A stretch of 64,000 nt of DNA from Myxococcales bacterium (GTDB lineage: Bacteria > Desulfobacterota > Binatia > HRBIN30). Position numbers and translations under genes: made by a program. The notes below the pieces were generated by a model. It did no database searches and was not told the origin of the DNA. It was given only the letters and a program-made list of their open reading frames with translations. Location: positions 165,124 through 229,123 of the forward strand of contig JBBILD010000005.1 of the NCBI GenBank assembly GCA_037445065.1, given 5' to 3'. Positions 1 to 64,000 of this stretch are shown piece by piece (positions within the stretch are counted from its first letter, which is position 1; every line of letters starts with the position of its first letter).

Positions 1-48
1 CTCGCCGGCGAGCCCATCGCCCCACTAGCAAAGGAGAGAGAACCGTGA
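1..48 (+). CDS. 3' end of an upstream gene, possibly the CzcC/TolC-type outer membrane factor of the efflux operon (partial)
   Basis: Frame 1 is open from base 1 (LAGEPIAPLAKEREP) to TGA 46-48, overlapping the GTG start of the next gene (GTGA). Identity is inferred only from operon position. Confidence 0.3.
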   Translation, partial: LAGEPIAPLAKEREP

Positions 49-1250
49 AGTCGGCGCTTGCCGCGCGCCTGCCGCAGCGCTGCCTGGCGCTGCTTCTGCT
101 TGCGGGGGCCATGGTACTGCTCGGCTGCCTCCGCTCGGAAACCCAGCAGAGCACCGCCGGCCGCAGTTCGGATACCATCTACGTCCCGAAAGAAATCCGC
201 GAGCAACTAGGTCTCGAGTTGGTCGCCGTGCAGCGGACGCTCATTGGGAGTCTGGCCCGAGCGCCCGGCACCTTGGAACTCAATGAGAACCGCACGGCAA
301 GAGTTGGTGCCTTCGTTGACGGCAAAGTGGCGGCCGTTCTGACCGACGTGGGGGATCGCGTGCGGCCGGGCCAACCCCTCGCTTACTTGTTCAGCCCGGC
401 CTGGCAGCAGGCCCGTGCAGAACTGCGCAAAGCCGAGGCAGCCGCGGCGGCAGCCCGCCAGGAAGTGTCCTACGCAACCCAAGTATTGGCTCGGGCGCAG
501 CGCTTGTTCCACGCTGGTGCGGTATCGCGCCAGGAAGTCGAGAAGGCAGCACTCGACCGCTTCGTTGCGCAGCAGAACCTCGCCGCTGCCCGGGCCGAGC
601 TCGCGCGTGCTAGGCAACAGGTACGCCAGCTCTCTGGGGCAGGCCCAGCCGTTCAGGAAGATGCTGACTGGCTGGTCGTTGCCAGCCCGCAAGCAGGAGT
701 CGTGATCGAGCGCCATGTAAACCTAGGCTCATCTGTGACTACCGGAGCCCTCCTATTTGTGGTCAGCGACCTCACCGAACTCTGGCTGGTCGCCGAAATC
801 CCGGAGGCGGAACTGGCGCGCTTCCAGGGTGGCTCCACCGTGACCTTTCGGGTGGCCGCCTATCCGGATGAACAATTCACGGCACAAATCGAGCGCATTG
901 GGGACACGCTCGATCCGCACACGCGCCGTGCACGTGTGCGCTGTAAGGTGCCGAATCCTGATTTCCGGCTCAAGCCCCACATGTTCGCCACGCTCGAGCT
1001 AGGTCGGGCGGAGCAACGAGAGGCAACCGTGGTGCCCGACTCCGCAGTGCAAGAGGTGGAAGGCGTCTCGGTCGTATTCGTGGCGGAGGGCGCCGATCGG
1101 TTTCGCCGACAACCGGTCGAAGTCGGCCAGACCCACAACGGCCTCACCGAAATTCGCAGCGGGCTGGAACCCGGGGAAACCGTGGTCGGCAACGGTAGCT
1201 TCCTTCTCAAGTCCGGGCTGGTGCTGCAGGCGAACCCTGAGGACCACTAA
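45..1250 (+). CDS. czcB: CzcB/CusB-family efflux RND periplasmic adaptor (membrane fusion protein)
   Basis: N-terminal hydrophobic/lipobox-like segment (MVLLGC), lipoyl half-motif (VDGKVAAVLTDVGDRV..GQPL), coiled-coil hairpin, IGDTLDPHTR and LKPHMF motifs; AAGGAG RBS; TAATG overlap with the next gene. Confidence 0.88.
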   Translation: MKSALAARLPQRCLALLLLAGAMVLLGCLRSETQQSTAGRSSDTIYVPKEIREQLGLELVAVQRTLIGSLARAPGTLELNENRTARVGAFVDGKVAAVLTDVGDRVRPGQPLAYLFSPAWQQARAELRKAEAAAAAARQEVSYATQVLARAQRLFHAGAVSRQEVEKAALDRFVAQQNLAAARAELARARQQVRQLSGAGPAVQEDADWLVVASPQAGVVIERHVNLGSSVTTGALLFVVSDLTELWLVAEIPEAELARFQGGSTVTFRVAAYPDEQFTAQIERIGDTLDPHTRRARVRCKVPNPDFRLKPHMFATLELGRAEQREATVVPDSAVQEVEGVSVVFVAEGADRFRRQPVEVGQTHNGLTEIRSGLEPGETVVGNGSFLLKSGLVLQANPEDH

Positions 1251-4200
1251 TGGGTTGGCTCGAACGGCTGGTGGCCCGCACGTTCGATCATCCAGCATTG
1301 GTCTGGGGCGCGGTCCTGGCATTGATTGCCTTTGGGCTGGTTTCTTGGCGGGGTTTGAGTGTCGAGGCGTTTCCAGACCTCACCAACCAGCAGGTCGTTA
1401 TCGCCACAGAAGCCCCTGGCTTAGCTGCCGACGATGTGGCGCAGTGGATCACCTTCCCGATCGAGGCCGCAGTCATGGGAATCCCGGGTACGGAGCAGGT
1501 TCGCTCGACCTCGAAATTCGGCCTGTCCCTCGTGACGGTGGTCTTCGAGGACCGTGTCCCGATCTACTTCGCTCGGCAACAAGTTGCGGAGCGCTTGAAC
1601 GAGGTGCGTGGCCGGCTCCCCGCCGGCTTCTCGCCCACCCTGGGGCCTGTCGCCACTCCCTTTGGCGAGGTTTATCAGTACTTGGTCGAGGGTCCCCTGG
1701 ACCCGATGGCCCGGAAGACCCTGCAAGACTGGGACGTCCGGCTGCGCCTACGCAGTGTTGCCGGGGTCAGCGAAGTCAACTCTTGGGGTGGCTTTAGCCA
1801 GTGCTTGGAGGTCACGGTGGATCCCCGCCGCCTCGAAGCTTTCCAGCTTCCCTTCGATGCTGTACTGGCGGCAGTCCGCAACAACAATGCCGCTTTCGGG
1901 GGCGGCTTCCTCGAACATCGTGCCGAACGCCTCACCTTGCGCGGACGCGGTATGCTGCACGGCCTCAAAGATCTCGAGCAAGTCGTCCTACACAGCCACG
2001 CCGGTGTTCCCATTTTGCTGGGCGACGTAGCTGAGATTCGCACTGGGGCCATGCCGCGCCATGGGGCGGTGACGCGCGATGGCCAAGGCGAGACCGTCTC
2101 AGGCATGGTCATCCTGCTCAAAGGAGAGAACGCTGCCGCCGCCACCCAACGGGTCAAGAAACGGGTGGCGGAGATCAACGCTACCCTGCCCTCCGGCGTC
2201 CGAATCGAGCCGTTTTACGACCAATCGGAGATCATCCAACGTACCAGCGCGACGGTGCGCAAGAACCTGCTCGAAGGATGTGCGCTCGTCGTGCTGGTGC
2301 TGGTGGTCTTCCTGCGCGACTGGCGCGCCGCTCTGCTGGTCGCTTCCGTGATTCCTCTGGCGCTGCTGTGCGGCTTTTCCAGTATGTTCCTCTTCGGCAT
2401 TTCGGCCAACTTGATGTCGCTCGGCGCCATTGACTTCGGGTTGATCGTGGATGGCGCTGTGGTGATGACAGAGAATCTCGTGCGGCGGCGTACGCAACAC
2501 CTCGGCGGTGAGTGGCGCGCGGTGTGCAGAGCGGCCGCTGCCGAGGTCGCGCGCCCGGTCACCTTTGGTGTGCTGATTCTGTTTTCTGCCTACTTGCCGA
2601 TCCTCACTTTGGAAGGAATCGCTGGAAAGTTGTATCGCCCGATGGCGCTTACCGTGTGCAGCGCCATCCTCGGAGCTCTCCTCTTGTCACTGACAGCGAT
2701 TCCTGTCGCCGGCCAAAAGCTGCTGGCGCGCGCCTCGCTACAGGACCACGAGCGCGAGGCTGCCTGGTTCCTTTGGCTGCAAACGCGGTACGAGCGAATC
2801 CTTCACTGGGTGCTCGAGCACCGCCGCAGGGTGTGGGCTGTGGCCCTGGCGCTGGTCACAAGCGGGCTCGCCTCCCTTCCCTTTTTGGGCACCGATTTCA
2901 TGCCCAAACTGGACGAAGGCTCGATCCTCATCCAGACACGTCTCATGCCGTCGGTGAGCCTGGAAGAATCGGTCCGCTTTTTTACCCGGGTGGAAAAAAT
3001 CGTTCTTTCGTTCCCGGAGGTAAAGCGGGTGGTGAGCAAGATCGGGCGTCCGGACATCGCCACCGAAGCCATGGGTGTGTACGAAGGTGACATGTACGTT
3101 CTCCTCCAACCTGAAGAGAAGTGGCAGCGACGCAGTAAGGACGAGCTGCTGGACGCCCTCGCCGGGGCGCTGGCTACGATCCCTGGCGCCTCGTTCAATT
3201 TTACTCAGCCGATGGCCATGCGCCTCGATGAAGTGATCTCAGGGATCAAGGGTGACGTAGCCGTGAAGATTTTTGGGCCCGACCCCAAGGAGCTGCAGCG
3301 CTTGGCTCAGGCCGTTGCCCAAGTGCTGGAACAAGTCCCCGGCGTGGCCGACCTACGCGCAGAGCTGATTTCCGGAGCGCGGGAACTCAGCATCGCGCTC
3401 GACCGCTCGGCGATGGCCCGCTTCGGCGTGAGCGTCGAGCAGGTGCGAGCCATCGTGGAGGCCGCCTCGGGGGGCACTGTGGTGACCGAAGTTCTGGATG
3501 GCACCCGGCGCTTCCCGGTAGTGGTTCGTCTTCCGGCGGAGTACCGCAGGGAGCCGCAAGCCCTCGCACAGCTTCCCCTGCAAGCTCCCGGCGGCGAGCG
3601 CTTTTTGTTGGGACAAATCGCCCGGATCGAAACGTCGGAGGCTCCTGAGGCCGTTTATCGGGAAGACGGGCAGCGGCGGATTGTCGTGCAGGCGAACGTA
3701 CGCGGGCGGGACCTCGGAAGCTTTGTTCAGGAGGCGCACGAACGTATTGCTCGCTCGGTTTCCCTGCCTCCCGGCTACTACCTGCGCTGGGGCGGGCAGT
3801 TCGAGAACCAGGAGCGGGCCATGCGACGACTCGCAATCGTGGTACCGATCGCGCTCAGCGCAATTGCTTTGCTCCTCTACAACACGTTCGGTAACGTTCG
3901 CCACGCGCTGGTCGTGCTGGTCGGGATTCCGTTCGGCCTCATTGGCGGGATCGGTGCGCTCTGGGTGCGCGGCCTGCATCTGAACCTCGCTGCCTCGGTC
4001 GGTTTCCTTGCTCTGTTTGGCGTTGCCGTACTGAACGGCGTGGTCCTGATCAGCGCCATCAACCGCTTGCGTGCAGCGGGCGACTCGCTCCGCCAGGCAA
4101 CCACCCGCGGGGCGAGCCAGCGCCTGAAGCCGGTACTGATGACCGCGTTGGTGGCCGCCTTCGGCTTTCTTCCCATGGCGTTGTCTCGCAGCGCCGGCGC

Positions 4201-4330
4201 GGAGATCCAGCGGCCGCTGGCCAGCGTGGTCATCGGCGGTGTGTTTTCTTCGATGATTCTCACGTTACTGGTTTTGCCCTCGCTGTATGAGTGGGTGGAG
4301 CAACGCAGGCAAGCGAAGGAGCAACGGTAA
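1250..4330 (+). CDS. czcA: CzcA/CusA-family heavy-metal efflux RND permease
   Basis: 1026 aa; LSVEAFPDL, SLGAIDFGLIVDGAVV (HME RND motif), FMPKLDEG, RLKPVLMTALVA, AEIQRPLASVVIGG. Confidence 0.93.
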   Translation: MGWLERLVARTFDHPALVWGAVLALIAFGLVSWRGLSVEAFPDLTNQQVVIATEAPGLAADDVAQWITFPIEAAVMGIPGTEQVRSTSKFGLSLVTVVFEDRVPIYFARQQVAERLNEVRGRLPAGFSPTLGPVATPFGEVYQYLVEGPLDPMARKTLQDWDVRLRLRSVAGVSEVNSWGGFSQCLEVTVDPRRLEAFQLPFDAVLAAVRNNNAAFGGGFLEHRAERLTLRGRGMLHGLKDLEQVVLHSHAGVPILLGDVAEIRTGAMPRHGAVTRDGQGETVSGMVILLKGENAAAATQRVKKRVAEINATLPSGVRIEPFYDQSEIIQRTSATVRKNLLEGCALVVLVLVVFLRDWRAALLVASVIPLALLCGFSSMFLFGISANLMSLGAIDFGLIVDGAVVMTENLVRRRTQHLGGEWRAVCRAAAAEVARPVTFGVLILFSAYLPILTLEGIAGKLYRPMALTVCSAILGALLLSLTAIPVAGQKLLARASLQDHEREAAWFLWLQTRYERILHWVLEHRRRVWAVALALVTSGLASLPFLGTDFMPKLDEGSILIQTRLMPSVSLEESVRFFTRVEKIVLSFPEVKRVVSKIGRPDIATEAMGVYEGDMYVLLQPEEKWQRRSKDELLDALAGALATIPGASFNFTQPMAMRLDEVISGIKGDVAVKIFGPDPKELQRLAQAVAQVLEQVPGVADLRAELISGARELSIALDRSAMARFGVSVEQVRAIVEAASGGTVVTEVLDGTRRFPVVVRLPAEYRREPQALAQLPLQAPGGERFLLGQIARIETSEAPEAVYREDGQRRIVVQANVRGRDLGSFVQEAHERIARSVSLPPGYYLRWGGQFENQERAMRRLAIVVPIALSAIALLLYNTFGNVRHALVVLVGIPFGLIGGIGALWVRGLHLNLAASVGFLALFGVAVLNGVVLISAINRLRAAGDSLRQATTRGASQRLKPVLMTALVAAFGFLPMALSRSAGAEIQRPLASVVIGGVFSSMILTLLVLPSLYEWVEQRRQAKEQR

Positions 4331-4387
4331 GTTGGCAGGCGAGGTGGATCGAGCGGGCTCCCGGCTGCACGCCTATTCCCGGTGACC

Positions 4388-6856
4388 ATGGCACCGCTTC
4401 ACTCCCCTCAGTCGAGCCCGGAGCACCAGTACCCGGCGATTGTTCGGGTCGTTCTCCTACCTCCGCGCGGTCGGCTCGATCTCCTGGACTATGGCGTCCC
4501 CGCAGAACTTGCCGGACAAATCAAACCCGGCATGCGCGTGCTCGTCCCCCTCGGACCCCGGCACGTCGTGGGGCTTGTTGCCGAGCTTGTCAGCGAGAGC
4601 GAGGTCTCGCCACTGCGCCCAGTGGACGCACTGGTTGATCCAGATGGGCCGGTCCTCGATGGTGAGACGCTGGCTCTCTGCCGCTGGATGGCAGAGTATT
4701 ACTTGGGGACCCTCGCCGGGGCGGTAGCCACTGCGCTGCCTCGTCCGCTCAAAGTACGACTGGAGCGGTACCTTGAGCGAGGTCCAGCCGCCGAGCAGCC
4801 TCTCAAAGGACCATTGGAAGACTTGCGTCTGCGGCTCGTCCCGCTGCTGCCCGCATCGTTTGCGACCCTACGCCGAGAAGTGCGGGCACTGGGCCTGCGC
4901 GAGTTGCGGGCACTCGCCCGCTCGAACGTAATCCTGATACGCGACCGCTTGCGCGCCGAGCCGCGTCGTTTCCTCCCTGGCGAGCGCCGCTATCAGGTCG
5001 CCCCGCTGTCGGCGGCGCAGGCTCCGGAGGCACTCGGCCGCAGCAAGGCGCTGCTTGCCGTGTTGGAGTATGTGCGCTCGCACCCTCTTGGCAGTGCCAC
5101 GCACGAAGAACTCGAAGCCACCTTCCCCAATGCGAGTGCGAAGATCCAGCGCCTCTTGAAGGCGGGCCTGCTCTCCTGCACGACGGCCTGGCAGCCAGCC
5201 GTGACCGTATCGCAGCTCGAGGCGAAGAGCCCGCCCGCGCAGCTCAACCATGCGCAGCAAGCCGCTCTCGACGCCATCGTTCAGAGTCTCGATCACGGTT
5301 TCCGGCCTTTCCTTCTCTGGGGAGTCACCGGGAGTGGCAAAACAGAAGTGTATCTGCGCGCAATCAGCGCCTGCCTCGCGCGAGGCCGCTCCGCCCTCGT
5401 ACTGGTTCCCGAAATCTCGCTCACTCACCAACTCGCTCGCCAGCTCCAGGCCCGCTTCGGGGAACAGGTAGCCGTCCTGCACAGTGGTCTCTCCGATCAA
5501 GAACGGTGGCGGGAATGGAGGCGCGCTGCCTCCGGCAACGTGCGTGTGGTGGCCGGCGCCCGCTCTGCGGTATTCGCGCCCTTGCCGTCGCTCGGGCTGG
5601 TGGTCGTGGATGAGGAACACGACCCCGCCTACAAGCAGGAGGAAGGGCTCCGCTACCACGCTCGCGATGTTGCGGTGATGCGCGCCAAGCTCAACCACTG
5701 CCCCGTCGTGCTGGTTTCCGCCACCCCCTCCCTCGAATCGTTCCACAATGCGCGCACCGGGCGCTACCGCCTGTTATCTCTCCCCCAACGCGTGCAGCAG
5801 CGCCCCATGCCGCGCGTGGAAATCGTGGACCTCCGCGGCCGCGGCAGCGCGGCACGAGGTCTGCCCTTGAGCCGTACGCTGATTGCTGCCTTGCGAGCGA
5901 ATCTGGCTGCCGAGCAGCAGAGCCTGCTGTTTCTCAACCGCCGTGGCTTCGCTCGCGTGCTGCAGTGCGTGAGCTGCGGCGCTTCCTTCTCTTGCCCGAA
6001 CTGTACCGTAAACCTCACCTACCACCGCCAGAGTTCGGCCTTGCGCTGCCACTACTGCAATTTCACGCGCCCCGTACCGGAGCGCTGCCCCCAGTGCCAC
6101 GCCGAGCAAATCGCTGCCTGGGGCGCAGGAACGGAACACTTGGAAACAGAACTAAAGCGAATCCTGGGTGGCGCGAACGTAGCTCGCCTGGACCGCGACA
6201 TCGCGGGGCGGCGCGGTGCCGTGGCGCGCCTGCTGGCGGATTGGGAGGCCGGCAGCCACGACGTCCTGGTCGGCACACAAATGATTGCGAAAGGGCATGA
6301 CGTGCACGGGGTCACGCTAGTCGGCGTGCTGCTCGCTGACCTCTCGCTCCATCTCCCGGACTTCCGCGCCAACGAGCGGACCTTCCAGTTGCTTGCCCAG
6401 GTGGCCGGTCGCGCCGGCCGCGGGGAACGACCCGGGAGGGTGATCGTGCAAACGTTTGTACCCGAACACCCTGTGCTGCGCTTCACCGTGGAGCACGACT
6501 ATCAGGGGTTTGCGCTGAGTGAACTCGCCTTGCGCGCGGAGGCCCGCTACCCGCCCTTCACCCGTCTCGTTCTGCTGCGCTGCGAGGCCCAACAGCTCAA
6601 AGGGGCAGAACGCGCTGCAAAAGCCCTGGCCGAATTTTTGTGCGGGCAAGAAGCCAAAGGAGTCGAGGTGCTCGGCCCCAGTCCGGCTCCCTTGGAGCGG
6701 CTGCGCGGCTATTTTCGCTGGCACGTCCTCGTGCGCTCGGCGCACGGCCGGCGGGCGCGCGATCTCGTGCGCTTGGCCCTGCAGTCCGTTCGCCCGCAAT
6801 TGGAGCGCAATAAGGTCCGGGTGGTCGTAGATGTGGATCCGCAGTCGACGCTTTGA
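4388..6856 (+). CDS. priA: Primosomal protein N' (replication restart helicase)
   Basis: GVTGSGKTEVY Walker A, VVDEEHD, SATPS, four CxxC zinc motifs (CVSC, CPNC, CHYC, CPQC), QVAGRAGR, C-terminal VDVDP. Start may be 4382. Confidence 0.96.
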   Translation: MAPLHSPQSSPEHQYPAIVRVVLLPPRGRLDLLDYGVPAELAGQIKPGMRVLVPLGPRHVVGLVAELVSESEVSPLRPVDALVDPDGPVLDGETLALCRWMAEYYLGTLAGAVATALPRPLKVRLERYLERGPAAEQPLKGPLEDLRLRLVPLLPASFATLRREVRALGLRELRALARSNVILIRDRLRAEPRRFLPGERRYQVAPLSAAQAPEALGRSKALLAVLEYVRSHPLGSATHEELEATFPNASAKIQRLLKAGLLSCTTAWQPAVTVSQLEAKSPPAQLNHAQQAALDAIVQSLDHGFRPFLLWGVTGSGKTEVYLRAISACLARGRSALVLVPEISLTHQLARQLQARFGEQVAVLHSGLSDQERWREWRRAASGNVRVVAGARSAVFAPLPSLGLVVVDEEHDPAYKQEEGLRYHARDVAVMRAKLNHCPVVLVSATPSLESFHNARTGRYRLLSLPQRVQQRPMPRVEIVDLRGRGSAARGLPLSRTLIAALRANLAAEQQSLLFLNRRGFARVLQCVSCGASFSCPNCTVNLTYHRQSSALRCHYCNFTRPVPERCPQCHAEQIAAWGAGTEHLETELKRILGGANVARLDRDIAGRRGAVARLLADWEAGSHDVLVGTQMIAKGHDVHGVTLVGVLLADLSLHLPDFRANERTFQLLAQVAGRAGRGERPGRVIVQTFVPEHPVLRFTVEHDYQGFALSELALRAEARYPPFTRLVLLRCEAQQLKGAERAAKALAEFLCGQEAKGVEVLGPSPAPLERLRGYFRWHVLVRSAHGRRARDLVRLALQSVRPQLERNKVRVVVDVDPQSTL

Positions 6857-6961
6857 GTGCTCCCCCACCTCCACAGACGGGCCGAACTCGAGGACTTGTA
6901 CGCGAGGAGCTGCGGAAGGCGCCCTTGATCTCGGACTACTGCCTTCCCTACGTTGGCGTGC

Positions 6962-7507
6962 ATGGCACGGCGAACCATCCTGACATATCCCAGCGACGCC
7001 TTAGCAAGGCCGTCGCAACCAGTACGAAACATTGACGGCCGCATTGCCGAGCTGGCGGCGGACATGGCCGAAACCATGTACGCTGCCCCAGGGATCGGCT
7101 TGGCCGCACCTCAGGTGGGAGTGAACGAGCGGGTGATTGTGGTGGACATTGGCACGGACGAGCCGGGCAAACAACTCATCCAACTCGTCAACCCGCAAAT
7201 TGTCGAGCGCGAAGGAACGATCGTATTCGAAGAGGGGTGCCTGAGCGTGCGCAACTTCACCGCCGAGGTGCAGCGGGCGCGCAAGGTGTTGGTGCGTGGC
7301 TGGACACTCGAAGAACGAGAGGTGGAAATCGAAGCAGACGGTCTGTTTGCCGTCGCCTTGCAGCATGAGATTGACCATCTCGATGGCAAGCTGTTCATCG
7401 ACCGCATCGGCCGCTTGCGGCGTGACCTCTATAAGCGCAAACTCAAACGCTGGCTCCGCGAAGGGTTCCCAGAGGAGCCACGAGAACGCTCGACCACCGG
7501 CCTGTGA
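6962..7507 (+). CDS. def: Peptide deformylase
   Basis: GIGLAAPQVG, EGCLS and QHEIDHLDG motifs; start placed at ATG 6962 (MARRTILTYP). Confidence 0.97.
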   Translation: MARRTILTYPSDALARPSQPVRNIDGRIAELAADMAETMYAAPGIGLAAPQVGVNERVIVVDIGTDEPGKQLIQLVNPQIVEREGTIVFEEGCLSVRNFTAEVQRARKVLVRGWTLEEREVEIEADGLFAVALQHEIDHLDGKLFIDRIGRLRRDLYKRKLKRWLREGFPEEPRERSTTGL

Positions 7508-8472
7508 GTCGCCCGCCATCTGCGTGCGCCGAAACGCTGCCCAGGCGCGTCGTTTTTTTTGGCACCCCAGAATTCGCCGTACCCAGCCTGCAGGCGCTGC
7601 ACCGCGCAGGGTACGAAATCGCACTGGTGGTCTCGCAGCCCGACAAGCCGGCTGGACGCGGACAAAAACTCGCTGCCACGCCGGTTAAAGCCGCGGCTGG
7701 CTGTTTGCACCTCCCGGTCTTCCAGCCTCCCAGCTTGCGGAGCCCAGAGGTCGTCGCGCACTTAGCGCAATTCGGCGCCGATCTATTCGTGGTGGCGGCC
7801 TACGGAAAGATCTTTCCGCGATCGGTGCTGGAGCTGCCGCAAAGAGGCTGTGTCAACGTGCACGCCTCTCTGCTTCCGCGCTACCGAGGCGCAGCACCGA
7901 TTCAGTGGGCGATCCTCAACGGAGACAGCGAAACCGGCGTCACTATTATGCTCATGACGGAGGAAATGGATGCTGGCCCAGTGCTTTTGCAGCGGCGCGT
8001 GTCAATCGGTGCAGAGGAGACGTACGGCGAGTTACAACAGCGCCTGGCTGTGCTTGGCGCCAGCGCCTTGCTCGAAGCGTTGGGCGGGTGGCTAGCGGGC
8101 AGCTTGCAGCCCCAGGAACAAGACCCCTCCCTGGTCACTTTCGCCCCACTCATCCGCAAGGAGCACGGGCGCATCTGGTGGACCTCCCCAGCGGAGTTCA
8201 TTTGTCGGCAAGTCCGCGCCCTCCATCCTTGGCCGGGTGCCTTCTTTTTTTGGCGCGACCGCCTCATCAAAGTGCACCGCGCTCGCGTCAGCGAGGAGGA
8301 GCGACCCGGACTTCCTGCTGGGGCGGTGATCATCGCCCGAGAGCGCCTCGTCGTGCAGACAGGTGCGGGCGCCACCGAGCTGCTCGAATTGCAAATGGAA
8401 GGGCGCCGGCGCCTGCCGGCCAAGGACTTCCTCGCTGGGCAAGGGCTCAGGCCAGGGGAGGTCTTGAACTAA
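7504..8472 (+). CDS. fmt: Methionyl-tRNA formyltransferase
   Basis: FFGTPEFA, SQPDKPAGRG, NVHASLLPRYRGAAPIQ, MDAGP; follows def. Confidence 0.97.
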   Translation: MSRPPSACAETLPRRVVFFGTPEFAVPSLQALHRAGYEIALVVSQPDKPAGRGQKLAATPVKAAAGCLHLPVFQPPSLRSPEVVAHLAQFGADLFVVAAYGKIFPRSVLELPQRGCVNVHASLLPRYRGAAPIQWAILNGDSETGVTIMLMTEEMDAGPVLLQRRVSIGAEETYGELQQRLAVLGASALLEALGGWLAGSLQPQEQDPSLVTFAPLIRKEHGRIWWTSPAEFICRQVRALHPWPGAFFFWRDRLIKVHRARVSEEERPGLPAGAVIIARERLVVQTGAGATELLELQMEGRRRLPAKDFLAGQGLRPGEVLN

Positions 8473-8487
8473 CCGCGTTGACCGGGG

Positions 8488-9882
8488 ATGGAACGGAACG
8501 CGAGCAAGAACAGACCGGTACCCCAAGCCGATGCTCGCCGAGTCGCTTGGCGAATTCTGCAAGCGGTGGAGGAGGGCGGTTACGCCGACGCGCTGCTCGG
8601 CAACGAGTTCCGCCGCGGTCGCCTCGCCCGCCCGGATCGAGCCCTTGTCACGCGGCTGGTGTACGGCACCCTAGCCTACCAACTCTACCTGGATCACCTC
8701 CTCGCCGGTTTCAGTGCCATTCCCTTGCATGAGCTGGAGCTACCCATCCGCGTGTTGTTGCGCATGGCGTTGTTCCAAGCCGTCAAACTCTCTCGGATTC
8801 CGCAGTTTGCCGCCGTAGCTACAGCGGTCGAACTCGCTAAATCCTATCGCCACGGAAAAGCGGTCGGTTTTGTGAATGCGGTTCTTCGCCGCGCCGTAGA
8901 GGGCTGGCGCCACGTACCGCTACCGGCGCGGGACCGCGACCCGGCTGGCTATTTGTCCGTGCGCTGGTCGCACCCGCGCTGGCTCGTCCAACGATGGCTG
9001 GAAGAGTACGGCCCGGAGGAGACCGAAGCCCTGCTCGCTGCAAACAACGAGTCGGCACCGACCGGGCTCCGCGTCAACCGCTTGCGCACTTCCCGCGCAG
9101 CGCTGGTTGCCCAATGGAAACCCGAGTGGGGAGAGCTGCGAGAATGCGGCTATTCGCCGGACGCTTTGGAACTTACGGGCGGCGACCCGCTCGCCCCACC
9201 ACCATACGCTGCAGGAGATTACAGCGTACAGAGCGAGGCAGCACAACTGATCGGCTTTCTGGTCGGGCCGCGCCCGGGAGAGCGCATCCTCGACGCCTGT
9301 GCCGCACCGGGAGGGAAGACTTGCCAGTTGGCGGAACTCATGGGCGACGAGGGAGAAATCGTTGCCCTCGATGCCAATCACCGCGGCGTCGAGCGGATTC
9401 GCACCGAAGCGGCGCGGCTCGGCCTCACTTCGGTTCGTGCCGAGTGCGCCGATGCGCGCTCCTGGCAGAGCGCCGGGATGACCTTCCACCGCGTGCTCGT
9501 TGACGCTCCATGCTCCGGACTCGGCACGCTCCGCTCCCATCCGGAGATTCGCTGGCGCCGCTCGCCAGCGGACTTCCCATCGTTCGCTGCCCTCCAGCTC
9601 GAACTGCTCCACGCCTGCGCACGCTGGCTCGAGCCGGGCGGCACTCTCGTGTACGCCACCTGTACCCTGTGCCGTAGTGAGAACGAGGTAGTCGTCGAGC
9701 AGTTTCTCAGGGAGAGCGGACGCTTCGTCCTCGAGGACCCGCGGCCAGCTCTGCCGCCGCCGGCGCAAGGGCTCGTGGGGGCAGACGGCTTTCTCCGTAC
9801 GTGGCCCCATCGCCACGGACTCGACGGCTTCTTTGCTGCGCGGTTGCGCCACCTCGGGGCTGGCGATATCGTGCGCAAGTGA
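8488..9882 (+). CDS. rsmB: 16S rRNA m5C967 methyltransferase (RsmB/Sun)
   Basis: NusB-like N-terminal domain (GFVNAVLR), ILDACAAPGGKT, VLVDAPCSGLG, YATCT, DGFF. Confidence 0.95.
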   Translation: MERNASKNRPVPQADARRVAWRILQAVEEGGYADALLGNEFRRGRLARPDRALVTRLVYGTLAYQLYLDHLLAGFSAIPLHELELPIRVLLRMALFQAVKLSRIPQFAAVATAVELAKSYRHGKAVGFVNAVLRRAVEGWRHVPLPARDRDPAGYLSVRWSHPRWLVQRWLEEYGPEETEALLAANNESAPTGLRVNRLRTSRAALVAQWKPEWGELRECGYSPDALELTGGDPLAPPPYAAGDYSVQSEAAQLIGFLVGPRPGERILDACAAPGGKTCQLAELMGDEGEIVALDANHRGVERIRTEAARLGLTSVRAECADARSWQSAGMTFHRVLVDAPCSGLGTLRSHPEIRWRRSPADFPSFAALQLELLHACARWLEPGGTLVYATCTLCRSENEVVVEQFLRESGRFVLEDPRPALPPPAQGLVGADGFLRTWPHRHGLDGFFAARLRHLGAGDIVRK

Positions 9883-10574
9883 TCCGAATCGCCGCTTCCA
9901 TTCTTTCAGCGGATTTCGCTCGCCTGGGAGAAGAAGTGCGTGCTGTCACTGCCGCCGGGGCAGACTGGATCCACCTCGACGTGATGGATGGTCACTTCGT
10001 ACCCAATCTCACGATCGGTCCCGACGTAGTGCGCGCGGTGCGAAAAAACACCCACCTCCCGTTGGACACCCATCTCATGATCGACAACCCCGGCGACTTT
10101 CTCGAACCCTTTGCGCGGGCCGGATCGAACTGGATCACCGTTCACATCGAAGTATGCCCGGAGCCCCGCGCGGTCATCGCCGAGATGCGCCGCCTCGGTG
10201 TGCGGCCGGGACTCGTGATCAACCCCGAGACGCCCCTGGAAGCAGCTTTGCCGTTCCTGAGCCAAATTGACTTGCTCCTGTTGATGAGCGTGCACCCGGG
10301 CTTCGCAGCGCAAGCGTTCATCCCTTCCACACTGGACAAGATCAGCGCGGCCCAAGCCCACCGGGTACGCCACGGCCTTCAATTTCTCATCGAGGTGGAC
10401 GGCGGGATCAAAGTAGAGAACGCGGCACAAGTCGCGGCCGCGGGCGCGGACGTGCTGGTTTCCGGTTCGGGAATTTTTTCCACCCAGGATTACACGGCCA
10501 CCATTGGCGCCATGCGGGCAGCCGCGGCGGCAGCCCTGCGGACCGGCAGACAGGGGACCGAAGACGCGCCATAA
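9879..10574 (+). CDS. rpe: Ribulose-phosphate 3-epimerase
   Basis: IAASILSADF, HLDVMDGHFVPN, EVDGGI; GTG start overlaps the rsmB stop (GTGA). Confidence 0.96.
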   Translation: MIRIAASILSADFARLGEEVRAVTAAGADWIHLDVMDGHFVPNLTIGPDVVRAVRKNTHLPLDTHLMIDNPGDFLEPFARAGSNWITVHIEVCPEPRAVIAEMRRLGVRPGLVINPETPLEAALPFLSQIDLLLLMSVHPGFAAQAFIPSTLDKISAAQAHRVRHGLQFLIEVDGGIKVENAAQVAAAGADVLVSGSGIFSTQDYTATIGAMRAAAAAALRTGRQGTEDAP

Positions 10575-10584
10575 GGTCGGTTTG

Positions 10585-10620
10585 TTGCAAAATGACCGCC
10601 CTATGTTATCACCGCCGCCG
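10585..10620 (+). promoter_or_regulatory. Putative sigma70 promoter of tRNA-Pro
   Basis: TTGCAA (10585-90), 16-nt spacer, TG-n-TATCAC extended -10 (10604-12), then GC-rich discriminator CGCCGCCG typical of stable-RNA promoters. Confidence 0.55.
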
Positions 10621-10657
10621 TTTGTTTTGACCCGCTTCTCCAATTCCGAGTGCGTGC

Positions 10658-10734
10658 CGGGGTGTAGCTCAGACTGGTAGAGCGCACGGTTCGGGACCGT
10701 GAGGTCGCTGGTTCAAGTCCAGTCACCCCGACCA
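10658..10734 (+). tRNA. tRNA-Pro (anticodon CGG)
   Basis: Cloverleaf: acceptor CGGGGTG/CACCCCG, D-arm GCTCAGACTGGTAGAGC, anticodon arm CACGG-TT-CGG-GA-CCGTG, T-arm CTGG-TTCAAGT-CCAG, encoded ACCA 3' end; 77 nt. Confidence 0.98.
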
Positions 10735-10761
10735 TTCTTTCGCCGAACGACGCCACGTCCA

Positions 10762-11847
10762 ATGTTCGTGTCGAGCCACGAGAGAAAACGAGCCACGGGG
10801 CTGCTCGCCGTGGCAAGCAGGGCAATTTGGACGTGGCGTCGCTTTGCGGCGTGGCTGGTGGTTCTCGCCGTAGTCTGCCTGGTGGTCTTCTCGCCGTTCC
10901 CAGCAGCGCTCGCCACCACAGCCATCGTCACCGGCACGGAGTGGGTCTTCGTGCGCCGCGGACCAGGAAACCAGTTTCCGCCTTTTGCGCGGATTCCGAG
11001 CGGGAGTGCGGTCGAGGTACAAGAGGTCGAGGGCGAATGGGCGCGCATTGTAACGGCCAACGGGCAAGTCGGCTTCATTCATAAAAAGTTTCTCTCCTTC
11101 CCCACCGGCGGACAGCAGCCAGCTCGCGGGAGCGAAACGCAAAGCCCGCTCGGCCCGCCTCCTTCCCCAACTGCACACGTGGCGTTGCCAACACACCTGG
11201 TTCCTCCGCCACACAGTCCCGCCACCCTGCGTGCCCCGGCTACCACCGCAACTCGTCCCGGCACAGCCACACCGACGCGCACCCCGAGGCCGACGCGCAC
11301 GTCCGTTCCGACGCGCACTCCAACCCTAACGCGTTCGCCGACCGTGACTCGTTCGCCAAGCCCAACGCGGTCGCGAACGGCCACGCGCTCCCCAAGTCCC
11401 ACGCGCACTCCCACGACCCCCGCCACGACGGCAACCTGGAGGCACGGCGAGGCGCCCCCACCGCCGGCCTCCCCTGAGGCCGAGCTTACTGCCTCACCGG
11501 TGCTTCGTGCCAGCGTGCAGGAACTAGAGGCGGAACTCCTGTCTCTCAAGCAAGAGCTCCTCGTGTGCCGGCAACAAAACAGCCACACACCGTCCCTTGC
11601 CAGTTGCCCGGAAGAACTCAAGCAAGAATTGGCGCGGCTGCGCGAACTGTTCGAAACAAAAGCGCGCGCCTCTACGGTCCCCCTTCCTCCCAATCCCGAG
11701 CCGGGGAGTGCTGCCAGCTCGGACGAGCACGCCGTCTCTCCCATGGCAATCCTCTTTGGCACCGTAGGTCTGATTTTTGGCTGGTGGGGCGGGATTCGCT
11801 ACGCGCGCCGGCAGGAACGTGCTCGCCGTTCGCGCCTGCGCTTCTGA
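10762..11847 (+). CDS. Membrane-anchored SH3b-domain protein with long Pro/Thr-rich linker, coiled coil and C-terminal TM anchor (YgiM/HtrG-like)
   Basis: Signal-like hydrophobic segment, SH3b motif (VFVRRGPG...EWARIVTANGQVGFI), (T/S)P(T/S)R repeats, heptad region, C-terminal hydrophobic helix plus basic tail. Start uncertain. Confidence 0.75.
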   Translation: MFVSSHERKRATGLLAVASRAIWTWRRFAAWLVVLAVVCLVVFSPFPAALATTAIVTGTEWVFVRRGPGNQFPPFARIPSGSAVEVQEVEGEWARIVTANGQVGFIHKKFLSFPTGGQQPARGSETQSPLGPPPSPTAHVALPTHLVPPPHSPATLRAPATTATRPGTATPTRTPRPTRTSVPTRTPTLTRSPTVTRSPSPTRSRTATRSPSPTRTPTTPATTATWRHGEAPPPPASPEAELTASPVLRASVQELEAELLSLKQELLVCRQQNSHTPSLASCPEELKQELARLRELFETKARASTVPLPPNPEPGSAASSDEHAVSPMAILFGTVGLIFGWWGGIRYARRQERARRSRLRF

Positions 11848-11853
11848 ACGGGC

Positions 11854-12468
11854 ATGGGCTGGATCCTTGTGTTCTGGCTCGCGCTTGCGTTCCTGTGCGG
11901 TAGCATTCCGTTTGGGTACTTGTTCGCTCGGGCGCGCGGCATTGACGTGCGGCGCATGGGCAGCGGCAATATCGGCGCTACCAACGTGGCACGCACGGCG
12001 GGCCGCGCCCTCGGGCTCTGGACCCTCGTTGCAGACTTAGCGAAAGGACTGCTCCCGACCCTCGCAGCGCGCCTCAGTTTCCCGCATGGCGAGTGGGCAG
12101 CATGGGTGGCGCTCGCCGCCGTCCTCGGTCATGTCTTTTCACCTTGGCTTCGCTTCCAGGGTGGCAAAGGCGTTGCCACCGCGGCCGGGGGCATGGCGGT
12201 TGTGACGCCTAGCGCCACCGCCGGAGCAGTGGTGGTCTTTCTGCTCGTCGTCCTGCGCAGCCGCTACGTGTCGCTGGCCTCCCTGTGCGCGGCCCTCGCG
12301 CTACCCCTGCTGTGTATTCTCCTCCGCACTTCCGTGCACGCCTTTCTCGCAGCTGTCATCCTGGCCGCCCTCATCTTGTACCGCCACCGCGACAACTTGC
12401 AGCGCTTACTTTCGGGAACAGAGCCGAAACTTGGCCGGCCGGGACAAGCCGCAACGCCCGATAAGTGA
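11854..12468 (+). CDS. plsY: Acyl-phosphate:glycerol-3-phosphate acyltransferase
   Basis: GSIPFG, GSGNIGATNV, DLAKG, GH..SPWLRFQGGKGVAT, HRDNLQRL. Confidence 0.96.
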   Translation: MGWILVFWLALAFLCGSIPFGYLFARARGIDVRRMGSGNIGATNVARTAGRALGLWTLVADLAKGLLPTLAARLSFPHGEWAAWVALAAVLGHVFSPWLRFQGGKGVATAAGGMAVVTPSATAGAVVVFLLVVLRSRYVSLASLCAALALPLLCILLRTSVHAFLAAVILAALILYRHRDNLQRLLSGTEPKLGRPGQAATPDK

Positions 12469-12621
12469 ACGGGAGACTGTGGCCGCTTTTTCCACCGAGG
12501 GCGCCATCAGAGAGCCTGCCGAGTGGCCAGGGAAGCAGCACCCGGCACCCTCCGAGGCTTTGCCGCGCTGTGGCTTCCCGCGCAAAGGCGTCGCGGAGCC
12601 CACTGACGGGAAAAAGGGCAA

Positions 12622-12638
12622 TGCCTGCGCTTTAAGCA
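12622..12638. promoter_or_regulatory. Candidate NtrC-type enhancer site
   Basis: TGC-N11-GCA (TGCCTGCGCTTTAAGCA) about 65-80 bp upstream of the sigma54 -24 box; only the outer bases match the NtrC palindrome. Confidence 0.35.
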
Positions 12639-12702
12639 GCACGAGCAAGCGGGATCTCGCGACGCACGGCAGCTTCGCTGGCAACTCGTGTTTCGCCGCG
12701 TG

Positions 12703-12720
12703 TTGGCAACCATGTTGCAA
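12703..12720 (+). promoter_or_regulatory. Sigma54 (RpoN) -24/-12 promoter of amtB-glnB-glnA
   Basis: TTGGCAAC-CATG-TTGCAA: GG (12705-06), exactly 10 nt, GC (12717-18); about 50 bp upstream of the amtB start. Confidence 0.85.
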
Positions 12721-12769
12721 CCTTATGGCCCTGTTTCCGTGCTCGATTGCTAGGAGGGATGAGATCGCC

Positions 12770-14101
12770 ATGAAATGGTTCGCTCGAACCATCGGGAGAG
12801 AAGTGAAGACGCGGTTCGCGGGCGCCCTGGGTTTGCTGCTGTGCTCTGCGGCTGCGGCAGCAGCGCAGGAATCGCCCGCCGTGGACAGCGGGGATACCGC
12901 GTGGGTGCTGACGGCCTCCGCCCTGGTGTTGATGATGACGTTGCCTGGCCTCGCTCTGTTCTATGGAGGGTTGGTACGGGCAAAGAACGTCCTGAATGTC
13001 CTCATGCAGTGTTACATCTCGGCTGGCATCGTCGGCGTCCTGTGGGTGCTCATCGGTTACAGCCTCGCTTTTAGTGGGGGCGGCGCTCTGATTGGCGATC
13101 TGGCAAAAGTCGGCCTTGCCGGGGTAACAGCCGACTCGGTCGTCGCTAACTTCGCCACACCGCCGCGCAACATCCCCGAGTATGCCTACGCCATGTTCCA
13201 GGCCATGTTCGCGATTATCACCCCTGCGCTGATTCTGGGCGCGATTGCCGAGCGAATGAAGTTCAGCGCCTGGGTGGTGTTTCTCACCCTCTGGTTTCTG
13301 TTCGTGTATTGCCCCATTGCGCACATGGTGTGGAGTTCCGAAGGCTGGATCTTCAAGTCTGGCGCCATTGACTTCGCTGGCGGCTTGGTGGTGCACATGT
13401 CGAGCGGCTTCTCAGCACTCACCGCTGCTCTGCTCTTGGGCGCCCGCCGGGGCTACGGGCGCGAGCCGATGCCGCCGCACAACCTGCCTCTCTGCCTCAC
13501 CGGAGCAGGGCTGCTGTGGACCGGTTGGTTCGGCTTCAACGCCGGCAGTGCCCTCAGCGCTAGCGGCCTTGCCGCACTGGCGTTCGTCAATACGAATACC
13601 GCCACGGCCACGGCTGTTCTTGCCTGGGTGCTGCTCGAATGGCTGCACCGGGGAAAACCCACAGCCCTCGGGGCCGGCACCGCCGCGGTGGCGGGCCTGG
13701 TGGCGATTACGCCAGCGTGCGGCAACGTGAGTCCCCTAGGTGCGATCGGGGTTGGTCTCGGCGTAACCTTCATTTCGTACTTCGCGCTCACCTGGCTCAA
13801 GCCCACCCTCGGCTATGACGACTCGCTGGATGTCTTTGGCGTGCACGCCTTGGGAGGAGCCTGGGGTGCGTTCGCATCGGGACTGTTCGCCACCACTCTC
13901 GGGAGCGGCATTGAAAGCAACTTTCAGCAAGTCCTGGTGCAGCTCCGGGGTATCGTGTTCGTCGCCGTGTTTGCTCCCATTGCGTCCGCCATTTTGCTGT
14001 TCGTAACGCGCCTGATCACGGGCACTCTCCGGGTCACGGACGAGGAGGAGGTAGAAGGGCTCGATTTCTCCGAACACGGGGAGACCGCATACACTGCATA
14101 A
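12770..14101 (+). CDS. amtB: Ammonium transporter
   Basis: DSGDTAW, PGLALFYGGLVR, FQAMFAIIT, DFAGGLVVH, GWFGFNAGS, DDSLDVFGVH, HGETAY; AGGAGG RBS before ATG 12770; N-terminal signal peptide. Confidence 0.97.
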   Translation: MKWFARTIGREVKTRFAGALGLLLCSAAAAAAQESPAVDSGDTAWVLTASALVLMMTLPGLALFYGGLVRAKNVLNVLMQCYISAGIVGVLWVLIGYSLAFSGGGALIGDLAKVGLAGVTADSVVANFATPPRNIPEYAYAMFQAMFAIITPALILGAIAERMKFSAWVVFLTLWFLFVYCPIAHMVWSSEGWIFKSGAIDFAGGLVVHMSSGFSALTAALLLGARRGYGREPMPPHNLPLCLTGAGLLWTGWFGFNAGSALSASGLAALAFVNTNTATATAVLAWVLLEWLHRGKPTALGAGTAAVAGLVAITPACGNVSPLGAIGVGLGVTFISYFALTWLKPTLGYDDSLDVFGVHALGGAWGAFASGLFATTLGSGIESNFQQVLVQLRGIVFVAVFAPIASAILLFVTRLITGTLRVTDEEEVEGLDFSEHGETAYTA

Positions 14102-14173
14102 TGCGCGCGGCTTTACAGGCATGGCACGCTGGCGTAAGAGGGAGCGCAATTTCGAGCAGTACCGCTGCTGTGA

Positions 14174-14527
<354 letters not shown>

Positions 14528-14632
14528 AGTGGTCGTTCCAGATGTGCTCGCGCCACAGGAGCTGAACTTCGGGTCGGAGCGGAGTTTCTCCCACCCTGAA
14601 AATACGGTCAGTGAAAAGGAGGAGGAAGCAGG

Positions 14633-16045
14633 ATGACACCCAAAGAGGTGATCAAGTTCGCCAAAGAGCACAAAGTGACGATGGTGGACTTGAAGTTCAA
14701 CGATTTTCTCGGGATCTGGCAGCACTTCACGATCCCGGTCAGCGAACTCGACGAGAAGCTTTTTGAAGAAGGGTCGGGATTCGACGGGTCCTCGATCCGC
14801 GGCTGGCAGCCGATCCACGCCAGCGACATGCTCGTCGTGCCGGACCCTACCACCGCGGTCATTGATCCGTTCTTCGCAGAGCCGACCCTTTCGTTGATCG
14901 GCAACATCGTCGACCCGATCACGAAGGAAGACTACACGCGCGACCCTAGGAACATCGCGCGCAAGGCGGAGGCGTACCTGAAGAGCACCGGGATCGGCGA
15001 CGTTGCCTATTTCGGGCCAGAACCGGAGTTCTTCATTTTGGATGACATCCGCTACGGCCAGGATCAGCATTCCGGTTTTTACTTCCTCGACTCGATCGAG
15101 GGCCAGTGGAACACCGGGCGCGATGAAAAGCCGAACCTCGGCTACAAGCCGCGGTACAAAGAGGGGTACTTCCCCGTACCGCCGACGGACAGCCAGCAAG
15201 ACATCCGCTCGGAGATGGTGCGGGTAATGGAAGAGGTGGGCTTGCGGGTGGAAAAGCACCATCACGAAGTGGCTACCGCCGGGCAAGCGGAGATTGACCT
15301 GCGCTTCTTGCCGCTGGTCAAAATGGCCGACGCGCTCAACTGGTACAAATACATTGTGAAAAACGTGGCTCGCCGACACGGCAAGACAGCTACCTTCATG
15401 CCGAAACCGATTTTCGGCGATAACGGCAGCGGCATGCACACACACCAGAGTATCTGGAAAGGCGAGACGCCGCTGTTCGCGGGCGACCGTTACGGGGGCT
15501 TGTCCGACCTTGCGATGCACTACATCGGGGGCATCTTGAAGCATGCTCCGGCGCTTGCCGCCTTCACCAACCCGACCACCAACAGCTACCGGCGCCTGGT
15601 CCCGGGCTTCGAAGCCCCGGTCAATCTCGCGTACTCGAGCCGCAACCGCTCTGCCGCTGTGCGTATCCCGATGTACAGCCCCAGCCCGAAAGCCAAGCGG
15701 ATCGAAGTCCGCTTCCCCGACCCGACTGCGAACGGCTACCTCGCCTTTGCGGCAATGTTGATGGCCGGGTTGGACGGGATCCAAAAGCGCCTCTCACCGG
15801 GCGAGCCGCTGGACAAGGATATCTATTCCCTCACCCCGGAGGAACTCAAAGACGTTCCGGGCATGCCGGCTAGCCTCGACGAGGCACTCCAAGCGCTGCG
15901 CAACGACCACGACTTTTTGCTGCAGGGCGACGTGTTCACCGAAGACGTGATCGAGACTTGGATCGAGTACAAAATGAACAACGAGGTCAGCGCCATGCGC
16001 TTGCGCCCCCATCCGTGGGAATTCGCCTTGTACTTCGATTCCTGA
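14633..16045 (+). CDS. glnA: Glutamine synthetase type I (adenylylatable form)
   Basis: [53 protein letters not shown]; adenylylation-site Tyr in DKDIYSL. Confidence 0.98.
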
Positions 16046-16072
16046 GCCAGGCTCGTAGACCTTAACCAAAAC

Positions 16073-16120
16073 AAAAAAAGGCTGGGAAGCGGTTACACGC
16101 TTCCCAGCCTTTTTCGTTTT
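16073..16120. terminator. Bidirectional intrinsic terminator between glnA and the convergent aldehyde dehydrogenase
   Basis: AAAAAGGCTGGGAAGCG-GTTACA-CGCTTCCCAGCCTTTTT perfect inverted repeat with an A-tract before and a T-tract after. Confidence 0.92.
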
Positions 16121-16131
16121 GCGCACCGGTT

Positions 16132-17568
16132 CTAACGAGCAAAGCGCAGCAAGAAATCAATCACCCGCCGGTGGAAGGGGCGATACGGCGGATAGAGCCA
16201 GTGTAACAGCGACAGCCGTGGAGCCGTGAAGATTGGACGCAGTTTGCTGAACTCCAAAAAGCCCTCGTACGCGTGGTACTGCCCCATACCGCTCGCGCCG
16301 ATCCCACCGAAGGGGAGGTCGTGCTGGGCGACGTGCAGTAACACGTGGTTCACCGTAACCCCACCGGACAGGGTGCGATACAGGATTTTCTCTTCCCGCT
16401 CTCGGTCGTGCGTGAAGATGTAGAGCCCGAGTGGGCGGTCATGGTGGTTGATGTACTCGATGACCTCATCCAAGTCGCGATAGGTCTTCACCGGGAAGAG
16501 CGGGCCGAAAATCTCCTCTTGCATCACGATCATGTCGTCGCGCGGATCGAGAATCAACGTGGGGGGAATCTTGCGCAACTGGTCGTTGCATTGCGCCCCG
16601 GGAACAAGCGGCACCAGGCGCGCACCTTTGCGTTCGGCGTCTTCCATCGTCTGGCGCAGCCGCCGGTAGGAGCGCTCGTCAATGATCGAGGTGAACGACT
16701 CGTCTTCGATGCGCGGGTATCGCTCGATCACGATTTTCTGTGCTGCGGTGACAAACGGTTCTACCCTACCCTCAGGCAGGAAAAGGTAGTCCGGCGCCAG
16801 GCAGGTTTGCCCTGCGTTGACGAACTTCCCGTAAAGGATTCGGGAAGCCGCTTCTTCTATGTCAAAGTCGTCGCACACGATGGTAGGCGACTTGCCCCCT
16901 AACTCGAGGGTCACCGGCGTGAGGTTCTCGGCCGCCGTCCGCATGACATTGCGGCCAGCATCGGCCGAGCCTGTGAAGATCAAGTGGTCGAAGGGAAGCG
17001 TGGTAAACTCTTGCGGGCGCACCCCGGGCAAAATGGCAACCCACTCTTCTGGAAATGCGGCGCGAAACCGCTCCGCCAAAAGCCGGCAGACCGTCTGCGA
17101 ATTGCTCGCCATCTTGATCATCGCCCGGTTGCCCGCCGCCAATACGCTGGTCAACGGGCTCACGGTCAGAAACACCGGGTAGTTCCACGGGGAAATGATC
17201 CCCACCACCCCTTCGGGTTGCGGCAGCACTCGGTTGGCCCCAGTGAAAAACATGGGCGACACTTTCCGCCGCTGAGGCTGCATCCATTTCTTCAGCATCT
17301 TGCGCGTGTAGCGAATGCCGTCCACGCAGCCGAAAATCTCGAGCATTTTTGTTTCTTCCGCGCAGCGGTGGCCAAAGTCCTGCTTGACGGCAGCCACGAT
17401 GTCCTCCGCGCTGTCCAGCAAAACCCGCTCGAGCTTGCGCAAGTGATCGAGCCGTTCTTCGAGCGAAGGGTATGGATGCTTCAAGTAGGCTTCTCGCTGG
17501 CGCAAGAAGATGCGCTGCGCCTCGGTTTCCACTGTCTCGATTCTGCGGAGCTGCGCTGTTTGGGCCAT
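16132..17568 (-). CDS. calB: Coniferyl-aldehyde dehydrogenase-like (ALDH class 3) aldehyde dehydrogenase
   Basis: GIISPWNYP, FTGS, TLELGGKSP, NAGQTCLAPDY (catalytic Cys), EEIFGP, PFGGIGASGMG; GAGGA RBS. Substrate unproven. Confidence 0.85.
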   Translation of the reverse strand: MAQTAQLRRIETVETEAQRIFLRQREAYLKHPYPSLEERLDHLRKLERVLLDSAEDIVAAVKQDFGHRCAEETKMLEIFGCVDGIRYTRKMLKKWMQPQRRKVSPMFFTGANRVLPQPEGVVGIISPWNYPVFLTVSPLTSVLAAGNRAMIKMASNSQTVCRLLAERFRAAFPEEWVAILPGVRPQEFTTLPFDHLIFTGSADAGRNVMRTAAENLTPVTLELGGKSPTIVCDDFDIEEAASRILYGKFVNAGQTCLAPDYLFLPEGRVEPFVTAAQKIVIERYPRIEDESFTSIIDERSYRRLRQTMEDAERKGARLVPLVPGAQCNDQLRKIPPTLILDPRDDMIVMQEEIFGPLFPVKTYRDLDEVIEYINHHDRPLGLYIFTHDREREEKILYRTLSGGVTVNHVLLHVAQHDLPFGGIGASGMGQYHAYEGFLEFSKLRPIFTAPRLSLLHWLYPPYRPFHRRVIDFLLRFAR

Positions 17569-18949
17569 GGATTCCTCCTTGCCTCGCGTCGGCGCACACG
17601 CGCCACTGTGTCGCCCGGAACTCTTGCACGCTCCTGCGCGTCACTCAACCCGGGCTCCGCCCCGGGGCACGAACAAGCACTGAGGGCAAGCTCCCTCCGC
17701 AGATGAGGCCGAACTACGGACAACACCCACTTCACCAACCCTTGCCCACCGTGCTCCAGGCGCCCCCCTTCGCCCAAGGCGCGCACTCTGCACCCAGCAA
17801 ACTCGTCCCTCGCCCCCAACAGGACCGGAACTGTCCGGTCGCCGCGCGTGGCGAGCCACGCCGCCTGTTCGCTCCCGGTACTACCAGAGCAGCCAGGGGG
17901 CCGAATGCACGCTGGCGAGTTTGCGTAGCTCCACCGTGCCACCTGTACTGACCAAGCCACCCTCCACGCTAGCGCTATCCAGCAACAAGATCGAATCCCG
18001 CGCAAGGATTGTACCTTCCATCCGCGCCCTACGGCCAAGCCGCGCCTCTCCCGAGACCCACCATAAGACCCTTTCCGCCGGCAATCCGCTGGGGCCCGGA
18101 GCGAAACCCGAAAGCACGAGACCTGCTCCGCGGCCCAGACGCAAACTGCCATACACCCGCAGCACGACGGCTTGCCTCCTAGGCGTCGCTCGTCAGGTCA
18201 GACGCGCCCCAGGACCGAGTTCGAGCGAATCTGCATCTACAACCACCAATCCCTCGTGATCGGGAAGCTGGACCCACGTGTTGTGACAAAGGTGAACGTT
18301 TCCCAGGGCCAACGCGCCCGGCAGACTCCCGAGTCGCTGCGCGCGCTCCACGGCCTTTCTTTGGGCCTCGGCGCACCACAGCAGCCGCTCGTTCACCCCT
18401 GAGTCGTCGCCTCCGTCGTTGCACCGTCCGGGTTGGCTCCCGAGGAGCAAGACCGACGCACCGTCGGTCACACACGATCCTTGTACCCACGCATTTTGCT
18501 TCAATGTGATCGAGCCCATGGCTACCAGATTGGCGAGGAGCCGCGCGCTCCGTTCGAGCGTTGCGCCCCCCGGAGCACACTGGCCCGCCGACCAATGCAC
18601 TGCGCCCGAGCTTAGTGCCGTGGAGCTGCCCACCGCCCTGCTGGAGAACTGCGTAGCCGCTCGGGCATTCTTCCGGCGCGACCGGCTCGTGCACACAGTT
18701 GCCGGCGCCATCACATTGATCCAGCGTGCACGTGAGGTCGTCTTCGCAGGCTGTGCCGGGGGCAGCCGGGTCGCTCTCCCGGCAGCCTCCCGCGCCGTCG
18801 CACTTCTCTACTGTACACGGATTCGCGTCGCCCTCGCATGCATGACCGCTCGCCTCGGGTTCGCAGCGCGCGTTACAACAATCTCCGTCCTGGGTATTTC
18901 CGTCGTCGCAGCGCTCGCCACTCTCCAGCACCCCGTTTCCACAGCCAGG

Positions 18950-19480
18950 CAGGGCCGGCGTGCGCGGAGTCGCCGTTCCGGTGGCCGATGGAGTCGCCGT
19001 CCTGGTAGCGGTCTTCGTCACCGTCGCAGAGGCGGTGTGTGAAGGCGTAACGGTGGGGGTGGCCGAGGCAGGCACCGGAGGGCTGGCTGTTTGCGACCGA
19101 GTCGCGGATGGTGTGGGTGTGGGTGGGTGCATTACCGTCACAGACGCGGAAACGGTCGGACTCGCGGAGGGCGAAAACGTCCAGGTGGCGGTCGGCAGCG
19201 GTGGCGTTGTGGCAGTGGGCGTCGGGCTGGAGCTCGCGGTCTCCGTGTGGGTGGCGGAAGGCAACCCCGTGCTTGCGGGAAGCGGAGTCTCGGTCCCGGT
19301 GGGAAGCGCCGTTTCCGTGGGAAGGGGCGTTTCCCAGGGTGGCACAGGGGTGTGAGTCAGGCTTGGGTTCGGGCTAGGAGTCGCGGTCGGGCTCGGGGTG
19401 CGGCTCAGGGCTCCGGTTGGCGTCCGCGTGCGGGACGGGGTCGGCGTTGAAGTTCGCGTTGCCGTGGCAGTGGGAACGAA
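18950..19480 (-). repeat. Low-complexity Pro/Thr/Ser-rich coding repeat (PTAT/TPTP/SPTA units)
   Basis: Translation PTATATRTSTPTPSRTRTPT...TATPSATGTATPRTP. Confidence 0.85.
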
Positions 19481-19489
19481 CTCTCGGAA

Positions 19490-20700
19490 GAGGTAGGCCG
19501 CTCCGGGAGTGGAAGCGAGGCGCCGCGGAGCGCCCACCGAGACAGACAAAGTCTCAGGAATTGAGACCCAGCCACTGACGTGGACCGCATACCCGAAATC
19601 AGACAAAGAGGCAGGGTCGCTCGGAACGAGCTTTTGTTGCTCAGTGATTGGGAACGAAGAAACGGACACCAGCCGAAAGACGTACGCAGCCGGGTCGTTG
19701 AATGGCTGACCTACAACGGCCAGAAGGCGGTCCTCGCTGAGCGCTACGGCACGACCAAACCCACGCCCGTTTGCGCCGTCGGAAGCATACAGGCTCCGGC
19801 TCCGCGCCAAGTCCTGCCACCCGGTGGCGGGATTGCGCACAAACAGATACGCGGCGCCAGAATCCACCGTGTTACCAGGCCCGGAAGGAGAGCCCACCAG
19901 CGCTGTGTCCATACGAACTGCCACCGCGGCTCCGAAGTTGTCGTTTGCGGCTCCGTCGCTCGGGGTTAGTTTGGCCGTGTGGCTCGCGTCCCCCCAACCA
20001 CCGCTCGGCTTAACGAACACGTACGCGGCTCCAGTTGCCAGTCCTGCCGCCCCAGGTGCAAACGGGGCTCCCGCAACCACCGTGCACTCGTCCAACAAGA
20101 GTGTCACGTCGACCGCCGTGCCGAGCTGGTAGCCACCGCCGCTGCCGTCGCCCGGGGTGAGTTTGGCGGTCTGCGTGACCGTACCAGCCCAGCTTGCTCG
20201 TTCGAATACGTATACAGCGCCTCGGTCAGTTGCGGCACCGGCGTCGTCCAGCGGCGCCCCTACCACAACCACGTCGTTGGAACCGTTCTGTACAGCCACC
20301 GCCACGGCAGTCCCAAAGGTGTCGTTGGCAAGGCCGTCCGAGGCGAGCAGCTTCGCGTTTTGGTTCAACACCCCGCTCCAACCGCCAGCGGGGCGAACAA
20401 AGACATAGGCCGCACCGCGGCCACCGTCGTGGCGAGGGACTCCGATCACGATTCGATCTCCCGCCATGGCGACGGAGGCGCCAAAACGGTCGCCAGCGAC
20501 TCCATCCGAGGCTCGCAACACGGCCACCTGAGTGAGGTTCGACCACACACCGCCAGGGGCCACGAACACGTACGCCTGGCCCTGATCCGCGTTGCTTGCC
20601 AGGTCTTTATTCGGCGCGCCCACAACCAGAGTGTCGGAGGAGATCGCGACTGTGAAGCCGAAAAAGTCTCCCGCACTCCCGTCCGAGGCCGTCACCTTGA
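19490..20700 (-). repeat. Seven FG-GAP (integrin alpha-like beta-propeller) repeats
   Basis: Seven units of the form SDG.A.D.FG..VA.....VVG(A/V/S/Q)P....GAAY(V/L)F. Confidence 0.85.
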
Positions 20701-21691
20701 CGCTCTGGATCAGCGGGTCGACGACGATCAGGTAGTCCGCGTCCCGGTCATCCACCCAAATCTGCAACTCCCCTTCCGCAAGGTGCCACTGCACAGGCAG
20801 GCTACGCCCAGCTCGGTCCCAGGCCGCAAACTTGCCGTAACGCACGACGGGTTCGCCCCGCGCGTTGGCAAAGGTCAATTCTCCTGCCGTTGCCTGCGCT
20901 TGCAGGTTTACCGCTTCGATGCGGATGCCCAGGATCAGGGGCTGCGAGCGCAATGCGAGGGAGTCCACGCCAAACGGTTCGCAGATCGTAAACCCGTGCT
21001 CCAGTCCAAGCGGTCCATTCTCGTACCACTCTACAACCCGCGCACTTTCGTACGAGGCTTCGAGCCGATTCCGCGCGAAGCGAAGGGCAGTGGCGGGGCC
21101 GGCCTCCACCCAGTGGCCTGCTCGCCCTCAGCGCGCCAGCTTGAGGCTCAGGGTCTCTCCCGTGCTCAGTTGCACGACCGCGCCCTGCGCTCGGAAGCGC
21201 ACGGCAAAGCTTTGGTGCCGATTGCTGGCCCACGCTCGGTTGGCGCGGCCGCGCACGTGGTACTGGTCGTCTGCGTGGCCTAGGCTGGCCGAGATGCGGC
21301 CGAGTGCCGGAATCGGTACGCGCTCCCAAGCGGCATGGGCCGGTTGGCCCCCAACTAGGATCGCAACCAGAGTGCATGTAACCACCGCGGTGGTCGCACC
21401 CGCAGCCACTGCGTTTTTTGAGTCAAGCTGCATGTTTCCCCTCCCTTCCCGCTGCAACGGAGGACGGTCGAATCGGGAACCAGCCGCGCGCCCGGCCCGC
21501 CCATCGCCGCATCGCTCCGCCGGAACGAGCCACGGCGCCGATGGCGGAGCGAGCACACGCGGCAGTGCGAGGGCCGCCATCGCCCCGCCAATCTTGCGCA
21601 CGCAGGTTACGCATCATCGAACCCCGCACTCCGCTTCTCCTGTTGCTTCCGCATTTGTTGCGGCATACGTAGAGGCGAATGGGAGGAGTGA

Positions 21692-21714
21692 TCCCGAAAT
21701 TTTCCCGAAATTTT
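21692..21714. promoter_or_regulatory. 11-bp tandem direct repeat, candidate winged-helix (OmpR/CadC/SARP-type) operator
   Basis: TCCCGAAATTT x2 (21692-21702, 21703-21713), AT-rich, in the divergent intergenic region. Confidence 0.55.
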
Positions 21715-21766
21715 GTGCCGGGCGGGTTCATTGGTTCATCCAGCGCGACATGGAAGAGACAGGTTT

Positions 21767-24587
21767 GTGATCAGCAGCCCTTACGAGATCCGTTTCGGGC
21801 CGTTCGTCATTGATCGGCTGCGGCAGCAGCTCTTGCACGGATGCGATCCGGTTCGACTGCGGCCCCAAAACGTGGGCCGTTCTCGTGCATTTGGCCAGCC
21901 GCCCGGGAGAATTGGTAACCACCGAAGAACTCCTCGACGCTGTCTGGCGAGACACGACGGTGACCGCGGAGCTCCCCGGCGTTTCCATTCGCGAACTGCG
22001 GCGCGCCCTGGGGGATGATCGGAAAAAACCGCGCTACATCGAGACCGTTCCCTGCCGCGGTTACCGTTTCATCGCTCCGTTACGGAGCGACCCGGTTCCT
22101 CCTGCGGCTGATTCCACACCCAGCGCTCGTCCCGCCGCGGTGCTCGTCCGCACTCCCTTTGTCGGGCGCGAGCATGAGCTCACGGAGCTCAATGCCGCCT
22201 TTGCCGCCGTTCGGAGCGGGAGCAGAAAGGTCGTATTCGTGGCAGGCGAAGCGAGCATCGGCAAAAGCAGCTTGCTCGAGACTTTTCTGTTGCGGCTGCG
22301 CGAGCGGCCATCTCGGCCGTTCCTGCTCGGTCGTGGCCAGTGCATTGCCCAGCAAAGCGAGGCGTATCTCGGCTTGCTCGATGCGGTGGCAGGGCTTTGC
22401 TGAGAGGACCCTTCCGGCACCGCCCTGCGCCGTCTCGAGCGGTTTGCCCCTCTTTGGCTTCCGGCCCTCCCCGAGTTCGGCGACCAGCCACGCACCCGCC
22501 CCGGCGCAACCGTGGCCGCCACACCCGAGCGGTTGGTGCGCTCCTTGAGTCAGGCCCTGGAGGCAATCTCATCCGAGATTCCAGTGGTCCTGGTTCTCGA
22601 AGGCCTCCATTGGGCGGACCAAGAAACCGTGCGGTTCCTGTAGGTGCTCGCAGAGCGCGTCGCGCCTGCCCGCCTCCTGACTCTTTGCACCTACCGGCCT
22701 TTGGAACTCGCCCTCCACTTGCACCCTCTGCGCGAGGTGAAGGGCTCCCTGCTCGCCCGGCAGCGGTGTCAAGAACTGCTGCTCGAAGGTCTGCCCGAGC
22801 CCGATGTGCGCGGGTTCGTGCTCCAGCGCTGGGGCAATCTCGATGAGGCCGAGATGCTCGCCGCGTGGCTCTCTCAGCGGACCGAGGGCTCGCCTCTCTT
22901 CCTGAACGCTCTTGCCGAGCAGCTCGAGCGGGCGCAGTTCCTGCGCCGCAAAGGGGAGGGCTGGCTGCTCCAACCCGGTTACTGTGATGTGGATGTCCCG
23001 ACTAGCGTGCGTGCCCTGATTGGGCAGACGTTCCGTGAGCTTCCACCGCTCGCGCAGGACCTGCTCGAAGCGGCGAGTGTCGCCGGGACGCGCTTTCCCG
23101 CAGCCAGCGTGGCCGAGGCGGCGGGGCGCGACGTGGAGCGAACAGACCGCGACTTGCTGGCCCTTGCCGACCAGGGGTTGTTCTTGCGCCGTTGTGGGGA
23201 GACTTGCTGGCCGGACGGAACCGCCTCGTCTCTGTACGAATTTCAGCATTCGCTGTACGGGGAGGTCATTTACCAGCGCCTCCCCGGAGCCGTCGCCACG
23301 CGGTTGCACGAGCGCGTCGGGCTGCGTTTGGAACAAGCGTTCGCGAGGCACACTGCGGACGTCTGCCATGACTTGGCGCGGCATTTCGCACGCACGCCAG
23401 ATCATCGGCGGGCGTATTTCTACCACTGGCAAGCGGCACAACTTACGCTGGAGTGTCAGGCGCTACCGGAGGCGTACCGCCATTTGCGCGCTGCCAGGCA
23501 ACACCTCGAGCACCTTCCGCCCGCTCGTGTTGCAGCCACCGACGCGTTGGCCATCGGCTCCGCTCTCGGAGCCGTATCGGTTGCCCTTCTGGGGTACGCG
23601 TCACCCGCGGTTTGCGACGCATACGCGTGGGCCCTGCGGTGGAGAAGAGGTAAACGCGATCCGGCTCGGTTGATCGCGTGGATCGGCCTGTGCACCGCGC
23701 ACATGACCCGCGGCGAGCTGCGGCAGGCGCGAACTGCGGCTCGCGCGATCGAACGCCTGCGCCAGGCTGGGCGCTTCCAGATGCCGCTTCACGCCGCCGC
23801 CATGAACCCCTTTGCCCAATTGTGCTTCTACACCGGCAACCATGGCCAGGCTCGGAAGAGCTTCGCCCAGGAGCTCGCGCTCTTCCGGCGCAAGGAGGCA
23901 CGCAACCAGAAGTCACGCTCCGGTGGGCTGCTCTGGATTGACCCGTTCGTGGCCTGTATCAATCTCTTCCAACTGTCACTGGCGCTAGGCGGGGAGGCCG
24001 AACATGCCCGCAGTTTGTCGGAAGAGTCCGTGGCGTATGCCCGCCGGCTCGGCCACCCTTTTACGCTGGCTTCAGCGCTCGTGCATGCCGCCTTTTTGCA
24101 CTTCCTGTTGGAGGAGTGGGGAGCAGAGCAACAGTTCGCACAGGAAGAGCGAGAGCTGGGTCGCGAGTCTGGCTTTCCCTTCTGGACCGCGAGTGCCGGA
24201 AACATCCTCGGGCACGCCACCGCCATGGCCGGAGAAGCGCAGCGCGGACTGCAACAAATCGAGTCCAACATGGGATCGTGGGAACGTTCCGGCACGCAGC
24301 TCGGCCGACCGCTCTGCCTCGCCATGTGGGCAGATGCGCACCTCCGCTCCGCCCAACCAGAGAAAGCTCTTTCCCTGGTGGAAACCGCGCTAAAACAGGC
24401 CGCGAATAGCGGCGAGCGCGTTCAGGAGCCTTACTTGTGCATGGTGGCGGGAAACGCCGCGCGCCAGTGCGGCGAGCAGCGAGCCGCCGCAGCCTGGCTG
24501 GCGCGCGCAGCGCGGATCGCAACCCGGCAAGGAGCGCCTTTGTGGGCGCTACGCGCGCACCGCTTAGCAGCGCAGCTCGCGGCTTAG
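21767..24587 (+). pseudogene. Disrupted winged-helix (OmpR/CadC-type) + AAA/STAND ATPase + TPR transcriptional regulator
   Basis: wHTH motifs (IRFGPFVID; LVTTEELLDAVW; IRELRRALGD; IETVPCRGYRF). +1 frameshift at CCCCAAAA 21863-70. In-frame TGA 22401-03 and TAG 22641-43. Degenerate Walker A (GEASIGKS) and Walker B (LEGLHWAD). Confidence 0.88.
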
Positions 24588-24738
24588 AGCTGAAGCTGGC
24601 GTCCAGGCCCGATGCTCTCTTGGGCCTAGCGGAAAGAAGAGCAAGAACCGGCGTCGTCTCGCTAAAGCCATCGGAGCCCAGCGGGAGGAGCCTTCTACTG
24701 GCACGCCGAGGCGGAACCAATTAGGGAGGAGCGGCTTC

Positions 24739-25482
24739 GTGTTCCCCATGAACGGGTCAGACGCCCTATTGCTCCTCCTCGCCGGAATGGCAGCCGGCGT
24801 AATCAACACCCTGGCTGGAGCCGGATCGCTTCTCACGGTGCCGGCGCTAGTCCTGCTCGGCATGCCGGGCACTCTGGCAAACGGTACGAACCGCGTCGGG
24901 GTCCTCGTGCACAACCTGGTCGCGAGCTGGCGGTTCCACGCCGAAGGGATTTTTGGCATCCGCGCCGCGGTGCCCCTGCTCCTCCCGGTCACTGCTGGAT
25001 CGCTGGTCGGCGCCTATGTGATTTCTCTCGTTCCGTCCCGCACCTTCGAGCAAGCGTTCGCGGTGCTCACGCTGGCGCTGGTCATTCCGCTGCTGCGCCC
25101 TCCACGCTTGCACGACAAGCCTTCCACCTGGCCGTCTTGGCTGACCGCTGTGGTCTTCTTTGGCGTCGGCTTGTTTGGCGGCGCGTTTCAAGCTGGGGTG
25201 GGGCTCCTGCTCATCGCTGCGCTGGCCCATGCCGGGCACGATTTGCTTCGCGCCAACAGCGTCAAGGTGGTGATCAACGCGGTGCTCACTGGCTCTGCCC
25301 TCGTTGTGTTTGCCCTGCGGGGACAGGTGCTGTGGCTACCCGGGTCGGTGTTGGCCGTCGGCTATGCGCTCGGCGCCGTGGCTGGGGTGCGCCTTGCGGT
25401 GGCCGGCGGCGAGGTGCTGGTGCGTGCGTTTATCGCTGCCAGCGCCGTGGGGCTCGCCACAAAGATGCTCGGATTGTGGTAA
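24739..25482 (+). CDS. TauE/SafE (TSUP) family membrane exporter
   Basis: AGVINTLAGAGSLLTVPAL, ANGTNRVG, GLFGGAFQAGVG; highly hydrophobic; GGAGGA RBS. Confidence 0.88.
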   Translation: MFPMNGSDALLLLLAGMAAGVINTLAGAGSLLTVPALVLLGMPGTLANGTNRVGVLVHNLVASWRFHAEGIFGIRAAVPLLLPVTAGSLVGAYVISLVPSRTFEQAFAVLTLALVIPLLRPPRLHDKPSTWPSWLTAVVFFGVGLFGGAFQAGVGLLLIAALAHAGHDLLRANSVKVVINAVLTGSALVVFALRGQVLWLPGSVLAVGYALGAVAGVRLAVAGGEVLVRAFIAASAVGLATKMLGLW

Positions 25483-25668
25483 GCAGAGCGCCGCGCAACG
25501 CCGACTCGCCCATCCAGCGCCGGCTTCAACACCTGCACGGGCACGCCGAGCTCGAGGACTAGGACCAAGTGCCCCAGGGTCCGGTTGCCCCGGCGCGATC
25601 GAGGTTCCGCGCGAGCGATCCGCCTTTTCTGACTCACCGCCTCTCTTCGGCCGCTCGGCCGCGGGAAC

Positions 25669-26154
25669 TCATTCCTCCCCGGTTTCGCGCCGCAGGAAGG
25701 ACTGCACGATCAGCAGCACGGCGCCGATCGTGATCAAAGAATCCGCCACGTTAAAGGCGGGCCAGTAATACTCTCCCCAATGCAGGCTGATAAAATCGGT
25801 CACTTCCCCGAACCAGACCCGATCGATCAGGTTACCAACGGCTCCACCGAGTACCCCGGCGACCGCGAACAAGCCGAGTCGCTCGTGCTCTGGGGTCACC
25901 CGCACCAAGTACACCAGAGCCGCGATGGCCACGATTCCGACGCCGATGAAGAAGGGCAGCCGCCAAGAATCATGGGCGCGAGCCAGAAAGCCAAATGCGC
26001 CGCCAGTGTTTTTCACGTGGGTCAGGTCGGCAAATCCGGGCAGGATTTCGATCTCGGCGTGCAACGGCAGCCATGCCCGTACGGCGAGTTTGGTGAGCTG
26101 GTCCAGTACGATCACCGCCACCGCCCACGCGGTAACGAACCCGTACTTGCTCAT
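25669..26154 (-). CDS. lspA: Lipoprotein signal peptidase II
   Basis: LDQLTK, NTGGAFG, GNLIDR, VTDFI, PAFNVAD; ATG 26154 overlaps the ileS stop (ATGA). Confidence 0.96.
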   Translation of the reverse strand: MSKYGFVTAWAVAVIVLDQLTKLAVRAWLPLHAEIEILPGFADLTHVKNTGGAFGFLARAHDSWRLPFFIGVGIVAIAALVYLVRVTPEHERLGLFAVAGVLGGAVGNLIDRVWFGEVTDFISLHWGEYYWPAFNVADSLITIGAVLLIVQSFLRRETGEE

Positions 26155-28973
26155 CTGCCCAACTCCCGCACCACCCCGACGCAGCGCGTGCACAGAGCGG
26201 GGTGATCTTGGGCGGTGCCAACGCTCTCGCTGTAGTTCCAGCAGCGCTGGCACTTCTGGCCGCGCGCCTTGTCCACCCGAATGCGAAGTTCCGGCAACTG
26301 CCCACTCGCCTGCGCTTCGCTGAGAGTAGGGTTCCACTCCACTTGGGAAACAATGAACAAGGCAGGCAACGCAGCCAAGTTCTCCTCCACCAAGGAAGCG
26401 AGCGGGCCTTGGGCGAACAGCTCGACGCGCGCATCGAGCGAGTGGCCGATGTGCCCTGCCTTGCGTACTTCTTCCAGCTCCTTTGTGACCGCCGAGCGCA
26501 CCTCGAAAAGTTTCTCCCAGCGCTGGAACAACTGGACATCCTGCGGCAGACCGGAACGGAACCCAGCGAGGAAAACGCTAGCCGGCCGTTCGGCCGCTGC
26601 CGGAAGGTAGGACCAAACCTCCTCCGCAGTGAACGACAGCACCGGAGCCATCACCCGCACCAGAACATCGAGAATGTCGTACAGCGCCGTCTGCGCAGCA
26701 CGCCGCTCCTGCGAGCGAGGGGCGGAGGTGTAGAGCCGGTCCTTGACGATGTCGAGATACAGCGCGCTCAGGTCCACGGCGCAAAAGTTGACGAGTTGCT
26801 GAACCACTAGGTGAAACTGGTACTGCTCAAAGGCCCGCAGCGCGCGCTCATTGAAATTGTGCGCACGGTGCAAAATCCAACGGTCCAGCGGCAAGAGCCG
26901 GTCCACCGGCACGCGGTCGGTAGCGGGGTGAAAGTCGTACAAGTTTCCCAGCAAGAAGCGGCAGGTGTTGCGGATCTTGCGGTACGACTCCAGCAGCGGT
27001 GGCAAGAGCTTACGGGAGAACGAAATGTCCGCGGTGTAATCTACGGAGGCGAACAACAGGCGCAGCACCTCGGCACCGTATTGCTGAATGATCTCCTCTG
27101 GGGAAATCACGTTGCCGAGCGACTTCGACATCTTTTTCGCCGCTTCGTCGAGAATCAGCCCGTGGGTCAGCACGGAGCGATAGGGAGCATGCCCCCGCGT
27201 CGCCACCGCGGTGAGCAACGAGACCTGGAACCAACCCCGGTGCTGGTCCACGGCTTCCACATAGAGGTCCGCAGGCCAGGTCAGATCCTGCCGCTGCTCC
27301 AGCACAGCAACATGCGAGCACCCGGCATCGAACCAAACGTCCAGAATATTCTGATCCTTCTCGAACTCGCGGCCGCCGCATGCGCAGCGCGCATCCGCTG
27401 GGAGTAAGTCGTGGACCTTGCGCTGATACCAGGCATCCGAGCCTTCGCGTGCAAAGATCTCTTCCACAAAGCGGATCACTGCCGGCTCGAATAAGAATTG
27501 GCCGCACTGGAGGCACCGAAACGCAGGGATGGGTACGCCCCAGGCACGCTGCCGAGACAGACACCAATCCGGCCGGTGCTGCACCATGTTGGCAATGCGG
27601 TCGCGGCCCCAGGCGGGAATCCAGCGCACGCGGTCAATCTCCGCGCCGGCACGCTCGCGCAGGCCGTCGTGGTCAACGCGCAAGAACCATTGCTCGGTGG
27701 CACGGAAAATGAGCGGCTGCTTGCAGCGCCAGCAGTGCGGGTAGGAATGCTCGACTCGTTGCACATGGAGAAGCGTTCCGGCGGAACGCAGTTTCTCCAC
27801 AATCGCCTCGTTGGCTGCGAAAACGTTGCGGCCAGCAAACTCACCCGCCTCGCCGGTGAAGGTGCCACTGCCATCTACCGGTGTGAGCACCGGCAAGCCG
27901 TATTTTTGGCCCACCGCGAAGTCTTCGTAGCCGTGGCCCGGAGCGGTGTGGACGCAACCGGTTCCCGTATCCGCGGTCACGTGCGCCTCGAAGACGAGTC
28001 GCGAGGGGCGCTCGAGGTACGGATGGCGGAAGACGTCCTGTCCGTCCAACCCGCGGAGATCCACCGGGAGGCGACGGCTCGCGGCGGGATTTTTCCCCAA
28101 CAGTGCAAGAAACGAGTCTGCGAGCCGTTCCGCCACGATGTAGTACGCACCGTCCGCCTCGACCGCGACGTACTCGAGGTGTGGGTTCAGACACACCGCC
28201 AAATTGGCAGGCAAGGTCCACGGCGTGGTGGTCCAAATCACCACGAACAGCTCCGCGGCATGGTTGGCAAGCTCGTCCCGATCCTCAGCTCGGCGCGCCA
28301 TCGCGGCCGCCTGCTCGCGGCTGCCGATAAACGGAAAGCGCACATAAATCGAAGGGGAAACGTGCTCTGCGTATTCGACCTCCGCCTCTGCCAGCGCAGT
28401 GGCGCAACTCGTGCACCAGTGCACCGGGCGCAAACCACGGTAAATAAATCCCCGCTCCACTAACTCGCGAAACACGCGCACGATCTGCGCCTCGTACGCG
28501 GGCGCCATCGTGAGGTATGGATTGGTCCAATCGCCCAGCACACCGAGGCGGCGAAACTCCTGCCGCTGGATCTCAACGAACTTTTCCGCATAGGCGCGGC
28601 AGTGGCGGCGGATCTCGAGCTGGGTCATTTGTGCTGCCTGGCTGCGCAACTCCTTGACCACTTGGTGCTCGATCGGCATCCCGTGGCAATCCCAGCCTGG
28701 CACGAAGGGCGTGCGAAAACCCGCCATCGCCCTGGACTTGATCACGATATCCTTGATGACTTTGTTCAGGGCGGTCCCCAAATGCACGTGGCCGTTGGCG
28801 TACGGGGGGCCATCATGCAGCACGAACAGCGGCGCCCCTGCGCGTTGCCGCTGCAACTGCCCGTACAAGTCCATTTCCTCCCAGCGCGCCAGCAGCGCCG
28901 GCTCGCGCTCCGGCAAGTTTGCCCGCATCGGAAAGTCGGTGCGCGGCAGGTTTAATGTGTTCTTGTAGTCCAT
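26151..28973 (-). CDS. ileS: Isoleucine--tRNA ligase (type 1)
   Basis: MDYKNTLNLP start, HDGPPYANG, HLGT (HIGH variant), WTTTPWT, GTGCVHTAPGHG, KMSKS, C-terminal Zn finger CQRC..CTRC. Confidence 0.98.
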   Translation of the reverse strand: MDYKNTLNLPRTDFPMRANLPEREPALLARWEEMDLYGQLQRQRAGAPLFVLHDGPPYANGHVHLGTALNKVIKDIVIKSRAMAGFRTPFVPGWDCHGMPIEHQVVKELRSQAAQMTQLEIRRHCRAYAEKFVEIQRQEFRRLGVLGDWTNPYLTMAPAYEAQIVRVFRELVERGFIYRGLRPVHWCTSCATALAEAEVEYAEHVSPSIYVRFPFIGSREQAAAMARRAEDRDELANHAAELFVVIWTTTPWTLPANLAVCLNPHLEYVAVEADGAYYIVAERLADSFLALLGKNPAASRRLPVDLRGLDGQDVFRHPYLERPSRLVFEAHVTADTGTGCVHTAPGHGYEDFAVGQKYGLPVLTPVDGSGTFTGEAGEFAGRNVFAANEAIVEKLRSAGTLLHVQRVEHSYPHCWRCKQPLIFRATEQWFLRVDHDGLRERAGAEIDRVRWIPAWGRDRIANMVQHRPDWCLSRQRAWGVPIPAFRCLQCGQFLFEPAVIRFVEEIFAREGSDAWYQRKVHDLLPADARCACGGREFEKDQNILDVWFDAGCSHVAVLEQRQDLTWPADLYVEAVDQHRGWFQVSLLTAVATRGHAPYRSVLTHGLILDEAAKKMSKSLGNVISPEEIIQQYGAEVLRLLFASVDYTADISFSRKLLPPLLESYRKIRNTCRFLLGNLYDFHPATDRVPVDRLLPLDRWILHRAHNFNERALRAFEQYQFHLVVQQLVNFCAVDLSALYLDIVKDRLYTSAPRSQERRAAQTALYDILDVLVRVMAPVLSFTAEEVWSYLPAAAERPASVFLAGFRSGLPQDVQLFQRWEKLFEVRSAVTKELEEVRKAGHIGHSLDARVELFAQGPLASLVEENLAALPALFIVSQVEWNPTLSEAQASGQLPELRIRVDKARGQKCQRCWNYSESVGTAQDHPALCTRCVGVVRELGR

Positions 28974-29104
28974 GCTTCCGATCTCGCCGGCAAAAACGCG
29001 GCCGCCGCGTTGTAGCAGGGGCAGCGCAGAAATTTCAAACAATTCGACCGGTACCCGCCGCACCTTGCTTGTGTGAAGCCGAGCCACCTTGGTACTAGGC
29101 CCGC

Positions 29105-30169
29105 GTGCCGACCGAGGAAACTCTTGCCGCCGCAGTCCGCAACGCCTTCGGAAGTGCGAGCGAAATCGAACAGATCGTTGACCTGGCGGGCGACGCCTCG
29201 ACCCGCCGCTACCAGCGGTTGTTCTTGCGCGGTCCCCACGCCCCGGCCACGGTGGTTGTCATGCTGCTCGCCGACCGCGGGATCGCGCTTTCCTCGGATG
29301 AACTCGCCGTCTTTCCCGAGCCACCGCGCGAACTGCCTTTCGTGAATGTGCATCGCTTTCTGACCCGCATCGGCATTGACGTGCCTGAAATTTACCTCGA
29401 CCTCACAGAACAGGGCCTCTTGCTGCTCGAAGACGTGGGCGACCGCGCCTTGTGGGACGCGGTGGCCGAGGCGCCGCGAGAGCGGGTCCGGGAGTTGTAC
29501 CGCCACGCCGTCCGCCAACTCGTTCGCCTGCAGCTCGAGGGCACCCGCCAAGCAGATCCTGCCTGCATGGCATTCCAACAACGGTTCGACCGCCGGCTCT
29601 ACCTTTGGGAGTTCGAACATTTTCTGGAATACGGCGTCGAGCAGCGGCTCGGGCGACCGTTGCCCCAGCGTGAACGGGAGCTGCTGCTCACACACTTCAC
29701 GGCGATTGCCGAACGTCTCGACGCGGAACCCAAGTTCCTAGCCCATCGCGACTACCACAGTTGGAACCTGTTCGTACAAGAGCCGGCACGGATCCGCGTG
29801 CTCGATTTCCAGGACGCCCTGCTCGCCACTCCTGCCTACGATCTCGCCACCCTCCTCGGCGACCGTGACACGCCCAGCAAGATTTCGCCCGATCTCGAAG
29901 AGCTGCTGCTGGACGATTTTCTCGCCGCTTGGCGATCCTCTGGCGGGCCGCCGCTCGACCCTGCCCGCTTCCGGCAAACCTACTTCCTGTGCGCGCTGCA
30001 AAAGGCACTCAAGGTGGTTGGCCGCTTTTACTTTCTCGCCTTCAAGAAAAACAAACCGCAGTACCTCCGCTACATTCCTGCCACCTGCCGCCAAGTGCGC
30101 CGCCTTTTGCCGTTGTTTCCAGAGCAAGCCGAGATGGCAGCGCTCTTGCGGAAGGTGCTGCCGGAGTGA
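29105..30169 (+). CDS. amgK: AmgK-like N-acetylmuramate/N-acetylglucosamine kinase (APH phosphotransferase family)
   Basis: LAGDASTRRYQR, LLLEDVGD, HRDYHSWNL, LDFQDA, YDLATLL; adjacent to a MurU-like gene. Confidence 0.82.
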   Translation: MPTEETLAAAVRNAFGSASEIEQIVDLAGDASTRRYQRLFLRGPHAPATVVVMLLADRGIALSSDELAVFPEPPRELPFVNVHRFLTRIGIDVPEIYLDLTEQGLLLLEDVGDRALWDAVAEAPRERVRELYRHAVRQLVRLQLEGTRQADPACMAFQQRFDRRLYLWEFEHFLEYGVEQRLGRPLPQRERELLLTHFTAIAERLDAEPKFLAHRDYHSWNLFVQEPARIRVLDFQDALLATPAYDLATLLGDRDTPSKISPDLEELLLDDFLAAWRSSGGPPLDPARFRQTYFLCALQKALKVVGRFYFLAFKKNKPQYLRYIPATCRQVRRLLPLFPEQAEMAALLRKVLPE

Positions 30170-30173
30170 ACCC

Positions 30174-30908
30174 GTGCGAGCGATGATTCTCGCGGCAGGC
30201 AAAGGAACGCGGCTCCGCCCCTGGACGGAGCATACCCCCAAGCCCCTTCTGGAGGTGGCCGGGCAACCCATGATCGTGCATGTGCTGGACATTCTCCGCC
30301 GCTCGGGGATCCGCGAGGCAGTGATCAATCTCCACCACCTCGGAGACCAGATTCGTAACCGCCTCGGCGACGGAAGCGCATTTGGAATGCGCCTCGAGTA
30401 TTCGGTCGAGCCCGAGTTGCTGGATACCGGAGGTGGCGTGGCGCGCGCGAGACGTTTTCTAGCCCGAGGGCCGTTCGCGGTGATCAACGCCGACGTGTAC
30501 TTCGAGGGGGATTTGTACGCCCTCGCGGCCCTGCACGAGGAGCGCCGCTCGCTGGTCACTCTGCTCGTGCGGCCGGATCCGGCAGGTGCACGCCGCGATG
30601 ACGTGCGGGTGGACGCCGCGGGCCGGGTGTGGAGCCTGCTCGGGCTGGGGCCGCATCCGGAACGTTGGCAACACTTGCCGCGCTACTTTTACGCCAGTGC
30701 CATGGTTTGCTCCCCTCGCCTGTTCGATTTTCTGCCCGAGGGGGTCTACAGCCTCACGCGCGACGTTCTGCCCCGCCTGTTGCGGGCTCGGGAGCCGGTG
30801 TATGCGCTCGAGCACCACGGGTATTGGCGGGTGCTCGATACCCCAGAAGACTTGGAAGAAGGCCGGCGCGAGATCCGCGCCAGAAAGGAGGCAGAAGGCA
30901 CCGCTTGA
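30174..30908 (+). CDS. murU: MurU-like sugar-phosphate nucleotidyltransferase
   Basis: AMILAAGKGTRLRPWT..TPKPLL, INLHHLG, LDTGGG, INADV. Confidence 0.8.
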   Translation: MRAMILAAGKGTRLRPWTEHTPKPLLEVAGQPMIVHVLDILRRSGIREAVINLHHLGDQIRNRLGDGSAFGMRLEYSVEPELLDTGGGVARARRFLARGPFAVINADVYFEGDLYALAALHEERRSLVTLLVRPDPAGARRDDVRVDAAGRVWSLLGLGPHPERWQHLPRYFYASAMVCSPRLFDFLPEGVYSLTRDVLPRLLRAREPVYALEHHGYWRVLDTPEDLEEGRREIRARKEAEGTA

Positions 30909-30963
30909 CAAGGCGCGTCATTCGGCGAAATTTTTGTCGCAAGCGGCTGCTTTCCGCACACGT

Positions 30964-32307
30964 ATGGGAATCACCATTGTCCAGAAAAGCGATCTCGGGC
31001 AGCGGAAACACAAGGCAAAAGTCGCGCTAGTCCTCGCCGGCGGCGCGGTCACAGGGGGAGGTTTCAAACTCGGCGGCCTGAAGGCGCTCGATGACTTCCT
31101 GGTGAACCGCAAAACGACCGACTTCGATACCTACGTTGGGCTCAGCGCGGGGGCGGTGCTTGCCGCACCGCTAGCCGCGGGCGTAAGCCCGGCGGAAATG
31201 ATGCGCAGCCTCACCGGCGAATCCGAGCACTTCAGCCCCCTCGAAGCGCTCGACTTTTATTATCCGAACATCCGCGAATTTCTGAGCCGGCCCGCGCAGT
31301 TCGCACTCGATCTGTTGCTGTACGTTCCGGGCCTGCTGGCCGATGTGCTCCGTTCGTTGCCGAAAGTACGGGCCCAATACGAGGACGCGTGGCAGCGCGT
31401 GTGGCGCGAGCCCTCCATGCAGAACTTAGAGCTCCTTCTGACCCCGCTCAGCTCTCTTCTTGCCCGCCAGCGCTCCTTGCCCTCGGTGCTCGACTACCTG
31501 CCCTCCGGCCTCTTCGACAACAGCCGCATCGAGCGCTACCTGCGGGAAAACTTCGAACGGGCCGGAGTGCCGAACAACTTCCCGGGCCTTTATCGCCTCA
31601 CACGGCGCGAGCTGTACATCAGCGCCATGAACCTGGACACGGCCGAGCGCGTGGTTTTTGGGCACGACGAAGACTCCTCCGTGACGATTTCCGAGGCGGT
31701 GCAAGCGTCCACCGCCTTGCCTGGCTTTTACAAGCCAGCCCGGATCCGCGGCGTGGACTACGTGGACGGCGGGGTGCGGCGCACCGCGAACATCGATGTT
31801 GCCATCGAGCACGGCGCCCAGCTCGTGATCTGTTACAACCCGTTTCGCCCCTTTCACAACCGCGTGCGACGAATCCGGGAAAATGGCTCGTACCGCATCG
31901 AAGGAACGCCGCTGGCCGACTTGGGTTTGCTCACGGTGATCAACCAGGTGTTCCGCACCCTACTGCATTCCCGCCTGCAGTACGGGCTGCGCCAGTACCA
32001 GGACGATCCGAACTTCCGCGGCGACATCGTGGTCATCGAACCCAAGGAAAGCGACCTGCACTTCTTCGAACTCAGCGCCTTGGCGTTCTGGCATCGGGTG
32101 GCAGCGGCGAATCATGGCTACCTCTCGGTGAGCGAATCCATCGAGCAAAACTACGACCTCATCAAACAGATTCTTGCCAGTTACGGGATCTCGATGACGC
32201 GCAAACAAGTACGCGCTGGGGTAGAGCGGATCCGCGAGGAAGGCGAGGAAACCGCCTCCGACGTGCTCACCGAGGAATCGCCGCGGCGCAACTTACGGGT
32301 CGCCTGA
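30964..32307 (+). CDS. Patatin-like phospholipase
   Basis: LVLAGGAVTG oxyanion loop, GLSAG nucleophile elbow, ASTALPG, YVDGG. Confidence 0.9.
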   Translation: MGITIVQKSDLGQRKHKAKVALVLAGGAVTGGGFKLGGLKALDDFLVNRKTTDFDTYVGLSAGAVLAAPLAAGVSPAEMMRSLTGESEHFSPLEALDFYYPNIREFLSRPAQFALDLLLYVPGLLADVLRSLPKVRAQYEDAWQRVWREPSMQNLELLLTPLSSLLARQRSLPSVLDYLPSGLFDNSRIERYLRENFERAGVPNNFPGLYRLTRRELYISAMNLDTAERVVFGHDEDSSVTISEAVQASTALPGFYKPARIRGVDYVDGGVRRTANIDVAIEHGAQLVICYNPFRPFHNRVRRIRENGSYRIEGTPLADLGLLTVINQVFRTLLHSRLQYGLRQYQDDPNFRGDIVVIEPKESDLHFFELSALAFWHRVAAANHGYLSVSESIEQNYDLIKQILASYGISMTRKQVRAGVERIREEGEETASDVLTEESPRRNLRVA

Positions 32308-32412
32308 CTTCACCAGGGAGCGCACGTCACTCTGGCTTCCTGAGTGAGCCCAGAACACACGTGCGGCGGCGTATGTACGATCCTTTGAGAGCGCCGCCAC
32401 CCAGCCCGCCGG

Positions 32413-33552
32413 CTAGACGCGCTCGATGATCGTGGCGATCCCCATGCCGATGCCGATGCACATGGTGACCAAGCCGTAACGCTTGTTTTGCCGTTCGAGT
32501 TCGTCCAGCACCGTGCCGATCAGCATCGCGCCCGTGGCTCCCAGCGGATGCCCGAGAGCGATCGCCCCGCCGTTCACGTTCACTTTTTCTGGGTCCATCC
32601 CGGTTTCCTGCATCACGCACAGCGGAACTGGGGCGAACGCCTCGTTGATCTCGATGAGGTCCATATCGTCCATCTTCATCCCCGCCTTTTTGAGCACTTT
32701 CTTGGTTGCGGGAATCGGGCCCGTAAGCATGATGACCGGCTCGGACCCGACGATCATTTGCTCCACAATGCGGGCGCGGGGCTTGAGATCGAGTTCCTTG
32801 GCCTTCTGCTCGGAAGCGATGAGCACCGCTGCTGCTCCGTCCACGATGCCGCTCGAGTTGCCCGCAGTGATCTTGCCACCCGGCTTAAAGCTCGGTTGCA
32901 AGGCGAGCAAACCCTCGAGCGTCGACTGCGGCCGGACGTGTTCGTCGGTGTCGAACAGGCGCTGCTCGCCGTTGTGAGTTACCGGCACCGGCACGATGCT
33001 CTTCTTGAATCGCCCCTCCTGAATCGCCCGCCAAGCCTTCTGCTGGCTACCGAGGGCGTACTCGTCGAGCTGTTCCCGACTGAAATTCCACTTCTCGGCG
33101 ATCATCTCCGCGGACAGACCCTGCGGCACCAAGTTGTACTTTTCCAGCAGAGAGACCGGCAGAGGCCCCATATCCGACCCCATCGGGACGCGGGTCATGT
33201 GCTCCACACCGCCCGCAACCACCAAGTCTTGCGCCCCCGATCTGACTGCCATGGCAGCAAAGTTCACCGCTTGCTGACCGGAGCCACAAAAGCGATTCAG
33301 AGTCACGCCGGGAATGTCCACCGGCCAGCCAGCCGCCAACACCGCGCCGCGTGCAATGTTGGTTCCTTGCTCTCCGGTTTCCGTGACGCAGCCAATGATC
33401 ACATCGTCAATGTGATTCGGATCGAGATTGTTGCGTTCCACAATGGCCTTGAGGGGCACGCGCAGCAAATCCATGGGATGGACTTCGGACAAGCTGCCTT
33501 TTCGCCGGCCACGCGGCGTTCGGCAGGCATCGATAATCAAAGCTTCGCGCAT
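32413..33552 (-). CDS. Thiolase (acetyl-CoA C-acyltransferase)
   Basis: NRFCGSG, GNSSGIVDGAAA, INEAFA, NGGAIALGHPLGATG, MCIGIGMG. Confidence 0.95.
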   Translation of the reverse strand: MREALIIDACRTPRGRRKGSLSEVHPMDLLRVPLKAIVERNNLDPNHIDDVIIGCVTETGEQGTNIARGAVLAAGWPVDIPGVTLNRFCGSGQQAVNFAAMAVRSGAQDLVVAGGVEHMTRVPMGSDMGPLPVSLLEKYNLVPQGLSAEMIAEKWNFSREQLDEYALGSQQKAWRAIQEGRFKKSIVPVPVTHNGEQRLFDTDEHVRPQSTLEGLLALQPSFKPGGKITAGNSSGIVDGAAAVLIASEQKAKELDLKPRARIVEQMIVGSEPVIMLTGPIPATKKVLKKAGMKMDDMDLIEINEAFAPVPLCVMQETGMDPEKVNVNGGAIALGHPLGATGAMLIGTVLDELERQNKRYGLVTMCIGIGMGIATIIERV

Positions 33553-33691
33553 GGGCTTCGAACTCCTTGCTGACAGGGACTGGAGCGAGCTGCTGCCAGT
33601 GGCGCATCCCTACGTCAAGCGAGGGGGACACCTCCGCAGTCCTGCGCGTAGCGTCTGGCTCGGGCCGCGTGCCAAGGACGAGAGCGCGCAA

Positions 33692-35080
33692 CTATGGCTT
33701 GAGCGACTCGATCTCCTCCAGCATGAGGCTGAGTTCCTGCGCGCGGGGGGACTCCGGCGGCAGGACCGCAAAGGCTTTCCGCCAGTAGTTGACAGCTTGG
33801 GCAAAATCGCCTCGCAGGTAAAACGCTTTGCCAAGATGGTAGAGCCCCGTACCTTCGTCGCCCTGCCGTCCGGCCAGTGTGCCGAGTTGGTAATGCGCAT
33901 CTTCGAAATTGGGAACGAGGCCCACTGCCTGCGCAAAAGCCTCTCGCGCCGCCGTTTCCTCTCCCAAGCCGAGCAGAGCCCTCCCCAATTCGAAGCGCGC
34001 CACCGCATCGCTCGGGTCCTCTTCCACCGCGCGGCGAAGCAAGGGAAGCGCCTTGTCTGCCTGTCGCTCCGCCAAGAAGGTGCGAGCGATTTCTCGCCCG
34101 ACGTCGCGCACCCCCAGCCCTTGTGCTTGCTCGAAGGCAGCACGGGCCAAGTCTGGCTGGCCGGCGTACAAGTAGGCTAAGCCCAACGCGAACCTCTTCT
34201 CCCCGTCTTGCGGCGCGGCTTCCGCCTGTGCCCGATACAGAGACACCGCTTGCGCCGGTGGCTCCAGCAGGGTGCGCAAGCGAACTTGCACTCGCCCCAA
34301 GGAGCGGGCCGGGCGGGCCGCCGCCGAGGCGGCTTGCTGACGGAGCACCGCTTCGAGATTGGTCAACCGCGTTTCGGTGAGCGGGTGAGACAACAAGTAC
34401 GGCGTCTGCGAGGCCGGGCTCCCGCGCTGCTCGTCCAGTAACTTTTTGAAGAAGACAAGCATTCCTTGCGGGTCGTACCCCGCTTCCCGAAGTAACCGCG
34501 CGCCTTGGTAATCCGCCTCTTGCTCCAATTCCCGCTGGTACTGGAGCTGGGTTGCCGCCTGCAGCGCGGCGGTGCCGGCACCGACTTCCGGACGCACTGC
34601 GGCAAGCAGCATACCGAGTATCGCAGCATAGCCCATCGCACGGCTCGCCTCTTGTTGCCTCGCCAGGTGGTGGGAGTGTACGTGAGCGATCTCGTGGCCC
34701 AAGACCCCCGCTACCTCATCCTCCGTCTCCGCCCGCAGCAAGAGACCGGCGTGCACGTAAATCACACCCCCGGGCACGGCAAACGCGTTCACCCGTGCGT
34801 CCCGGGTAACGTAAAACCGGTACTCGAACGGCTGCGGCCCGAGAGCTTTCACCAAGCGCTGGCCGATGCGGTTGACGCACCACAGCACCTCCACGTCGGA
34901 GATCAACGGCAAGCGCGTGCGGGCCTGCAGCTCGAAACGGCGGCCGAGCGAGATCTCTTCACTGACCGACAGCCCTCGTGCGCTGCCCGCCAGCAGAGAA
35001 ACGCCGGCACAAACCGCCAGCGCGCCGCCCACGATCTGGCTTCGCACTCGTCGCACCCAAGCGGTCTGCCTCAACGCCAT
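33692..35080 (-). CDS. bepA: M48 metalloprotease with TPR domain (BepA/YfgC-like)
   Basis: VNAFAVPGG, HEIAH, EQEAD, YLLSHP, C-terminal TPR repeats; signal peptide. Start uncertain. Confidence 0.85.
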   Translation of the reverse strand: MALRQTAWVRRVRSQIVGGALAVCAGVSLLAGSARGLSVSEEISLGRRFELQARTRLPLISDVEVLWCVNRIGQRLVKALGPQPFEYRFYVTRDARVNAFAVPGGVIYVHAGLLLRAETEDEVAGVLGHEIAHVHSHHLARQQEASRAMGYAAILGMLLAAVRPEVGAGTAALQAATQLQYQRELEQEADYQGARLLREAGYDPQGMLVFFKKLLDEQRGSPASQTPYLLSHPLTETRLTNLEAVLRQQAASAAARPARSLGRVQVRLRTLLEPPAQAVSLYRAQAEAAPQDGEKRFALGLAYLYAGQPDLARAAFEQAQGLGVRDVGREIARTFLAERQADKALPLLRRAVEEDPSDAVARFELGRALLGLGEETAAREAFAQAVGLVPNFEDAHYQLGTLAGRQGDEGTGLYHLGKAFYLRGDFAQAVNYWRKAFAVLPPESPRAQELSLMLEEIESLKP

Positions 35081-35283
35081 TGCTGCGCGTACTCCAGCAG
35101 TTCCTCTACCCGCCGCAAACGCCTTGCCCACCACTCCCGCTCCTCGGGCTCGCACGCCGCCAACTCGGCCCGCAAATACCGGCGGCTCGCCTCTAACAAG
35201 GCGACGCACTGGGCGTGCAGTTGTTGGGCGCGCACGCGGCGGCGCGCGGCAACCAGTTGCTCGAATGCGATTACCGTGGCCAT
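35071..35283 (-). CDS. Small hypothetical helical protein (70 aa)
   Basis: GAGGG RBS before ATG; overlaps both trmJ and bepA ends on the same strand; amphipathic helical composition. Confidence 0.55.
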   Translation of the reverse strand: MATVIAFEQLVAARRRVRAQQLHAQCVALLEASRRYLRAELAACEPEEREWWARRLRRVEELLEYAQQWR

Positions 35284-36062
35284 TCTTGCCCTCGCTCTAC
35301 GTCAGCCGAATCCGGTACACTGTGTTCCTCGCCGTTGCAGCGCATCCGCCAACCGCCACCTGCGTACCACTCGATCTGCCGCGCCAATCCCAGCAGAATC
35401 CTCACCTCTCGCTCCTCGAGCCCAGCCCGCCCGAGAATGCGGCGGAAAGCAAATAAAATGTGCTCCGGGTTGCTCTCGTGCAAAAAGCCGATTTTCAGAA
35501 AAGCCGACTTGAGTCGCTGGAAGAGAAACTCGACGCGCTCCGCAGTGGCCCACTTTGGAGTCACAAGCTCCGGCACCTGCGTCGAGGCAAGAAACAGCTC
35601 GTAGCAAACCACGAGGACGGCTTGGGCGAGGTTCAGCGACGGATACTCCGGTGCGGCCGGGATGGTGAGCAAGCGGTGGCACCACTTCAAATCCTCGTTG
35701 CTGAGCCCATGGTCTTCCGGCCCGAACACCACCGCCACCTGGTTCTGGACAGCGCTGGCCAGGATGGCTGGGACGAGCTCGCGCGCAGTCCCGTTCGGGG
35801 CGCGGTACACGCCCCTGCGGCATGTGGTACCTACGACCAGTCCGCAGTCTCGCACCGCATCCTCTAGGCTCCCCACCGTGCGCGTGTGGTCCAGAATGTC
35901 CGCGGCGTGCACAGCCATCGCTCGGGCCCAAAAGTCGCGCTGCATCCGCGGCGCCACCAAAACGAGCTGCGACAAGCCCATGTTCTTCATCGCCCGTGCC
36001 ACCGCTCCCACATTGGCAGCGCCCTGCGGGCGAACCAAAACGATGCGGATCCGCTCCTTCAT
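35271..36062 (-). CDS. trmJ: tRNA (C/U32) 2'-O-methyltransferase, TrmJ/LasT SPOUT family
   Basis: IRIVLVRP...NVGAVARAMKNMG, VFGPEDHGLSN, YPSLNLAQAV. Confidence 0.92.
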   Translation of the reverse strand: MKERIRIVLVRPQGAANVGAVARAMKNMGLSQLVLVAPRMQRDFWARAMAVHAADILDHTRTVGSLEDAVRDCGLVVGTTCRRGVYRAPNGTARELVPAILASAVQNQVAVVFGPEDHGLSNEDLKWCHRLLTIPAAPEYPSLNLAQAVLVVCYELFLASTQVPELVTPKWATAERVEFLFQRLKSAFLKIGFLHESNPEHILFAFRRILGRAGLEEREVRILLGLARQIEWYAGGGWRMRCNGEEHSVPDSADVERGQEWPR

Positions 36063-36323
36063 TGGCCCGCAGCTTAGCACGAGTGCAATACCCGCCGGTA
36101 CGATCGCGCAACACAACATGCTCGCGATGGGCGCCAGCGGAGGGCTCCGCAAAGACCTGCGCGAAGCATTTCTGGCCCCCCGAGTCCGCCCTCACCTGCT
36201 CCTCTTCACTCCGACGGGGACTCACCGATGGGTCTGCACGCAACTGGCGCTGGCATTTCCCCCTGGAAAGCCGTCACGTTCCCGGGGGAAACGGCCCGCT
36301 CCGTGCATAGAGAAGCATTGACC

Positions 36324-36767
36324 TTAGTTGCGCCTCCCTTGCCTCGCTTGGGGCGCAGCACGACCCGCGCTGGTACGCGCCGTACGCCCATCTACAGGCT
36401 CACAACGTCCAGGCCGCGCCGTGGACTTTCCCGAGGCAGCGGGCTCGAAGCGAACAAGAAAGCGAAGGACCCGATCGCTGGCGTTCCGCGCTAGCCAACT
36501 GATCCATGCACCTAACAGTTGCGACCCCCCCGACCGGTCTTCTCCAATCGCGAAGCAAAAACCGTCTTCCAGACGGAAATGGATCTTCCCGTCGTGACGC
36601 TTATGCCGCAACATCGCGGCCCCCGAATTCTTTCCCTTCTTCGTTCGTCGGTCAAATCTCTTGCGTTCGACGACCCGGAAGACGTAACGCGGGTTCGATT
36701 CGATCAGCTGCAAGATCTCCGCAAACGCTTCGGGACGCGTCAGAAACACTTCCGCTCGGAATCGCAT
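36324..36767 (-). CDS. Hypothetical protein (basic, alpha/beta)
   Basis: GGGAGGGG RBS before ATG 36767; plausible globular sequence; no recognisable family. Confidence 0.6.
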   Translation of the reverse strand: MRFRAEVFLTRPEAFAEILQLIESNPRYVFRVVERKRFDRRTKKGKNSGAAMLRHKRHDGKIHFRLEDGFCFAIGEDRSGGSQLLGAWISWLARNASDRVLRFLVRFEPAASGKSTARPGRCEPVDGRTARTSAGRAAPQARQGRRN

Positions 36768-36951
36768 CGCCCCTCCCGACAGCCCAATATCACGCCGTGA
36801 GCGAGAGATTGTTGTCAATCCGGTGAGAATTTTGCACCTGAGGTCCGAGCCCGATGCGAGCTTCCCTGCCGCGCGAAAATGAAGGAATCACGCATCGGAG
36901 AAAGCTCGGCACGGCAAACGCATGGGCCCACCCGGCTCGCACTGCTGCCCC

Positions 36952-37653
36952 CTACAGGCGCTGAACGAGCTGGCGCAAGTCCGTCAACACACGGGCGCTC
37001 GCGGTCGCGCCGCGCGCGATGCGGAAGGCACAAAAGCCAGCGCTCCTCGCCCCGGCCACATCCTCGACCTCCCGGTCGCCGATGTGACAAAGCTGGTGCG
37101 GTGGGAGGCCCAACTCGCTTGCCGCGCGCAGAAAAATGGCCGGATGCGGCTTCGCCGCTCCTACCCGCGACGAGAGCACGATGGCGTCGAACGAGTCGCT
37201 GAGCCCCAAACCGTGCAGGATGCCTTCGAGACGGCGGTCGAAGTTCGACACCACCGCGAGTTTACGTCCGCTCGCTCGTAACGCGGCGAGCGCCGGGGGC
37301 ACGTCCGGGTAGCACTCCCACACGGCCGGGTCGGCAAAGGTATCGTACAGGGTGGTGAAAAAGGCCTCGAAGTGCGCGAACGGGACTCCGCGGAAGGTTT
37401 CCCGCACCACGTTCTGCCACCACCCCTTTTCCCAGCGCTCGAGTTCCGCCTCTTCCACGCCCGGGAAACAAAGGGGTGGGGCACTCTCGTAGGCTTGCCA
37501 AAATTGGCGCTCGATCGTCTCCGGGTTGCAGCTCGCCCCAAAGCGAGCGGCTACCTCGCAGTACAGGTCACCGACACCCCGGCGCAAGCGGATGAGGGTG
37601 CCGGCGGCGTCGAAGGTCACCCCGGCAATGGGACGCGACACGCTGATACCCAC
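36952..37653 (-). CDS. HAD-superfamily hydrolase (subfamily IA, REG-2-like)
   Basis: TFDAAGTL, VVSNFD, AKPHPAIF, HIGDREVEDVAGA; start approximate (37653 or 37641). Confidence 0.9.
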   Translation of the reverse strand: MGISVSRPIAGVTFDAAGTLIRLRRGVGDLYCEVAARFGASCNPETIERQFWQAYESAPPLCFPGVEEAELERWEKGWWQNVVRETFRGVPFAHFEAFFTTLYDTFADPAVWECYPDVPPALAALRASGRKLAVVSNFDRRLEGILHGLGLSDSFDAIVLSSRVGAAKPHPAIFLRAASELGLPPHQLCHIGDREVEDVAGARSAGFCAFRIARGATASARVLTDLRQLVQRL

Positions 37654-37726
37654 CCAGTTGCGTCTCCCACCAAACGGAACGCGCGGGTACCCTGCGCCCT
37701 CTCCCGCAGCGCAACCCCCGCCAAAC

Positions 37727-38935
37727 TCAAGGAATGACCCGCTGCTCCTTGAGGCGAGCGATGTCCTCCCAGGAATAACCAGCTTCCAGCAACACTTGTT
37801 CGGTATCCTGGCCCACTTCGGGTGCCACCCGTCGGACTTCGGTCGGTTCGCCATCGAACTGAACGGGACTGCAGGCCACTTGAAACGGACCGTGTTGCGG
37901 GTGCACGTAATCCACCAAATAACCGTTGGCCAGCACCTGTGGATCTTCGAGCACCTCGAGCGGACTCTGCACGGGAGCGTGCAAGGTGTCGTACTGCAAC
38001 AGCCGCTCGATCCACTGCGCGCGGGTTCGGGTCGCAAAGTGCCGTTCCAACTCGCGCACCAATTCGCGCCGCACTTCCTCCTCGATCCAGCTCGGCAAGG
38101 GAAAGCGCTCCAGTAGGTCGGGCCGCTCCACCGCCCGGCAAAACTCCTCCCAATGCCGCTGTGGGGTCAGCATCATGAGCATCAGCCACTTTTGATCCGC
38201 GCAGAGATATGTATTCATCAAGGGATTCGGGGCGCGCGACCGATCCGCGTGCGGTAGCTCCTGGCCCAAGGCTCGGGCAGCGAGAATGTCGGGCGCCATG
38301 AGCCACACCGCGGTACCGAGCAAGGAGACATCCACGACCGTGGCTTGCCCGGTTTTCTCGCGGTGGTAGAGCGCGGCAGCGATGCCACCAGCAATGAAGG
38401 TGGCGCCAATGGTGTCTCCAAACGCGGCTCGCTGCATAATCGGGGGCTTGCCCGTTTCGGTCAGCATGTGCGCAACCGCTCCCCGGCACCAAAACGAGCC
38501 GGCGTCGAACCCACCCCGCTCGGCCTCCGGCCCGCGCGGGCCCTGCCCGCTTCCGCGAGCGTAAATGAGGCGAGGGTTGATGGCGCGCAAATCGTCCACG
38601 TCGATGCGCAGCTTGCGCCGTGCCGCAGGTAGAAAATTGGTCAGGAACACGTCGGCCGTTTCCACCAAGCGGTAAAGCACCTCGCGCCCGGCCTCCGTGC
38701 TCAGATCCAACCCGACACTACGCTTGTTGCGAGTCCCGTTCTCCACGAAAAAATTCAGACCACGCGCGCCCGGTACGATCCCAGAGTGAATGAGGCCGCG
38801 GAGAGGATCGCCGCGCACCGGGTGCTCGATCTTGATGACGTCCACGCCCCAGTCCGCGAGCACCGTGCCCGCACCCGGGACAAAGAACCACTCGGCTACC
38901 TCGATCAGTCGAACTCCTGCGAGTACCTGGATCAT
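37727..38935 (-). CDS. CaiB/BaiF family CoA-transferase (class III)
   Basis: LADWGVDVIKIEHP..GDPLR, RNKRSVGLDL, INPRLIY, G.GPRGP. Confidence 0.92.
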   Translation of the reverse strand: MIQVLAGVRLIEVAEWFFVPGAGTVLADWGVDVIKIEHPVRGDPLRGLIHSGIVPGARGLNFFVENGTRNKRSVGLDLSTEAGREVLYRLVETADVFLTNFLPAARRKLRIDVDDLRAINPRLIYARGSGQGPRGPEAERGGFDAGSFWCRGAVAHMLTETGKPPIMQRAAFGDTIGATFIAGGIAAALYHREKTGQATVVDVSLLGTAVWLMAPDILAARALGQELPHADRSRAPNPLMNTYLCADQKWLMLMMLTPQRHWEEFCRAVERPDLLERFPLPSWIEEEVRRELVRELERHFATRTRAQWIERLLQYDTLHAPVQSPLEVLEDPQVLANGYLVDYVHPQHGPFQVACSPVQFDGEPTEVRRVAPEVGQDTEQVLLEAGYSWEDIARLKEQRVIP

Positions 38936-39049
38936 GGCCTTCCTCCGCTCGGCTCGCTTGCCACACTTTGCTCGCCTGGGAAAGCACGCGCAAGCGGCGG
39001 ATCACGAGCGCAGCAAAGTGTGCTATGCGGCCGGGCGGAGGAGGTTTTC

Positions 39050-39529
39050 ATGACGATGAAACGCGTGCTGGTACCGATCGATTTTTCCCGGGACTCCCTC
39101 GCGGCGCTCGACTATGCAGTGGAATTCACCAAGCCATTCGATGCCGAACTGCTGCTCTTGCACGTCATTGAGCCGGTGTATTACGCGACCCCAGCGGATT
39201 TGTACGCCACCAGCCCCAACCTGGCGCTGCTCCTCGAAGAACAACGCCGCTCCGCACACCAGCAACTGGAAAAGCTCGTGCGCAAGCTCACGCAGCGAGG
39301 CCGCAAGGCGCGCGCCCTTCTCAAACAGGGCACGCCCGCACAGGTGATCGCGGAATCGGCCGGCCAAACGCCGAAAGCGGATTTGATCATCATGGCGACA
39401 CACGGCAGAACGGGTCTCGCGCACATGCTGCTCGGCAGCGTCACGGAACGAGTGCTGCGCATTGCCAGCTGCCCAGTGCTCGTGGTCCGCGCACCCAAGC
39501 GACGCAGCGCCAAGGCGCGCCGCGCCTGA
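39050..39529 (+). CDS. Universal stress protein (UspA family)
   Basis: VLVPIDFS, DLIIMATHGRTG, LLGSVTERV, CPVLVV; GGAGGAGG RBS. Confidence 0.93.
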   Translation: MTMKRVLVPIDFSRDSLAALDYAVEFTKPFDAELLLLHVIEPVYYATPADLYATSPNLALLLEEQRRSAHQQLEKLVRKLTQRGRKARALLKQGTPAQVIAESAGQTPKADLIIMATHGRTGLAHMLLGSVTERVLRIASCPVLVVRAPKRRSAKARRA

Positions 39530-39761
39530 GCGGCCCTTCTGCCTCGCGCTCCCAGCACGGGCGCGTCCGCTCTCTCCCGCGCGCACCCTTCAGGGCCGCA
39601 CCCCGCCGGGCCAACAGGCCGCTCACACCGCCAACATTGGGATGAGCAGCCAACATCCCTGTTTCCTCTCGACGCCTCCGCCCAACCTGGTTTAAACAAC
39701 AGGCACTCACCGGTGGTCCGGTGATCGCCACCGGGGGGCGAAACAGAATGGATGGACGGTC

Positions 39762-40646
39762 ATGAACGCAGAGCAGCTACAACAAGCGATTCAGGTAGCG
39801 GTTGCGCGGCTCGAGGGCGAAAGCAAGCTGTGCCGGGCAGCGGTGCGTAGCCTCCGTCCCTTCTTGCGAGGCGGCGTGCTGGAAAGCCCGCCACGCTTGC
39901 GACGCGCGCTGCAAGGTCTCGCCAAACTCGGCGACGAGAATTTGCGCAAGCTGGAGCTAGCCTCCGTTCACGCCGCGCTCGAGCAGTGGAGCCAAGAGGC
40001 ACCGCAGCGGCTGCGTGCCGAGTTTGGTCGCCGCCTCAAAGACGCGTGCGCCCAGCGAGGGATTGCCTTCCGCGTCGTGCGGCACGAAGAGCCGTTGGAA
40101 GTGCGCATCCCACCCTTTTCGCTGCTGCTCGACTTCCAGCGCGGCCGCGCCACTTGGCAGTTTGCCCGCGAGCGCTTGCGCGAACTCGATCTCGACATTG
40201 CGCAGGTGTTCAAAGCCTACGACGCGTTGCGTAGCGAACTCGACTGGAAGGGGTTTTCGCCAGCGGATTTCCTTTCTCGCTGCTACCGGGCGTACTCCGA
40301 GGCCTTGTTCGCTCTCGGCAAGCAACGGGGGGAGCGGGTCGAGTTCGAGCACTTTCTCCCGCGGCTCGCGCTGCAGTTGCAACAGCGGAACTTCCTGCGC
40401 AACCCCCGGCAGAAGCTGTTCCGCGAATACTCGCGCGCGCACTTTGCGTACGACGTCTGGCGCCTGCAGCGCGCGGGCCAACTCTCGTACAACGGCTGGC
40501 GGCTCAACCTGGGGGTGGCCACCGGCGACAGCGCCCGGCAGCCGGAACGGGTGATTTACTTCGAAGACGGCGACGGCAACGGCGAGTACAAACTCACCGT
40601 CTTTTTTTCGCGCAGCGAAGTAGCAAGCACGGAGGTCAGCGCATGA
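39762..40646 (+). CDS. Uncharacterised 294-aa protein, first gene of the ATPase-ATPase-helicase module
   Basis: Helical N-terminus, alpha/beta C-terminus (YSRAHFAYDVWRL); no TM segment; ATGA overlap with the next gene. Confidence 0.85.
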   Translation: MNAEQLQQAIQVAVARLEGESKLCRAAVRSLRPFLRGGVLESPPRLRRALQGLAKLGDENLRKLELASVHAALEQWSQEAPQRLRAEFGRRLKDACAQRGIAFRVVRHEEPLEVRIPPFSLLLDFQRGRATWQFARERLRELDLDIAQVFKAYDALRSELDWKGFSPADFLSRCYRAYSEALFALGKQRGERVEFEHFLPRLALQLQQRNFLRNPRQKLFREYSRAHFAYDVWRLQRAGQLSYNGWRLNLGVATGDSARQPERVIYFEDGDGNGEYKLTVFFSRSEVASTEVSA

Positions 40647-41938
40647 ACAGGAACGGGCAAAATGGGCAGAGTGTGCAGATCCATCGCGAACTGGCGCAAC
40701 GGATCATCCATCGCATGGGCGAGACTGGGCAGCCCCCGGAGCGCGGTGCCTTGTACGTAAATGTCGGGACCGGGGATCTCTTGGAGACCCTGCGCGTGGA
40801 GTACCTGCGGCTCATTCGGGCAAGCGGCTTCAATTCGACCTTCAAGCTTGTCCAAGGACCGTTCGGGGCCGGCAAGTCTCACTTTTTATCCTGCTTCCGC
40901 GAAATCGCCTGGCAGGAAGGATTCGCCACCAGTTGGATCGGCGTGTCTCCGAAGGAGTGCCCGTTTTTCGAAATGGACAAGGTGTACCGCGAGGTGGCGC
41001 AGAAGATCGAGTTGCCGCCCGAAAACGAACTGGTGGAGCCCGACCGTGGGATCGACACGGTGCTGCGGCAGGTCGTGGAAAGGCGCCAGCAGGAGACCGA
41101 CCCTGAGGAGCTGCTCCACTGGTTGCGGAACGAATCTCTTCAAGCGCGTGTCGAAAGCCACGCTTGGCGCAAGGCCGCGTTCTTGTACATGGAGTGCCTG
41201 CTTCATCGCCGCTTCGAGCAAGCAGAACTGCTCGCACAGTGGTTGAGAGGCGACAAGGTCCCGCTGAGCGAGGTAGCGCGCTTCGGAGTGCGCGAAGAAC
41301 TCGATGAATCCACCGCTTTTCGCTGGTTGCGCAGCTTGGTCCAGTTTCTGCGGGTGGTGGATATCCCGGGTATCGTGTTGATGTTCGACGAGATGGACCG
41401 GGTGATGAGCGTGTCCCGGCGCCACCGAAAAGCCGTCGGTGACAACCTGCGCCAGCTCATTGACGCCTGCGGGCAAAGTACGCTGCCCGCTGCCGTGATG
41501 ATGTACGCTGCGCCCCCGGAATTCGTTGAACAAATTGTGCCCGAGTACCCGGCGCTCCAGCAACGCTTGAAAGTGACCGTGAAGTTTTCGGCCCATTTGC
41601 CTACGGCGCCGATCATTGACCTCGACCACTTGCCCTTGGAGCCGGTGGCGCTGTTCCGCGCCATCGGAGACCGGCTCATCGAGATTTACGCCGCTGCCTA
41701 CCCAGAAGCCGCGCTCGATCTCGCCTTGCAAAGAAAAAACATGGCTGCGCTCGCAACCCTCATGGGGCCGGAACAATTAGAAGCGAGCCATCGCCGCCTG
41801 TTCGTGCGCGCGGCTGTGTCCCTGCTCGTCGAGCAACACCACAACCGGCAACGGGAATTGGACGACGAGGAGCTGCGCACCCTGGCTGGATCCGCGCAAG
41901 CGGCGAGCCCGCGACTGGAGGGTGAGGAGGTCTTCTGA
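40643..41938 (+). CDS. BrxD/DUF2791-like P-loop ATPase (copy 1)
   Basis: N-terminal GQPP..G...VNVG, FKLVQGPFGAGKSHFL Walker A, VYREV, IVLMFDEMD Walker B, YPALQQRL. Confidence 0.8.
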   Translation: MNRNGQNGQSVQIHRELAQRIIHRMGETGQPPERGALYVNVGTGDLLETLRVEYLRLIRASGFNSTFKLVQGPFGAGKSHFLSCFREIAWQEGFATSWIGVSPKECPFFEMDKVYREVAQKIELPPENELVEPDRGIDTVLRQVVERRQQETDPEELLHWLRNESLQARVESHAWRKAAFLYMECLLHRRFEQAELLAQWLRGDKVPLSEVARFGVREELDESTAFRWLRSLVQFLRVVDIPGIVLMFDEMDRVMSVSRRHRKAVGDNLRQLIDACGQSTLPAAVMMYAAPPEFVEQIVPEYPALQQRLKVTVKFSAHLPTAPIIDLDHLPLEPVALFRAIGDRLIEIYAAAYPEAALDLALQRKNMAALATLMGPEQLEASHRRLFVRAAVSLLVEQHHNRQRELDDEELRTLAGSAQAASPRLEGEEVF

Positions 41939-43299
41939 TGCAACCGGGCGACGTAGTTGTGCACGCCCTCTACGGTCGTGGCACAGTGCAATGCCTGATT
42001 GCCGGTAGCCGCGCTAGCGTGCGCTTCGAACGGTTGCCTTCCCTGCCGCGCACGGTGCACCTCAACGAACTGAGCCTCGACGGACAATCACCGAAGCAGC
42101 GCAACGAGTCCATCGTTGCCCCTCCCGTTTCACCCGCCACCGCCACCCGCGAGATTCCCGTCGTCGGCCACGAAACTGGCGAGCTGCGTCAGCTCATCGA
42201 GGCCTTGCGCCTGGGCACGGTGCCGCCGTTTCGCCTGAAAGAGTACACGGTGGGGCGCGAAAAACCGTTCTGCCGCATTCAGGAACTCTTCCAACTCGCG
42301 CAAGGGATGGAACTGGTCTTCGGCGACTACGGAGCGGGCAAAACCCACTTTCTCGACCTGGTGGAGCAGGAAGCTCGGAACTCGAGCTATCTCACCAGCC
42401 GGGTGGTGCTCGACCCTCACGAAACGCCTCTCAGCCACCCGCAGCGTTTATGGCGAGCCATTGTCGCCTCGCTGCGCTACCCGGGGAACGAATCCCGACA
42501 AGGGGTCGTGCCCCTGTTCGTACGGCTGCAGTCGAGTTCCGAACACTTGTACCCCAGTGGCCGCCGCTTTCATCGCTTTCTCTCGCCGGCACTGTGGGCC
42601 TTTCGCTCCGGCTCTGCCGACGCCTGGGGTTGGTTTCAAGATTACATCGAGGGCTACCCCATGGACGTGGGCGCCCTGAACAGCGTACTCAGCTCGGTGG
42701 GATGGCCCGGCCCGCGCGCACTGGCACTCTCTGACTTCCGTACCTTCGGGCGCGTGTACGTGTACTTGGCCGGCGGGCTTGCCGCCTGGGCCGCTGATGC
42801 TGGTTTTCGGGGCGCGTGCCTGCTGTTCGACGAAGCCGAACAAATCGGTGGCTTCGACGCCACGCACCGCCAATTGGCAGAGGAGGTGATCCGCCACTAC
42901 GCGGCGGCAACGCTCCCCGAGGGCGACCTCCTGTTCGTTCCCGATGAGCTGTACCGCGGCGGGCGCCAGGTGCATCGAGAGTTGCCGCTGCGCTTCGACG
43001 AAGAGCAGCCGTTGGTCGTTTTGCTCGCTTTAACGCCCGAGCCGAGCATGCTGGAGTTGTGCGACCGTTTGGTGAGCGGGCACAAAATCGAACTCGCCCC
43101 ACTCGGAGCGCGGCATCTGAGCGAGCTGGTGGAGCGCGTGTGCGACTTGTACCTGCGCGCCTACCCCGGGGGCACTCTGCCCAAGAAGTGCCTCGCCCAC
43201 GCCCCTGCCTGGTACCAAACCCCGCGTGAACTGGTGCGCGAACTCATCGCCCGGCTCGACGCACATCGTTACGGGATATCCGCTGACTCCGCTTCATGA
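41938..43299 (+). CDS. BrxD/DUF2791-like P-loop ATPase (copy 2) with N-terminal Tudor-like domain
   Basis: IEALRLGTVP...VGRE, GDYGAGKTHFL Walker A, LLFDEAE Walker B, TPRELVR; N-terminus PGDVVVHALYGRGTV. Confidence 0.8.
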   Translation: MQPGDVVVHALYGRGTVQCLIAGSRASVRFERLPSLPRTVHLNELSLDGQSPKQRNESIVAPPVSPATATREIPVVGHETGELRQLIEALRLGTVPPFRLKEYTVGREKPFCRIQELFQLAQGMELVFGDYGAGKTHFLDLVEQEARNSSYLTSRVVLDPHETPLSHPQRLWRAIVASLRYPGNESRQGVVPLFVRLQSSSEHLYPSGRRFHRFLSPALWAFRSGSADAWGWFQDYIEGYPMDVGALNSVLSSVGWPGPRALALSDFRTFGRVYVYLAGGLAAWAADAGFRGACLLFDEAEQIGGFDATHRQLAEEVIRHYAAATLPEGDLLFVPDELYRGGRQVHRELPLRFDEEQPLVVLLALTPEPSMLELCDRLVSGHKIELAPLGARHLSELVERVCDLYLRAYPGGTLPKKCLAHAPAWYQTPRELVRELIARLDAHRYGISADSAS

Positions 43300-45323
43300 A
43301 CTCCGCGCGTAGCGAATTACCGCGTGCGTTTGCTGCCTTCTTTGGCCGCTTCGGGCGCCTAAAACCGGTTCAAGAGCGCGCCATCCCTTCCATCCTTGCG
43401 GGTGACGACGTGCTGATTGTCGCGCCCACGGCAACCGGCAAAACCGAGGCCTACGCGGCTCCACTTGCGGAACGCTACCTCGCCAGCCCCGCCCCCGCGG
43501 GTGCACCGCACGCGATCTTTGTGGCGCCCACCCGGGCGCTCACCAACGATCTCTTCCGTCGCCTCGCGCCCCCCTTCGAACACCTCGGGATCTCCTTCGG
43601 GCGGTACACCGGCGAGCACAGGGAGCGCGCTGAAGGCTCGCTCCCTGCGTTTGTCGTGACGACACCGGAGGCATTGGATGCCCTCCTGGCGCGCCGCGCG
43701 CAAACCTTGGCCGCCGTGCGCGCGGTGGTGGTGGATGAGCTGCATATCCTCGACAACACCCCACGCGGAGACCAGCTCCGCTTCCTCCTGCATCGCCTGA
43801 GCCAACTGGTTCGACTCCCGCTGCAGCGGCTTGCTGCAAGCGCCACCGTGAGCGAGCCGCAAGTGGTCGCGCAGCGCTACTTGGAAAGCCCGCAGGTCAT
43901 CGAAGAGCATAGCGGCCAGCGGATGGTACGCGCGCGCTGCTTTCCGGGGCGCGATCCGCATGATGTGGCTCAACACCTGAACGAGTTGGCGACTGCCGGT
44001 TTTCGCAAGATCCTGATCTTCGTGAACTCGCGCAAAGACGTCGAGCTGCTGGCGAGCTACCTCAACCAACACAGCCGCTTCCGCGACGCCGTGTTTCCCC
44101 ACCACGGCTCCCTCTCGCGCACCACTCGCCTGCGTACCGAGGAACGCTTTCAACAAGCCGGGGCGGCGGTCGCAGTGGCGACCCTCACTCTGGAGCTGGG
44201 CATTGACATCGGCACCGTAGACTACGTGCTCCTGTGCGGGGTCCCACCCAACATCTCGAGCCTCTTGCAGCGCATCGGACGGGGTAGCCGACGCAGTGGG
44301 CAGATCCGCGTTGGCTACGCCTGCGCGCATCGCGGAGAAGAGTTTCTCTACCGCTTCTTCTTGCAGAAAGGAGTGCGGGGAGAGCTGTACCCTCCTGCCT
44401 ACGCCTTGCGCACCAGCGTGCTTGTGCAGCAAGCACTCACCATTGCCGGCGCGGAACACTTCGTGACGGTGCCCCGCCTTCGCCAGATCCTCCCCCCCGC
44501 TCTGGCGCCCGCATTTCCTCCCGAGCGCTTGCGCAGGATCCTCGACTTCCTGGTGGAACACGAACTCCTCGAGCCGCCACGCCTGGGGCGGTACGTGCTC
44601 GGCCCGAAAGGAGAAAGCAGGTACGAGTACGGGCGGATTCATTCCAATATCGAGGACCCCGGCGGGGTCACGGTGGTGGATCGAATCAGCGGCGAGATCC
44701 TGGGCATGGTCGACTACCGGCACTTGGACGGCACCGAATTCAGTCTCGCCGGGCGAAGGCGCCGACCGTACGCCATCCAGGCAGATCGAATCCTTACCGA
44801 TCCAAAGGAGGCGTGTGCAGATACCGTCTTCCCCGTCGTCCAGGCTCCGCAAGTGAGCTTTTCTCTCGCTCGGGCCGTTGCGGCCGAGCTAGGAGCTGGG
44901 CCCAACGAGATGCTGGTGGCGCGCCGCGGTGATCACTGGCTCGTGTTGCACGGCCTGGGATCTTGCGAGGCGAAGCTGGTGTTTACCGGGCCGGAAGTGG
45001 CAGTCCGCTCCCCGTACCTGGTGGCTCTTGCCTCCCGCCCGCATGAGCCGCCGCGGCCTTCCGCACGCGAACTTGGCCAGCGAGTGAGCGAACAACTCGA
45101 GGAGTTGGAGAAAGCTCTGGCGATGGGTTGCTACCGCCGGTTCCTCCCCCAACAAGAACGGATTCAGGCCGTCGCCGAAGCCCTCGCCTTGGAGCAGCTG
45201 ACCGCCTTTTTGGAGGCAGCCCAACTTCGCATCGTGCCTGGCGAAGCGCCGAGCCTGTGGGCCAACCTGCTCCGCGTCCACGCAGAACTCCTGTCGAGCC
45301 AGCGCACGCACCTGCGGGTTTAG
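43296..45323 (+). CDS. Lhr/BrxHI-like SF2 DEAD/DEAH-box helicase (short form)
   Basis: Q motif LKPVQERAIP, APTATGKTE, APTRALTND, TTPEALD, VDELH, SAT, IFVNSR, HHGSLS, TLELGIDIG, QRIGRG. Confidence 0.88.
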   Translation: MNSARSELPRAFAAFFGRFGRLKPVQERAIPSILAGDDVLIVAPTATGKTEAYAAPLAERYLASPAPAGAPHAIFVAPTRALTNDLFRRLAPPFEHLGISFGRYTGEHRERAEGSLPAFVVTTPEALDALLARRAQTLAAVRAVVVDELHILDNTPRGDQLRFLLHRLSQLVRLPLQRLAASATVSEPQVVAQRYLESPQVIEEHSGQRMVRARCFPGRDPHDVAQHLNELATAGFRKILIFVNSRKDVELLASYLNQHSRFRDAVFPHHGSLSRTTRLRTEERFQQAGAAVAVATLTLELGIDIGTVDYVLLCGVPPNISSLLQRIGRGSRRSGQIRVGYACAHRGEEFLYRFFLQKGVRGELYPPAYALRTSVLVQQALTIAGAEHFVTVPRLRQILPPALAPAFPPERLRRILDFLVEHELLEPPRLGRYVLGPKGESRYEYGRIHSNIEDPGGVTVVDRISGEILGMVDYRHLDGTEFSLAGRRRRPYAIQADRILTDPKEACADTVFPVVQAPQVSFSLARAVAAELGAGPNEMLVARRGDHWLVLHGLGSCEAKLVFTGPEVAVRSPYLVALASRPHEPPRPSARELGQRVSEQLEELEKALAMGCYRRFLPQQERIQAVAEALALEQLTAFLEAAQLRIVPGEAPSLWANLLRVHAELLSSQRTHLRV

Positions 45324-45325
45324 GT

Positions 45326-45367
45326 CTCGCCGCGGCAGGTGCCGCGCTGCCTCGCGAGCGCGGCGAG
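45326..45367. terminator. GC-rich hairpin between convergent genes, possible terminator
   Basis: CTCGCCGCG (45326-34) pairs with CGCGGCGAG (45359-67); no clear U-tract. Confidence 0.3.
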
Positions 45368-45448
45368 TCCGCAAACGCCCCGCCACTTGATCCCTTCGGG
45401 TCAAAGCGCTTGCGCTCCCGCTGACGCCGCTTGAGTCGCGGTTCACCT

Positions 45449-45766
45449 TCACGTCGCTGTCTTGCGCTGGCGCAGGCGGCGCTTGACACTCGCGACTTTG
45501 CTCTTGAGCGTGACCTCTTTGTCGCGCCGATCGTCTATGGTCACCGTCGTCACCACCCGCTCCACCCCGCGCCGGAATGCCGCCTCGTGCATGCGTTGCG
45601 CCAGGGCAAAACCCTGCCTCAGCGGAGCCTCGAAAGAGGTGCCCATGGCGGAGAGTTCGTACGGCACACCCGCTTGCTCGAGGACCTGCACGGCGTCTGC
45701 GATGAAATCACCTATGCTTGGCCCGCTGGTACCAATTGGAATCACGCTCACCTGCACTAGAGCCAT
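45449..45766 (-). CDS. MTH1187/YkoF-like thiamine-binding protein (105 aa), probably with its own start
   Basis: MALVQVSVIPIGT.GPS...YELSAMGT.FE...RVVTTVTIDDRRDK...KVASV; strong AAGGAGG RBS before ATG 45766. Confidence 0.82.
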   Translation of the reverse strand: MALVQVSVIPIGTSGPSIGDFIADAVQVLEQAGVPYELSAMGTSFEAPLRQGFALAQRMHEAAFRRGVERVVTTVTIDDRRDKEVTLKSKVASVKRRLRQRKTAT

Positions 45767-47416
45767 TGCCGTCCCTCCTTCTCGTTTTCCTGCTCTCACG
45801 AAACTGGCAAAGGCGTCAACCGCCCGGCTCGCAGCATTTTTCCTGGTGCGCGCTCCGTCGCCGCGCCAACGCGGGATCTCGTAAATGCGGATGGTCGGGC
45901 CGGTGCGCCCCTGCCCCGGCACAAACTCCGCCGCCAGCGGCAGCGATTGGAACACGAACGTATAAAACGCAGCGACTTCCGCCTCCCCCGCGCGCGAGTG
46001 CCGAAAGCGCCCGTAAATGTTCGAACTCAGCACCAGGTAATCCACCTCGTTGCGCAGATACCAGCTATACGGGGCGGTGCCGGCCACTTGTACATACAGA
46101 ACGCGGTACTTCCGCCCGTCTACCTGGGGCGTGTACTCCTCCCGCGCAATCGTGGTGCCTGCTGGCACATTCGCCTCGATCCAGCGGTACGCCTCGGTGC
46201 GCGTATCCAGCGCGTGCCAGCGGTGGCGCAGTTGCCAAGCCGAGAGCGCCGGTTGCAAGAAAAGCAACGCGGCAGCGGCGGTTAACACGCCGCGGCGCGC
46301 CAGCGCTGGCAGTGTGGCTGCAAGAGCGGTGCGCAATGCGTCCCATCCGGCGGCCACGAACAGACACAGAAACGGGAGGACGGGAATCAAATTTCGATCG
46401 AAGCGTGCAGGCCAAGTGGAAAGGTAGGCCCAGTAGGCAACGGGCACCAAAAGCAGCACGCCGACCTCTCTTCGCGGCAGCGGCCGGCGTATCAACCACA
46501 CCGATGCCCCGCTGGCAGCAACGAGCAGCGGCAGCGCCCCGAATCCAAAACCCGCCAGAGCGAGCAGGTAGCGCCACCAATTCCCTACCGCGGGGCCACC
46601 GCTCGCATAATGCGCACGCTGCGCTTCGAGGTCGACGAGGAACTTGGAAACATCTAGCCACACAAACGGGCTCGCAACAAAGAAGGCTGCGGCGCAGCCG
46701 ACGGCCACCGCCCCCGCCGCCCGTGCCCCGCAGCGGAGCCAGGCAAGGCAAAGCGGCACGGTAACGACCATGCCGGCCGGGTACTTGGTTGCGGCAGCCA
46801 AACCCGCGGCTGCCCCCGCCAAGAGCCAGGTGCGAAGAGAGGCGGCCGGCAATGCCAGGCAAAGGGTAAGCGCCACCCACAACATGGCTGGCACGTCGGT
46901 CGTGAGGTAATGGCTGCTCTCGATGTGCAGGGGAGATAGAGCCAGCGCCGCTGCCGCCATCCACGCCGCCCACGGCGAGCACCACCGCCCTGCCAGCCGC
47001 GCGATCGCGTAGACTCCAGCAACCCCAAAGGCTGCCACCGCGGCGCGCCCGGCAAGCAGAAATGGAAACTGCTGCGGAGCCACATCCCACGGCCCCACCC
47101 CGTGCACCTCGGGTGCGGTGCGCAAGTCCGCCTGCACCCAGGGCTGCAGGATCGCCACCAAGAGCGCTTGCAGGTAGGGCAGAAACGATGGGTAGCGGAA
47201 CCAACGCGGGTTCGGGTCGCCGTCGCGAACCATGTTCAGCGCCGCATGCAACACGGCATGCTCATCCGGGTGGTAGGTAAACGGCTTGCCCCAACCGATC
47301 CCGTCGAAGCGCAGCCACGCCGCGAGCAGTAGCACGCTCGCAGTGGCAGCAAAGCGGTGCCTGGGTTGCCTGAACACCGGTGGGTCTTCGCCGCTTTGCC
47401 AGAGCGATCCGGGCAT
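45449..47416 (-). CDS. ArnT/PMT-like (GT-C fold, GT39-like) membrane glycosyltransferase, read in frame into a thiamine-binding-protein domain
   Basis: YHPDE, NPRWFRYPS, HIESSHY.TTDV, AAATKY, multiple TM helices; ATG 47416 overlaps the ald stop (TGATG). Confidence 0.8.
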   Translation of the reverse strand: MPGSLWQSGEDPPVFRQPRHRFAATASVLLLAAWLRFDGIGWGKPFTYHPDEHAVLHAALNMVRDGDPNPRWFRYPSFLPYLQALLVAILQPWVQADLRTAPEVHGVGPWDVAPQQFPFLLAGRAAVAAFGVAGVYAIARLAGRWCSPWAAWMAAAALALSPLHIESSHYLTTDVPAMLWVALTLCLALPAASLRTWLLAGAAAGLAAATKYPAGMVVTVPLCLAWLRCGARAAGAVAVGCAAAFFVASPFVWLDVSKFLVDLEAQRAHYASGGPAVGNWWRYLLALAGFGFGALPLLVAASGASVWLIRRPLPRREVGVLLLVPVAYWAYLSTWPARFDRNLIPVLPFLCLFVAAGWDALRTALAATLPALARRGVLTAAAALLFLQPALSAWQLRHRWHALDTRTEAYRWIEANVPAGTTIAREEYTPQVDGRKYRVLYVQVAGTAPYSWYLRNEVDYLVLSSNIYGRFRHSRAGEAEVAAFYTFVFQSLPLAAEFVPGQGRTGPTIRIYEIPRWRGDGARTRKNAASRAVDAFASFVRAGKREGGTAMALVQVSVIPIGTSGPSIGDFIADAVQVLEQAGVPYELSAMGTSFEAPLRQGFALAQRMHEAAFRRGVERVVTTVTIDDRRDKEVTLKSKVASVKRRLRQRKTAT

Positions 47417-48528
47417 CACTCGAGCAGGTCCTCGATCGGCACGGCACTCCGCTGAAACGCGGCAGCCACACGCGGATGGGTCACGCGCCCAGCGAACACG
47501 TTGACTCCGCGGCGCAGCGGCGCGTTGTCGCGCAGTGCACGCATGAGACCCGAATCCGCAATTTCCAGCACGTAGGCGAAGGTGGCATTGGTGAGGGCAA
47601 AGGTGGAAGTGCGCGGAACCACAGCCGGCATGTTGGTCACGCAATAGTGGACCACTCCCTCCTCCACGTAGATCGGCTCGTCCAGCGTGGTCGGGCGGGA
47701 GGTTTCCACGCAGCCACCCTGGTCAATCGAGACGTCCACGATCACCGCTCCGCGGCGCATCCGGCGCACCGTACGGCGGCTCACCAAGCGCGGGGCGCGC
47801 GCCCCGGCCACCAGCACCGCACCGATGACCAAATCCGCCGAGCGCACTTCTTCCTCGATATTGGCGCGGTTCGACATCACGGTCGTAATGTGGCCTCCCA
47901 GGATGTCGTGCAGGTAGCGCAATTTCGCTGGATTCGAGTCTACGACGCTCACGTGCGCACCGAGCCCAAAAGCGATTTGCGTTGCGTTGCTGCCTGCGGT
48001 GCCTGCACCCAGCACCACCACCTTGCCGGGACGCACGCCGGAGGCCCCACTCAGCAAAATGCCGCTGCCGCCGGTTTGTTTTTGCAGGCACCAAGCTCCC
48101 ACCTGTACGGCGAGCCTCCCGGCCACTTCGCTCATCGGCGCGAGCAATGGAAGCGAGCCGTCGTCCAGCTCCACCGTCTCATAACCAATGGCGCACACGC
48201 TGCGCTGCTTAAGGACCCGCAAGAGTTCCTCGTTGGTCGCCAAATGCAGGTAGGTGAACAGCACGAGCCCGGGTCGCAAGTAACGGTACTCCGAGGGAAG
48301 GGGTTCCTTCACTTTGACCACCAGTTCCGACTGCCGCCACACCTCGCGTGCGCTCACGAGTTCGGCCCCAGCCTCGGCGTACTCGCCATCTTCGAGCCCA
48401 CCGCCCTTCCCAGCGCCGCGCTCCACCAGAACCTGGTGGCCGTGTGCCACCAGCACGTTGGCACCCGCAGGCGTGAGGGCCACTCGGTTCTCCTCTGCTT
48501 TGATTTCTTTCGGAACCCCGATGATCAT
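47416..48528 (-). CDS. ald: Alanine dehydrogenase
   Basis: IGVPKEIK.EENRVALTP, VKVKEP, FTYLHLA, LAPMSEVAGR, DVSIDQGGC, HYCVTNMP. Confidence 0.96.
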   Translation of the reverse strand: MIIGVPKEIKAEENRVALTPAGANVLVAHGHQVLVERGAGKGGGLEDGEYAEAGAELVSAREVWRQSELVVKVKEPLPSEYRYLRPGLVLFTYLHLATNEELLRVLKQRSVCAIGYETVELDDGSLPLLAPMSEVAGRLAVQVGAWCLQKQTGGSGILLSGASGVRPGKVVVLGAGTAGSNATQIAFGLGAHVSVVDSNPAKLRYLHDILGGHITTVMSNRANIEEEVRSADLVIGAVLVAGARAPRLVSRRTVRRMRRGAVIVDVSIDQGGCVETSRPTTLDEPIYVEEGVVHYCVTNMPAVVPRTSTFALTNATFAYVLEIADSGLMRALRDNAPLRRGVNVFAGRVTHPRVAAAFQRSAVPIEDLLE

Positions 48529-48616
48529 GCACCGCTCTTAACCGCTTTCGGACGCTGCTGGCGAGAGGGCGGGCGTGCTTTACAGCCTGCCCCACTTGCA
48601 CTATGCCGCCTCGGTC

Positions 48617-49483
48617 ATGGCGACCCTCATTGACGGCAAGAAGGCGGCACAAGAAGTGCGCGCCCGCGTGCGCGACGAGGCGCATGCCTTTTTGCAGCGC
48701 CACGGCGTCCGGCCCGGGCTCGCCACCGTGCTGGTGGGCAACGACCCAGCCTCGGCAACCTACGTGCAAAGCAAGCGCAAGGCGTGCGCCGAAGCAGGAA
48801 TCGAATCGTTTCCCCACGAACTGCCGGCCGGGATCCCGGAAGACGAGCTGCTCGCTCTGATTGCCGCACTCAACGCCCGGCGGAACGTGCACGGAATCCT
48901 CGTGCAGCTACCGCTGCCCGCGCCGCTGTCGGCGCAGCGCGTGATCGAAGCCATTGCGCCGCAAAAGGACGTGGATGGCCTACACCCTCTGAATCAAGGA
49001 AAACTGGTGGCGGGTTTGCCCGGCCTGAGGCCCTGTACGCCGCTCGGGGTCATGCATCTGATCGAGCAAACCGGGGTGCCCCTCGCCGGGGCGCAGGCAG
49101 TGGTGGTCGGGCGCAGCAGCCTGGTGGGAAAACCGGTGGCCCTGCTCCTGCTCGAGCGCCACGCAACTGTGACACTGTGTCATTCCCGCACGCGCTCCCT
49201 GCAAGAGGAGGTCGCGCGCGCGGAGATCCTCGTGGTCGCGGCCGGTCGCCCGGGCTTGGTGCGCGGTGAGTGGATTCGACCCGGGAGCGTCGTCGTTGAC
49301 GTCGGCATCAACCGCACAAATGATGGAAAACTCGTGGGCGACGTGGACTTTGCCGCCGCCAGCCAGCGCGCGGGCTACATCACGCCCGTGCCCGGCGGGG
49401 TGGGTCCGATGACGGTGGCGATGCTGCTGGCCAACACGCTGGCCGCCGCTCGCGCCCAATTGGAGGGCGACGCTGCGCCTTGA
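48617..49483 (+). CDS. folD: Methylenetetrahydrofolate dehydrogenase/cyclohydrolase
   Basis: [51 protein letters not shown]. Confidence 0.97.
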
Positions 49484-49511
49484 GTGAGGCCGCGCCCAGC
49501 CTGCCGCTTTC

Positions 49512-50600
49512 ATGGACACCGAGTTGAAACGCACACCTCTCTACCCTTGGCACCGCGAGCGGGGCGCGCGCATGAGCGCCTTTGCCGGATGGGAGATGCC
49601 CCTTTGGTACACGCGCATCTCGGAGGAAGTGTTGGCCGTTCGCCGTGCGGCTGGATTGTTCGACGTGAGCCACATGGGCCAGCTCGAACTGCGCGGTCCC
49701 CACGCGCTGGCGGCGCTGCAGGTCCTCGGCACCAACGACGCGCGGCGACTGCGCGACGGACAAGCACAATACTCCCTGCTCTGCTGCGAGGACGGAGGGG
49801 TGCTCGATGACATCATCGCTTACCGCCTGGCCGCCGATCGCTACCTGCTCTGCGTCAATGCCGCCAACACTGCGCGCGACCGCGAATGGATCGAAACCCA
49901 CGCCAGCGGCGCCGAGGTGGTAGACCTCAGCGAGGAGACGGCGCTCCTCGCCCTTCAGGGCCCGCGCGCAAGCGACATCCTCGCTACGCTCGGGCTCACG
50001 CAGTTGGCTTCCGTGCGGCGCTTCCACTTTACCACGACTTCGCTTGACGGAGCCGAGGTCATCCTCGCGCGCACCGGATACACCGGGGAAGACGGATGGG
50101 AGTTGTTCTGCCCGCAGGCGCAGGCTCTGGCCATTTGGGGACGCTTGCTCGACGCCGGCAAGCCTTTTGGGCTGGTGCCCTGTGGCTTGGGAGCGCGCGA
50201 CTTGTTACGGCTCGAGGCGGCCCTGCCGCTCTACGGGCACGAGTTGCACGAGCGAGTCACGCCACTCGAAGCAGGGCTTGCGTGGGCGGTGCGATTCGAG
50301 AAAGAAGCATTCATTGGCCGTGAGGCGTTGCAGCGGCAAGCAGAGAACGGGATCGAGAGGAAACTTGCAGGAATGGTCTTGACCGGAGAAGGGATTCCGC
50401 GGCAGGGATATGCGGTCATGGTGCAAGGAACACAGGTCGGCGAGGTCACCAGTGGGGGCAAGTCGCCTACTCTTGGAAAGAGCATCGCGCTGGGCTATCT
50501 CGCGACAGCCTTTGCGAAGGTCGGGGCCACGGTGGAGATAGACATTCGCGGGCGAGCCGCGGCGGCTTGTGTGGTCGCGCTACCATTTTACAAGCGGTAG
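49512..50600 (+). CDS. gcvT: Glycine cleavage system aminomethyltransferase T
   Basis: FAGWEMP, FDVSHMG, ALQGP, RTGYTGEDGWE, GLGARD.LRLEA. Confidence 0.97.
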   Translation: MDTELKRTPLYPWHRERGARMSAFAGWEMPLWYTRISEEVLAVRRAAGLFDVSHMGQLELRGPHALAALQVLGTNDARRLRDGQAQYSLLCCEDGGVLDDIIAYRLAADRYLLCVNAANTARDREWIETHASGAEVVDLSEETALLALQGPRASDILATLGLTQLASVRRFHFTTTSLDGAEVILARTGYTGEDGWELFCPQAQALAIWGRLLDAGKPFGLVPCGLGARDLLRLEAALPLYGHELHERVTPLEAGLAWAVRFEKEAFIGREALQRQAENGIERKLAGMVLTGEGIPRQGYAVMVQGTQVGEVTSGGKSPTLGKSIALGYLATAFAKVGATVEIDIRGRAAAACVVALPFYKR

Positions 50601-50622
50601 GTTTTTCTCAAGGAGGATGAAC

Positions 50623-51012
50623 ATGGAGTTCCCGGAGGACTTGCGATACTCGAAAGAGCACGAGTGGGTGCTCGTCGAAGGGAACGTCGCAACCATCGGC
50701 ATCACCGACTACGCGCAGGACCGGATGGGGGAAATCACCTACGTCGAGCTTCCAAGCGTCGGCGACAAAGTGAGCAAGGACGACGCCTTTGGCGTGATCG
50801 AGTCGGTCAAAACCGTCTCCGACGTCTATGCGCCCGTCAGCGGCACGGTACTGGAGGTCAATGACGACTTGCCGGACAACCCCGAACTGCTCAACGACGA
50901 CCCGTACGGGGACGGCTGGATGATCAAAGTCGAAATGAGCGACCCGGAGGAACTCGAAGACTTGCTTACCGCGCAGGAGTACGAACAGCTTGTGGCCGAA
51001 GAAAAGGAGTGA
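50623..51012 (+). CDS. gcvH: Glycine cleavage system H protein
   Basis: YSKEHEW, GITDYAQ, lipoyl motif IESVKTVSD, NDDPYGDGW; AGGAGG RBS. Confidence 0.97.
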   Translation: MEFPEDLRYSKEHEWVLVEGNVATIGITDYAQDRMGEITYVELPSVGDKVSKDDAFGVIESVKTVSDVYAPVSGTVLEVNDDLPDNPELLNDDPYGDGWMIKVEMSDPEELEDLLTAQEYEQLVAEEKE

Positions 51013-51084
51013 TCCGATTCGTCACCCCTGGTGACGGAGCGCGCGCTCCCGCCCTTTGTGCGCCTCCGGGGAGCCATCGAGCCA

Positions 51085-52425
51085 GTGCGGTTTCTCCCAC
51101 ATACCGAGGATGACGTTGCGGCCATGCTGGCCGCAATCGGCGTCCACTCGCTCGACGATCTCTTCGCCGACATCCCCGCTGACCTGCGCGCTCGTGCCCG
51201 TATTGCGCTGCCCGATGGTTTGAGCGAGGCAGAAGTACGCGCCTACTTCGAAGCTCGGGCCGCACAAAATTTCGCTCGACTCGAACGCTGCTTCGCGGGT
51301 GCAGGAGCGTACCCGCACTTCGTGCCGGCGGCCGTGGACCACGTGTTGCAACGCGCCGAGTTTTACTCTGCTTACACGCCCTACCAGCCCGAGGTGAGCC
51401 AGGGAACCCTGCAAGCCACTTTCGAGTTCCAAACCCTGGTGGCCATGCTGCTCGGGATGGAGGTTGCCAACGCGAGCATGTACGATGGGGCTTCGGCGAC
51501 CGCGGAAGCGGTGTTGATGGCCCTGCGCTTGCGGCCCCAACGCACCCGCGTCCTGGTCTCCCGCGCGCTCCATCCGCAGTACCGGGAAACCATTCGCACC
51601 TACCTCGGCGGGAACTTCGAGTACGTCGAAGTGCCCGTGGATGCGAGCGGGCGAACCGATGTGGCGTGTCTGCACCAGCAGTGCGACCAGAACACTGCCG
51701 CACTGGTGGTCGGGTATCCGAACTTCTTCGGTGCGATCGAGAACCTCGCTGAACTGTGCTCGATCGTGCACGCCCACGGTGGCCTTGCCATTAGCGCCAC
51801 CTGGGAGGTGCTAGCGCTCGCCTTACTGCGGCCACCCGGGGAACTGGGTGCCGACATCGCCACTGGCGACGGGCAAAGCTTCGGCACTCCGCTTTCCTAC
51901 GGAGGACCCGGGTTGGGCCTCTTTGCTACCCGTCAGGAACTGCTGCGCGCCATGCCGGGGCGATTGGTGGGACAAGCCCAAGACTCTGCGGGCCGCCGCG
52001 GTTTTGTTCTCACCTTGGCCACTCGCGAGCAGCACATCCGCCGCGAGCGCGCCACGTCGAATATCTGCACCAACCATGGCCTCATGACCCTGGCCTTTAC
52101 CACCTACGCGTGCCTGCTCGGGAAACATGGACTCAGGCGCCTTGCCGCCCGCAACACCAGTCGCGCGCACCGCCTGCAGACAGCGCTCTGTGCCAAGGGC
52201 TGGGAGGCCAGATTTGCAGCGCCGTTTTTCAACGAGTTCGCGGTCGCCCACCCGCAGGCGCAAGCACGCTGGCGGCAAGCACTCGCACGCAACCTGCTTG
52301 CTGGTGTGCCGCTGTGGCGGTGGTACGACGAGTATCCGGATACACTGCTGCTGTGCGTCACCGAGTCGCCAAGCGACGCGGCCTGTGAGGAGCTGGTCGC
52401 GGTGCTGGCTGGGGAGGTGCCATGA
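51085..52425 (+). CDS. gcvPA: Glycine dehydrogenase subunit 1 (split GcvP)
   Basis: YTPYQPEVSQG, NASMYDG, GGPGLG, REQHIRRERATSNICTN. Start may be 51031. Confidence 0.95.
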   Translation: MRFLPHTEDDVAAMLAAIGVHSLDDLFADIPADLRARARIALPDGLSEAEVRAYFEARAAQNFARLERCFAGAGAYPHFVPAAVDHVLQRAEFYSAYTPYQPEVSQGTLQATFEFQTLVAMLLGMEVANASMYDGASATAEAVLMALRLRPQRTRVLVSRALHPQYRETIRTYLGGNFEYVEVPVDASGRTDVACLHQQCDQNTAALVVGYPNFFGAIENLAELCSIVHAHGGLAISATWEVLALALLRPPGELGADIATGDGQSFGTPLSYGGPGLGLFATRQELLRAMPGRLVGQAQDSAGRRGFVLTLATREQHIRRERATSNICTNHGLMTLAFTTYACLLGKHGLRRLAARNTSRAHRLQTALCAKGWEARFAAPFFNEFAVAHPQAQARWRQALARNLLAGVPLWRWYDEYPDTLLLCVTESPSDAACEELVAVLAGEVP

Positions 52426-53957
52426 GTCTTTCTCGGAGCGGCAAGCAAAGCGGCCTGGCGCTGGATGAGCCCCTGATCTTCGAACGCAGCCGCCCTGGGC
52501 GCATTGGTTGCGATGTGCCGGAAACGGAGGACGCCGAGTGGATGCCCCATTTGCCGGCGGCCTTGCTGCGCGACCCGATCGAGGGGTTTCCTGAGGTCAG
52601 CGAGCCGGAAGTGGTGCGGCATTTTCTGCGCCTGTCACAGTGGAACTACGGTGCCGCCACCACGTTTTACCCGCTCGGCTCCTGCACGATGAAGTACAAT
52701 CCGGTCGTGGACGAAGCCTTGGCCCGCCTCCCAGGTTTCGCCCACTTGCATCCGCTCACCCCCGACGAACTGGTGCAGGGAGCCCTGGAGGTGCTCTGGC
52801 ATCTGGAGCACTGCCTGAAAGAAATCACCGGCCTTGCCGCAGTGAGCCTGCAACCAGCCGCGGGCGCGCACGGAGAACTTACCGGCATGAAGATGATCCG
52901 TGCGTACCACACCCAGCGCGGTACGAGCCGGAGCAAAGTGCTGATCCCTGCGAGCGCGCACGGAACCAACCCTGCCAGCGCGGCGCTGTGCGGTTACAGC
53001 ACCGTATCGCTGGAGGGAAATCGCATCGGGCTCATCGAACCAGCGGCCGTGCGCCGCGCTATGGGGCCCGACGTGGCCGCCCTCATGATCACCAACCCGA
53101 ACACGCTCGGCTTGTTCGAGCGCGAAATGGTGCAAATCGCTGACCTCGTTCACCGGGGCGGCGGACTCGTGTACCTCGATGGCGCCAATCTCAACGCCCT
53201 GCTCGGGGTGGCGAAGCCTGCCGACCTGGGTGCGGACGTCATGCAAATCAATTTGCACAAAACTTTCTCCACCCCGCACGGTGGTGGTGGTCCGGGTGCT
53301 GGTCCGGTAGCCGCGGCGGCAAGCTTAGCCCCCTTCTTACCGGTACCGCGCCTTGTGCGCACCGAGGCAGGCTTACGCTGGAGCGAGGACTTTCCGGACT
53401 CGATCGGGCGCGTACGCACCTTTCACGGCAATTTCGGCATGCACGTGCGTGCGCTTGCCTACATCCTCGCCCTCGGTGGCAAGGGGCTCGAGCAAGTGAG
53501 CCGCCATGCGGTGCTCGCTGCCAACTACCTGCGCGTCCAACTGCAAGACACCTTTTCCCTTGCCTATCCCGGTTTGTGCATGCACGAGTGCGTGTTCAGC
53601 GACAAAGGGTTCGAGCCCTACGGTGTGAAAACTCTGGACATTGCCAAACGGCTGCTCGATTACGGGTTTTACGCTCCCACGGTGTATTTTCCCCTCGTCG
53701 TGCCGGGGGCGATCATGATCGAGCCCACGGAAACCGAAAGCAAAGAAACGCTCGATCAGTTCGTCGCTGCGATGAAGGAAATCGCCCGCGAGGCGCGCGA
53801 GCAACCGGAACTCGTACGCTCCGCGCCACACCGCACGCCCGTGGGCCGACTCGACGAAGCGCGCGCCGCGCGTCGGCCCGTCCTGCGTTGGCAGCCACAC
53901 ACGCGCGCGGCAGCCGAAGGAACGAGCCCGAGCAGCGAGCCTCCGCTTCGCGGCTAG
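52422..53957 (+). CDS. gcvPB: Glycine dehydrogenase subunit 2 (split GcvP)
   Basis: PLGSCTMKYNP, QPAAGAHGE, SAHGTNPASA, PLP-Lys motif NLHKTFSTPHGGGGPG, EPTETE. Confidence 0.96.
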   Translation: MSLSRSGKQSGLALDEPLIFERSRPGRIGCDVPETEDAEWMPHLPAALLRDPIEGFPEVSEPEVVRHFLRLSQWNYGAATTFYPLGSCTMKYNPVVDEALARLPGFAHLHPLTPDELVQGALEVLWHLEHCLKEITGLAAVSLQPAAGAHGELTGMKMIRAYHTQRGTSRSKVLIPASAHGTNPASAALCGYSTVSLEGNRIGLIEPAAVRRAMGPDVAALMITNPNTLGLFEREMVQIADLVHRGGGLVYLDGANLNALLGVAKPADLGADVMQINLHKTFSTPHGGGGPGAGPVAAAASLAPFLPVPRLVRTEAGLRWSEDFPDSIGRVRTFHGNFGMHVRALAYILALGGKGLEQVSRHAVLAANYLRVQLQDTFSLAYPGLCMHECVFSDKGFEPYGVKTLDIAKRLLDYGFYAPTVYFPLVVPGAIMIEPTETESKETLDQFVAAMKEIAREAREQPELVRSAPHRTPVGRLDEARAARRPVLRWQPHTRAAAEGTSPSSEPPLRG

Positions 53958-53976
53958 CGGCGCAAGGCGAGCGCGC

Positions 53977-55098
53977 TCAATTCGCGCGCTGTTCGGGCAA
54001 AGCATCCAGCCCCACACCAGCGATTCCTTGATACCCGATTGCCATGCGGCCGCTGCGCGGGTCCGGCACCGCAACGATCTGCAAGTCTATGAGCAGGACA
54101 AAGTGGATGTTGCCGTCTTCCGCTTCGGCCCCGGGAGGTGGGTTCGCGTCGAAAAACGTGTCCGGGCTGGTTGCGCTCAGCAGTATCCGGTCCGCACCGA
54201 ACGTGCTGGTGCTCTCCCGCCGCGCCACTCGCGCACTGACAAAGCGGCCGTGACGGTCCATCACCGCTTCCACCACGGCAAACTCGTGCCCTGGGCTACC
54301 GATCCCGCTACGCGCCGCTTGCCGCAAGCGAATATCGAGGTGCTGGAATATGCGACCTGCCACCCGGCGCACGAACGGTGCGAAGCGCTCGGCCTTGGTG
54401 TTGAGTAAGGTAATGTCGCCCTCGCGGATGCCAGGCAGAAAATCGGTCGTCCCCGGGTGGACTTGGAACACCGGCCCCCCGCCACGCAAAAAGCGGCGCG
54501 ATGCTTTCTCCGCAGCGGCCCCACCACCGCCGGCCTGCTCCTCCTTTCCCGCCGTGACCGGCAGATCGCCCACCTGCGGCAAGAGTTGCTCGAGCTTGGG
54601 CAACGAAGCGATTTGCTCGCGCCCTTCCGCTTCTGCGGAGCGCTCCGCGGTAACCTCCCTCGCTGCACCCCGCACCGCCTTGCGTGGCTGCGGCGACTCA
54701 TCTTCGCGCGGTGCGGCTTGCGGGCGAGGCGCCTGGCGCGGTGCGAACTCCGAAGCACGTTTGACGCTCTCTTCTGGCACCCGGTTGTCGCGGTCACTGA
54801 GCAGGCGGGTTTGCTCAGGCGGGGTCCTCTCCTTACCAGCATCCGGCGGATTCACGATTTGCCGCTCGGGGAGCGCAAGCCGGGGCTGGGCCGGCAGGGT
54901 TGGAGAGGCTGCCTCCGGGCGAGTTGCCGGCGCCGCAGCGGGAAGGGGCAGCGAAGCGAGATCCACCTCGATCGGCTCGGACGCTGGCTCCCGGTTGGGC
55001 AAGCCCCCGACGCGAACGAACGCGAGCAGCAAGAGGTGCAGGAGCAACGAGGCGAAAAGCCACCCGAACAGGGCGCGCTCGCGTTCCCAAGCTTGCAT
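53977..55098 (-). CDS. TonB-like energy transducer family protein
   Basis: N-terminal TM with SxxxH (ASLLLH), Pro/charged linker, ITLLNTK..FAPFVRRV, C-terminal TonB_C-like segment (FFDANPP). Confidence 0.72.
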   Translation of the reverse strand: MQAWERERALFGWLFASLLLHLLLLAFVRVGGLPNREPASEPIEVDLASLPLPAAAPATRPEAASPTLPAQPRLALPERQIVNPPDAGKERTPPEQTRLLSDRDNRVPEESVKRASEFAPRQAPRPQAAPREDESPQPRKAVRGAAREVTAERSAEAEGREQIASLPKLEQLLPQVGDLPVTAGKEEQAGGGGAAAEKASRRFLRGGGPVFQVHPGTTDFLPGIREGDITLLNTKAERFAPFVRRVAGRIFQHLDIRLRQAARSGIGSPGHEFAVVEAVMDRHGRFVSARVARRESTSTFGADRILLSATSPDTFFDANPPPGAEAEDGNIHFVLLIDLQIVAVPDPRSGRMAIGYQGIAGVGLDALPEQRAN

Positions 55099-55188
55099 TG
55101 TGCGAGCATGCTAGCGAGGCAGCTGCGGCAAGGTAAGCTCTCCGGGGATCAGCGCGATCCCTCCGGGCCTCGCCTCACACCGATCCGC

Positions 55189-55218
55189 TTGCGCTTGCCA
55201 CAAGCGCTTGCGTATAGT
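55189..55218 (+). promoter_or_regulatory. Putative sigma70 promoter of tatA
   Basis: TTGCGC-18 nt-TATAGT upstream of GAGGAG RBS. Confidence 0.45.
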
Positions 55219-55242
55219 GAACACCATTGAGGAGTCGCGCAC

Positions 55243-55452
55243 TTGTTCGGCCTCGGAATTGGAGAACTGCTCGTCATTCTCGTGATCGTCCTCATCATCT
55301 TCGGTGCCGGGCGCTTGCCCGAACTAGGGGAAGGGCTCGGGCGGGGGATTCGCAACTTCCGCAAAGAATTGCGCAAGCCGGATGCGATTGACGTCACCCC
55401 GGAAAAACGCGAGTCGGGCTCGCAGGCAGAACACCCCACCCATCAGGCCTGA
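55243..55452 (+). CDS. tatA: Twin-arginine translocase TatA/E
   Basis: [44 protein letters not shown] start with GAGGAG RBS. Confidence 0.93.
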
Positions 55453-56471
55453 CGCCGCACGCTGACCACCTCGAGCTGCGCTTCTCGCAGGCGCTTGCCT
55501 TTCGGGTCCACCACCACGACCAGAAACTCCGCCGCTTCTCCCGGCCGCAACACGAATTCGTGCGCAGGCGCGTTTTGCTGCAACATGGAAATCTCTTGCG
55601 CGTTCAAGTCGCGCAACATTCGCACCGTGACCACGTTGCCACAAAACACCCGCTTTTCCTCGACCAGTCGCCCCTCGTCATTGAACACCTTGCCGGCGAT
55701 TTGCACCTCGCGCAGCGCAACTGGGTTGCGATTGAGCGCCCGCCCTGCCAACACCAGCGCTTGGTGTCCTCCCCGCAAGCGCTGCACCGAGGCGCTGACA
55801 TCGCTCAATTGCACGCGGCGACGGTAAATGCGTTCCTCGCTCAAACCCTTTCCGACCAGCGGGATGCTTTCCACGATCTCGCGTGCCTTGCGCGGCTGCG
55901 CAACCAGCGTGAGAGCGAACGCCCCATAAGCCGCCACCACCACGGCTAAGAAAACCAGAATGGCGCGCACCTTCGCGGCCTCGCGCTGCACAGGAGGGCG
56001 TACCAGTTCGCGCTGCGGTCTGGGCCGCCGGGGGGCGCGGGGCTGTTCCTCTTCGTCCATCCTCCAGTCGCTATCCTCCTCCCCGAGAACGAATTCCCCT
56101 TGCTCGTCGTCTTTCTTCGAAGCCCGCTGCTCAGAAGCAACAATCCGCTTCGGGCGCTCGCCCTGTTGCGGGCGAGCCACGCTAAGTGCTGCTCCGGCTT
56201 TTTCGTCGCTTTTGCTTTCCTCCTCTTCCGCTCGCTCTGCTGAGTCGCTATCCGTGCCCGCCGTGTCTGGTCGAAACAGAGGATTGGCCTCCTCCTCGGC
56301 CTCGGGGCTTGCCACCGGAGGCTTGCGGGGCGGGCGGCGGACCGGTGGGTACGAGAACTCGTGTTTGCACTGGCCGCAGCGGAGGCGAACAGACGGGCTG
56401 CGCAAGTGCTCGCGCGGGAGTCGGTACTCGGTCTTGCATCTGGGGCACGTGATCCGCTCATCCTCTGCCAT
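55443..56471 (-). CDS. MJ0042-type zinc-ribbon protein with acidic linker, single TM and DUF3426-like periplasmic domain
   Basis: [10 protein letters not shown]...[10 protein letters not shown] zinc ribbon; [39 protein letters not shown]. Confidence 0.82.
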
Positions 56472-56507
56472 CGCCGCCTCCCAAAGGTTGCTGAACGGAA
56501 GTCTAGT

Positions 56508-57248
56508 ATGACGAGCGACACAAAAAGCCAAGGGCCAAGCGGAATCGTTCGTGAGCTGTCGGTCGTGCTACCCGCCTTCAACGAGGAGCCCAACATCGAG
56601 CGCGTGGTGCGGAGTTGCGTCGAATACCTCGATCAGAGCGGCCTCGATTATGAGATCCTTGTCGTCAACGACGGGAGTCGGGATCGCACTGCCGAGATTC
56701 TCGAGCGGCTCAAGCAAGAGATTCCGCGCTTACGGGTCGAGCACCACCCACAAAACCGCGGCTACGGCGCCGCCCTGCGCACGGGGTTTGCCGCTGCGCG
56801 CAAGAAGTTCGTGTTTTACATGGACGGTGACGGGCAGTTCGACATCCGCGAACTGGACGTGCTGCTTCCCCTTGCCGCGGACGAAAACCACATCGTCACG
56901 GGCTTTCGGATCAAGCGCAGCGACCCGTGGATCCGCCGCCTCAACGCTCGCCTGTTCGGCGGCTGGTTGGTGCGCGTGCTGCTCAACGTCCGCGTGCGCG
57001 ACTTGAACTGCGCCTTCAAACTGATTCCGAAAAAAGTGTTGGACGCGATCACCCTCGAATCTACCGGTGCGCTCATCAACGCGGAGCTGTACGGCAGAGC
57101 TGTACGCAAAGGTTTCGGGATCAAAGAGATCGGCGTGCACCACTACCCGCGTACTGCAGGCACCCAGACGGGGGCACACCCGCTGGTCATCCTGCGGGCG
57201 TTTTACGACCTCTTCCGCCTGCGGCAAAAAATCGTTTCGGAACACTGA
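56508..57248 (+). CDS. GT2 polyprenyl-phosphate glycosyltransferase (DPM1-like)
   Basis: LSVVLPAFNEE, VNDGSRD, NRGYGAAL, MDGDGQF, DLNCAFK. Confidence 0.9.
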   Translation: MTSDTKSQGPSGIVRELSVVLPAFNEEPNIERVVRSCVEYLDQSGLDYEILVVNDGSRDRTAEILERLKQEIPRLRVEHHPQNRGYGAALRTGFAAARKKFVFYMDGDGQFDIRELDVLLPLAADENHIVTGFRIKRSDPWIRRLNARLFGGWLVRVLLNVRVRDLNCAFKLIPKKVLDAITLESTGALINAELYGRAVRKGFGIKEIGVHHYPRTAGTQTGAHPLVILRAFYDLFRLRQKIVSEH

Positions 57249-57318
57249 CGTCACCGGCGGTTCTCGCCCGCAGCCGCTCCCTCAGCACACCCGACCGCCG
57301 CCTGCGCGGCACCGAGGC

Positions 57319-60072
57319 TCACTTGCCGGGCTCAGGAAGGACGAACTTCTGGATGCGGTGGTTCATGGTGTCGCTCACGTAGACCGCGCCTTGCGCGTCC
57401 GTGGCCACCCCGATGGGCCGGTTGAAGTCCCCTTCCCCAGCGCCGCTCTTGCCCCACACGTAGACCAGCCGGCCGTCCTTGTTGTAGCGAGCCACACGGT
57501 GGTTGAAGGAGTCGGTCGCGATCAGGTCGTCGCCTAAAAAGGCGATGTACGGCTCGGTGTAAAATTCCTCCCAGCCCGAGACCGGATGCTCGCGCACGAA
57601 CGTGCCATCCTGCCGGAACACTTGCACGCGGCGGTTCCCTGTGTCGGCAACCACCAATTCACCGGCGGGGTTAAAGACCAACCCGACTGGCTCGATGAAC
57701 TCTCCAGGTCCAGAACCTTCTTTGCCCCAAAGCTGGAGTTGCTTGCCGTCGGCAGTAAAGCGCACCACGCGCTTGTTGCCGGTGTCGGTGACGAACACCG
57801 ACTGCCCATCCGGTGATACAACAATGCCGCGCGGTCCCCAAAAGCCAGAGGTTTGCTCGCGCCACTCGGTGACGAATTTGCCTTCGTTCGTGAACTTTTG
57901 GATGCGGTGGTTCCACGTGTCGGCAACGTAGACAAAGCCATCGGGTCCGACTGCGATCCCGCACGGGTCGTTGAACTCCCCATTGCCCTCGCCTTGTTTG
58001 CCCCAAGCCAGAACGGCTTTCCCTTCCGGGGACAGCTTCTGAATGCGGTGGTTTTTGCTGTCCACTACGTAGATGTAGCCGCTCGCGTCAACGGCGAGGG
58101 CACGCGGCTCTTCGAATTTCCCTAGCTCGCGCCCCCTTCCACCCCACACCGCCACTGGTTTTTCCAACGACGGCTGCAGGGTATACGGACGCGGCGCCGG
58201 CGGCGGGTTCACCTCGATGGGCACGATCGGCTGGTTGGGTTGGAGGTCCTTGAGCACGTACATCACGGCGTCGCTCGATCCGACTGGGCTCCAAGCTTCG
58301 CGCTTGAGGAGCCAGCGGGTGAAGGTCACCAGGTTCATCTTACTCCAGTCCGGCTCCCACCAGCCGCGAATGGCGAACGGCACCTTTTCGTATTTTTCGA
58401 GCAGCGCCTTGTCCAAGGCGGGTGCGGTTTCTTTGTCCACGATCACCACCGGGGTGTCCACGCGGCGCACATCGGCGGCCCAGTTCACTGGGTAGTGGCG
58501 AAGGTACCAACTCAGCGGCCAAGTCGCGTTGCCGGAAATCTGCAGGCGGGTGTTCGTCCCGGTGCCCAAAATGCGTCCCACTTCCTCGATGCGATCCAGC
58601 ACCATGTGGATGTCATAGGTGGACTGCACGTATGCCAGCATCTCCGCAGTGCGCGGCCCGGGCGCTTCAGCCGGCCGCGGCGCCCCGTAGAAGTAATTGC
58701 TGGCAATCAAGATCCAAACAGTGAGTCCGCCGAAGGCACTCAGCACCAGAACCGGCACAGGCCGCCGAAAGACCCCCCTTTGGATGGCTTGCGCGTACCA
58801 AGCCGCCGCCAAAATCGAGGTGGGCAGCAAGATGTTGAAGAGCAACCAAGGAACCTTTTCTTGCGCCCAGGAGTAAAAGCCAAAGCAACCGATCGTCCAA
58901 ATCGCCACGAAGCGAATCAAGCGACTCGGTAACCAGCGCCGCATCAGGGTAAGCCCGGCGAGCGCCAACGGCAGGAGGATCACCACCCCCGCAAGGTGCC
59001 AATCAATGAACAACAGCACAATGACGAAGGCAACGAAGGCAGCGCCGGTAAGCAGCCATAGCACTCGGGTCCCCTGACCCTCCCCATTACGGGGGGTGAT
59101 CAGCGGCACGAACAGATACACGAAGGCGGGAACGAAAATCAGGAACTCGTAAAAGGCCAACTGTGGGAAGTAATACCACCACGGGCCGCCAATCCGTTTG
59201 ATCTGGTGCTGGCCCCACCAATAGGTGAGCGCTGGGGTCACCGGGTTCCATTTCTCCGGGTGGGTGAAAAACGAAGTGTACAAGGTCAGCGAGAAAAGCA
59301 CGAACACGACCACGCTGACCACGATGGGAATCCAAGTGCTCGCCAAGAACGCGCGTACCTCACCCCAGGTCTGCTGGAACTGCGAGCGCCAATCGTCCGC
59401 GTAGACCACCTCCCAAAGCAACATCAGGATGAGGCTCAGGAACATGACCGGGATGAGGGCGTACATGTCCTCCTTGTTACAAAACGCGATGGCGAGGCCG
59501 ATCGCCGACAAGTACAGGTGGCGCGCCTGGCGGGAGCGGCCGTACAAAAAGGCAAAATACACGGCCATGATGTTCCCGAAGCTCATGTACACGTCGTGCC
59601 GCATAAAGCGGGTGAAGTAGGTGAGTGCGGGCGAGATGGTGAACAAGGCGAGAAAGGCCAGCGCAGTCAGGCGGCCGAGGAAGGCGCGCAAGGGCCAGGC
59701 AAAAGCCAGGATTCCGAAGCCGAACAGGACGGCACTCAGGCGGGCCGTGAAGTCGGAGTCGCCGAGCAGCTTCATCACCAACGCCGACGAGTAGTACAGC
59801 ACCGGGCCGTGGTAGACAGGGTCGTATTTGTAATGCGCGATGCCCTCATCCACGATTTTCCACGAGAAGAACGCGTGGATGGACTCGTCGTGGTGGAAGG
59901 GCCGCTCGCCCAGCCACAGCAGCCGGTTGACCGCGGCAATGACAAACACGGCTGCGTACAGCCACTGCTCGAAGGTGAAGGCTCCGAGCTTGCGGTCGAG
60001 CCAGGAAACCGTCTCCGCTGGCGGCTCAGCGACCGCCTCCTGCTGGTTGCGAAGGTGTGCTCTCTCTGCCAT
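57319..60072 (-). CDS. TIGR03663/Agl23-like GT-C membrane protein fused to an NHL-repeat beta-propeller
   Basis: HHDESIH, YDPVYHGP, RFMRHD, KED, EKVPWL, AYVQS, WPLSWYLR; six NHL repeats (F..P.GIAV...YVADT.NHRIQKF). Confidence 0.82.
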   Translation of the reverse strand: MAERAHLRNQQEAVAEPPAETVSWLDRKLGAFTFEQWLYAAVFVIAAVNRLLWLGERPFHHDESIHAFFSWKIVDEGIAHYKYDPVYHGPVLYYSSALVMKLLGDSDFTARLSAVLFGFGILAFAWPLRAFLGRLTALAFLALFTISPALTYFTRFMRHDVYMSFGNIMAVYFAFLYGRSRQARHLYLSAIGLAIAFCNKEDMYALIPVMFLSLILMLLWEVVYADDWRSQFQQTWGEVRAFLASTWIPIVVSVVVFVLFSLTLYTSFFTHPEKWNPVTPALTYWWGQHQIKRIGGPWWYYFPQLAFYEFLIFVPAFVYLFVPLITPRNGEGQGTRVLWLLTGAAFVAFVIVLLFIDWHLAGVVILLPLALAGLTLMRRWLPSRLIRFVAIWTIGCFGFYSWAQEKVPWLLFNILLPTSILAAAWYAQAIQRGVFRRPVPVLVLSAFGGLTVWILIASNYFYGAPRPAEAPGPRTAEMLAYVQSTYDIHMVLDRIEEVGRILGTGTNTRLQISGNATWPLSWYLRHYPVNWAADVRRVDTPVVIVDKETAPALDKALLEKYEKVPFAIRGWWEPDWSKMNLVTFTRWLLKREAWSPVGSSDAVMYVLKDLQPNQPIVPIEVNPPPAPRPYTLQPSLEKPVAVWGGRGRELGKFEEPRALAVDASGYIYVVDSKNHRIQKLSPEGKAVLAWGKQGEGNGEFNDPCGIAVGPDGFVYVADTWNHRIQKFTNEGKFVTEWREQTSGFWGPRGIVVSPDGQSVFVTDTGNKRVVRFTADGKQLQLWGKEGSGPGEFIEPVGLVFNPAGELVVADTGNRRVQVFRQDGTFVREHPVSGWEEFYTEPYIAFLGDDLIATDSFNHRVARYNKDGRLVYVWGKSGAGEGDFNRPIGVATDAQGAVYVSDTMNHRIQKFVLPEPGK

Positions 60073-60113
60073 ACGGACGCTTCCCGCGCGGCCCGGCCGC
60101 GCAAAGTCGAAGT

Positions 60114-60142
60114 CGTGTATATGCCACTTCTGACGTTGTCAA
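60114..60142 (-). promoter_or_regulatory. Putative sigma70 promoter of the TIGR03663-NHL gene
   Basis: Minus strand TTGACA (60142-37), 17 nt, TACACG (60119-14). Confidence 0.4.
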
Positions 60143-60161
60143 CTAAGCGACCGCGGGCAGC

Positions 60162-60911
60162 ATGAGCATTTCCATCGTCCTTCCGGCCTACAACGAAGCG
60201 CACCGGATTCTGCCTTCGCTCGAGAAGATCTTCGCGTATTGCCGGCAAAATGAGCCGGACTTCGAGGTCATCGTGGTGGACGACGGTAGTACCGACGGCA
60301 CGGCGCGGGTCGTTGCCGAGCGCTTCGGTACGCAAGCAGAGCTCCGCATCCTCCGCTACGAGCCGAATCGCGGCAAGGGCTACGCGGTGCGTTGGGGCGT
60401 GCGGCAGGCGCGCAAAGAATGGGTGCTGTTTTCCGACGCTGACCTCTCCACACCCGTCGAGGAACTAGCCAAGATGCGCCCGCTCATGAGCGAGGGCTTC
60501 GACATCATCATTGGCAGCCGCGCTCATCCGCACGCGCAAATCCTGCGCCGCCAGCGCTGGTTCCGGGAGTTGGCCGGCAAGCTGTTCAATGTGTTCGTGC
60601 GCTTGGTGGTCGGCCTGCCCTTTCACGACACGCAGTGCGGCTTCAAGCTCTTCCGGCGCGAGCGGATGCGGGAGGTGTTCGACTTGTGCGTGGTGGACCG
60701 CTTTGCCTTCGACGTGGAACTGCTCGCCGTGGCCGTGGCACTGGGCCGCCGCGTGGCAGAAGTTCCGGTCGTGTGGGAGAACTCGCCGCAGTCCACTGTG
60801 AGTCTGTGGCGTGGCCTCGAAGCATACACGGAACTGTTGCGCATTCGGCGGCGGGCGCGGGCGATCGAGAGCGAGCGGGCGCTAGCAGCCGCCACTGCCC
60901 GGCTGCCCTGA
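60162..60911 (+). CDS. GT2 dolichyl/polyprenyl-phosphate beta-glucosyltransferase-like (Alg5-like)
   Basis: SIVLPAYNE, VDDGSTD, NRGKGYAV, FSDADLSTP, IGSR, DTQCGFKLF, FAFDVE. Confidence 0.88.
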   Translation: MSISIVLPAYNEAHRILPSLEKIFAYCRQNEPDFEVIVVDDGSTDGTARVVAERFGTQAELRILRYEPNRGKGYAVRWGVRQARKEWVLFSDADLSTPVEELAKMRPLMSEGFDIIIGSRAHPHAQILRRQRWFRELAGKLFNVFVRLVVGLPFHDTQCGFKLFRRERMREVFDLCVVDRFAFDVELLAVAVALGRRVAEVPVVWENSPQSTVSLWRGLEAYTELLRIRRRARAIESERALAAATARLP

Positions 60912-60932
60912 GTTGGCAACGAGGGGAGGGTT

Positions 60933-63596
60933 ATGAGGCAACGCGTGTGGTGGAGCGTGGCGCTTGCGGCGGTGCTCGTCGTGGCCACAGTGCTGCGGGT
61001 CTACAACTTGCGCGACCTTCCTGCGGGCTTGTTCTGCGACGAGGCCGCGTTCGGCTACAATGGCTTTGCCATCGCACAAAGCGGCTACGACGAGAATGGG
61101 AAATTTCTGCCGCTGCTGGTGTGGTCGTTCGGCGGGTACAAGAACACCGTCTACATTTATTCCACTGCGCTGGCCGTCAAACTGCTCGGTCTCGACGAGT
61201 TCTCCACCCGCTTGCCGGCAGCTTTGTACGGGGTGGCCTCCATCGCAGTGCTGTTCTGGATCGGTAAGGCGCTGTTCAACCCCTGGGTGGGCCTGTTCGC
61301 GGCGGTCTTCCTCACCCTCGCCCCTTGGCACCTGCACTTCAGCCGCATTGCCTTCGAGATGACGCCCTTTGCCTTTCTCTTCGGCTTGGGCTTTTTGTTC
61401 TTGCTGCGGTACACGCAGGGCCGGCGCACGCTTCCCCTGGCGGCCTTGTTCTTCGCACTGACCCCGTACAACTACGCCATCTCGGCGGTGGTCGTGCCGC
61501 TCTTTCTGCTCGGCTTCGCCGTGCTTTACGCCCCCACCCTCATCCGGCGCTGGCGCGAGACCTCGCTCGCGGTACTGGTGGGAATCGTCACTATCGCCCC
61601 GCTCGTGGTGTTTTATTACCGCAACCCGCAAGGCACGATTTACGTGCAGCGCACCACGATGTTCGACCTGAACGCGCCGCTCTGGCCGCAACTGCAACGT
61701 TACGCGACCAACTACCTCGAGTTTTTCAATTACCAATTCTTGTTCGAGCACGGCGATCCGATCACCCGCCACTCGGTGCGGGAGTTCGGGGAACTGCTGC
61801 CGGTCTACTTTCCGTTCTTGCTGGTGGGCGTCGTTGCCGCCCTGCTGCGGCGCGACCGCTTTTCCAAACTCGTCCTCTGGTGGCTCGTGGTATACCCGAG
61901 CGGGGCGACTATGCTCACCGAGATCCCCTCGGCAACCCGAGCCTTTATCGGTGTCCCAGCGTTCTGCCTGCTCACCGGAATCGGCCTCGCAACCGCCTTG
62001 TGGGCGCTCAACGTGTTCCGCTGGCGGCCGCTCGTGCGCGCCCTGCAAGCGGCCGGCTTGTGTGCTGCCGGCTACGTGCTCGTGAAGCAAGCCAGCGCGT
62101 ACTGGCGCTTTTACGCAAACGAGTACCCGAAGTACTCCGCTCCCACGTACGGCGGTTTTCAGTACGGCTACCGCGACTCGATCGCGTTCATGGAGCCGCT
62201 GCGCTCCCGGTACGCTCGCCTCATGCTGACCGCGACCGAGGTGAACCAACCGCAGATCTTCCCCCTCTTCTACAACCGGCTCGACCCCATCCAGTACTTG
62301 CAAACGCGCGACATTGGCTACCTGATCGCCGACCCGGCGTTTTATTCCGAGTACTCGATTACGCAGCCGATCCTTTACCAACTGCGGGTGAGCGATCTGG
62401 TCTACTTCGACGACTACACGATCCTCAAGGAGATCGTTGCGCCGGGCGGACAAAAGGAGTTCGTGATTGCCGAGGTTCGCTCGCGCAAGCGGTACCTGAC
62501 TGACTGGCTTGCCCTCGGCCTCTTCGACAACACGGACGGGCGGGGCATGAAGGAGGACTTCATTGACGTCCACGACATCGGCAAGCGCAAGTACGCGGTT
62601 TCGTTCGGCGAGTCGTATTGGCGCCCGGTGCCACAACGCAACGTCCGGGTGGATTTGAACGCGTTCTTTGCCGCCGCCGATCCCCGGCACCCGGGCAATC
62701 CCGAGATGGTGTGTGCCTATGCGCTCACCACCGTGCGCTCGCCACAGGAGCAAGAAGTCTTTCTCGAACTGGGAGGAGGGGGCGACCCCGCTCTGGTCTG
62801 GCTCAATGGAGAACGCCTAACACCCTGGCCCATCAGCCTCGGCTTGCAACTCCAGCGCCGCGCGGTGCGCCTGCGTGCCGGCACCAACTTGCTCGTGGTC
62901 AAGTCGTGCGAAAGTGTGGGCGATTGGTACTTCACGGCCCGCATCACCGATGCCTCCGGGCGCGACGTGCCCGGGTTGCAGCCAGCAGCGGAAATCCCCA
63001 CCGTCATCCCGCCCCCGCTCCAACGCGCAGAGAAGCCAGCCGAAATCCAGTTGGTCGAGGGCTTCGAGCGGATCGTGCGCTTCAAACACACGCAGAATCC
63101 GTACCCAGATTATCGCGGCGGCACCGAGTCGTGGTGGGCCTACGTGCACGACGCGGAGAGCGAAGTGACGTGGCTCACCGCCCCGCTCCAGCAGAAACGC
63201 CGAACAGTGGCCGTGCTCACCGCCTCCTTTTCGGAGGTGCCTTTCAAAGGGGAACTGTGGGTCAATGGCAAGTTCGCGCTCCCCTTCGAGTTGAGCGAGC
63301 GCTTTTCTTCGCAGAGCTGGGCGGCCGGCCCGTACCGGATGACGTTTCACTTCCGCAGCGAGATCGCGGGCCGCTCCGGCGTTTTGCTGGTCGAGGTGCC
63401 GGCGGAAGAAGTGCAGCCCGGGCAGCCGCTCGAGTTGCGGATCGTGCCTGCAGGCGGCCAGTCCGCCGGCTGGTTCATGGTCAAAGGCTATCGCGACACG
63501 CTCGAGCGCGAAGGGTTCACCGCCGAGCAAGTGCTCAGCGCTGGAGAAAGCGGGTGGCAACCGGCTCCGGGCGCAGCGAGCGAGGGAGAGCCGTAA
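60933..63596 (+). CDS. ArnT/PMT-like (GT39-like) membrane glycosyltransferase with large C-terminal periplasmic beta domains
   Basis: PAGLFCDEA..GYN, RLPAAL, PWHLHFSR, multiple TM helices, VWLNG..L.AGTNLLVVK (PA14/carbohydrate-binding-like); GGGAGG RBS. Confidence 0.82.
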   Translation: MRQRVWWSVALAAVLVVATVLRVYNLRDLPAGLFCDEAAFGYNGFAIAQSGYDENGKFLPLLVWSFGGYKNTVYIYSTALAVKLLGLDEFSTRLPAALYGVASIAVLFWIGKALFNPWVGLFAAVFLTLAPWHLHFSRIAFEMTPFAFLFGLGFLFLLRYTQGRRTLPLAALFFALTPYNYAISAVVVPLFLLGFAVLYAPTLIRRWRETSLAVLVGIVTIAPLVVFYYRNPQGTIYVQRTTMFDLNAPLWPQLQRYATNYLEFFNYQFLFEHGDPITRHSVREFGELLPVYFPFLLVGVVAALLRRDRFSKLVLWWLVVYPSGATMLTEIPSATRAFIGVPAFCLLTGIGLATALWALNVFRWRPLVRALQAAGLCAAGYVLVKQASAYWRFYANEYPKYSAPTYGGFQYGYRDSIAFMEPLRSRYARLMLTATEVNQPQIFPLFYNRLDPIQYLQTRDIGYLIADPAFYSEYSITQPILYQLRVSDLVYFDDYTILKEIVAPGGQKEFVIAEVRSRKRYLTDWLALGLFDNTDGRGMKEDFIDVHDIGKRKYAVSFGESYWRPVPQRNVRVDLNAFFAAADPRHPGNPEMVCAYALTTVRSPQEQEVFLELGGGGDPALVWLNGERLTPWPISLGLQLQRRAVRLRAGTNLLVVKSCESVGDWYFTARITDASGRDVPGLQPAAEIPTVIPPPLQRAEKPAEIQLVEGFERIVRFKHTQNPYPDYRGGTESWWAYVHDAESEVTWLTAPLQQKRRTVAVLTASFSEVPFKGELWVNGKFALPFELSERFSSQSWAAGPYRMTFHFRSEIAGRSGVLLVEVPAEEVQPGQPLELRIVPAGGQSAGWFMVKGYRDTLEREGFTAEQVLSAGESGWQPAPGAASEGEP

Positions 63597-63606
63597 CGGT
63601 GCGCGC

Positions 63607-64000
63607 TTACCCTTCGAACCGGCGGCGCAGCAAGAGCGCCAGGCTCGCGCGAGCGGTCCGCCACACACGCATCTTGCTCGCCCCGCCCTTGAGGTCGTAG
63701 CGCAGCACCATCGGCACCTCGCCCATCACCCAGCCGAACGGGCGCAGTTTGAGCAGCACGTCCAGCATGCACTGAAACCCCGCCTGGTCCACGAAGCGAT
63801 CGCCATAGTGCGCGAAGGCTTGCTGGACGACGGGAGCCCGGTAAGCGCGAAAACCGCACGTGTAATCGCGCACCCCCATGGGAAACAGCACGCGCATGAG
63901 CCAGGACGCTGCGAGCGTCATCCCCCGCCGCAAGGGCGAGACGCCCAACACGCGCGCTCCGGGCTGGAAGCGCGATGCGATCACCACGTCGAAGCCCTCC
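63607..64000 (-). CDS. GT2 polyprenyl-phosphate glycosyltransferase (DPM1-like), 5' part outside window
   Basis: DVVIASRF, VRDYTCGFRAYR, EVP..LRYD.K.GASKM. Confidence 0.85.
   Translation of the reverse strand, partial: EGFDVVIASRFQPGARVLGVSPLRRGMTLAASWLMRVLFPMGVRDYTCGFRAYRAPVVQQAFAHYGDRFVDQAGFQCMLDVLLKLRPFGWVMGEVPMVLRYDLKGGASKMRVWRTARASLALLLRRRFEG

Follow-up and report, generated by a model that had tools for sequence, protein, structure and literature searches.

The four overlapping genes at positions 39,762 to 45,323 of the window (the whole 64,000-nucleotide stretch analysed) form a real, intact and conserved operon, A-B-C-D. Profile evidence supports it as a conserved relative of the BrxD-helicase dyad found in BREX and Shango, one that stands alone and is missing from the catalogues, and judged by sequence it is itself neither Shango nor BREX. 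Our preferred reading, at a probability of about 0.45, is that the four products together make a helicase-loading machine, which in this lineage would serve the upkeep of host DNA rather than phage killing. The features on which the argument draws are:

39050..39529, +: usp (PF00582), left flank of the insertion site, outside the module
39762..40646, +: gene A (P0001, 294 aa), likely DNA-recognition or adaptor subunit (AlphaFold2 and fold searches)
40242..40625, +: predicted winged-helix domain of gene A (folded alone, pLDDT 93)
40643..41938, +: gene B (P0002, 431 aa), BrxD/DUF2791-family AAA+ ATPase (PF10923, 5.9e-39)
41564-41566, +: arginine finger R308 of gene B (conserved in 129 rows)
41938..43299, +: gene C (P0003, 453 aa), second, divergent DUF2791 ATPase (PF10923, 3.6e-19)
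41938..42081, +: UvrD/PcrA-type Tudor, residues 1-48 of C (profile against PDB)
43296..45323, +: gene D (P0004, 675 aa), BrxHI/SngC/Lhr-related SF2 DExH helicase (PADLOC, Pfam and NCBIfam profiles, motifs)
44676..44702, +: helicase hairpin VDRISGEIL (461-469), like the PcrA/UvrD "helicase interaction motif" (motif comparison)
45449..45766, -: thiamine-binding-protein family frame (PF01910), right flank, outside the module

All four reading frames are found in the window sequence with the coordinates and lengths listed, on one strand and each overlapping the next: ATGA at 40643 (A/B), TGATG at 41936-41940 (B/C) and ATGA at 43296 (C/D). The original prediction had described this layout, along with intact Walker motifs in a doubled ATPase and a full-featured helicase, and on all these points it holds. 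Walker A and B are GPFGAGKS (72-79) and FDE (248-250) in B, GDYGAGKT (129-136) and FDE (297-299) in C; D has Q26, motif I (43-50), DELH (147-150), SAT (182-184) and QRIGRGSR (325-332). Its account of the flanks stands in part: usp lies to the left as said, but the convergent neighbour is not purely a glycosyltransferase, its 3' end being a PF01910 frame read in frame with the glycosyltransferase in the window. GC and GC3 of the operon match those of the host; a search upstream of the module found neither a common motif nor a LexA-like box.

The order A-B-C-D recurs in 88 of 115 non-duplicate loci, each with at least 5 kb of downstream sequence, while 18 have A-B-C and nine A alone; B stands directly behind A in all 36 GTDB loci found via gene A. 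Such recurrence lies far outside what chance would give. Across 89 loci the pairwise identities of the four proteins are correlated (Spearman 0.87-0.93), and the proteins therefore travel as a unit. The linked genes occur across several bacterial phyla, and A alone has 451 representative relatives at E<=0.001; it is present, nearly always in single copy, in 81 of 301 genomes of G042's phylum, taken as Myxococcota, and the module is found in about a quarter of those sampled. Conserved synteny had been proposed, as had a patchy distribution, and the latter is seen too: among 40 relatives the cassette gave one strong and one weak match, copies from Binatia, Myxococcota and Gemmatimonadota nest among those of Planctomycetota in a FastTree phylogeny of B, pointing to horizontal shaping, and in three genomes of the same family that lack the module usp directly adjoins the right-flank gene. 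In several genomes the module genes are dispersed between housekeeping genes without any being lost, a pattern that does not resemble a mobile defence cassette. The single contig of G681 carries A at 1.411 Mb, B and C at 1.513 Mb and D, adjoining a family-B DNA polymerase and DUF123, at 1.189 Mb; of 29 genomes tested, 12 have the helicase ortholog at a distance from the A locus, at least two of them through a contig break.

Gene A has no match in Pfam, NCBIfam or PADLOC. Its AlphaFold2 model (pLDDT 96.6) predicts an N-terminal helical bundle (about 1-80), an alpha+beta domain (82-161) and a C-terminal winged helix (161-288). For the last of these, VIA-align ranks CDC6/ORC1 winged helices first (Z 5.7, rmsd 4.0, 81 aligned; Z 5.6, rmsd 3.5, 82 aligned), and the majority of its 50 best rows, judged from titles, are winged helices; the ORC1/Cdc6 matches as a group (Z 5.0-5.7, rmsd 3.5-4.0) tie with other winged helices, and Foldseek gave E 0.44 or worse. 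The ORC link of the modelled domain is thus only a best match, a Z of 5-6 being modest and in the range of common folds. Basic residues are kept in this domain at R225, R234, R237 and R247 (K/R in 70-99%), and the fold searches brought up no nuclease or toxin. On the model, A is likely a DNA-recognition or adaptor subunit.

Both ATPases belong to the DUF2791/BrxC_BrxD family (PF10923, 134.6 bits for B and 69.4 for C against a gathering cut-off of 22.2), and both fall short of BrxD orthology (NF033438, 111 and 60 bits against 350); the PADLOC SngB profile matches them at 8.1e-17 and 2.1e-6. They are very different from each other, with 31% identity over only 59 aa; hhalign relates them at 99.2% with 17% identity. 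In a quick tree (supports 92-93, unstarred) C groups as a clade of its own and most B proteins fall in another, separate from BrxD/SngB; B retains about 50% identity across phyla. The arginine finger of B, R308, is present in 100% of 129 rows and R385 in 97%, and its L-x-x-R motif recurs in eight of nine BrxD/SngB controls, the segment of the ninth being mis-picked. C keeps its Walker motifs and the sensor-II arginine R430, but no conserved finger was found in it, columns 368-387 each having Arg in at most 29 of 120 rows.

C opens with a Tudor domain followed by a variable Pro/Ala-rich linker of 30-90 residues. Searched against PDB, its profile (A6) finds the UvrD C-terminal domain (7egt, E 7.7e-6, over profile positions 1-32; 7egs, 1.7e-4; 6yi2, 2.4e-4) and PcrA (5dma, 0.051), and at E<=0.1 PF21196 is matched in 14 of 26 members (best 2.6e-4) and PF02559 in 11. 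The window's own copy gives only matches below cut-off; by the profile the domain is homologous to the C-terminal domain of UvrD/PcrA. H9 is found in 92 of 92 rows and F30 in 90, while residue 38 is non-basic in 50; in the window's clade the figures are 38/38 for H9, 36/38 for F30, 32/38 for R/K38 and 38/38 for a hydrophobic residue at 40.

Helicase D matches BrxHI (1.2e-73) and SngC (1.2e-66) in PADLOC. It lies far from canonical Lhr (PRK13767/TIGR04121, 153-170 bits against a cut-off of about 850), DEAD_assoc (PF08494) having no match in G000, and between the module and canonical Lhr there is no complementarity (15/35 versus 16/35). The candidate docking hairpin has S where the strict motif, [VIL]-D-x-x-T-G-E-[VIL]-[VILT], has T; among close D orthologs 5 of 28 carry the strict and 25 the loose form, which occurs in 8 of 20059 six-frame ORFs of the same genome. 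DxxT/SG is present at this site in 77 of 86 helicases of the Tudor lineage and in none of 22 controls (four basal modules, eight BREX/Shango helicases, ten canonical Lhr). The acidic residue of the hairpin is D oftener than E and is lost in other clades. Co-occurrence of Tudor and helicase is not strict: the hairpin is kept in 11 of 12 helicases where no Tudor was called, and seven Tudor-bearing A-B-C loci, all from MAGs (G471, G489, G453, G409, G360, G456 and G601), yielded no helicase ortholog in the genome. Charge pairing between Tudor R38 and helicase residue 467 (32/35 versus 8/39) does not reach significance when the tree is taken into account (sign test p 0.25-0.5).

The preferred reading arranges these parts in four steps. 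A would supply in trans the winged-helix DNA-binding domain missing from BrxD-type ATPases, the fold being predicted, and would mark a DNA structure such as a stalled fork, flap or R-loop. B and C would then form an asymmetric hetero-oligomer in which the arginine finger of B completes an ATP site and C contributes a site with no conserved finger; given this asymmetry in the residues observed, the oligomer would therefore be directional or capped, as in ORC. On its linker, the Tudor of C may capture a DxxTG(E/D) hairpin of either helicase D or RNA polymerase beta, thereby delivering the helicase to its substrate; domain and motif are observed, and we put their contact at slightly below an even chance. 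D, from knowledge of the Lhr/Ski2 family, would finally unwind 3'-5' from the loaded site. The module encodes no nuclease, toxin or methylase, and any cutting would therefore fall to enzymes of the host. PMC12839542 places BrxD among the ORC-Cdc6 AAA+ ATPases, describes it as lacking DNA-binding domains and proposes it as a loader of BrxHI. We counted this class for a loader, together with the A fold, the finger asymmetry, the Tudor homology and the lineage-confined hairpin; counted against it were the modest Z, the S in the window's hairpin, the helicase-less Tudor loci, the hairpins without Tudor, the non-significant charge pairing and the lack of complementarity with canonical Lhr.

A second explanation keeps the loader mechanism and changes its purpose. 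Anti-phage or anti-plasmid defence, as in Shango, with A recognising invading DNA, B/C loading D and replication being disrupted, is a close rival that we hold to be a serious possibility, though not favoured in this lineage. To our knowledge, all systems with this ATPase-helicase dyad that have been tested by experiment act in defence, and the best PADLOC matches are BrxD/SngB for B and BrxHI/SngC for D. The patchy, phylum-crossing distribution and the filled empty site count on the same side, as does the missing LexA-like box against non-defence use. Distant, Tudor-less modules lie on plasmids beside AbiEi/AbiEii and an integrase, in one plasmid copy directly behind a separate, complete pglZ-brxD-brxHI set, and, in L082 and L086, beside an SNF2-Mrr nuclease or a C5 methylase. 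Shango (TerB protein, ATPase and helicase) protects 10-100-fold with no nuclease described in the available text of bioRxiv 2022.11.11.516204. In the Tudor lineage the surroundings differ. By raw count, only 6-8 of 47 loci have a defence or toxin-antitoxin gene within 5 kb, and the enrichment in defence islands that had been anticipated is not supported here; metabolic genes make up most of the flanks (at the 47 loci, 229 of the 241 predicted genes were scanned, 96 of them with PADLOC), and none of the 47 has PglZ or TerB nearby. The search for an effector domain in the module found none, the proteins are well conserved across phyla, and the genes are kept even when dispersed. With these points we counted for non-defence the Myxococcota frequency, the host-like GC/GC3 and the absence of gene A from the phages and viral contigs searched. 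Of the new sensor or effector first proposed for A, the effector is not supported; of the two roles offered, nucleic-acid processing fits this lineage slightly better than defence.

Two further explanations concern the partner and the origin of the module. In one, a variant of the preferred reading that overlaps it, the partner of C's Tudor is RNA polymerase beta (or UvrB) instead of D, and the module is a transcription-coupled machine clearing R-loops or stalled elongation complexes. The precedent is PcrA, whose Tudor, according to the portion of PMC8318588 available, binds a TGE hairpin in RpoB and UvrB; H681, K712 and L714 of PcrA are needed for RNA polymerase binding (PMC5397179), and by eye H9, F30, R/K38 and residue 40 of our Tudor align with H681, F705, K712 and L714. 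A 1397-aa ORF of the same genome, taken as RpoB by size and motif, carries the strict motif as VDPVTGEVI, and the Tudor persists where no D was found. Against this, D itself bears a hairpin that fits and that emerged in the same lineage, and residue 38 is often non-basic although the RpoB glutamate is reported as invariant; we consider this version improbable. That the module is a remnant of type 2/6 BREX or Shango, decayed or accessory, is largely refuted and very improbable: the shared ATPase and helicase families and the copy behind a BREX locus speak for it, but the frames are intact and coupled, their order is conserved in 88 loci, C and most B branch on their own, A is unlike SngA/TerB_C (hhalign probability 0.3-0.5%, against single sequences), and PglZ, PglX/BrxX and BrxC are absent from the window's flanks and from 229 flank genes of the 47 related loci.

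The role of the BrxD-helicase pair is a question that BREX and Shango share, and a stand-alone module strips away methylase, PglZ and TerB. It displays the candidate parts of a loader (a predicted DNA-binding winged helix, unequal ATP sites and a tether that has a possible docking motif), and one mutation would suffice to probe each. Should the module prove protective against phage, it would be a widespread defence family missing from the catalogues; should it serve the host genome, a defence motor would have been turned to housekeeping, as a bacterial analogue of ORC-type helicase loading. The fullest version, an unrecognised ORC/Cdc6-like loader in several phyla, made up of a winged-helix recognition subunit, an asymmetric AAA+ heteromer and a UvrD-type Tudor tether docking an Lhr/Ski2-like helicase or RNA polymerase, domesticated from a BREX/Shango defence motor into genome maintenance (fork restart, R-loop removal or transcription-coupled repair), is doubtful.

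No paper describing this four-gene layout was found in the literature, and the claim of a stand-alone relative without TerB, PglZ or methyltransferase partner is supported. Type 2 (Pgl) and type 6 BREX likewise pair a DUF2791 ATPase of the ORC/Cdc6 class with a Ski2/Lhr-like helicase encoded directly downstream, as described in PMC12839542. Unlike this dyad, the module has two ATPases, one with a Tudor and without a conserved arginine finger, a dedicated predicted winged-helix gene, a different helicase hairpin (0/6 in BREX) and no PglW, BrxC, PglX or PglZ. MANTIS/Gao_RL is also BREX-related and has an AAA+ ATPase that loads a partner onto DNA, but, in the accessible part of bioRxiv 10.64898/2026.09.23.753747, it includes a methyltransferase and a helicase-nuclease, neither of which the module has. 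Shango shares the stand-alone operon that ends in a DUF2791 ATPase and a DExH helicase, SngB then SngC by profile, with no nuclease described. It differs in its first gene, since control SngA proteins match TerB_N, TerB and TerB_C in Pfam/PADLOC and A does not, and in its single ATPase, both of ours lying on branches separate from SngB; nor do raw neighbour counts show the module to be enriched in defence islands in this lineage. In ORC/Cdc6, unequal AAA+ subunits bearing winged-helix domains assemble into a hetero-oligomer and load a helicase. The module would resemble it in all three respects by analogy, the structural similarity being modest, with its winged helix on a separate protein and an SF2 helicase rather than an MCM ring as client. 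With PcrA/UvrD it shares a homologous Tudor on a flexible linker and a DxxTG(E/D) hairpin on the candidate partner, in reversed polarity: here the ATPase carries the Tudor and the helicase the motif.

The four-gene unit originally predicted, of overlapping same-strand ORFs with intact ATPase and helicase motifs, is present in the window sequence as described. We call its genes A, B, C and D; the features discussed are as follows.

39527-39625: imperfect inverted repeat upstream of A, with 22-nt arms, 73% complementary, beginning at the usp stop codon
39762-45323 (+): operon A-B-C-D, also termed the module or cassette
45449-47644 (-): PMT-family glycosyltransferase and PF01910 thiamine-binding domain in a single 731-aa open frame
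Residues 461-469 of D: hairpin VDRISGEIL

Family searches on the four proteins upheld the assignments proposed for three of them: B and C are members of PF10923 (DUF2791), yet fall below the NCBIfam cut-off for BrxD orthologs, and D has BrxHI of BREX and SngC of Shango as its nearest matches; A matched no family. As paralogs, B and C lie very far apart (BLAST alignment of 59 residues at 31%; hhalign probability 99.2%, 17% identity). The GC content of the module (61-65%; GC3 76-78%) matches that of adjacent housekeeping genes. The nearest named relative of A, at 55% identity, is in a Candidatus Binatia genome, and clustering at 50% gave 451 A representatives. B lies next to A in all 36 GTDB loci retrieved via A, and C and D are then present wherever the contig continues (C of L026 was identified by profile only), with gaps between genes mostly of -4 to +3; no fifth gene recurs in these first 36 loci, except among near-relatives with common flanks. 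Further loci comprised 32 from metagenomes (a second clade), 2 from plasmids and 98 stretches from genome searches. The expected synteny held: 115 non-duplicate loci with at least 5 kb 3' of A divide into A-B-C-D (88), A-B-C (18) and A alone (9). Across 89 complete loci, the pairwise identities of A, B, C and D are correlated with one another (0.87-0.93).

In the basal modules L172 (7431-11999) and L173 (6392-12001), the helicase is 1523 aa and at least 1870 aa long, respectively, and that of L173 has an extra SF1 (AAA_11/AAA_12) helicase domain. One clade (L083, L084, L143-L161, L190, L192) has a short D, of about 520-545 aa, without the last domain, the barrel hairpin being kept in most cases. 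In L008 (4828-9140), the module is preceded by a tandem array of five short paralogous ORFs that belong to no known family. In the window, neither a sigma-70 promoter nor a terminator was found in 39400-39800; the inverted repeat upstream of A is possibly a terminator-like hairpin, or chance. No palindrome is shared across 35 upstream regions; of six LexA-type boxes compared with them, one had a match, in the region of L034.

The AlphaFold2 model of A (pLDDT 96.6) comprises a helical bundle, an alpha+beta domain and a C-terminal domain. The predicted alpha+beta domain resembles Med17, MotA-CTD and T3SS chaperones (Z 6.4-9.1), a likeness from which we derive no function. For the C-terminal domain, alignments were obtained with the winged helix of ORC1 in structures from human, yeast and fly (Z 4.5-6.1); modelled alone, it again has CDC6 and ORC1 as the top-ranking matches, with winged helices making up most of the others (Z up to 5.7). 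Foldseek searches gave no match at E<=0.001, sequence searches of the PDB with profiles A2, A3 and A7 gave coiled-coil noise or nothing, and an Atlas search returned unnamed clusters only. Going by the model, the C-terminal domain is likely a winged helix, for which ORC would be the best match only; its helices bear conserved arginines. BrxD is presented in PMC12839542 as an ORC-Cdc6 AAA+ ATPase without DNA-binding domains that may load BrxHI; A would provide, in trans, the DNA-binding domain missing from such ATPases. A relationship of A to SngA or TerB_C was considered, but hhalign, run against single sequences only, showed no similarity. An A homolog forms the C-terminal part of two proteins of 729-733 aa (P0093, P0139), a fusion thus seen twice, whose first 450 residues look by eye like phosphoglucosamine mutase GlmM. 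Solo copies of A occur at L151, L157, L159 and L162; since no B ortholog was found genome-wide in the solo-A genomes G370, G551 and G376, solo A may function by itself or be a remnant.

B and C are not equivalent as ATPases. The arginine finger of B, R308, is present in 100% of 129 rows, among which that of L048 is a mis-picked neighbouring BREX BrxD, mislabelled in the B trees and B counts; BrxD and SngB controls have the same L-x-x-R setting. C retains Walker A, Walker B and the sensor-II arginine, and its helix corresponding to that of B has no conserved Arg (at most 29/120). An AAA+ subunit without an arginine finger is able to receive, not donate, a finger. On this basis, the absence of a donor finger in C would imply a directional or capped B/C hetero-oligomer. 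A quick ML tree places all 23 C rows on one side of a branch with support 93, and BrxD/SngB cluster with some basal B rows.

The first 48 residues of C form a beta domain, after which comes a Pro/Ala-rich linker of variable length. With the profile of this domain, the C-terminal Tudor of UvrD/PcrA was retrieved from the PDB (7egt, E 7.7e-6) and from Pfam; a further match lies at the end of the UvrD-like ORF encoded by the same genome (E 0.0022). According to two papers, the PcrA/UvrD Tudor binds RpoB and UvrB at a hairpin motif, [VIL]-D-x-x-T-G-E-[VIL]-[VILT] (PMC8318588), with contacts through H681, W684, K712 and L714 (PMC5397179). At the hairpin of D, position 467 is D or E in 33 of the 36 helicases of the window module's clade, and DxxT/SG occurs in 77 of the 86 helicases from the lineage that bears the Tudor, in none of four basal Tudor-less modules, none of eight BREX/Shango helicases and none of ten canonical Lhr (12 loci fetched, two without usable frame). 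That the hairpin is merely ancestral Lhr sequence is not supported by the last count. A strict partnership of the C Tudor with the D hairpin is a candidate on these sequences, but the DxxT/SG hairpin is a single evolutionary gain, it is kept in 11 of 12 cases without a called Tudor (of these L049 has one), charge covariation fails to reach significance on the tree, and for seven A-B-C loci with a Tudor the MAG yielded no D ortholog. RNA polymerase would be a genuine alternative partner, because the presumed host RpoB also carries the strict motif. Two further proposals were dropped: a compensatory Tudor-hairpin charge swap, a raw association dependent on phylogeny, and a clade that had lost Tudor and helicase alike, D being found elsewhere in those genomes.

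The distribution of the module is patchy, as anticipated: true A matches among 40 relatives amount to one strong and one weak, five more low scores being coiled-coil noise. A occurs in 81/301 genomes of Myxococcota (the phylum of G042 by record title), 18/301 of Planctomycetota (that of G041; narrower profile A7) and 14/251 of the window's own phylum. Three genomes of the same family have usp immediately next to the thiamine-binding gene, so that the cassette would occupy an empty site; cassette loss in the genus of these three is a possible alternative. In G026, module and usp are on different contigs. The PF01910 gene is a separate frame of 108-119 aa in three relatives, and the single frame in the window is therefore a fusion or has lost a stop. 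A FastTree of B pairs the window with G026 within a starred 42-row clade, in which Planctomycetota predominate and rows of Myxococcota and Gemmatimonadota are intermixed; this mixing of phyla suggests that horizontal transfer occurred repeatedly. The cassette is not bracketed by repeats. Single-sequence and pattern searches, which remote forms escape, did not find A in plasmids, phages or viral contigs; distant plasmid copies exist despite these negatives.

Whether the module serves defence or upkeep was approached through its neighbours. With a simple codon model, 241 genes were called no more than 5 kb from a module; leaving out 12 near-duplicates, 229 from 47 loci were scanned, and PADLOC was run on 96 unassigned or defence-looking proteins, one from the window. 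The enrichment in defence islands that had been expected did not emerge: clear defence/TA genes are present at 6/47 loci (YhcG/PDC-S02; HEC-01A fragment; HigBA; AbiEi/AbiEii; Fic; HmaA + HEC-07), with generic matches at two more, as raw counts. The remaining flank genes are mostly metabolic, with no PglZ, TerB, Cas gene, integrase or transposase within 5 kb; nor is the module likely to be a BREX remnant with pglZ normally adjacent, this gene adjoining only the distant module of L048. Repair genes occur at single loci, namely Mfd (L035), RecG (L083), RuvX and DUF123 (L197), an AlkB-like gene (L009) and an Ogt/ATL-like gene (L074), and may be there by chance.

Gene dispersal is more telling than these flank counts. 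Among 29 genomes with parts absent next to A, 12 have a D ortholog elsewhere (329-545 bits), at least two through contig breaks, one more (G403) contains a complete second module, and the remaining 16 have paralogs only or nothing; B is present in 8 of 11 solo-A genomes. On the single contig of G681, A, B+C and D are 100-320 kb apart among housekeeping genes, D sitting between a family-B polymerase and DUF123. At L190 (7569-9977, -), from the window's phylum, a family-B DNA polymerase is directly upstream of the dispersed D, followed by DUF123. A defence role, which we hold as only slightly less probable than upkeep, draws on the basal Tudor-less modules, found on plasmids or beside AbiE, BREX, Mrr nuclease or C5 methylase, but G681 and other genomes keep the module genes scattered. 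The simplest reading would be a defence-associated origin followed by a largely domesticated Tudor-bearing lineage, the window module included, with upkeep as its role at a probability of roughly 0.45. Substitution for Lhr was rejected, Lhr occurring in 15/35 genomes with the module vs 16/35 without. On the Aulosira plasmid of L048 (2031-11031), a complete four-gene module without Tudor comes immediately after pglZ-brxD-brxHI, which places two related ATPase-helicase dyads in tandem.

No description of this four-gene operon was found in the open-access literature searched; the accessible text of bioRxiv 2025.09.30.679545 does not mention BrxD. MANTIS differs in being methylation-based (bioRxiv 10.64898/2026.09.23.753747), and Shango consists of a TerB-like protein, an ATPase and a helicase (bioRxiv 2022.11.11.516204; bioRxiv 2022.05.11.491447). 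As the original prediction had it, there is no full match to a described system: judged by its sequences, the operon appears to be a variant of the BrxD-BrxHI/SngB-SngC kind, working like the dyads of BREX and Shango yet a member of neither.

Follow-up and report, generated by a model that had tools for sequence, protein, structure and literature searches.

A predicted PcrA/UvrD-type Tudor domain tethered to a BrxD-like ATPase: a possible docking module of an ATPase-helicase cassette

Introduction

BrxD-type ATPases and BrxHI/Lhr-like helicases are less well understood than most other components of the type 2 BREX (Pgl) and Shango systems. In type 2 BREX, the gene for the ORC/Cdc6-type ATPase BrxD adjoins the gene for the Ski2/Lhr-like helicase BrxHI, and the most recent domain survey presents BrxD as a standalone ATPase with no further domains (PMC12839542). 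Shango (SngABC) combines a small TerB-type protein (SngA), a single DUF2791/BrxD-like ATPase (SngB), and an Lhr-like helicase (SngC).

Small Tudor barrels are found on several motor proteins. The SF1 helicases PcrA, UvrD, and UvrD1 end in one (PF21196; PDB entries 5dma, 6yi2, 7egs, 7egt, 9dqs), i.e. a C-terminal, five-stranded barrel of ~50 residues with a characteristic β1-β2 signature and a V-x-F strand. It sits at the chain end on a disordered linker, which is described as long for PcrA (PMC8318588). The RNA polymerase (RNAP) interaction domains (RIDs) of CarD and Mfd (TRCF; PF02559) share the fold class and the β1-β2 turn. They are reported to bind by strand addition to the RNAP β1 domain, a different site than that used by UvrD/PcrA (PMC8318588, PMC5397179). 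RapA and the BrxHII/BREX-related Swi2/Snf2 helicases, which are motor proteins associated with RNAP or with defence, are described as having an N-terminal Tudor domain (PMC12839542).

Here we describe a cassette in which a predicted Tudor domain of the UvrD type is tethered to the N-terminus of one of two BrxD-like ATPases. The literature on BrxD, on Shango/DUF2791, and on anti-phage or RNAP-linked Tudor proteins yielded no account of a Tudor-BrxD fusion, and the arrangement is a new architecture built from known parts. A large sister family with a tethered UvrD-type docking domain would offer the first concrete handle on the recruitment of such modules. To test it, a single domain, small and soluble, plus two to three point mutants would suffice.

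Results

Two BrxD-like ATPases and a helicase in one cassette

The window, i.e. the whole stretch of 64,000 nt that was analysed, contains a conserved four-gene cassette with the order 294-aa protein (P0004), BrxD-like ATPase (P0002), Tudor-BrxD-like ATPase (P0001), and BrxHI/SngC/Lhr-like helicase (P0003). The features are as follows, in window coordinates:

39762-40646, + strand: 294-aa protein without family match (P0004), first gene of the cassette, assigned by synteny
40643-41938, + strand: first BrxD-like ATPase (P0002), without Tudor domain; PF10923, 134.6 bits, residues 15-405
41924-41930, + strand: Shine-Dalgarno-like GAGGAGG, 7 bases 5′ of the ATG of P0001, read directly from the sequence
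41938-43299, + strand: BrxD-like ATPase of 453 aa (P0001)
41938-42081, + strand: predicted PcrA/UvrD-type Tudor domain, residues 1-48 of P0001 (AF2, family profile, hhalign, Foldseek)
42082-42177, + strand: Pro/Ser/Ala/Thr-rich flexible linker of ~30 residues, residues 49-80 of P0001, from the translation
42178-43299, + strand: BrxD-like, ORC/Cdc6-type AAA+ ATPase core of P0001 (PF10923, PADLOC, and NCBIfam matches)
43296-45323, + strand: BrxHI/SngC/Lhr-like SF2 helicase (P0003) at the 3′ end of the cassette (DEAD and Helicase_C matches)

The ATG of P0001 shares 1 base with the stop codon of the preceding ATPase gene (TGATG, 41936-41940), and the start of the helicase gene overlaps the stop of P0001 by 4 bases. 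P0001 matches PF10923 (BrxC_BrxD) with 69.4 bits (cut-off 22.2), the match beginning at residue 83, and the PADLOC BrxD model with an E-value of 1e-16. Its Walker A motif GAGKT comprises residues 132-136 and the DE of Walker B residues 298-299; G132, G134, K135, D298, and E299 are invariant in the aligned homologues. The first ATPase is a distant paralogue (31% identity across 59 residues), in which the Tudor HMM found no match.

Both known systems resemble the cassette in part. In addition to the duplication of the ATPase and the extra domain on one copy, the distance from BREX is reflected in the scores of the BREX_BrxD model (NCBIfam NF033438), which are 60.4 bits for P0001 and 111 bits for the other ATPase at a cut-off of 350. 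In PADLOC, the helicase matches BrxHI (E 1.2e-73) and SngC (E 1.2e-66), and its closest solved relative is the mycobacterial Lhr (5v9x). The ATPases match SngB weakly, with E-values of 8e-17 and 2e-6. However, the SngC model gives 830-940 bits for true SngC proteins of the same phylum versus 216 bits for P0003, and Shango has neither the second ATPase nor the Tudor domain. P0004 has no match in Pfam, PADLOC, or NCBIfam, including none to SngA or TerB in the former two, and an Atlas search with it retrieved solely clusters of hypothetical proteins. It is found upstream of the ATPases, in synteny, at almost all 80 related loci.

A predicted UvrD-type barrel ahead of the ATPase core

A preliminary description of this DNA, made from the sequence, had assigned a PcrA/UvrD-type Tudor domain to positions 41938-42075, which correspond to residues 1-46 of P0001. 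The translation of 41938-43299 opens with MQPGDVVVHALYGRGTVQCLIAGSRASVRFERLPSLPRTVHLNELSLDG, exactly as quoted there, and contains the pattern GDxVxHxx(F/W/Y)GxGxV...VxF. The residues of the signature G-[DE]-x-V-x-H-x-x-[FWY]-G-x-G-x-V are G4, D5, V7, H9, Y12, G13, G15, and V17, and V28 and F30 form the V-x-F strand. The Pro/Ser-rich linker that had been noted ahead of the ATPase core is likewise in place (GQSPKQRNESIVAPPVSPATATREIPVVGHETG). Across 111 homologues, the linker has a length of 16-147 residues (median 42) and is abundant in A, P, R, E, and S, and its sequence cannot be aligned from one homologue to the next.

The domain itself is conserved. The Tudor-ATPase fusion is the norm in this family, with 68 of 80 genomic loci and 111 of 131 homologues. 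An absence of the domain from homologous second ATPases, which the preliminary description had listed as a refutation, was thus not observed. Each of the 30 aligned homologues has kept the domain; H9, G13, and G15 do not vary among them, and G4, V7, F30, L36, P37, T39, and V40 are conserved to at least 90%. The AF2 model (pLDDT 91) predicts a Tudor/SH3-like fold with five strands (residues 6-9, 13-21, 25-30, 38-41, and 45-47).

For the identification of relatives, a family profile was built from the 30 homologues. The top eight rows of a PDB search with this profile were all C-terminal Tudor domains of UvrD, PcrA, or UvrD1, with E-values of 8.9e-8 for 7egt_B (the UvrD C-terminal domain, CTD), 1.1e-5 for 9dqs_A, 1.8e-5 for 7egs_B, 2.2e-5 for 6yi2_A, and 1.3e-3 for 5dma_A; CarD (0.025-0.12) and the Mfd RID (0.16) ranked below them. 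A scan of the host genome gave, after the domain itself, the UvrD Tudor domain as the top match (E 0.003). For comparison, the family alignment was compared by hhalign with 14 UvrD Tudor domains of the same phylum (97.1% probability, P 5.9e-11) and with 30 Mfd RIDs (78.5%, P 1.7e-5, 20 columns). As a control, 30 column-shuffled copies of the alignment reached a best P of 0.068 and at most 0.8% probability. Because the domain is kept in 30/30 homologues, the profile is significant, and the shuffled controls are null, the match exceeds chance.

Structural comparison of the AF2 model gave a compatible result. Foldseek ranked 7egt_B (TM 0.73/0.77, 30% identity) and 9dqs_A first, and VIA-align superimposed the model on 7egt_D with a Z-score of 7.2 and an rmsd of 1.4 across 45 residues (31% identity); the Z-scores for 7egt, 7egs, and 5dma were 6.9-7.2. 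Since values of 6.4-8.4 are tied over all small barrels, the fold search alone does not separate a UvrD-type Tudor from KOW, PWWP, or chromo barrels.

The single sequence performs less well than the family. PF21196 gave no match to residues 1-81 at E-values up to 10 (gathering cut-off 23.9 bits), and its matches in the host genome at E-values up to 1 do not include the domain. Pfam returned CarD_TRCF_RID (E 0.09) and DUF3553 (E 0.21), both below their own cut-offs; the former match (PF02559) has 13.3 bits at a cut-off of 23 and covers residues 2-20 only, so that the likeness to the CarD/Mfd RID is confined to the first 20 residues. A phmmer search of the PDB retrieved nothing but an unrelated polyketide synthase (E 0.75). 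Weak matches of single family members were found to PF21196 for 19 of the 30 (E up to 1, best 6.9e-4) and to CarD_TRCF_RID for 20 of the 30. As the single sequence reaches no Pfam cut-off, the Tudor call rests on the family profile.

Taken together, profile comparison and structure prediction confirm the assignment of residues 1-48 as a predicted five-stranded Tudor/SH3-like barrel of the PcrA/UvrD type. The profile comparisons support the C-terminal Tudors of UvrD/PcrA as its nearest relatives, and the kinship with CarD/Mfd that the preliminary description had also proposed holds as membership of the same fold class at a greater distance. As in PcrA/UvrD, the barrel lies at an end of the chain, on a low-complexity linker. 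The domain differs from those of UvrD/PcrA in its N-terminal position on an AAA+ ATPase, in the sequence of strand β4 (LPRTV versus G-x-K-[KR]-L), and in being missed by PF21196. The Tudors of RapA and BrxHII, which resemble it in architecture, sit on the Swi2/Snf2 helicases and not on an ATPase partner (PMC12839542).

Possible partners of the Tudor domain

The fold, the homology, the tether, the conservation, and a canonical docking hairpin in the host RpoB are shown by the analysis; protein binding as such, RpoB as the bound protein, and the consequences of binding are inferred. The Tudor domain on its disordered linker may be an adaptor through which the cassette, i.e. the two ORC/Cdc6-type AAA+ ATPases and the Lhr/BrxHI-like helicase, docks on a protein. 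By analogy, its most likely partner would be the exposed TGE β-hairpin in the lobe/SI1 region of the RNAP β subunit, the site that is used by the Tudors of UvrD and PcrA. A Tudor domain docked on this hairpin would recruit both ATPases and the helicase to transcription complexes. We favour this reading tentatively and give it somewhat less than an even chance; docking on RNAP as such, which the preliminary description had suggested, is plausible.

The host provides a suitable site, i.e. residues 308-318 of its RpoB read VVDPVTGEVIG, a perfect TGE hairpin. No other credible gene of the host genome has a strict match to [VIL]-D-x-x-T-G-E-[VIL]-[VILT], and the hairpin of the host UvrB is degenerate (IDPFRGR). 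Of the five other cassette hosts that were searched, four have the RpoB hairpin (three canonical, one VVLKTGEVL), and the contig of the fifth is truncated.

On the side of the Tudor domain, the agreement is partial. A conserved lysine in β4 is needed for RNAP binding (K708 in UvrD, K712 in PcrA). In the reported pull-downs, the binding of RNAP by PcrA requires H681, W684, K712, and L714 (PMC5397179). Two of these, H681 and W684, align confidently, the former with H9, which is invariant in 30/30 rows, and the latter with position 12, where 27 of the 30 rows have Y, H, F, or W. In contrast, the β4 strand with the family-specific LPRTV differs from the G-x-K-[KR]-L that holds K712 and L714 of PcrA. 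The alignment to UvrD is confident up to residue 33 only, so that the register of R38 and V40 versus the PcrA lysine and leucine is uncertain; in an ungapped register, R38 does not coincide with the UvrD/PcrA lysine. Residue 38 is basic in 22 of the 30 rows.

The following observations were counted against docking on RNAP: the difference in β4, the weak detection by PF21196, the absence of the Tudor domain from 10 of the 78 loci with a complete N-terminus, and its substitution by DUF3293 in some cassettes.

The cassette could potentially be a transcription-coupled surveillance machine. In this view, the Tudor domain would compete with UvrD for its site, the SI1/lobe hairpin of RNAP, and would park there the heteromeric pair of ORC/Cdc6-like ATPases together with an Lhr-type RNA:DNA helicase. 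The complex would target R-loops or stalled complexes, or sense a takeover of RNAP by phages. This extended proposal appears rather unlikely to us. RNAP as the partner would link ATPase-helicase modules of the BrxD class to transcription complexes; otherwise, the Tudor domain would still be a ready bait for the real partner.

Homology does not fix the partner, because UvrD-type Tudors are described as promiscuous hubs with several partners, including RNAP, UvrB, and other motif carriers (PMC8318588; 10.1101/2020.07.06.189035), and bind DNA weakly (10.1101/2020.07.06.189035). The domain might therefore dock on another protein, either a host factor or a phage protein, via its LPRTV face, and this contact could trigger or recruit the pair of ATPases. 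The near invariance of the family-specific β4 (L36, P37, T39, and V40), so unlike that of UvrD, is compatible with a different partner, and so is the exchangeability of the N-terminal module (Tudor, DUF3293, or none), which is usual for sensor or adaptor domains. However, the analysis yielded no candidate partner, and the counterparts of two residues that PcrA uses for RNAP, i.e. H9 and an aromatic side chain at position 12, have been retained. In addition, a search of viral contigs did not reveal the cassette, and the Tudor domain has no further gene as a conserved companion. We regard a partner other than RNAP as possible, if somewhat unlikely.

A further alternative is that the domain binds DNA, RNA, or an RNA:DNA hybrid and thereby helps both ATPases and the helicase to find their position on the substrate. 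The CTD of E. coli UvrD is reported to bind ssDNA and dsDNA with values of 3.8 and 1.9 μM, respectively, and the PcrA CTD is reported in the same account to be devoid of DNA binding (10.1101/2020.07.06.189035). The top VIA-align match is a PWWP domain with bound ssDNA (Z 8.4), but the tie over all small barrels means that this rank is no pointer to function. Arginine is abundant in the domain and the linker; in contrast, the aromatic cage of UvrD (W709, Y714) has no clear counterpart in the domain. On balance, nucleic-acid binding seems improbable.

The partner could also lie within the cassette, since the helicase has a hairpin-like motif of its own:

44676-44708, + strand: VVDRISGEILG, residues 461-471 of P0003, resembling the "helicase interaction motif" of RpoB/UvrB

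Docking on this mimic would tether or gate the helicase. The motif is one of only four loose matches in the six-frame translation of the host genome, and the consensus of the cassette helicases is VVDRLTG[DE]V[VI]G; in a PDB search with the helicase-family profile, the hairpin region was not aligned with Lhr. Raw counts of residue 38 versus hairpin acidity (31/0/14/11) are suggestive, in that a basic residue 38 is never paired with a non-acidic hairpin. However, hairpin acidity switches only three times on the tree; with three independent contrasts and thus no statistical power, the co-variation is not evidence. Furthermore, the motif is missing from the hairpins of four cassettes of the same phylum that do carry a Tudor domain (e.g. 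VIEATTQKSIG and VVNQLNNEVLG), and an unrelated helicase of ~1000 aa has IVDENTGELIG. Because the motif is lost in other Tudor cassettes and recurs in unrelated helicases, the hairpin is probably a structural feature.

The two domains are also separable, as Tudor domains without the helicase (loci L059, L073, L074, and L076) and helicases without the Tudor domain both occur. The single-chain Tudor-ATPase-helicase fusions (P0147 and P0165) retain the Tudor domain despite the attached helicase. Because of the helicase-less loci and the fusions, the partner probably lies outside the cassette, and docking on the own helicase is very improbable.

The chance that the motif is a fortuitous likeness or stems from a mis-called start, with no folded domain, is negligible: although the single sequence does not reach curated thresholds, this reading is refuted by conservation at the protein level (30/30 homologues, 68/80 loci), the confident AF2 model, the profile E-value, and the Shine-Dalgarno motif, which together with translational coupling marks the ATG of P0001.

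Gene neighbourhood and distribution

The preliminary description had regarded the cassette as a phage-defence complex. This assumption derives from the likeness to BrxD, BrxHI, and the Sng proteins, and the neighbourhood adds nothing to it: PglZ, PglX, PglW, and BrxC were not found in the window, and 13 of its 15 flanking ORFs have a Pfam match, all 13 to housekeeping or metabolic families. For the flanks of 25 related loci, 64 of 268 picked ORFs were compared with PADLOC, and four of them matched, i.e. three generic Ser/Thr kinases and one dGTPase. Thus, defence-island neighbours were seen neither in the window nor among the flanking ORFs tested. In viral contigs, 179 pattern matches included no confirmed relative.

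Within the phylum, the distribution is patchy, with the cassette in 8 of 201 genomes. P0001 has matches to 991 representatives at 50% identity, and relatives were found in the genomes of 244 species.

Gene content of the cassette

The second of two BrxD-like ATPases, P0001, is encoded in a run of four forward-strand genes that overlap or abut:

39762-40646, +, first cassette gene, P0004 (unknown protein), 294 aa
40643-41938, +, second cassette gene, P0002 (ATPase 1), 431 aa
41938-43299, +, third cassette gene, P0001 (ATPase 2 with Tudor domain), 453 aa
43296-45323, +, fourth cassette gene, P0003 (helicase), 675 aa

The ATG of P0001 shares one base with the stop codon of P0002 and is preceded by a GAGGAGG box. 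P0002 (PF10923, 134.6 bits; PADLOC BrxD, E 2e-32) and P0001 from residue 83 on (PF10923, 69.4 bits) are BrxD-like ATPases; with 111 and 60 bits, respectively, both stay far under the NCBIfam BREX_BrxD cut-off of 350. They share 31% identity over 59 residues and are, judged by sequence, distant paralogues. P0003 is a DEAD/Helicase_C protein, closest to BrxHI (E 1.2e-73) and SngC (E 1.2e-66), and its best solved relative is mycobacterial Lhr. P0004 had no match in the Pfam, PADLOC and NCBIfam family scans.

The N-terminal domain of P0001 is conserved and predicted to be a barrel

The preliminary description had assigned a PcrA/UvrD-type Tudor domain to the N-terminus of P0001, and the sequence it quoted (MQPGDVVVHALYGRGTVQCLIAGSRASVRFERLPSLPRTVHLNELSLDG) is the exact translation of the ORF. 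A word-indexed search retrieved 29 relatives of P0001, and the N-terminal segment is present in all proteins of the resulting 30-protein alignment. H9, G13 and G15 do not vary in it; G4, V7, F30, L36, P37, T39 and V40 are kept in at least 90% of the proteins. An exhaustive search with P0001 gave 991 representatives with E-values of at most 0.001. The domain, whose absence from homologous second ATPases would have counted against the assignment, is present in 111 of the 131 stored homologues that include the helix opening the ATPase core. It always starts inside the first 20 residues. The linker behind it measures 16-147 residues, with a median of 42, and has a high content of A/P/R/E/S. AlphaFold2, run with the 30-row alignment, predicted a five-stranded barrel with a mean pLDDT of 91, i.e. 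the expected Tudor/SH3-like fold.

At the profile level the domain is of the UvrD/PcrA type

When the family profile was compared with all PDB sequences, the first eight rows were C-terminal domains of UvrD, PcrA or UvrD1, including the following E-values.

Matches of the family profile to PDB sequences
7egt_B, 8.9e-8
9dqs_A, 1.1e-5
7egs_B, 1.8e-5
6yi2_A, 2.2e-5
5dma_A, 1.3e-3

CarD (0.025-0.12) and the Mfd RID (0.16) rank below them. The order was the same in a profile-profile comparison whose references, 14 UvrD Tudors and 30 Mfd RIDs, came from genomes of the window's phylum: hhalign probabilities were 97.1% (P 5.9e-11, 33 columns) for the UvrD Tudors versus 78.5% (P 1.7e-5, 20 columns) for the Mfd RIDs, and the maximum for 30 column-shuffled versions of the alignment was 0.8%. 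Within the window's own genome, the profile ranks the Tudor domain of the resident UvrD second. The top Foldseek matches of the model were the UvrD CTD 7egt_B and the UvrD1 Tudor 9dqs_A, with TM values of about 0.7. In an independent aligner all Z values (6.4-8.4) were tied; the UvrD CTD scored 7.2 and was, at 31% identity, the closest in sequence. That aligner therefore identifies the model only as a small Tudor/KOW/PWWP-type barrel.

As a single sequence the domain stays under every curated threshold (Pfam CarD_TRCF_RID 13.3 bits, DUF3553 11.7 bits), and a PF21196 search of the window's own genome misses it. PF21196 and PF02559 match 19 and 20 of the 30 individual family members, equally weakly. 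The proposed homology to the PcrA/UvrD Tudor domain is right at the profile level, where both the PDB profile search and hhalign place UvrD ahead of Mfd; the confident alignment to UvrD is limited to strands 1-3.

A small stand-alone ORF outside the window (G000:C3:199749-200027, -) has a GDRVVH...WGEGVV motif. Its matches are weak (PF21196, 14.7 bits; A2 profile of the Tudor homologues, E 0.07), and it may encode a DUF3553-like free Tudor protein.

Half of the known RNA polymerase-binding face is retained

According to Sanders et al. (PMC5397179), each of the PcrA exchanges H681A, W684A, K712A and L714A almost abolishes RNAP pull-down. H681 and W684 sit in the aligned HxxWGxG turn, and their counterparts in P0001 are H9, kept in 30 of 30 rows, and position 12 (Y in 11, H in 8, F in 5 and W in 3 of the 30 rows). 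Strand 4, the site of K712 and L714, reads G-x-K-[KR]-L in the 14 UvrD sequences versus L-P-R-T-V in the P0001 family. Because the turn residues are kept and the K/L motif of strand 4 is replaced, half of the face is retained. In an ungapped register, R38 lies two positions past the UvrD lysine, although strand 4 is beyond the confident alignment; 22 of 30 rows have a basic residue at position 38. The family-specific signature may be equivalent in function to strand 4 of UvrD, or it may not.

Candidate partners of the Tudor domain

The most likely role of the domain would be that of a tethered docking adaptor. The PcrA Tudor site is described as a beta-hairpin in the SI1 insert of RpoB, with the motif [VIL]-D-x-x-T-G-E-[VIL]-[VILT]; UvrB also has the motif and competes with RNAP (Urrutia-Irazabal et al., PMC8318588). 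Six frames of the host genome (4.1 million residues of open frame) were scanned with the motif, with Ser also allowed for Thr, and four occurrences were found.

Occurrences of the loosened docking motif in the host genome
RpoB, residues 308-318, VVDPVTGEVIG
Cassette helicase P0003, VVDRISGEILG
679-aa open frame, presumably a penicillin-binding protein
Low-complexity frame, not gene-like

RNA polymerase beta is the best single candidate for docking, and we propose it tentatively as the partner. In five other cassette hosts the RpoB hairpin is canonical in three, VVLKTGEVL in one and cut by the contig end in one. The host UvrB (G000:C2:22363-24333, -, outside the window) has the hairpin IDPFRGR, which lacks the TGE triad. 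Another protein as the partner is a less probable reading, and binding of nucleic acid by the domain is less probable still; both are live alternatives.

The helicase hairpin (window 44676-44708, P0003 residues 461-471) resembles both the RpoB hairpin and the published PcrA "helicase interaction motif". As the consensus VVDRLTG[DE]V[VI]G is conserved in most cassette helicases, it was considered that the Tudor domain grips the cassette's own helicase. A basic residue 38 and a non-acidic hairpin never occur together in the 56 loci with both features (31/0/14/11), a co-variation without statistical power because hairpin acidity changed only three times on the tree of ATPase cores, leaving three independent contrasts. 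The idea was set aside as unlikely: four Tudor-bearing cassettes of the window's phylum have hairpins without the motif, IVDENTGELIG also occurs in an unrelated helicase of ~1000 aa, four loci have the Tudor domain without a helicase (L059, L073, L074, L076), others have a helicase without the Tudor domain (L015/L019/L029, L021, L088), and the one-chain Tudor-ATPase-DEAD helicase proteins P0147 and P0165 retain the Tudor domain. The hairpin is probably a structural element of the barrel after the helicase core.

Two observations concern the docking hairpin in general. Given the UvrB hairpin, the resident UvrD Tudor may not use UvrB canonically in this organism. Among 15 RpoB lobe fragments of the phylum, four (L141, L147, L149, L150) were unmatched by the regular expression D-x-x-[TS]-G-[ED], so the hairpin may not be universal there.

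Relation to known systems and genomic setting

In a recent BREX domain survey (PMC12839542), BrxD is described as a standalone ATPase without additional domains, and Tudor domains are placed on the Swi2/Snf2 helicases BrxHII and RapA. In contrast, P0001 carries an N-terminal Tudor domain on the ATPase itself. In the literature searched, we found neither a Tudor-BrxD fusion nor this four-gene cassette described. P0001 is a new architecture of known parts, inside an undescribed yet widespread cassette.

Pattern matching in species genomes gave 499 matches, 244 confirmed relatives and 80 retained loci, in which the unknown protein typically comes first, followed by ATPase 1, ATPase 2 and the helicase. 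Of the 80 loci, 67 have the helicase and 68 the Tudor domain; two of the 12 loci without Tudor are cut by a contig end. According to the genome records, the hosts are mainly Planctomycetota and Myxococcota, and also Gemmatimonadota, Bradymonadia, Riflebacteria and others. The ATPase is present in 8 of 201 genomes of the window's phylum, which marks the cassette as accessory and patchily distributed.

In the window, the cassette is flanked by genes for IleRS, a kinase-like protein, a patatin-like protein, a thiolase, an M48 peptidase, a HAD hydrolase, a CoA-transferase, Usp, FolD and glycine-cleavage proteins. The patatin-like phospholipase gene (30586-32307, +, 573 aa) sits with housekeeping genes at a distance of ~7 kb upstream of the cassette and shows no apparent connection to it. 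PADLOC matched 4 of 64 flank ORFs of 25 related loci, i.e. three generic Ser/Thr kinases and one dGTPase, and no cassette relative was found on viral contigs. The cassette lies outside any recognisable defence island. Because neither a defence-island setting nor viral relatives were found, it is the likeness to BrxD, BrxHI and Sng alone that suggests a role in phage defence.

Several variants were observed. The N-terminal module seems exchangeable, because DUF3293 replaces the Tudor domain in the second-ATPase homologues P0106 and P0115. Seven three-gene cassettes lack the helicase: L068, L072, L078 and L083 are also devoid of the Tudor domain and have an OPT transporter gene next, and L073, L074 and L076 retain it, with a protein of 1610 aa that belongs to no known family coming next in L073. 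BrxD-like ATPase and DEAD helicase are fused in the single chains P0147 (965 aa), P0165 (959 aa) and P0084 (646 aa), the first two with an N-terminal Tudor domain; these fusions are Rosetta-stone support for a physical partnership of the second ATPase with the helicase.
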